Shown: one piece after another, positions 1 to 64,000 of the stretch
How positions within the stretch are numbered: the first letter of the stretch is position 1
Layout: every line of letters starts with the position of its first letter
Program-made: the position numbers and the translations under genes
Assembly: GCA_012295275.1 (NCBI GenBank)
Contig: CM022675.1
Span: forward strand, 11,780,001 to 11,844,000
DNA length: 64,000 bases
Origin: Chrysomallon squamiferum
Taxonomy: Eukaryota; Animalia; Mollusca
Reading direction: 5' to 3'
Notes under the pieces: generated by a model
Seen by the model: the letters and a program-made list of their open reading frames with translations, nothing else
Told to the model about the DNA's origin: nothing
Databases searched by the model: none

Positions 1-1504
1 CTTATGTATTTATTTAAACGTATTCCATTTGAAATTCTGTTATTTATGATTTGATTTGTGTCATTTAGGTGCTGAATGTTTGGTTTACTTTTTACTAGTG
101 TTACAGTAATTATTAATTATTATTATTATTATTTCTGTTCTTCTACAACCATCTTCATTTAATTCTCAGATGTGAAACTTTAAAAATTTTTGTTTTAATT
201 TTTAATTATTTATTTATTTTTTATTTTATTTTATCTTATTTTATTTATTTATTTATTTATTTTTTATTTTATTTTTTATTACTACATAAAAACAAAAATA
301 AATGCTTGTAAACTTACATAAGGCTTCGGTAATCTGCTAGTAGAATTTTAAAATATTTAAAGTCATAGTGTGAAGATAAAACTGAAAGTGTGTTACAGGC
401 AGTTTCTACTTTTAGCCTGAAAATCAGAGAGAAATTTCAGAAATAATAATTATAATAATAATAAAATGATTGTAATACTATTAATTAATATGTTCGATAT
501 TATCAATGAACTTAAAATTAATTTGTGCAAATTTGTGTAACATTTGAAGATAACGAGATAGTGATAGTGCATTCTGTAGCTTTTTCCTACTCACTGGTTG
601 GCAGAATCTGATTGTGTGCAAGTCTTGTTTCTTTACATTAAAAGAAATGTTTAAGACTAGTATAAATATAACATTTAATGAAAACTTGTTATTATTTATT
701 TCATTTTTTTTGTAAATGTGTCTTATTAAAGGTTGACTGAATGCTTAATGGGAGATATTTAAATACTGGCAGCGAAATACAAATTCTGGAATTTGTCGAA
801 GACACTGCTAGTCACGTTAATATAATGCTTTTTGCTTTAATAACCTTATTTATTTATTTATTTATTTATATGTCTAATATGGCTTTTATTTAGTTTATAA
901 AAGAGCTTTATTTATTTCTTTTATTTTTTGTATTGATTAGAGAACTGATTTGACAAAAAAAAAAAAAAAAAAACAATTAAATTAGGCTGAAGACATCATG
1001 TTTTATTTTGTTACTAAACTTTTGTTTTTTATTTGTATTTGAGAGTAACTGTTTCTAAATAGTATTATTTCACTAGGATGTTTATTTACAAATTGTTTTT
1101 CTATTTAATTATTATTATTTTTTTTTTTTCTCCTAGATATTAGTTATTAAGATAAATATAAATCTGGAGAGCAGATAAAATAAAAAATTATTATCAAAGT
1201 GTACCTCAGTCCTACTACAAATTGATATACTATGTTGATTTCCAAATGGTTGTTTTGTAACTGGTCACCAGACTTTGCTAAAAAAATAAAGTAACAAATC
1301 TGAAATGATGCTTGCCAACTGCTGGTTTTATTATTATTATACATTTTTTTCAATTTTATTTATTTATTTATATTTTTATTATTTTTTTTTTTAATATTTA
1401 ATATAAATACTAATTTAGAAAAAATTAAATTCAGTTAATAATAATAAGAATAAGAATAATAAATTCCATCAATTTGAGAGACTTGTAAATCATTAAAAAA
1501 TATA

Positions 1505-1536
<32 letters not shown>

Positions 1537-3164
1537 CATATATGGTATTATGGTCAATCTGTTAGGAATTTTTTTCATTTCAATGGTACAAAATGAAGAG
1601 TACATAATATAAAAAGACCAGCTCCTTCTTTCTTTATATTTTGATTACAAACAAACAAACTAATGAATATCGCCAACAAAAAAGCATGAAAGTGGGCAAA
1701 ATATATTTATCACTATTCCTTTCCACGACAAGCATGCTTTAACAATGTTAGATGCTGAATCTGAATTTAATCTATTTGCAGATTAACTATGCCATATCAT
1801 AATTGTTTTTAATAATTGTAACACTGAAGGATTTAATTTAAAATGTTTAATAGTTACTTAATAACAAACAAAAAAAAAAAAAAAAAAATTAAATAAATAA
1901 ATAAATGATAAATAAAAAGAATAAATAAATAAAAAATGGAAGATGATGGACTGTGTGGGTGCAGTTCATTTGTCCACATGGCTTAGTGGATTACTAGTTT
2001 TCCACTGTTCCGGAAAATTTCAAGATCTCATTTCAGACTTTGATGTTTACTTAGACTGGATGACCCAAATAGAAAATAAAAAAAACAAAGAAACAAAACG
2101 AAATTTGCATGAGTGCAGAATACATTTAAACTACTATGTGTGTCAGTATATGTGTATGTGTGTGTGTGTATATAATTATCAGAGGTACACTTTAAACAAA
2201 TTGTTTATATTTTGTGATTTATTATATTTGACTAGTCCTTTTTGATCTCTGAATATTATCATATATATTACTTAAGTGATGGAAATGGGCAAAGGGAACT
2301 CTATGTGTCATACATTTGTAGGCATTAAACATGCTTTTTTCTCTCTCTCTTTATAGATATATATATATATATTCTGGGCTTATTTCATACTGAAATTAAC
2401 TGGTAAACAAAAGTTTTTGAAACTTGAATAATGTTTAATATTTTATAAACATACCTGCTGCAACCAACATTTTGCTTTGATTGCGAATAAATTCCAACAA
2501 ATGTTTATTTTAATACAGTACAAAATCTCTTAGAAATTGACAAGTCAGTTTATTTATGTGTGTATATATATGTGTGTGTGTGTGTGTATACCTTAAAATA
2601 GGTACAGTATATACCAAACCCTGTTTCCACCACTGGTAATTAATTCTAATTCTGGATAGAATGTGATGGGTTTAATAAAGTTAAAAATGTTCAGTCTCGA
2701 GTCTAAAAATGTTTCCATTGTGATAGAAGCTTGGTTGAAATATTCAACTGTTGATTAACTGTTGAAATGTACGAATAATGGTTGGTTGAAATATATAGTG
2801 GATAATTAGTTTATATATATATATATATATATATTAAACAAATATTTTCTGCTCTTATTTTAATTTTCTTGTTCTGCTATCAGTTATTTTAACAGGAAAA
2901 TCTGAGTTGACCAATAAAACCCAACTAAATAATGTCTGTTAAAAATTGTTTTGGTTTGATTCCCATGTCTAATCAGATTTGAGAAATTGTTTAGTTTCAG
3001 ATTATTACACAAAGATCAAGTGTGTCTGAATTTTCTTCAGTGACATGAAGACCTTGTTTGTTTTGAAGAGGCAAAAATATAATTCACAAAATTAGTTCAG
3101 TTATGCTCTGTTCTTAGTTCAGTTTATCATGGAAATTTTTTATTTTTTTATTTTTAAATTATGT

Positions 3165-3264
<100 letters not shown>

Positions 3265-4145
3265 AAAACATTGCTGTTACAGAAGAAAGTTTGATAAATG
3301 GTTTGATTTAACAAAACTAATAATTTTGTTAAATGGTTTTGGTTTCATGAAAAACTAATAATGGCCTAACAATAATGTAGGAAATAATTTAGATTAAATT
3401 AAATTTTCATTTTTGATTTGATTTATTTATTTATTAGTATTTTATATGTGTGTGAGTGTATTATTATTAGTAGTAGTAGTAGTACTAGTAGTAGTTGTAC
3501 AGCTAGTGTCATATTTATAATACTTCTTCATAAAAATAATGAATTTTCCCTACCAAAACCTTGGTTTTAAAATTAAACATTTGTGTTTCATGAATGTTGC
3601 TAAATTATTATTTTTTTAAATGTTGACATTTTTTATCAATTAAATCATTTAGCCATTTTTCATGAATATAAACAAAACTGCTAAATCCAAAAAGGCTACT
3701 TTTGCTATTATTTGTTTTTTTCTGTCTTAAATTAGAATGGATAAAAAAGTCACAAAAGACTGAGCAATGCAAATAGCACAAACTCATTTTGGTCTTCTTG
3801 GATAAACTTATAAATAAAATTATTAATTTGTAAATATTTGCATAACTGATATGAAATCAGTGAATTGTCAGGGAATTTTGTAAATTTATTAAAACTGTAA
3901 TTTTTGATATGTATATTTTATTGCTTATTAAAAATTATGTTGTGTGTTTTGGTTAACACAAAAAAAGTTCACAGCAGTTTCATTATCAACACGTTTCTTG
4001 CATCTAGTTTGAAATATATTTTGTAAGAAACTGGAACAAATTTTGGCAACTTTTATATTGGAAAGAATTATAGAAATAATACTCCTGATTTTATGTAAAG
4101 TATGTAAACTTTGCTAAATTTATTTAATAGCAAAATAAAAATAAC

Positions 4146-4362
4146 TCTCTCTCTCCCCCCTCTCCTCTCTCTGTGTCTTTCAGTCTGTCTGTTTCTCTCC
4201 CCTGCATGTGTGCATTTGTAAATTATTAAATAACCAGTTGTAAATAACCCTCTCCCCCTCTCTCTGTGTCTTCCAGTCAGTGTCTCTCTTCTCCCACACT
4301 CTCACACACACACTCTCTCTCGTGTGTGCATATTTTAAATTAATATTAAATAACCAGTCGTA
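4146..4362. repeat. Imperfect tandem duplication, two units of about 105-115 bp
   Basis: ctctctctgtgtctt-cagtc..gtgtgca..tattaaataaccagt-gta occurs twice in a row. Confidence 0.7.
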
Positions 4363-4839
4363 TTTAATTCATTTCCATATATATATTTTTATTTCTCAGT
4401 GACAAGATGTAACACTGTGATACTTTATAATTAGCAAAGGTTGGTTATCAGTAACAAATGATTACATTCACTTATTAGGATTATTGCTTCTGCGCTTTAG
4501 TTTGGAAAATAAATAAATAAATTAAACAAAACTGTAATACAAAATAATAAATTTTAAAAAGTGTAAAAAAAAAATAATCTCAGGCTATATTATAGCAAAA
4601 TATTTTCGTACAAGTAATAACAAGATTTTTTTTTTTTTATGTACAATTTATCCATATAAATCAGTTTTGTTATTTTGATATTTAAATACTTTCTTCTCAG
4701 TTATCCATTCTGTCTGATCTGTCTTCATATTTTCTATCACATATAAAATAAATTATTTATTTTGGTGTTATAAAATTTGTCAGTTTTCATGAAGAGCTTG
4801 TCAGACAGCTAAAGTTCCTTTACAAATCCGGTTTTACTT

Positions 4840-13306
<8,467 letters not shown>

Positions 13307-13447
13307 TTTGTCGTATTTTTATTATTATTATTATTATTTTTAAATATTTTAACTTTTCGGGGTAACTAAAACAGACCTGAACCTCACCTCGGCTATACCT
13401 TACACTACTACTACTGTCAATTTCAACCAGCTCCGCTTACCGCCTCC

Positions 13448-13460
13448 GTTGCTAGGAGAC
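13448..13460. promoter_or_regulatory. RFX X-box upstream of TTC25
   Basis: GTTGCTAGGAGAC lies about 140 nt upstream of the ATG at 13306. It fits the imperfect palindromic X-box consensus GTTRCC-N(1-2)-RGYAAC typical of ciliary gene promoters. Confidence 0.75.
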
Positions 13461-14707
13461 GAGATAATCCTGGCAGATCTGAAGCTAACCGTGTGAAAGC
13501 TGCAGTGCGCGAGTAATGAACAAAAAAACAAAAACTCGCGCACGAAAATTTCGGATTAAGAATTACTTCATGAAAATATATCGCGGCATATACGATCAAT
13601 TTATTAGAGAATATATTTAACCTTTTTTACAGCGTCTTTTTCTCCTACTGTTAAAAAAAAAAAATAAAAAATAAAATAAAAAAAACTTTCTCGAATTAGT
13701 TATTTATATTCACTGCTGACATTTTGTTTCATAGACTGGTTATTCATTTCACGCTCCGCTGACGTCGTCTGCTGGTTACGTTGTGTAGTAATCGACCGGA
13801 CCCGAGTCGACTTGTTGATTGGTAGCAACACGAGGACTAACTAGGACCACTTGTGATCCACACAAAAAAGGGATTAGCTGAATAGCAGACGGATTAGGTA
13901 ATAGTAAGAACGTAATTACATTCCGTGTGTGGTGTTATCGCTAGCAGGTTTTTATCAAATTTCAAATGATTTAGAAGTCATCAACAACAACACCGACAAC
14001 AACAGCATCATCATCATCATCATCAACAGCGACAACAACATCATCAACAACTACAGTAATAATAATAATAATAATAATCATAATCATAATCATCATCACA
14101 AGAACAACAATAGAGTAATAATGACGATAGCAACAATGATGATGACGGTGATGATGATGATGATGATGATGATATCTTGCTTTTTTCCCCAGTAACTAAT
14201 CTACGTTATTAATTTTTTTTAAATAGTAGATTGAGGAAAATGTACTGGAAGTTCAACTAACTACGTCTGTGTTAATACAAAAAAAAAAAAAAAAAAAAAA
14301 AAATCGTTGTCTGTACCTTGTTAAAAATAAGCAAATAAACAAAAAAAAAAAACGATCAAAAATAACTCCGACCCTTCCCCACTCCCCCAAGAAAAAAGAA
14401 AGAAAGAAAAAACAACAAAATAAAATATCTTAATAGGTTTTATTTGCTAAATGCATTAGACATATATTTAAAAAAATAATAATCATCATTAAAATAATCT
14501 CTCTCTCTCTCTCACACTGTCTGTCTGTCTGTCTTCAGAAACTGATTTTCGAATTTAAATTAATCATGTATTTAACTCTTCAGTGTAAAACCCTGAACAT
14601 ACATACGTACATAATTTCACAAAAGAGAAATGTACACGTCATCAATACAGTATACTTTATATCACCTTGTATATTTAATTACTGTGCCCTAATCATTTGA
14701 ACTGAAG

Positions 14708-14876
<169 letters not shown>

Positions 14877-15677
14877 GCACACATACACATATAATTAGTC
14901 AATATATTTACGACAGTCTCAAAGATATGCGTGTAAATTATGTTAGGCATTCATTTTCTAGGCTTATGTACGGTTATGGCTGTTTCTTATTATAGTTAGC
15001 GCCACCTTTAGCCAAACAGTAAAAATTCGCATATAAAAAGATACAAAACAAAATTAACTACATCACTTGCCAGAAATATAATAAGCACTTTTTAAACATT
15101 CATTAGATTGACATATATCAATTGTTTCTAGTGGTCAGCAATTTTTTCTCACTGTTTCTTACATCGGAATTCAAAACGTTGGAATTCAAAAAGTTAATGT
15201 TTAAAATAAAATAAAATAAAATAAAATAAAATAAACAAAAATAAAACCGTTTCCCGTGTATAACGGAATTCCGAAGATCCAGTGTTTACAAACATTCAGA
15301 ATAAAATAACAATTATGCCTGAGGTTTCGTCTGAATAAATTGGAGTAGTTTCAATACGTCGTTTCCACTCGCAAGATTTGAACCAGTAATCATCGGCTAG
15401 CTAACTTCAGAACCATAATCTCCATAAAGCGAGGCGGCATGGGAACTATTAAGCTTATAATAGCACTTTACAGCAAACAGCACGGAAAACAATAAGTGAA
15501 ATAAACTTGTTATTTACTACGTCAAGGACTGTTTTCTTCTTCTTCATTTTTCTCTTGAATACGGGCTCATATTTTGACCCGTTTATTGTTAAAGATTTAT
15601 TCGTACGAAGCCGGCGTCTGCTAAGTCAGAGGTCGCCAGAGGTTAATCGTGCACAGTCCCGCCATCTGGTGACAATT

Positions 15678-32437
<16,760 letters not shown>

Positions 32438-32607
32438 CGTCCTCGTTTTGTAGCTCAACGACACAACAACATCATAATCCTGTCTACGTCTACAGCTACA
32501 ATGTCGTGATGTGTTTCTGAAAATTTCTGAAATATATAATATAAAATAATATGAGGGCGAATGTATTTGTATACTTACATACCTGCATACACCCACACCC
32601 ACACACT

Positions 32608-32657
<50 letters not shown>

Positions 32658-32796
32658 TATATATTCACGTGTTAGGTTAATATGTTATTATAACAATCTA
32701 TATTTTTAATGCACATAGTTTATCTTTATTTTCCTGTCCCCTTTTATTTTATTTTTTTCATTTTCTTTCTTTTCATTCCCTGTCAATCAGTCAATC

Positions 32797-32849
<53 letters not shown>

Positions 32850-33115
32850 TGATGATGAAATTATAAAAAGGAATTAGAAGATAGTTTCAATAATTTAAAA
32901 AAAATAAAAAACGAATAAAATTTGTTATAAAATTAAAAAATTAAACTACATGTCATAAACATCTGTTGTTCGGTTCAAAGCAGTATGCATTTCAAGTAAT
33001 CAGTAAAATAAATACATGGCGGCTGTATATTTTAATGTATATTTGATAAACTCATACACACACATATACACACACACAAACACACACACACACTAATACA
33101 AACACACATCGATAC

Positions 33116-33206
<91 letters not shown>

Positions 33207-33974
33207 TTGAAATTATACATACGTGTGTTAGAACAGAAAATGATAATGTGTCCTGTTTATATTTTTTGTATAATTTACGAAACTTCCATATGTTTCAAAT
33301 ACAATATGGTGATGTAAATAACATCACTCACGAAGTAAATGGAATAATATATTCATCATCCATAATATCATTGGACGAAAAGATGAGAACGTGACGTCAG
33401 CGACATTTACGACCTCTGGTGGAGAGATTTTTCAGTGCACACCAGTTAATTCGCTCTTAAACTAATATTAAATGACATCATTTAAAAATTAATTAATATT
33501 TTTTTAAATTTCAAAATAAATGAATAAAAACTATATACACATTTTAATTATATATATACATTTTAATTAAAAATATTATTTATTTATTTGATTTATTTAA
33601 CTATTTTACGAGCTTATTTTGTTTTACGTTTATTGCGTAAGGTCATTTTTTTTTTTTTTTTTTCTGACACAGTGACGCAAAAGACAATCAAGAACCTGAC
33701 TATTAATAAGAGAAAATAAATTAACTTTGACGTAAAATTCATTTTCGTTACGCGCATGTTGACCGATTTTTCTGCTCATTTATTTATTTATTTATTTATA
33801 TGTCTTGTTTCAAGAACGCCTTTCGTGATAAGAATTAACTCACTATTTAATTAACTCACGTTTAAGTCAACAAAAATATCACCACCACACCCCGACCGTG
33901 AAAAAAAAAAAAAAAAAAATTAAATAAAATAAAAAAAATAAAAAAATAAAAATAATACATAAAATACACCTTCA

Positions 33975-34110
33975 AATAACCAATGACAATAACGACGTCA
34001 TAACGCAACAACCAATCAGAATCAACGAACTCGCGTAACGTACTCGGAAAAGGGAAAACTGTCAACCGCCATATTGAATTTCAAAAATACGTAGATATCG
34101 GAGAAGCGTA
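33975..34110. promoter_or_regulatory. Promoter-like island (two CCAAT boxes, CRE-like site, YY1-like motif)
   Basis: AACCAATGAC near 33978, GACGTCA near 33994, AACCAATCAG near 34010 and CCGCCATATT near 34066, in a CpG-rich patch 1.5 kb upstream of the contactin ATG exon. Confidence 0.4.
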
Positions 34111-34905
34111 CAGTAGAACGAACAAAGTAATGTGTGTACGTTATACAACAGAGACAATTGTTTACCGCGTGTATGCAGAAGGTTATGGGCGTCGTATGGT
34201 ACGGGTCTGTGTCAGTTTTTGTCATTGTTTGTTTGTTTCTCGTTTCTTCCGTATATCGGACACGATTTCGGGGAAAATCTCAAAAATAGAAGTGGGATGG
34301 GTAGGCTAGTTCTTATGGTTAACACTGAATATTTTTATAAAAAAAAAAAAAAAAAAAAAATAAAAATGAAAATAATAAACCCAGCTTTTCAATCAAGTCC
34401 TCAGCATGAGTGCAAAATGAATATATTTATGTAATAGATAATGTTGTCAGTTTTGTAGTGAATATATAATATGCATATATGCGTAAATACATACATAAGT
34501 ACATACGTAATATCTACATACATACTACATATATACATACATACATATATACATACATACTACATATATACATACATACATATCTACATACATACACATC
34601 TACATACATACATACAAACAAACATACATGCATGCATACATACGAACATAGGTATATAAATATACATTCAGACAGACAGACAGAAACAAACTCATATACA
34701 TACATAGATACATGCCCACGTAACTAGATACATTATATACACACACATACATACATACATGCATAATGTAGTTACATGTTTTCAGAAATACACACCACAC
34801 GCAGTTGCATACAAACACCTATATACCTATAAGATACATGTACATTCCTTGTTTTATCATTTTCATTCTTCTTCTTCTTCTTCTTCTTCTTCTTCTTCTT
34901 CTTCT

Positions 34906-34973
<68 letters not shown>

Positions 34974-35569
34974 ATTATTATTATTTTTAAAATTATTATT
35001 ATTATTATTAGTTCCCGAGTTTATATTTTGTCTTATTTGCTATGACAATTTATACGCGATGCTGTGATGGTATTAAATCCTAAGACTGTAAAATATGTTT
35101 GGCCTCTCAGGAAGAGGTTAATGGATAATAAACGATACAGAGAGCCTAGTTCTGTCTCACACTTACGCAGGATTAACCTTCGGAACATAAAAAACACGCC
35201 ACAACAACATAAAACAAAGTAGAATAACAAAACTAATGGACGTGATGAAAAAACCGTAACTAAACCGTTTTAATACACAAAAAGATACGTAATTCGTAAA
35301 TAAAGATGAGAAACTCTTTGAGGATATGAGCGCAAAATTGAAAATAATTATCTGCCCTATCTATTTGTATTTGATATTATTAACGGTTCATATATATATA
35401 TATACATACATATAAACGTACCGATGTAGTAATATATATATATACATACATAAACACATGTACAAATACATGTATGCGCAAAAAACTTGGATACGCAAAT
35501 ACGTAGATTTGAAATACATATATAAACACATACGGACATACATACCGCCACTCACATAAATATACATAC

Positions 35570-35662
35570 ACGTACATACATACATACATACATACATACA
35601 TACATACATACATACATACATACATACATACATACATACATACATACATGCATACATACATA
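35570..35662. repeat. (ATAC)n tetranucleotide microsatellite
   Basis: Seen directly; a degenerate related tract lies at 34485-34765. Confidence 0.95.
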
Positions 35663-36199
35663 TAGTATATAAATACAAACATATATATCTGTAAACGTAC
35701 AAATATACTCTGATGGATACGAACATACAAAAATACAGGCACACATACACCCAGCTAAATAAATAAATAAATATACATGCATATACACACACACACACAC
35801 ACATACACACATCTGTATAAAAACACACACATAACGTTTACACATTCACACATACACATGCTGCACAGAAATATTAAATCAACACGAGTCAATGAAATAC
35901 TTAATCGCAGCTGGAAATATTAAATCATTGTTAAATCAGACGTCCTTCAACTTAAAACTCTGCCTGCTGGGATGGAGTACGATAATCATATTTGTTTCTT
36001 TATTCAGAGGTGAACGACCCTCGTCGAATTTTCTTTCATCTTCAAGGTGATCTAATATTGTAAGCAATTCATTGAATATGTGATGAAAATCTTTATTTGA
36101 TTTGTCGGAAAAGTAAACAAGTCAAGTCTGGACTTCAGATGGACCAAAGTGGACACTGTTTTAGCCAGCGGCTGGACATCGATTGTATCGTTTTGTTTC

Positions 36200-36241
36200 T
36201 TAATCCAAGTGACCTTCGATGACCTTTCCCGGGTTAATCCG
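36200..36241. promoter_or_regulatory. Perfect DR4 nuclear-receptor element flanked by two TAATCC homeodomain sites
   Basis: TGACCT-tcga-TGACCT at 36210-36225, with TAATCC at 36201 and 36235. Confidence 0.35.
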
Positions 36242-36566
36242 TTGTGTGATTTTTTAACACAGCCCACAAAGGGTTTAAGCGATTGATTGAAAGCGCAAGT
36301 TTTCTTAATATTGCAAGAGAAAGGGAAAAAAAAAAGAAGACAAACTGATTTTGTGATATGTCACGTGCATTCAGAAAGTAAATACACTCTTCCACAGTTC
36401 TTTTCTCTCTCTCTCATACACACACATACACTCTCACATACACAGACCCACACACAAATAAAAACATAAACACACTCACACTATCACACATCTACCTTTC
36501 TGTTTCTTTCTTTCTATCTTTCCCTATTTCATCCTCATTCTCTCTGTGTTTTCCTTCCTCTGTTTC

Positions 36567-36673
<107 letters not shown>

Positions 36674-36961
36674 TTCTTTAAACCAGGTTAAAATCATCTT
36701 CATAATTAACATTTTAAAAATGTCATTTGTTATTTCCTCATTATCTTGATAAGTGCGGAAAGTGACACATCCTGCTTATAACTGTTATAAGTGACACAAA
36801 TGAAGTAATTTATTACTATTTTGTGAAAGTACAGATACGTTTGTTTACGTCATTCCTTTACACCTGAACCAGCGGCTGAAATCTTTATTTACACAGACGT
36901 GCAATAAAAATGCTTATCCCATCCTCAGAAATTTCATTATCTTTTCTCGTTTTTTTTTCTT

Positions 36962-37042
<81 letters not shown>

Positions 37043-37259
37043 CTCTGTTTTCCTCTCCTTTTTCTCTCTTTCTCCCTCTTTCTATCTCTTTTTCTGCTGT
37101 CGCTCCCCATTGCTCCTTCTCCCTCCTCCCTCCTCGGTCTCCCTTCTCCCCCGGTCTCCCTCCTACCCATTTCTCTCTCCCTTCCCTTTCTTTATAAAAT
37201 GTTTATTAAGAAGAATTCGTCTATTTCCTCAACTACTGTCAGGATTGTTGCTGCCGCTT

Positions 37260-37560
37260 CCTCTACTACTGCTACTACTTCTACTACTACAACTACTACT
37301 ACAACTACTGCTACTACTACTGCTACTATTATTACTACTACTACTACTGCTACTACTTCTACTACTACAACTACTGCTACTACTATTACTGCTACTATTA
37401 CTATTGCTACTACTGCTACATTTACTACTACTACTGCTAATACTATAACAACAACTACTACTGCTGCTGCTACTACTACTACTGCTAATGCTACTGCTAC
37501 TATTACTACTACTACTATTGCTACTACTGTTGCTACTACTACTGCTACTGCTACTACTAT

Positions 37561-37597
<37 letters not shown>

Positions 37598-37640
37598 GCT
37601 ACTGCTACTGCTACTATTACTACTACTACTACTAATATTG

Positions 37641-37675
<35 letters not shown>

Positions 37676-37678
37676 GTT
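37260..37678. repeat. (ACT/GCT)n microsatellite
   Basis: Seen directly; it is the source of the poly-Thr and poly-Leu spurious ORFs. Confidence 0.97.
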
Positions 37679-38371
37679 ATTTTAACGCAATCGTCATCGC
37701 CTTCTTTATCATCATACCTATAATGTATTCATGATTAAACCGAAGGGAAGAAAAACAAAAAAAATAAAGGTTAATTAAGATTATTTTTATGATTATTATT
37801 ATTATTATTAATAAACTGCTACCAGTACCCAGTACCTCCGTAATTAAAGTTTGATTACGACTTACGAATATAATTCGTATTAAAACAACCTAGCTTTATT
37901 TGATTTGTCACCAGCGAACGCAGATTAATCATACAGTGACGTCATTACCACAGAGAAAGAAACACTAGCACTCTGTGCATGGCATCTCGCCGTACGTCAT
38001 GTGACCTCAAACAAAGATCATGACCTTTTTGTTCTTGTGGCAGACGCCAACTGGCGTAGTGCCACTTCAGCAGAATAAATGTTCTTGCGCGCCGGGAATA
38101 AGTACCTCCATATATCATAACTTCATGATTATCGTTTAAGTTATTATTCTGTATATTAGTACTAGTGTGTAATATACGATAGGGTATAGTATTCGTATGA
38201 TTTATTTAGACACTTATTCCTTACCGTTTTATTTACTCTGATTAAAACTAAGATGCTAATATTTTATATAAATATAAAAATTCGGCGTGAATTAACCTTA
38301 TTTTATTGTTAACGCTAACATATAAAGTGAGGTTATTAGAACTTGTTTCTTTGCGTGTGCCTGGGTTTTTT

Positions 38372-38454
<83 letters not shown>

Positions 38455-38857
38455 GAGAATCTTTAGAAAATGAAGATAGATGGTCAGACATGAGCAGATA
38501 TGTGGATGGATGCATGGTTAGATGAATAGATGGACAGACAAATAGACAGACACGCAGACTGATAAACAAAGATTTTAAAAATATTAAGCCATATCATTCA
38601 GTAATTAACAGAATAATCTACTTAATACTTTATATTTTCTCCTTTATTTATTGTAATATAAAATGTCTTTTGAGATAATTTAGCTTTAGAAAATCTGATG
38701 AACGAGTAATTAATTTTGAGTGGCCTGACGTGTGCAGTCAGTGTAATTTTCTTTTTAACAAATGAGTTAAAACGTATGTTTTGTCGTAAGCTTGACATTT
38801 AAAAGATAAATAGAGGGAAGAGAGACAGAGACAGACAGAGAGAGGGAGATAGATAGT

Positions 38858-38929
<72 letters not shown>

Positions 38930-39611
38930 GAGAGAGATGGACACAGAAAGAGAGAGATAAAGACAAGAGATAAAGACAAGAGAGAAAGATAGAGAAAGAG
39001 AGAAAAGAAAGACAAAGAAAGAGAGAGAGAAAGAAAGAAAGACAGAGAGAGAGAAAGAGAGAAAAGAGGAACAAGATTGAAAAAAGAGAGAAGAGAGAGC
39101 AAAGAGAAGAAAGAAAAAGAAAGAGAAAAAGAGAAAAGAAAATAAAAAGAAGAAAAAGAAGAAGAAAATATAAAGAAGAAAAGAAGAAGAAAAGAAAATA
39201 TAAAGAAGAAAAAGAAGAAGAAAAGAAAACGCAGAGGAAGACTGGTACAGATTACATGATAGTTCTAATATCGTTTGATACAGTCACGGATCGATTTGAT
39301 CGGAAAATCGGAAAGATATCTCCGATGAATCGAATTATCTGGTTAAACTGATTATCATTTTCATAAATACATAATCGTACGATGTATTTCAGTGTAATTA
39401 TGAGAATGAGCGAATGAGTAAATGAATAAATAAATAAATGCTTGAAATATTAAAAAATATATTATTCCTAATAAGTTTGTCGACAACAATGGAAATAAGT
39501 CGGTGTTATCCTAAAAAATTCCTGTTATCCTTATTGTTTTAATATTATATTTTATATATTGTATTCTATATTCATGAATTTAAATAAATAGTTTCATTTT
39601 ATTTATTTATT

Positions 39612-39653
<42 letters not shown>

Positions 39654-40538
39654 TTTTTTTTTTTTTTTTTTTTTATTATAATTATTTTCATTTTATTTAT
39701 TTATTTTTAATATTATTATTATTATTATTTTTTGGGGGCTAAATTTTTTACTTTCTTTTTCTTTTCTTTCTTTCTTTCTTTCTTTCTTCCTTCCTTCATT
39801 TCCTCCCTTCATACTCTCTCACCTTTCTATTTTGTAAAGTAATAATATCCAAAAGAAGAAACCCACCCAATTTTTCTCTCCCAGTAATTAACTATTTACC
39901 ATTCATAAACTTGCATTACTACAGCGTACAAGGGAAAAAAAAACAAAATGGCTGGACCAAATTAAAACCGGTCACCGATTTTCTTCACAATGTACCATAT
40001 TCACCGTTCAAACTGCCATTTGCACTTGAAAGTTTTAGAGAATGCACGTTTGAAAATTGTTTATCACGGAAATAGGTACAGTCTTGAAAGGCCGAGTAAT
40101 TTGGATTATGTCCCTTTAATAGACTTGACCTTTTAATTGCTACCGGTTGCAAGATGAAAGAAAAGAGAAACGAAAAAGGACTGTATTAATTATTTGAGCA
40201 CACGATAAAAAAAAAAACATCGACCTTTTGTATGGGATTACTGTTCTGTGAAAGCCGTGCCCAGAGTAATTAAAGAATTTAACGGGTTTCTTCGCAAAAA
40301 CAAGTTTAGAAACATGTGTTTGTTTTGCTGACGTCAGTAAACTAGCGCATTTTTTTTTTTTTAACCCTTTTGTTGAATTGTTTTAGCGCTCTTTTTTTTT
40401 TTCGTTTTTTTTTCTCTTTTATTTTGCTTTCCTTCTGTTTTCTTTTCTTTCTTTTTATTAATATTTCTTTTTTCGTTTTTTTATTTACGAAGAAAATATA
40501 TTTGTTCTAGAGTTCATAGCATTAAGACTGCTGTTCTT

Positions 40539-40572
<34 letters not shown>

Positions 40573-41118
40573 ATCATTAATTCTACCATTTCCGCTACTT
40601 ACTACTACTTCTACTACTACAACTACAACTACAACAACAACAACTACTACTACTACTACTAATAATAATAATATTCTGCTACTCCTGTTTCTACTACCAT
40701 TAATCAACAACAACAACAAAATTAGCTAACTAACTAACTAATTAATTAAATTAATTATCTAATTAATTAACTATCTAATTAACACATTTCATTCCAAAAC
40801 AATTGAGGACCAACAGAATTTATAACATTTCATTCTAAATTCATTAAGGATGAAATCGATGGACAGATGCAGTATAGTAATTACTTTATTTTTAATATAG
40901 TTTATTCTTTGCTTTTCAAGCTAGCCCACTGTGGAACTTTTTTTTTGTTTTTTGTTTTATATTTCCAAGTGAATGTTTTTATTGATCACCAACCTTTGAT
41001 AACAATAAAGTATGTTATAAAATAAGAAAGCGTAATGTTATGTCACATATCCTCGGATATGGGCTTTGGCTGTTTCTAGTTATAGCTAGTGCTTATACAT
41101 AATGTGAAATTCTGTATA

Positions 41119-41181
<63 letters not shown>

Positions 41182-41718
41182 CATCATCATCATTATTATT
41201 ATTATAAAATTTATATGAAAAAAATCTTGCTGCCGATCGAAAAGAGTAACTAAGTGTGAGGACAACGTGTTTCTTCTCTAGTGTGTTATTATTATAATAC
41301 GACATCGATAGTAACAATTAATAACATCTTTTTATAACGAATTAAACAATTCTTACATTCAGTAACAGAATGAAATAACCAGGCAAACTTGGGACTGAGG
41401 TTGACCCAGATTTTTTTATAATAATAATCAACAGATATTGAAATACGTAACGATAACTAATAAATGTCAGTTTGTCATATTACTAATGACTGTTTTAATA
41501 TAAAAATAAATAAAGGAAAGTCTGTAAAGAAAGAAGACATTTTTTTTTTCGAATTAAATTTCCAAAATGTTTAAATTTATATATTCTTGCCAGATATGTT
41601 GTGAAAATATGAAATAAAACTGTTTTTTCCGCTTATTATTTATTTAATTTTGTTTATTTTAATTTTATTTATTTATTTTCAATTAATCATTAAATTTTTA
41701 TTTTTTTTATTTTTCCAA

Positions 41719-41758
<40 letters not shown>

Positions 41759-41794
41759 TGACAAAAAAAAAAAAAATAAAGATAGAAGCAACAA

Positions 41795-41827
<33 letters not shown>

Positions 41828-42218
41828 CTGAAAGAAACCAATGAAAACATACGTTGATGACAATGGAAACCTCTTTACGAAACGATTGTCTTAAGTTCGG
41901 TAATTTTCGTAGCGATATTGATTCATTTCCGAAGAATCTCGAAATTAGCAGTAACCAATCGTCTTCATAAATAAAATAAAATAACTTATTTATTTCCGTA
42001 GAGTGTATTACACTGCTTCAGTACTAAAACTGGAAATCTTCTTTACGATGAAAAAAAAAAAAAAAAAAAAAAGAAAGAAAGAAAAAAAAAAAAAAAAAAA
42101 AAAAAGATAAAAAAAAAAAAAAGAAAAAGAAATAGAAATAAGAGAAGAAATTTATCGCAATATTAATAATAACCGAAGTAAAAGTATTAATTGTAGTGGT
42201 GGTGATAGTAGTAGTAGT

Positions 42219-42250
<32 letters not shown>

Positions 42251-42515
42251 GAGTAGTAGTAGTAATAGTAGTAGTAGTAGTAGTAGTATACGTGGCAGTA
42301 ATTGTTATTAGAAAGATAATTTGTATTTTTGTTGTTCACGATATTTAAAGTATACAGTAAGCTGGTTTCGGTTCACAATAACAACAGAAACGCAAAAAAA
42401 AACCAACATATTCGTCAATATATATATGTGTGTGTGTGTATGTGTGTGTGTGTGTGTGTGCTTGTGTGTGTGCTTGTGTATGTAAGAAAGAAAGAAAGAA
42501 ACAGATAAATAAATA

Positions 42516-42550
<35 letters not shown>

Positions 42551-42779
42551 CAAACAGAAAACAAATAAACAAAATTTTCTCCAGTTACTTACCAAGTCTT
42601 TCAAATTATCCTTTTCTTTTCTCTTTGCTTTTTTTTTTTTTTTCCCGAATATTATTCTTTAGCTTAAACTGCAAAGATAGTTTAATCTGATTATTTTCAT
42701 CGTCAAAGCGAAAAGTAAAACTCGTTATTGCTTCTTTTTTTTTTCTTGCTTTTTTTCTGACAAAACGCGACGTGACGGG

Positions 42780-42822
42780 CTTGGTGATTGGCTAGAGGTT
42801 AGCATCACGTGACACGTGATGG
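42780..42822 (-). promoter_or_regulatory. Candidate promoter (CCAAT box plus tandem E-boxes), possibly for contactin
   Basis: GATTGGCT at 42786-42793 (AGCCAATC on -) and the palindrome ATCACGTGACACGTGAT at 42804-42820 sit in a CpG-richer island. A strong minus-strand donor TTG|GTAAGT lies at 42593/42592. The contactin ATG exon has an acceptor at 32517, so an upstream non-coding exon is expected. Confidence 0.45.
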
Positions 42823-43802
42823 CTGTCAGCTAGGACGAGGGTTGGTGTCAAAAGGTGACAGATTTGTTTCAGTTACAGCGCGATGCATCTTTGCCGAGTT
42901 AAAGCGGTTTGTGTTACCCTTTTACCGTTTTCGCGTCCATCTCTTCCGGTCATTCTCCAGTCTGTCCAGTTAAACGGCTGGACACTCCAGATGCATTAAT
43001 TTGCTTTCAGAGCTGGAACAGCTTTACAAAATGAGCACCGTTTTTTTGCTTTTACCGTTTAAACTTCGGTAAATATTTCTGCTTCAAATACGCGTGTCTG
43101 CTGCATTGTTGTTTTTTTAAATTTAATTTTGTAACTGTCAAGCAATTTATTTCCTTGTTGTACAGATCATTATTATTATTATTATTATTTATTCGTATTC
43201 GTTCGTTCCCTCATCATCTCTATGTCTCTGCGTCTTACTGTCAGTTATTAATCAACCATTTTTATACAGAATTACAAACACTGAAGGTTCATGCACGCCT
43301 ATCATGCCATACAAATAAGGTTGGTTCGATCAAGTCTGAGTTAATCAGTTACAAGATTAATAAAGATGAAGACAGGAACCATAGTCACCATTCTCTATAA
43401 TTAGTTCAATGGGACGCGATCTCAGAAACTGTGAATCTTCATTCCGATGGTTTTACATCTGCGTAGATTAGAGAAGCTACGATTACAGAAATAATTTTAC
43501 AGGGTTCTCGGAAATACTTTGTAATGAAGCCAAAACGACAGACAAGTAAGTAATGAGATCAAGACAAACAGCGCTAGTTTCAAAATATAAGTTTATTTAT
43601 GGCATATTTGACTTAACAATAACTTAATATAAATATATAATTTACAGAAGATAATATTTCAGTAATATAGATAATTACAATATGTACACAAGTTATGGCA
43701 GATATACAGATATAACGTAATGGTTTGCAATGTACAGCGATTAAAATACATTATATATCTGAAATCTACTGTTCATTGGCTGTATAATTAATAATACTTG
43801 GA

Positions 43803-43935
43803 TTATGTAGTTCAGTGACTCAACGACTTGTCTGACACGTGGCGAATCGCAGGATCAATCCTTGTTAGTGCGCCTGCGAAATATTTGCCCGTTCCAACAA
43901 TTGCTCAGAGGCAGTTTTCAAAGTGCGTGCTTTTC
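43803..43935 (+). mobile_element. Degenerate tRNA-derived SINE-like fragment, within the presumed 3' UTR of the TTC25-like paralog
   Basis: An A-box-like TAGTTCAGTG (43808) and a B-box-like GGATCAATCC (43852) occur at tRNA-like spacing. They are followed by CCCGTTCCAAC, a core also present at 21549, 21592 and 27096. No complete cloverleaf is evident. Confidence 0.45.
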
Positions 43936-44708
43936 TAACAAGCTAAAGTGTACGTTTCAGTTATATATATTACATAGATTATTGTTTCAACAATATGAAT
44001 GTCATTCAATATTTATATAGTATATATGTACATACCTAGATAACATCCTATGTACACAATATGATTTTTCTAGATGGCTAGAATAATATGTATAAATTAT
44101 TATTGTGCTGAAATGACTACATTTGATTATATTTTATGATTAATTTATTCTATTAAAGTTTTACAATACAGACATATAGATTTTTATCTATATTTATGGA
44201 GAAATATTATTTAAAAATAGTATGTATTATTTTTACTGCTAATAATCATACATCTTATTATGAGATGATCATCATCTAATGAAAAACAGCCAGTAGTATT
44301 TATCATAACACTGAACTAGACCAACGGAAATATTAAATTAATTTATCATAAACAAATATTGTTCACAATTTTGTAAGAATTCAGATATATAGTTCATGAA
44401 CGTTGGAAAAACGTCATAAAAAAAATATTCTTTTTTTTAATTTAATTTTTTTTTTATCGTTTATACTATCTTTTTTTTACATCTGAGTACCGAACAGACA
44501 GACAGACAGACAGACAGACAAGAACAATGTTCTTATTATACTATTCAGTAAGTCCTCATATATATTTACACACTGCTTCAAATACGCATGAATCTCTAGA
44601 TTCACTTAAAATGGCTGCATGAACAAACTGGTCACAGAAGTATAGTAAATACAAACGTTATGATTGATTAGTTTTGTTCAATATATATATATATATGTCT
44701 GCTAATTT

Positions 44709-47700
44709 CTAGAGTACTTCTGCAGTCTTATCATCTTTTGGGTCAGAACAGTCTACTCCTGGAATGTTATCGAGATTTTCAGATCTGTGTTCCCTTCTGG
44801 ACTTTCTGCCGCTATCCACGGACACTTTATTACTTGCACTTCTTCCGCTGTATCGCGGAGCATCATCATTTGCAGTGTTACCTTCGAGATCTGCAATTAA
44901 TTCTGAGAATGCTGCGTCGTCGATAAACTTCTGTTCGTCTCCGTCTTTACTCTGATCTCTTCGTGAACTCTCTCGATTTTCTCTTTCGTTTTTTAGTTTG
45001 CTTTTCCGTCACGTTGTTTACTGCCTGGTTATCGATAGCTTGTGAAATGGTTTTGTCTTCTAGGCTTGCATTGTCACGTTCCCTTTGAGAGTGGCGAGAT
45101 TTTCTGTACTCTGCTATGGAATCCATCGTGTCTTCTTTCACCAGTTCTGGTTTCTGTTCGGTTAAATCTGTACTAGATTCTCTGCTGCCATGGCTATGTC
45201 TTCTTCTGGAATGTCTGGATTTTCTCGGCTTTAAATCACCCGCGTCTATGGCACCTCCGTCTACTCTAGAGATGTCTTCCACGCTTAGACTGCTACGTTC
45301 TCTTCGAGACTGACGAGATCTTCTGCTGTGTTTTCTGTCAGTGTCATCATCAGCTACAGATTCCATGGTGTTTTCTTTCACAAGTTCAGGTAACTCAATG
45401 CTAGGTTCTCTGCTTGCTTGACTGTGTCTTCTTCTAGAATGTCTCGATTTCCTGTGTTCTTTTACATTATCGTCCGCAGGCAAATCGTCAATAGTCTCTG
45501 AAACAGTTTTACCATCCAGATTTAGATTGCTGTGTTCCCTTCGAGATTGACGAGATCTTCTCCTGTGTTTTCTATCAGTATCATCATCAGCTAAGGATTC
45601 CATAGTGTTTTCTTTTACAAGTTCAGGTAACTCAGTGCTAGGTTCTCTGCTTGCTTGACTGTGTCTTCTTCTAGAATGTCTGGATTTCCTGTGTTCTTTT
45701 ACATTATCGTCCGCAGGCAAATCGTCAATAGTCTCTGAAATAGTATTACCATCCAGACTTAGATTGCTGTGTTCTCTTCGAGACTGACGAGATCTTCTCC
45801 TGTGGTTTCTGTCAGAGTCATCATCAGCTACAGATTCTTTTGTGTTTTCTTTCACAAGTTCAGGTAAATCAGTGCTAGGTTCTCTGCTTGCATGACTGTG
45901 TCTTCTTCTAGAATGTTTAGATTTTCTCGATTTTAAGTCATCTGCGTCCATTGTTCTTTCACCTGGCTGTTCGACACTTCCATCTGCTCTAGTGATGTCT
46001 TCCACGCTTAGATTGCTACGTTCTCTTCGAGACTGACGAGATCTTCTGCTGTGTTTTCCAGCAGTATCATCCATCAGCTACAGATTCCATAGTGTTTTCT
46101 TTCACAAGTTCAGGTAACTCAGTGCTAGGTTCTCTGCTTGCATGACTGTGTCTTCTTCTAGAATGTCTGGATTTTCTCTGCTTTAAATCTGTGGAGTTTG
46201 CGGCTGTTTCTTCCACACCTTCCGGGTGTTCCACAGTTCCATCTAATCTAGAACTGCCTTCCTGACTTAAGGTACTGTGTTCCCTTCGTGATCGTCTGGA
46301 TTTTCTATGACTCTTTCTGCTGTCGTCTGCAGGCAGATCTGTCTCATCGACAGTTTGTGAAATAGTAATTTCTTCTTGACTGATGTTACTCTTTTCCCTT
46401 CGCGAATGACGAGATTTTCTGCTGTGTTTTCTTCGAGTATCCTCGTCAGCTACAGATTCCATAGTGTTTCTTTCACAAGTTCAGATTTTGTTCAGTTAAA
46501 TCAGTGCTAGGTTCTCTGCTTGCATGACTGTGTCTTCTTTTAGAATGCTTGGATTTTCTGGGTTTCAAATCAGCTATGTCTACGATTGGTCCGTCTGGAT
46601 GCTCTATATTATCACCTAATCTGGAGATGTCTTCCACACTTAGATTGCTGTGTTCCCTTCGAGACTGACGAGATCTTCTGCTATGTTTTTTATCAGTGTC
46701 ATCCTCAGCTACTGATTCTATCGTGTTTTCTCTTACATGTTCAGGTTTCTGTTCAGTTAAATCAGTGCTAGGTTCTCTGCTTGCTTGGCTATGTCTTCTT
46801 CTAGAATGTCTGGATTTTCTGTGTTTTATATTGGCTGCATCCATAGATCTTTCTTCTGGATGTTCAGCATTACCATCTATTCTAGAGATGTCTTCCTGAC
46901 TTAGATTGCTACGTTCGCGAGATCTTCTGCTATGTTTTCTAGGAGTATCACCATCAGCTACGGATTCCATTGTGTTTTCTTTCACAAGTTCACATTTCTG
47001 TTCAATTAAATCAGTGCTAGGTTCTCTGCTTGCTTGACTACGTCTTCTAGAACGTCTGGACTTTCTTTGTCTTTTGTCGGTCTCGTCATCATCTGCAGGC
47101 AAATCTTTATCACCGACAGTCAGTGAAATAAAGTTGCCTTCTTCACTTACATTACTTTTCTCTCTACGCGAATGAGATCTTCGTTTTCGTTTCTTAGCAA
47201 TGTCCTTATCAGCCAGAGATTCCATGATGTCTTCTGTCAAAAGTCCAGTCTTTTGTTCAGTTAGCTCAGTACTAGGTTCCATACTCACAATGCTGGGTCT
47301 TCTTATAGAATGTCTTTTGTTTTCATTTGGCTTTCTTCATTTGCGTCCTTTGCGCTCTTATCAAAGTCTTCTGGATGTTCGACTGTACCATCTAATCTAG
47401 AGCTTTCTCCCTGGCTAACGTTACTTTGTTCTCTTCGTGACTGAGACTTTTCCTGTCTTTTCTATCAGGATCATCATCAGCTACAGATTCCACTGTGTTT
47501 TCTTTAATGGTTTCTGATTTCTGTTCAGTTAATTCAGTGCTAGGTTCTCTGCTTGCATGACTGTGTCTTCTTCTAGAATGTTTAGATTTTCTCGGTTTTA
47601 AGTCATCTGCGTCCATTGTTCTTTCACCTGGCTGTTCGACACTTCCATCTGCTCTAGTGATGTCTTCCACGCTTAGATTGCTACGTTCTCTTCGAGACTG

Positions 47701-50700
47701 ACGAGATCTTCTGCTGTGTTTTCTAGCAGTATCATCATCAGCTACGGATTCCATGGTGTTTTCTTTTACAAGTTCAGGTAATTCAATGCTAGGTTCTCTG
47801 CTTGCTTGACTGTGTCTTCTTCTAGAATGTCTGGATTTCCTGTGTTCTTTTATATTATCGTCCGCAGGCAAATCATCAATAGTCTCTGAAATAGTATTAC
47901 CATCCAGACTTAGATTGCTGTGTTCTCTTCGAGACTGACGAGATCTTCTGCTATATTTTCTGTAAGTATCATCATCAGCTACAGATTCCTTTGTGTCATC
48001 TTTGACAACTTCAGGTTTCTGTTCAGTTAAATGAATGCTAGGTTCTCTGCTTGCTTGACTGTGTCTTCTTCTAGAATGTCTGGATTTCCTGTGTTCTTTT
48101 ATATTATCGTCCGCAGGCAAATCATCAATAGTCTCTGAAATAGTTTTACCATCCAGACTTAGATTGCTGTGTTCCCTTTGAGACTGACGAGATCTTCTCC
48201 TGTGTTTTCTATCAGTATCATCATCAGCTACAGATTCTTTTGTGTCTATTGTTACAAGTTCAGGTTTCTGTTCAGTTAAATCAGTGCTAGGTTCTCTGCT
48301 TGTATGACTGTGTCTACGTCTAGAATGTCTGGATTTCTTGTCTTTTAAATCTGCGGTGTCTACGGGCGTTTCATTCATACCTTCTGGATGTTCCACAGTT
48401 CGACCTAATCTAGAACTGCCTTCCTGACTTAAGGTACTGTGTTCCCTTCGTGATCGTCTGGATTTTCTATGACTCTTTCTGCTGTCGTCTGCAGGCAGAT
48501 CTGTCTCATCAACAGTTTGTGAAATAATAGTTTCTTCTTGACTGATGTTACTCTTTTCCCTTCGCGACTGACGAGATCTTCTGCTATGTTTTCTTCGAGT
48601 ATCCTCGTCGGCTACAGATTCCACTGTGTTTTCTTTCACAAGTTCAGATTTTTGTTCAGTTAAATCAGTGCTAGGTTCTCTGCTGGTATGACTTCGTCTT
48701 CTTCTAGAATGCCTGGATTTTCTGGGTTTCAAATCAGCTGTGTCCATGATTCTTCCATCTTCGACATTTCCATCTGCTCTAGTGATGTCTTCCACACTTA
48801 GATTGCTGTGTTCTCTTCGAGACTGACGAGATCTTCTGCTGTGTTTTGTGTCAGTATCATCATCAGCTACAGATTCCATGGTGTTTTCTTTTACAAGTTC
48901 AGGTAATTCAATGCTAGGTTCTCTGCTTGCTTGACTATGTCTTCTTCCAGAATGTCTGGATTTCCTGTGTTCTTTTACATTATAGTCCGCAGGCAAATCG
49001 TCAATAGTCTCTGAAATAGTATTACCATCCAGACTTAGATTGCTGTGTTCCCTTCGAGACTGACGAGATCGTCTCCTGTGTTTTCTATCAGTGTCATCAT
49101 CAGCTACAGATTCCTTTGTGTGATCTTTGACAAGTTGAGATTTTTGTTCAGTTAATTCAGTGCTAGGTTCTCTGCTTGCATGACTGTGTCTTCTTTTAGA
49201 ATGGCTGGATCTTCTGTGTCCTTTTTGATTGTCATCTGCAGGTGGATGAATATTGTCAGTAGTTTGTGAAATAGTTTCACCCTCGAGATTTAGGTTACCA
49301 TTTTCTTCTTGCAAATGACGATCTTTTCTGCTCTGTTTTCTGTCAGCGTTATCATCAGCTACAGATTCCTTTGCCTCTTCCTTCACAAGTTCGGGTTTCT
49401 GTTCTGTTAAGTCAGTGCTAGGTTCTCTGCTTGCTTGGCTATGTCTTCTTCTAGAATGTCTGGATTTCTTCTGCTTTGCATCAGTTACATCCATGGTGCT
49501 TTCATCCAAACTGTCTGGATATTCGGCAGTGCTCTCCAAGCCTTGAAATATTTTCCACACTTAGATTGCTTCGTTCTCTCCGCGAACGGAGTGACCTTCT
49601 GCTCCTTCTTTCACTCTTCTTATCGGTTAAAGTCAACAACTCTGCATCTGCTTGTTGACTAACGGATTCTACGTTGTCGTCAACACTTTCAGTACTAAGT
49701 CCACTTCGCGAATGACGAGACCTTCGTCTATGCATTTTATCAGTGTTATCATCAGCTACAGATTCTTTTGTGTCTATTGTTACAAGTTCAGGTTTCTGTT
49801 CAGTTAAATCAGTGCTAGGTTCTCTGCTTGTATGACTGTGTCTACGTCTAGAATGTCTGGATTTCTTGTCTTTGAAATCTGCGGTGTCTACGGGCGTTTC
49901 ATTCATACCTTCTGGATGTTCTACAGTTCGATCTAACCTAGAACTGCCTTCCTGACTTAAGGTACTGTGTTCCCTTCGTGATCGTCTGGATTTTCTATGA
50001 CTCTTTCTGCTGTCGTCTGCAGGCGGATCTGTCTCATCAACAGTTTGTGAAATAGTAATTTCTTCTTGACTGATGTTACTCTTTTCTCTTCGCGAATGAC
50101 AAGATTTTCTCCTATGTTTCCTATCAGCGTCATCATCAACTACAGATTCCACCGTGTCTTCTTTCACAAGTTCAGATTTCTGTTCAGTTAAATCAGTGCT
50201 AGGTTCTCTGCTTGCATGGCTGCGTCTTCTTCTAGAATGTCTGGCTTTTTTGGATCTGTCATCTGTTGCTGCCAAGATATTATCAGACAGTCCATCAGAA
50301 TGTTCAGCTGTACTGTCTACCCTGGAGGTGCCTTCCTGACTTAGAGTGCTGTGTTCTCTTCTGGAGCGTCTTGTTTTTCTATGCCTTTTGTCAGTTTGCT
50401 TCTCGTCTGCAGGCAGATGACTTTCGTCAACGGTCTGTGATATAGTAACATCTTCCTGACTTACGTTACTCTTTTCCCTTCGTGAATGAGATCTTCGTTT
50501 TCGCTTTTTGGCAATTTCTTATCATCCAGGGATTCCATGACGTCCGTTTTTAAGAGTCCAGTTTTCTGTTCGGTTAGCTCTGTATTCTGTTCCATACTCG
50601 TACTATCTCGTCTTTTTATAGAATCTTTGGATTTTCTGCGTCGTACGCTAATTGTGACGTCATCCAAACGTTCTGGATGTTCGACTGTACCATCTATTCT

Positions 50701-53700
50701 AGAGCTGTCTTCCTTACTAACATTACTATGTTCTCTTCGTGATCGCCTCGACTTTTTCTCTCTTTTCTCTGTCTTATCACCCGCTGTTTGTGATACAGTA
50801 TTATCGTCTTGACTTACGTTGCTAAGTTCTCTTTTCGAACGTCTGGGCTTTCTGCTTGTTTTCTCAGTTTGTTGATCCGTTACAGCTTCCTTTTCATTGT
50901 CAGTGGTTTGAGTTTTGTCTTCCTGGCTTTTAATACTGCGTCTTCGTGTACGTCGAGATTTTCTGCTGTTCTTTTCACCCATGGATTCCGTGCTGTTTTG
51001 TTTTACAAGTCCAGACTTACGTTCACTTAGATCTGTACTAGGTTCTCTGCTTGCGTGGCTCTGTCTTCGTTTAGAATGCCCGGATTTTCTCGGTCTAACC
51101 TCAGTGGAAGCAATGGTTCCATCGTCCAATCCTTCACCTATTCTAGAAGCATCTTCTTGACTTACCGTGCTGTGCCTTCTGCGTGAGTGTTTGGAACGTC
51201 CGTGTTTTTTCCTAGTTCGTTTTTCGACTTTGTGCGTATCGGATAGATCGGGAAGGCCTTGTAAAGCAGAATGATCCTCCTGGTCTCTCGGGGAACGATC
51301 AGATGCTTTGCTGTACTTTCCAACAATTTCTTCAGCACCTGTAGATTCTTCTTCGACAAGTCCTACAATACTAGGTTCCCTGCTTGCACGGCTACGTTCT
51401 CGTCTCGAATGTCTGGACCTCCTTTGTTTGACTTCAGCAGCAGCAGCTACGATGTCGTCGTCAATACTTTCTGGATATTCGGCTGTGCTCTCTAGCCTAG
51501 ATATATTTTCCAGGCTTAAGTTGCTATATTCTCTTCTCGAATGTCTGGATCGTCTCTCTAGCTGTCTGTCAGTGAAAGAGCTGTCTAATGACGCCAGTTC
51601 TATGTCGTTTTCTGAATCTACCAGACGTTTTGAATGGCGCGATCTTCTACTCTTTCTTTCCACTGAAGCTTCGTCTGATGATAGATCAAGAATTCCGTTT
51701 CGAGAGTCAAACATCTTATCCCTGCTGAAATTGCTTCGTTCTGAATACGCCGATTTCAGAAAGCTTCTCTCGCGTTGTCTTTCACTCGAAGGTTCATTTC
51801 TCTGCTCGTCAGTATCAACGCTTTCTTGCGACTCTTTGCTTGTTTTTCTTTTTCTAGAACGCTTTGATCGTCTGATGCTTCTCTGAATCGACCTGTCTGT
51901 CAGTATTTCATCCACATTTTCCTCATCGTCGCTCTCCTTCTGAGAAGCTATGGAATACTCTTTGCTAACAATGCTTTGTTCTCGTTTTGAACGCCTCGAT
52001 CGCTTACGACTTCTCTTGCTTTGGGCATCAGCAGAGATTTCGTCAGCTTGCTTTTTGTCGCCAGTGGTTTCCTTCACAGCACTCCTATCTCTATCGCGAC
52101 TACTTCTTTCTCTTTTATGATTTTTCTTTGCGCGCAATCTTTCTTTGGAGATTTCTCGTTCAATCTCCTTTTGTGGTTTTTCCTTTTTGGATTCCTTAGA
52201 CGTGAAAATTCTTCCATAGTAAATGACTCCGTTTGGCGATATGGGTTCGGAATTATCAGCTCGTTTCGATTCGGATTTTGGATCTTTTTCTCTGCTGGTG
52301 TCTTTGTTTTTTCGTCTTGAACTTCGTGATTTTCTCTGTTTTCTTTCTGACGATTTACTGAACGAATCTTCTTTGGATACAGCGTCATTCAAGCTTTCTT
52401 TGTCTGCAATTGTTTTATCTCTTTTCGAATGTCTGGAACGCTTTCGGCTTCTTCCTCTTTCACTTCGAGTTCGTCTGTTATCAACAACTTCGCCTTCTTT
52501 GTTCAACAGGTTTTGACTTTGACTATCCCTTTTCCTTCTTCTTTTTGATCTTCTTCGTCTTTTTCCCTCAGATAACGAAGACTGCAGAAGCTGGATGTCA
52601 GGCGACGTTTTAGATTTAATGAGTGACTCACTTAAGCCTAAGCTTTTAACCGACTGAAAACCTAAATCGATCAATTTTCCCCAATTTCCTCTTGAACTTT
52701 CTCTGGCGTTCTCACTGTGCTGCCGATGCCTGCTGCGCATGCTCGGATCGTGGCTCGACAGCATTTCCTTTCGTTCAGCGACAAGCTCGTCGTCTGACGT
52801 TTTGTTGGCTGATATCGCAAGCTCCACAATGAGGAAGAACTCTTTCCGTCCCCACCTTCTTGTTTCCCTCCCATCGGTTTTCTCGAACCTATCTTCTCCC
52901 CTGGGAATGTGCTCGGTCTTTTCTCTGTGCTTCTTTTTCACTTTTTTCTCTTTGTCTTCCTCTTTGGTTTCCTCGGTTTTGTCTGCCTCTTCGGTTTCTT
53001 CTTTGATTCCCTCTTTCTCTTCTTTAACACTGGATTCTTTCTCTTCAGACTTTAACTCGTTCTCTTCCAAATCGTTTTTCTTGTTTGCGTCGTCTTCACC
53101 AGATACCGACTTGTCTAATTCTCCCGCCTTTTGTTCTTTGCTTTCATCTTTATCAGAATCATCCATTTTAACTTCAGGTTGATCTGCTGCCACTTTTAAA
53201 CCATCAGGACTCTTCTTTTTATCTTCTCCAGTTTCAGTTTCTTTGATCACCGGCGTCATCTTCTTCCTTTATGTCCGTCGTTTCTTGTTTGTCATCAGGT
53301 TCTTTCATTAATCTTTCTTCTTTCACTTCGCCTGCTTCTGTCGCAGTTATTTCGTCAGCTTGGGACGTTTTCGTCTCAGTTCTTTCAGGCTTTTCTCCTT
53401 CAGTCTTTTCCTCGTGTTTACTTCTACTTCTGGAATCCACGGTGTCAGTTGTCGTTACGGTTTGGTCTTGTTGCTTTTCGGAAGAAGGTGAAATCGATTG
53501 TTCTGTTCCCTCATCCGTTAAGCTAGATCCAACAGCATCATGCGACAAAGCATCAACTTCTGCATGTTTATCCTCGCTTGCAGTAACTGTTTCATTATCT
53601 TCAGTGGTACTTTTCCCTGTAATGCCACCACTTCCTCCTGTTTTACGTGAAAGTCCTGCTTTCTTTGAAATTTCTTGCGTCGTGTCTGACGAGTCATCTG

Positions 53701-56700
53701 TAGAAGATTTCTCTGCATGATCTTCACTGATGCTCCCATTAATATTTTCCTTTGAAGCTGTAATTTCTGTGGATGCATCCAAATCTTTATCTTCCTCTTT
53801 CTTCCCTAAACTTTTATCCGACATTCTTCTATGAGAAGCGTCTTGATCTTCAGCATATTCCGTTGTACGCTCCTCATCTTTCAGTTGTAAATCTCCGTCT
53901 ACTAAGACATCAGCTTTTTTCTTACTGTCTAATAAATCAGTTTGATCCTCAGAAACTGTCTTCGTTTCAGCGACCTCAGTTTCGTCTGTAATTTTGCTCA
54001 AGGGTTCGCCTGTGACAGATCCAACGACTACAACTCCACCTCTTTCAGTATCTTCTTTCTTTTTTTCAACACCCAGTTTGTGTTTCGATTTCCTACGCTG
54101 TTTAGGCCCGGTATGCAACTTTTCTTCTTTCTTTCCACCTGGAATCGAATCAGTCGTAGAATGCTGTTTAGAAGTTTCGTGTCTTGAAAGATCGGTTTTT
54201 CCTGTAACATCCACATGATAATGCGAATCTTTCACGTGTGGTTGTTTTGCTGCTGCATCTTTAGATTCTTCTTTGTGCTTTGTTTTCTCGACATTTTGTT
54301 TTTGTTTAGGTACAGAACGAGGACTAGTGATTGATTTTAAGGTTTTTCTCTTTTCTTCGACATCTTTGTGATCTGCTACAGTTACAACATGAGGGTACAA
54401 GTTTCCTAAAGACTCTTTCCGTTTACTTTTCACTTCTCCTGATGTTTTGACTGCTCCATCTTCCGTTTTTCCTGCGGGTTTTGTATCATCTTCACTCGAT
54501 AATGCTTCAGTAGGTCTGTCAGAACGGATGATCGTTTGTCCCTCAATAACTAATTTAGAACTCAACGGTCTCTCACGAGTTAAACTATTTCTTTTGACGA
54601 AGTCTTTCTTTTCTTCCATGAACTCATCGTATCTGGATTTCCTAGAGCTTCTGCCGTCATCTTGTTCTTGTTCTTGATCTTCCGACGCAGATTTTTCCTC
54701 CGTCAAATCAGTGGCGTCTACGCTTGGGATAACAACGTCCTTGTCTCCGTGGGATTCAACTTTATCCATTTCATACTTCATCGTTTCCTCTTTGATCTGG
54801 TCAAGCCTGTCGAAGAACTCCTCGGTATTTTCCGTTTGCAGCTTTGCTATGTGATCCAAGTTCATCTGCAGTTCCGTCTCTTCCGTGGACAAACCGATCT
54901 TCGATCCACGTCTCAGCTTGGACATCCCGGCGTAAGAACTTCTTCGAGCAGGAGAAACGGGACCTCTGGCCGGCGACACTGACATGCTGCTGGAACGAGA
55001 GCGACTTGCCGATGTCGCAGACGAATACGCCGTGTCTCGATAATTCAGAAACGTTTTCAGGTGTTTGACCTTAGCAGGCGATACTGAATCCTTTCTTGAG
55101 CGCGCTGGACTTATCGGTTTAAAAGGAGAACGCAACACTTTCAGATTCTGTTGTCCTTCGGTAGATAATTTGTTCTTGTCTTCTAAAGCCAAACTCTCTT
55201 TCTGTTTGATGTCTTGCAGTTTCTTGTACAACTTCATTGTCGGCGAGGCCTGAAAACCTGGCTTACTAAACACCATGCATCTTTGATCTATTTCTTCCTG
55301 GCTTTCTTCTTCTTTTTCTTTTTCTTTTTCTTCTTCTGCTTGGCTTTGAATAATCTTCAGTGAGACGTTACTTTTTTCCCGTTCTTTCTTACTTTCTGGT
55401 TTCAAGTTTTTCGATTTGTTTTTTCTCAAATGTCTCTTCCTCCTTTTCTTCCTTTATTCCCTGTATTTTCTAGGAGTTATATCCTCATCGGATTCTTTGT
55501 TAAGTTTATACAGTTCTAATTTTTCCACTAGGGATGTTTTCCTTTTCTGAATGTTGAGTGGTGTTTGAACTGACGTCTGGTAACTTGTTGACCCGGCAAT
55601 GTCCTGTTTCAGTCGAGGACTGAGCGTAGGCATCTGATAATCGTGCTTTTTCGATTTTACAGACGTCTGCGATTTTTGCCGTGGGGTTGTAGCAAAAGTT
55701 GTAACGTCTGCGCATATGGCGCTGGAGTCGCCTCTGTTTTCTTCCTTGGAGTAGTTGCAGTTGCTTCATGAGATGTTTTTGTGTGTTTCACAGGTTTTCT
55801 TCTGGGCGTTGAAGTGACGAAGTCGAGACCTGGTTGTTTCATCGATGATGAAAACTGACCAATGTCAGGTAACGTGGTTGCGTGTACTGATCTGATCGGC
55901 TTTTGTGATTTATATTTCAGTACGTCTCGAGCTTCTGCTAAAGACATTAAGGCTGTCTGTCGTGGTGGTACAGTGAGCTTCTCTTTGTACGGTGCTTTCA
56001 GCACTGGCGTTATTAATGTTTGCTGTCTTGGCGATACGACCATTTTCTCGCTGTGAGGCAATTTTAACGACAGAGAAGTGAGAGTTCGCTGTCGCGGTGT
56101 GATGCTAGGAGCTCTCTCTGACTTCGACGTCAGAGAAATCTGCGACTTCTGTCTCGGCGTTCTCTGAGTGTTTGACCTCGAAGACACGGGAGTCTGGGCC
56201 GCCTTCCTTGGGGTTCCAAAAGCATTCATCAGCGGAGCCGTGGGCGTGTACGCCGTCTTCTGACGCGTGAGCTTCTGCTTGTAGACGTTCATCACTGTAC
56301 TCGCCGATCTGACTCGCTCCACGGTGCTGTCTCGTCTTCCCACGACGCCCTCGCTCTTGCTTCGTCTCAGCTCCATGTCTTTGTCTGTCTTGCCTCTGCC
56401 CAACCCTGATCGAGCTGCCCACGTCGATCCCATCTTAGATTTCTCTCTCATCTGCAGCGAAAACTCCGGTTTGTATATCGACTTGGGACCTGACGCGTCC
56501 CGTCTGGGAGACTTTTTCGTTTTAGTCTTTTGATGCTGCTCCTCCGCTTTCTTATCCACCTGGTCTGATGTGCCAGTTCGTTTCAGGTCGGAATATGATT
56601 TGGTTCCTGATTCTGGAACAATTAATTGGAATTTTCTGCTTTTACTGTGCAACGTTATGCTCGGTGGGTCCGACTCCAGGATTCCTTCAATGTCCGATTT

Positions 56701-59700
56701 TCTAACGACTTTAGTCCGAGCTAAAATGCCGTCGATTTCACTTTGATCGTCCGTGGAATCAGACAGAAGAAATCGCGTGACACGCACTGGTCTTTCCTTA
56801 AAAGACGTCGACAAATTGTGCTCACTAGCTTCCCTTATTATAGACGTTGTCATAATCCCTCCTTTCTTCGGCATTGCTGGCCTGATAAGCATTCCACTTT
56901 CTTTCTTTAGTTTAAGATCAGAAAATTGAATTTCCTTCTCCTTGCTGATCTTTTCAGTTGGGAAGCCGCCAGAAGCATGAGAAGTACGTCCTGTGGTATC
57001 TTGAGCTAAAGCTTTTTCTTCAGAATCGCTTCCATAACGAACTTTGGCGTTAAAGATTTGATCATCTGCTGCAATGTAGTGTTTTTTAATACTTTCTTCC
57101 TCAACTTGTTCCTTAGTGGAATCCTTTTCTGAATACGTCAGACCAACGTCTGCATCAACTGTGGACTCGTCGACAATCACGACTTCATAGTCAAGCTTAT
57201 CATTAATGCCATCACCAGCCTCTGAAAGCTCCATTCTATTTTCTTGCGAAATGATTGGACAAGCAACGACTGTGCCATTTTTCTTAGCATCGGCTTCTAC
57301 CTCTTTCTGTTCACTGGATAAATCAGAATCGTCTTTTTCTGCACCTTCGACTAGTTTGGTTGCAGATCCTTTTTCTCCGTTCAGTTTATCTGCTAACGTG
57401 TTCTCAGTATTTTGTAATTTGGCGATCAAAAATCGATATTCTCATCTTTCACTTCAGCATTAAGTTCTTTAGACTCTACGTCCAAATGTTTCAGATTGTC
57501 TTCGGTTACAGCAGGTACATCAGTTGTGTTTAAATCATCATTTTGTTGTTCTGTAGTTCTTTCTTCGGGATGTGTCTCCACATCTATGTCTATTTTATTA
57601 GCCTCTTCGTCATCTTTAACAGGAGGTGTTCCTGGAGCGTTAACTTCTCTTTCTGTTTCAAACTGGCCAGACGATACATAGGTTTTTCTTGCTGATGATC
57701 GTTTTAATATACGCCTGTTTCCTTGCATTGTCCTTGGTGTATCTGATCGTGACATTGTGTCGGTTTCAAACCTGCTGCTTCTAGAAGAAAAACTGGATCT
57801 TGCCGGCAAAGAGGTTCTTCTGATGGCTTTCAGATTTGACCTCGGTGCTGACCTGCTGCGATCGGCATCAAACCTTCTGGATCTGGATACAATTCTAGAT
57901 CTCGATCTCGATCTTGGAAAATGCGTGTTTTCTCCTGCTGCTTTTTCTTTCTGGATTTTCGGTGACACAAAACCGTTTTCTCCATCGCTGATCGATGTCA
58001 CTTTTAACTCATCTAGATTAGCACTCTCTGTTGCATCAGCTCCATGTTCTAAGTTTGGGTCTATCTGTATATCTGTCTCCGTATCTTTATCTTCAACAGG
58101 TCCATCTTTAGAAGCTTCTTCTGCTTCGGTATTCAAAACCTTTTCTTCATTACTTTCGGCTGCAATGATTTCTGCAGCTGCTGCAGATTGAGATGTCGAC
58201 AGTTCTGCTCTCGTTCCTGTTGCAGCATCTTCTGCGAACGTTTCCTTCTTATCATCAAATTCGTTAGCTTCGTCAGGATGCGTATGAACATCTTCGTTAT
58301 TTTGTTGCGAGAATTCGTCCTCGTTCATCGCGTTAATAAACAAAGTCCTTTCAACATCGTCCCACTGGTCGTTTTCTGTCGGGCTTTCGTCCACGGTTTC
58401 TTCCGAGGTTTCGTCGTGTTCTTTGATAGAATTCATCGCGCTCTCAGACAAACTGCTAGACCGTCCATTCAGACTTCTACTTCGTTTCGATTTACCTTTG
58501 CGCGATTTCTTCTTGACAACTTGGAATTTGCTGATTATGGCTTTCTTAGCCTTGTCTTCGTCGCTGTCTTGTGGTATATCAGTTTCGTTTGGAGTTTCCA
58601 GGATTTCAGGTTCCAAAACCTTCTCGGTTTCTAAAGTTTCCTCAGCAACCAAAGTATTCTCAGCAACTAAGGCGGACTCTGTGTCCAAGGTTACTGCATC
58701 TTTCCCATCTGTATTTGAAGGCACTATGGGCGATTCGTCTAGAGCTGGAATATCTGTTTCCATATTCTCTGCTGTTGAACTATCTTCAATTTCAGTGCCT
58801 TCTTTGACGTTTAAATAACTGTCTTTGCTAGTAAAACTTGTATCGACGTCTGCAGTTTTTGTGTCTTTCAGCCTCGTCCAAAACGTCTTTGAAATCTGTT
58901 CCCTGGATTTGCTGAACCTCGAGCGACGTTCCGTCTGTTCTTTAAGTTTTAGCGCGATTTTCTGTTTCCTGGTGAGCTTTTTCACTATGACGTCAGAACC
59001 TTTGTCTTCTTCGTCTGACGTTATAATCGGTTCGGGTTCTGGGTCTTCTTCCACAATTGGCGTTACTATGGTAACGCCACGCCGTTGCCTTGTCGCTTTC
59101 GGTGGGCCTTTGGTCAAAGGCAACACGTCGGCTTTATGTCCTGATTGGCTAATACCAGCATTTCCTTTGACGTCATCAACTCGGGATTAGTCGATATAAG
59201 CGACGCACCTCTGAACCTCAAACTTTGTTGATTTGGAATCATTGTGATCTTTGCGACATCTTCGACGATTTTGTCCGTTGATTTTATCAGGTTTCTCCTG
59301 GGACTCGGTTTGCCGAGACGTTCGTGAACCTGTGGGCCAGATTCTCTGTGAAGGGGAATGTGTAATTCGGAACTCTGCTTTTTCTCACTTTTTGCGTTGT
59401 CCTCACTTTTCTTTACACCAATGACAGACGAATCAGAAACAGGATCACTAGAAAATCCTTCCGTTACGTCATCCTTATCCTGTGCAAGTGTCTTCGACTT
59501 TTCTTTTTCACCTTCCTCGTTTAACAGACGAGTTTTGCTTTCGCTCCTTACACTATCCTCGTCTGCAACGACAACACCATTATCTGCAACACTGCTGTCC
59601 TTTATTTCTTTTTCAGAATCTTTTTCCTGTCCTGCTTCAGAATCCTCTTTTTCTTTTTTAACAATTTCACCTAGTTCACCGCCATCTTTGTCCTTGCCGT

Positions 59701-60261
59701 TAACTTCCTGCGGTGATTCTAGTGTCACTGAAGACTGTGGCAAAGACAGACTCTCCATTTGTGAATCGACAGTTACATCATCAGCAATTAAACCCACATC
59801 TGTTTTAGCATCTCCACCACTTTCCGGATGAGCATCGTTTTCTGATTTTCCTTTTTCTGAAACACTCTCTTTCCTCAATTCTTTTTGCTCGTCAACTCGT
59901 TCTTCGCCAACATTCGGCTTTTCCACCTCTTCCCCGACCTCTGATTCACGTTCAGGATGTGTTATCCCACTTGCCACAGCAGACTGGTTCCCATCTGTTC
60001 CGCTGTCCACAAGACGTTCTCTCGGAGTCTTCTGGTCCTGTGAATCGTAGTCGGTTTCGTAATCGGTGAATTCTTTGTCGGTGTCGTAAGACGAATCTAG
60101 CTTCTGTGATGAGATGAGAGGCCGCATGGAAGCGACTTTTCTTCTAGGGTATCCCGTCCGGTTCTGACTCAGTTTTCTTGCTTGTTTTCTTTCCATCAGG
60201 GTGATGTGCTTGTTCAGGTTTTCCATTGCTTGGGTTATCGCTGCTACTGTTTCTTGGTCAT
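44709..60261 (-). CDS. Giant terminal coding exon of the TTC25-like paralog (about 15.5 kb, about 5,200 aa, rich in E/D/K/S/R, predicted disordered), interrupted by small indels
   Basis: Abutting or overlapping minus-strand ORFs 59114-60226, 57426-59126, 55657-57429, 53234-55429, 50461-53259, 49502-50275, 47392-49560, 46473-47288, 46067-46462 and 44947-46074, plus a final frame to 44709. No AT-rich or microsatellite intron-like gap occurs in this stretch, unlike the real introns elsewhere in the window. Confidence 0.8.
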
Positions 60262-60282
60262 CTGATAAAATAATAATAATAA

Positions 60283-60316
<34 letters not shown>

Positions 60317-63300
60317 ATACCGTTTACTTGATATGAACTTTCGTTTCTGTACGTGGTAAAGATTCTAAACTTGTAAATTAATTATTATGTTTGTGTGTAG
60401 TTGTTTTGGCATTCTATCTATCTATCTATCTATCTATTAGTGTGTGAATGAATTACGTGAGACTATTAATAAAAACGTGTTCATACCTTTTATTTTAGCC
60501 ATATCCAGAGCCATCTCAAATGCTCTGTAGGATTCTGAATACTTCTTCAGTTTTGCTGAAAATAATCACGTACAAATTCTAGAAATATCTGTCAAACAAA
60601 ATATATACTCTACCACAACAAATGATGCTTATTTACAGAAATGCAATTAATCCAGGTGTTTCCACAATATACTTTCGAATATTAAATTATTTCCCGATCT
60701 AGAAAGTACTCAGTAATTAGTGTATTAAAATGCCAAGGCTTTCTTATCGTACGGAAATGTCAATCATGCTGCTAATCAAAAGAGAACCCTATAGTACATC
60801 CTATTTATTATTATCATTCCATTAATGACTATCTGATAACATTAGAAATTATACACACGAATTCACATATGTAAAAGCTATATATATATATATATATATT
60901 TAATATTTTAATAATAATCCCATATTTGCTCCCTCATCGCTTGCCTCAGTGTTTTTAAAATATAGGCCAATATTAATTAATAATTTGTTTCTCACCTTCC
61001 GCCATGGCCAGAAGGAGACATGACTGAAACTGGTAGTGATCTATTTTCGCATCCTGGGCCGCGTGCAGAGCCTTCTTCCCACAATCCCTTGCGTAATCGT
61101 AATGGTCAAGCGCGATAAAGCACGTTCCGATCTCGAGGAAACACCAGGCGACTTCCGTGGACACGCGACACAGCGGAACTTTCCTCGACAAACTGAGAAA
61201 TGAAAACGTTTTTTTTTTTGCAAAATGGAAAAATTCAGAACAGACCTGGATTTGGCAAAGAAGGATGATGCTGAAATATCGCGTGGGTTTTTATCTGTCT
61301 ATTAATTAAACTCGAAAACCAGACCAGTTTTACTTGTCAGGTTGTTAACGTCACCGTAACACACTGGTTTTGTCATAAAATTAATTTTTATCCTTTAACT
61401 CTTAACGCTGCTATTACTGGCTAAGTCCTTAGTTTATTACTTGTACAACAGTCATCATTTTAATAATTATCACAACTATCTTCATCAACGATGTGACGTT
61501 GGTACAACGATTATCAACTGTATGAAACGTTCTGGCTGAAGATTTGCAAATGTCGTCAGGAATTTCATGAAATCGTCAAACGCGAAATGCCGACAAGAAT
61601 ATCACCGCTTATGCAATTCATTTTCAGTTTTAAAAGAATCTGTCAAAAAGGAAACAAGTACCATTCCTCTAACAACAAATCTGTAACAACTATACCAATG
61701 TATTTACTGAAATCCATTACTCATCAACACAACAACCTTCTTCTCACAGTCCTGAACAAAGAAAGTTTCCTGTAGTCAGTATCCTTAGTTTTACTTTCCT
61801 ATTTGACAGTCTTAGTTTTTATTTGTTAAAAAAACAAATCAATATAATAATGTATCTTCGTTAAAGGGATAGTTTAATCTAATTTACAGAATGTCGAGTT
61901 ATCAGTATACAAACCACACCTATGACGTCTGACATTTTAACTTGGCAGTTCTTTTCGGTATATGGGACTTGGCAATCACGGATTTACGGTAATGAAATAG
62001 ATAAGTAGCTTAGTACATTGGCACGAGTTTCTAATTAAATATTATCCCGTATGGAACCGAAGCCAAACCAGAGAATTTTGACCCAACGTTCTGCGTCAAT
62101 TATTGTTAGATTTGTTTTAATTTTTTTTTTTTTTTCATGTTCTGATTATTCATCTGCAACTCTTGGACATTCCCAGAATCGTCAGAAATATGGTCATTAT
62201 AATAAATACAACTGAAATATGACTATTCAAAAAAAAAAGAAAAAAAAAGAACAGCAGTTAAAATATGGTTGCCGACAGAAACACGAATAAAAGGAAAAGC
62301 TATTCGGTGAAACAGAAATAAAGATAAGGCTTTTCAGAATTGGCAACTACAAAGTCTACGCATGAAAAGTATTTAGGTGAATACCCTCCAGTGAATATGA
62401 CAAAGTATATAACCATATCCAGTTGTGTGTTTTTGTGTGTGTAAATCTTTGGTCGCATGTCTTAGAGTAAAGTCTGTTTAGCATGAATGATACTGTTTCA
62501 TAGTTGGCCACAGAAAGAAAAAACTGAATTTCGTTATTCCAGTTCTCTTTACTGTATAATACAGTCTTACAGTCAGTGAAAAGATTAAGCTCATTTGTTC
62601 TTCCATGAATGAGAAAATATCAAGAATAAAAAAAAGAAGTTGAGATATTACTATTAATTAAATATAATGGACAATATTTTGCTGATACAGTGTCTAAATG
62701 GAAAGAAAAAAATACGGATGTTCAAAGTTTTGAATAACAGAACGACTGAGAAGATGATTAAACACATTTATTGGAAATCAAAAGATTCCTTTCATTTTAT
62801 CCCATCAAAAACAGTGACAAATTAATAATCGTATTATCGGATGGTCAGATCTTTCGTAGTTTTAATTTGGATTGTTATCCGTCATGTTCAGGAAGTATAT
62901 TTTAGCCACAGTAGTGTGGTTTAAACGTATTTCCATGTATAGTTTGTAAAATCAGATACAACATTGTGCAAAGCATGTAAAAAGACTGTCAAATTATGTT
63001 GCTGTAAATATTTCATTTTTGTTGTCTTTAAATTATCGTTTTCGGTTGTAAAGATTACTAAATGATAGGATTTTCTTTCTCTGTTCTCTATTTTTTCAAA
63101 CGTGAGAGAGAACGCACCTAAGAACATTTCCTGATTATAATTACATTCTGTTATGTATACATTTTACACAATTGGTCACTATAAAGAAGGAAACTAGAGA
63201 ACTGCCACGGTGTGAATGTATATTTTATAATCGAGCTGTTTATCAACTTTCTGAGTGTTACACAAAATCGTGCTGTATGTAAACGACATTATTTCATTTT

Positions 63301-63770
63301 CTTAAATTAACAGACAAGTAACCAATAGAAATTCAGTGCAGCCGTGTTTACGACTACTATTTTCAGTATTAATTAACAACTACTACTGATATAGCTATTA
63401 CTACTGCTAATATTGATGATCCAGCACCAACTACAACTACAACTATTTCTTTTTCTAGACTGTTCTTGCTGTTGCCTCTGTATCGCTGTTACTGCTACAA
63501 CTACTACTACTGTGTCTAGTATAGTTATTAATAACATTAGTGCTGCTTTAACTACTACGACTTTTACTGTCACAAGACCAGTTGCTACTGCTTCCGATAC
63601 TATAACTGTTACTACTACTACTACTACTACAACTACTACTACTACTACTGCTCTTATTTGAAAAAATATGTAAATCAACGTACGCATTCAGTGCTTTGTT
63701 ATATTTCTTCATCAGGATGTACATTCTTCCAAGATTACCGAGAGCTCTTGATGTTACTTCCTGCATTCCC
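44709..63770 (-). CDS. TTC25/ODAD4-like TPR paralog with a giant low-complexity C-terminal tail; 5'-partial (upstream exons lie beyond the window end)
   Basis: Exons 63770-63684 (GMQEVTSRALGNLGRMYILMKKYNKALNA, 87 nt), 61192-60996 (LSRKVPLCRVSTEVAWCFLEIGTC..QFQSCLLLAMAE, 197 nt) and 60555-60487 (AKLKKYSESYRAFEMALDMAKIK, 69 nt) align to TTC25 exons 8-10 with identical lengths and phases. The next acceptor at 60261 opens DDQETVAAITQAMENLNKHI (compare GDVSAQNAIKKAIADVNHKI in TTC25). A chain of overlapping long ORFs follows, ending at TAG 44711-44709. Confidence 0.85.
45100..51450 (-). repeat. Coding tandem repeat array, about 22 units mostly of 228-396 nt (consensus ..KSRHSRRRHSHASREPSTDLTEQKPELVKENTMESVADDDTDRKHSRRSRQSRREHSNLS..)
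   Basis: The core ctaggttctctgc, or a close variant, starts on + at 45173, 45401, 45638, 45875, 46125, 46507, 46768, 47017, 47272, 47540, 47789, 48038, 48287, 48671, 48914, 49163, 49418, 49815, 50199, 51038 and 51371, with a degenerate copy near 50590. Confidence 0.95.
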
Positions 63771-64000
63771 CTGTAAAATAAATAAAATAATATAAAATAA
63801 AATAAAATAAAATAAAATAAATAGGCTCATGTTTCTGCTCTATATTAAAATGCATCTCTCATAACATGTATCTCTCGAACGATCAACTAAATGCCTTTTT
63901 TTTTTTAAATCCTTCAGTGTGTTTCTTTTATTTCGATATATCAACCTTTGCTAAAAATAAAGTATGAATAAATAAACATACAAAGAAAGAAAGAAGCCAA

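What the first reader, a model, noticed from the sequence alone, without database searches (positions are those of the whole stretch)
44709..63770. A giant TTC25/ODAD4 paralog: dynein-docking TPR core fused to a charged disordered tail of about 5,200 aa in one exon of about 15.5 kb
Seen: three TPR exons (87/197/69 nt, same phases as TTC25 exons 8-10 in this window) splice into an exon whose first 25 or so codons are homologous to TTC25 exon 11. That exon is 339 nt in TTC25 but runs 60261->44709 here with no intron-like gap. Known: TTC25/ODAD4 is a subunit of about 600-700 aa of the outer-dynein-arm docking complex (with ODAD1/2/3/5), normally with a modest C-terminal tail. Inference: a duplicate acquired a tail of over 500 kDa and may be a specialised axonemal or sperm-flagellar docking subunit that tethers the complex to accessory structures. 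I am not aware of such a protein being described, and gene predictors would probably split it into unrelated fragments.
Basis: partly seen in the sequence, partly recalled or inferred. Interest (0 to 1): 0.88.

Follow-up and report, generated by a model that had tools for sequence, protein, structure and literature searches.

The report
Dynein-docking paralog with giant disordered tail
In a snail, an old duplicate of the cilia gene TTC25 ends in a 15.5-kb exon whose frame breaks are mostly absent from other individuals' DNA, so it likely encodes a charge-striped, predicted disordered tail of about 5,200 amino acids that would coat a specialised, probably sperm, flagellum.

Summary
The gene is real. 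Three TPR exons (87/197/69 nt) match the window's own intact TTC25 and splice in frame into an exon at 60261. In the raw window that exon is not one ORF: it has 14 frame breaks. Contigs of five public DNA runs carry the frame-restoring indel at 9 breaks directly and at 2 by net length; 3 are inferred from sister repeats. Repaired, it is 5,186 codons (about 590 kDa), ending at 44709, and about 96% predicted disordered. Its 3' third is an array of ~83-aa repeats under purifying selection (omega 0.39 against 0.80-1.1 in neutral simulations; no stops).

The TPR part is not a recent copy of the neighbouring TTC25. It belongs to a mollusc-wide TTC25-like clade whose annotated members have tails of 190 aa or less. 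No relative of the tail was found.

Not shown: a spliced transcript, the tissue, the N-terminal exons (outside the window), or any dynein docking. Best reading: a cell-type-specific, likely sperm, docking-complex subunit carrying a phospho-tunable polyampholyte brush.

Verdict: new variant of a known kind; interest 0.62.

The parts
63684..63770 (-). TPR exon, 87 nt (counterpart of TTC25 exon 7063-6977); earlier exons lie beyond the window end
60996..61192 (-). TPR exon, 197 nt; best named relatives Aplysia (59%) and Haliotis asinina (53%) TTC25-like proteins; best PDB sequence hits are ODAD4
60487..60555 (-). TPR exon, 69 nt
44709..60261 (-). Giant terminal coding exon, 5,186 codons after repair of 14 frame breaks; stop codon at 44711-44709; 38.8% A, 62% purine
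60160..60261 (-). Closing helix of the TPR solenoid (about 33 codons), homologous to the start of TTC25 exon 5712-5374
56660..60160 (-). Acidic, predicted disordered block (residues ~35-1200, net charge -0.07 per residue)
55585..56660 (-). Basic Ser/Thr/Pro-rich block (residues ~1201-1560, net +0.13 per residue, 13 S/T-P sites); microtubule contact is inferred only
50270..55585 (-). Mixed-charge and Arg/Ser/Lys-rich blocks, grading into degenerate repeats
45090..50270 (-). Array of 19 anchored repeats of 76-132 aa (mode 83); basic and acidic blocks alternate every ~42 residues; 34 R[RK]x[ST] motifs; omega 0.39
43592..44149 (-). Candidate polyadenylation signals (AATAAA starting at 44149 and 43597); use not tested
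4840..13306 (-). Canonical TTC25/ODAD4 of the same window, 12 exons, 585 aa, intact; 88% identical to Gigantopelta aegis ODAD4-like over the TPR block (reference gene, not part of the finding)

Best explanation
[quoted passage not shown] Shown: exon structure and phase, clade placement, frame-restoring indels in other individuals at 11 of 14 breaks, selection on the repeats, composition and charge pattern. Inferred steps: (1) the upstream exons beyond 64000 resemble the Aplysia paralog, about 510 aa before the last exon; (2) the mRNA runs through the exon to a signal near 44149 or 43597; (3) the TPRs bridge CCDC114/151-type coiled coils at 24-nm spacing as TTC25 does; (4) one tail per 24 nm, each a coil of roughly 22 nm radius of gyration by a recalled scaling law, would be too bulky for an ordinary gill cilium and fits a sperm tail with peri-axonemal material better; (5) Arg-rich blocks would bind acidic tubulin tails or the tail's own acidic blocks, and phosphorylation at the R[RK]x[ST] motifs would tune the brush.
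For: Frame. Indel rows at 9 breaks: 59132, 47447 and 47311 in 4 of 4 runs; 50517 and 53253 in 3 of 4; 57432 and 55465 in 2 of 4; 55695 and 55404 in 1 of 4 as rows. 38 of 39 listed contig pieces from five DNA runs, and 18 of 19 that span a break, have the net length the repaired frame needs. One 4,491-nt contig has 103 substitutions and 8 gap letters, all at break sites. The neighbouring contactin-like gene shows a similar frame switch near 25170. Selection. Omega among 18 repeat units is 0.39 (MGK), lnL -2220.1 against -2255.5 at omega 1; 20 neutral simulations gave 0.80-1.1, and 0 of 500 neutral runs stayed free of stops. 14 of 18 raw unit lengths are multiples of 3, and the other 4 hold known breaks. 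Family. ODAD4 chains are the top three of nine PDB sequence hits for the exon and the top three for the Aplysia paralog. Precedent, from passages read: Drosophila TTC25 is restricted to chordotonal neurons and may be represented in sperm by the more distant CG15128 (PMC9349282); docking-complex subunits differ between cilia and sperm in Drosophila and Ciona (PMC6367277; PMC4427456); A-rich giant coding exons mark tissue-specific cytoskeletal isoforms, including spermatid CLIP1 (PMC10901741 section 9).
Against: No spliced junction was seen. The one RNA run laid only 16 contigs at depth 2-6, some inside the giant exon, one listed piece in an intron and no depth in the bin holding the 197-nt exon, so it cannot separate mRNA from DNA. 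Three breaks (46488, 46468, 46072) have no direct support, because 22 indel rows were not displayed. One X5 contig (52849-53418, depth 31) is net +3 with 17 gap letters and does not fit the repaired frame. At 57432, X1 and X3 have cover without the listed rows. The paralog has lost 18 of 41 near-invariant TTC25 residues in this block, and the Aplysia relative has replaced the conserved middle motif of TTC25, so docking surfaces may be altered. Divergence at 0-fold against 4-fold sites is only modestly lower (0.194 against 0.251; transitions equal), a weaker signal than the codon model gives. The exon holds 4 AATAAA and 19 GTRAG, no fewer than synonymous shuffles give. Nothing here ties the gene to testis.
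Confidence: 0.45

Rival explanations
1. The full-length protein is made but does not sit in the dynein-docking complex. The diverged TPRs bind other partners and the tail acts as a condensate or cytoskeletal scaffold in germ cells, at basal bodies or rootlets, or in the nucleus.
For: Only 23 of 41 near-invariant TTC25 positions are kept. The tail has nine K/R clusters and 94 RS dipeptides. The model of the Aplysia relative matched generic TPR solenoids such as LGN, and ODAD4 was not among the listed Foldseek rows.
Against: By sequence, ODAD4 is clearly the closest solved protein. The Aplysia relative keeps all three TTC25 modules. Sperm-specific docking paralogs have precedent.
Confidence: 0.25
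2. The main TPR transcript ends or splices out early in the exon and gives an ordinary short-tailed TTC25-like protein. The long frame is a minor isoform or is expressed from an internal start as a separate protein.
For: An AATAAA lies at codon 217 and 19 GTRAG lie in the exon, not depleted against synonymous shuffles. All annotated clade members have tails of 190 aa or less. RNA cover is patchy.
Against: The frame is continuous from the TPR helix through 3,589 codons on directly observed indels alone. There is no long pyrimidine tract for an internal acceptor. Selection on the 3' repeats needs their translation.
Confidence: 0.14
3. The gene is decaying: some breaks are real, it is a recent or segregating pseudogene, and the protein is truncated, for example before the last 600 codons.
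For: 14 breaks in the reference; three without direct support; one discordant X5 contig. The canonical TTC25 of the same assembly has no break in 1.76 kb.
Against: Other individuals restore the frame at 11 of 14 sites. Several breaks sit in short base runs. The contactin-like gene has a similar break. None of 46 listed substitutions makes a stop.
Confidence: 0.07
4. The tail is a precursor that is cut to release Arg/Ser/His-rich pieces acting like protamine-like sperm chromatin proteins (resemblance recalled, not tested).
For: Repeats carry Arg/Ser/His runs and kinase motifs.
Against: The array is net neutral (+0.012 per residue) because acidic blocks alternate with basic ones. No Pfam family reached its cut-off in any tail segment scanned.
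Confidence: 0.05

Closest known systems
TTC25/ODAD4, TPR subunit of the pentameric outer-dynein-arm docking complex (PDB 7RRO, 8J07, 9CPC; PMC8595878, passages read)
   Same: Homologous C-terminal TPR block, identical exon sizes and phases, same closing helix.
   Different: About 35% identity, separate clade (100/99), 18 of 41 near-invariant residues changed, and a tail of about 5,150 aa against 34-259 aa in the canonical proteins examined; docking untested.
Mollusc TTC25-like proteins (Aplysia XP_035825870.1, Haliotis asinina XP_067687130.1, H. rubra XP_046573375.1, Potamilus KAK3577960.1, Mizuhopecten XP_021376018.1)
   Same: Same clade, 38-58% identity over the TPR block; in two unnamed loci the equivalent exon is also the last coding exon.
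   Different: Their annotated tails are 26-190 aa. The nearest row in the tree (H. asinina) is annotated without the last exons, so its tail is unknown. No functional study was found.
Drosophila CG15128 (Ttc25like)
   Same: A distant TTC25 paralog proposed to stand in for TTC25 in sperm (PMC9349282, passage).
   Different: Orthology with the mollusc clade was not tested; no giant tail is mentioned in the passages read.
Giant A-rich coding exons of cytoskeletal proteins (ANK3 7.8 kb, ANK2, MAP2, MAP4, NIN, spermatid CLIP1; PMC10901741 section 9)
   Same: A long, A-biased (38.8% here; over 33% there), purine-rich coding exon adding a huge segment to a cytoskeletal adaptor.
   Different: Those are cassette exons in vertebrates; this one is terminal, twice the ANK3 exon, partly built of tandem repeats and shows no detected sequence homology to any protein.

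Membership tests
TTC25/ODAD4 family (broad) | C-terminal TPR block closest to ODAD4 by sequence | tested here: met
   Top three PDB hits are ODAD4, E 2e-6 to 1e-5; next hit E 0.1; 30-38% identity to TTC25 proteins over ~136 aa
TTC25/ODAD4 family (broad) | Shared exon sizes and phases with TTC25 | tested here: met
   87/197/69-nt exons and acceptor phase match the window's TTC25
TTC25/ODAD4 family (broad) | N-terminal TPRs and middle helical module | not testable with these tools
   Upstream exons lie beyond 64000 and no genome is held; present in the Aplysia relative P0168
Canonical TTC25 orthologs | Groups with vertebrate, hemichordate and mollusc TTC25 | tested here: not met
   Falls in the 11-row TTC25-like set, split from 18 canonical rows at 100/99; the window's other gene is the ortholog (bootstrap not fully settled)
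Canonical TTC25 orthologs | Near-invariant residues of the TPR block | tested here: not met
   23 of 41 kept, against 41 of 41 in the window's TTC25
Mollusc TTC25-like clade | Monophyly with annotated TTC25-like proteins | tested here: met
   11 rows at 100/99; sister to H. asinina P0055 at 96/89; unrooted 145-column tree, no clade test run
ODA docking complex subunit | Binds CCDC114/151 and ARMC4 with 24-nm periodicity on doublets | not testable with these tools
ODA docking complex subunit | ODAD4-like solenoid fold | tested here: inconclusive
   Relative P0168 models as TPR solenoids, pLDDT above 90; Foldseek lists generic TPR proteins and ODAD4 is not among the rows shown
Giant A-rich coding exons | Multi-kb coding exon with more than 33% A | tested here: met
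   15.56 kb, 38.8% A
Giant A-rich coding exons | Tissue-restricted inclusion | tested here: inconclusive
   One low-depth RNA run as contigs, no junction
Transposon- or virus-derived ORF | Mobile-element domains in the long frame | tested here: not met
   8 raw tail segments against Pfam-A gave two sub-threshold DUF hits only

The most novel reading that the evidence does not exclude
A lineage of snails built a dynein-docking subunit of about 650 kDa from one 15.5-kb exon. Anchored every 24 nm on all nine doublets, its phospho-tunable, charge-striped tail forms a polymer brush that itself makes the peri-axonemal matrix of the sperm tail, so the dynein dock doubles as the template of an accessory structure.
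Probability: 0.25. Interest if true: 0.85.

Novelty: new variant of a known kind. Interest (0 to 1): 0.62.

Why it matters
If expressed as one protein, it would be the largest TTC25-family protein met in these searches: 963 aa was the longest clade member. It would tie the outer-dynein-arm dock to a half-megadalton disordered polymer and give a concrete candidate for how invertebrate sperm attach peri-axonemal material. It also exposes an apparently unstudied mollusc TTC25-like clade with several subfamilies, a natural test of cell-type-specific docking complexes. Practically, it shows how about one assembly indel per kilobase can hide a giant exon from annotation.

Tried and rejected
- No whole genome is held, so upstream exons could not be read.
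- Word search with the 197-nt exon among proteins of 115-2000 aa: 3 candidates, none significant. It missed the 445-aa Aplysia relative later found, so it is weak.
- Word search with 401 residues of the tail among proteins of 1253-3575 aa: 6,765 candidates, none at E 0.01. Proteins above 3575 aa were not searched with the tail.
- First tail segment in metagenome contigs: 454 pattern matches, no relative. The exon alignment found 3 loci, all of other subfamilies and none with tail similarity.
- ESM Atlas: short TPR clusters, top names TTC29 fragments. Rejected as the family assignment because alignments and exon structure point to TTC25; TTC29 itself was not aligned.
- Foldseek on the Aplysia model was uninformative.
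- No depletion of polyadenylation or donor motifs beyond codon use.
- Polymorphism rows: 16 synonymous, 30 non-synonymous, 0 stops among the 46 rows displayed, of several hundred. Neutral expectation is 21-28% synonymous. Weak, and rows in the repeats may be mis-laid.
- RNA run X7 is no evidence for or against expression.
- A bacterial promoter scan was irrelevant.
- Earlier-findings look-ups returned nothing.
- Literature: ten full-text searches listed no paper on a giant-tailed or mollusc TTC25 paralog. The library holds open-licence papers only and no supplements were read.
- Rejected: recent tandem copy of the neighbouring TTC25; transposon ORF; chance ORF.
Full report
**1. What is in the window.** The minus strand carries, in order, the paralog (from beyond 64000 to 44709), a contactin-like gene (about 31500-15800) and a canonical TTC25 (13306-4840, 12 exons, 585 aa, no break). 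One TTC25 exon is 87% identical to Gigantopelta aegis ODAD4-like and 72% or less in local identity to the other 49 hits, so the animal is likely a close relative of that snail. No whole genome is held.

**2. The observation.** Exons 63770-63684, 61192-60996 and 60555-60487 and the acceptor at 60261 have AG/GT ends and join in frame. Their sizes, 87/197/69 nt, equal those of TTC25 exons 7063-6977, 6568-6372 and 6076-6008. The joined peptide is 30-38% identical to TTC25 proteins over about 136 aa, running into the first codons of the big exon. From 60261 to 44709 the DNA looks coding throughout: GC 0.40-0.49, no microsatellites against 12% elsewhere. It is not one ORF as assembled. It is a chain of frames of up to 936 codons with 14 breaks; base shuffles never exceed 191 codons.

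**3. Are the breaks real?** Ten runs were listed; five DNA-type runs and one RNA run were laid as contigs.
- Indel rows fall at 9 breaks: 59132, 47447, 47311 (4 of 4 runs); 50517, 53253 (3 of 4); 57432, 55465 (2 of 4); 55695, 55404 (1 of 4 as rows, further runs by net length). 22 rows were not displayed.
- These rows alone open 3,589 codons. One more base at about 49537, backed by a net -1 piece in X4, gives 4,598. 44967 is backed by net -1 pieces in X2 and X5.
- 46488, 46468 and 46072 are inferred from sister repeats, for example 1 short copy against 8 longer ones and 1 long copy against 7.
- Fully repaired: 5,186 codons, about 590 kDa, stop at 44711-44709.
- Of 39 listed pieces (39.4 kb, 530 substitutions, not independent), 38 fit that frame, as do 18 of 19 that span a break. 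The exception is X5 52849-53418, net +3 with 17 gap letters, unexplained. At 57432, X1 and X3 have cover without the listed rows.
- A conserved Ig exon of the contactin-like gene also switches frame near 25170.
Assembly indel error is therefore the likely cause. That is an inference: the reference animal's own reads were not identified.

**4. Is the tail under selection?** The 3' third is an array of 19 anchored units of 76-132 aa. 14 of 18 raw unit lengths are multiples of 3, and the rest hold known breaks. Over 79 codon columns of 18 units, Nei-Gojobori gives 0.49 (bootstrap 0.37-0.66), MGK gives omega 0.39 with lnL 35 better than omega 1, and GY gives 0.28. The same pipeline on 20 neutral simulations gave 0.80-1.1, and none of 500 unconstrained simulations was stop-free (median 27 stops). 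A plainer measure is weaker: 0.194 at 0-fold against 0.251 at 4-fold sites, with equal transitions. Repeats may also not evolve as a tree. The 46 displayed substitutions are 16 synonymous, 30 non-synonymous and 0 stops. Overall: moderate purifying selection and strong selection for an open frame.

**5. Anatomy of the tail.** A FoldIndex-type score.5% of windows disordered; Ser, Glu, Arg, Lys and Asp make up 53%. A single-sequence AlphaFold model of the first 375 aa gives one confident helix (residues 2-34, pLDDT about 90 over the first 20) and then mostly pLDDT below 50. Blocks: acidic to residue 1200; basic and Ser/Thr/Pro-rich 1201-1560; mixed; Arg/Ser/Lys-rich; then the neutral repeat array, whose charge alternates every ~42 residues and which holds 34 R[RK]x[ST] motifs (their reading as PKA-type sites is recalled). 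No Pfam family passes its cut-off.

**6. Relatives.** phmmer over 1.84 billion representatives gave 116 hits; names were looked up for 20 of them. The best full-exon matches that were named are mollusc proteins annotated TTC25-like or ODAD4-like: Aplysia 59%, Haliotis asinina 53%, H. rubra 51%, Potamilus 49%, Mizuhopecten 44%. A 29-row tree of the 145-column block splits 11 TTC25-like rows, including this gene, from 18 canonical rows at 100/99; the nearest row is H. asinina (96/89); the bootstrap had not fully settled. Annotated tails in the clade are 26-190 aa, and the H. asinina model stops at the 197-nt exon. In loci L001 and L002 the exon after the 69-nt exon runs about 150 and 65 codons to a stop, so the giant exon is an expanded terminal exon. 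Canonical and TTC25-like proteins share the same longest-contig size in H. rubra, H. asinina and Mizuhopecten, which hints at an old cluster. The paralog keeps 23 of 41 near-invariant TTC25 residues. No tail relative was found; these negatives are weak and length-limited. No G. aegis ortholog was among the 20 named hits.

**7. Expression.** Not shown. X7 laid 16 contigs at depth 2-6: seven listed pieces inside the giant exon, one in an intron, no splice joint.

**8. [quoted passage not shown] Docking subunits differ between cilia and sperm in Drosophila (PMC6367277 and PMC9349282, passages) and Ciona (PMC4427456, passages), and a distant TTC25 paralog is proposed for fly sperm. A-rich giant coding exons give tissue-specific cytoskeletal isoforms, some in testis (PMC10901741, passages and section 9). 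I therefore commit to a cell-type-specific, likely sperm, docking subunit whose tail forms a phospho-tunable brush around the doublets (0.45). The size argument, about 22 nm radius of gyration and 1.9 micrometres contour, uses a recalled scaling law. The gene-level claim, one intact giant terminal exon in frame with the TPRs, deserves about 0.85. Docking and tissue are inference only. Rivals: non-axonemal scaffold 0.25, early-ending transcript or separate ORF 0.14, decaying gene 0.07, protamine-like precursor 0.05.

**9. Novelty and verdict.** It is a member of the TTC25 family and of its mollusc TTC25-like clade, not a TTC25 ortholog, and not shown to be a docking subunit. Giant disordered exons and TTC25 paralogs are each known; their combination was not found in the protein searches or in ten paper searches (listings and abstract starts only, apart from the five papers named; supplements unseen). 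New variant of a known kind; interest 0.62, and 0.85 if the brush model holds.

Noticed in passing
window 31500-15800, minus strand: Contactin-like Ig/FNIII gene between the paralog and TTC25. Its Ig exon 25435-25145 switches frame near 25170, likely another assembly indel.
   Followed up: partly
window 13306-4840, minus strand: Intact canonical TTC25/ODAD4 (585 aa) with a short Ser/Lys/Asp-rich repeat tail in its 339-nt exon.
   Followed up: yes
proteins P0054-P0095, P0132; loci L001-L003: Molluscs carry several TTC25-family genes (at least four in Mizuhopecten: P0010, P0070, P0078, P0132), some apparently on the same scaffold as TTC25; no study of this clade was found.
   Followed up: partly
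window 52849-53418: One X5 contig (depth 31) is net +3 with 17 gap letters and does not fit the repaired frame: a ragged alignment or a real frameshift allele.
   Followed up: no
window 47311-47511: A dense cluster of substitutions shared by X1 (one haplotype), X4 and X5 marks a divergent haplotype inside the repeat array.
   Followed up: no
window 45616-49782: An X5 contig joins these two places, skipping 4,165 nt of the repeat array: collapsed repeats or a copy-number variant.
   Followed up: no
protein P0002 (Tegillarca, 1066 aa): Two TTC25 copies fused head to tail in one gene model, probably an annotation or assembly artefact.
   Followed up: no
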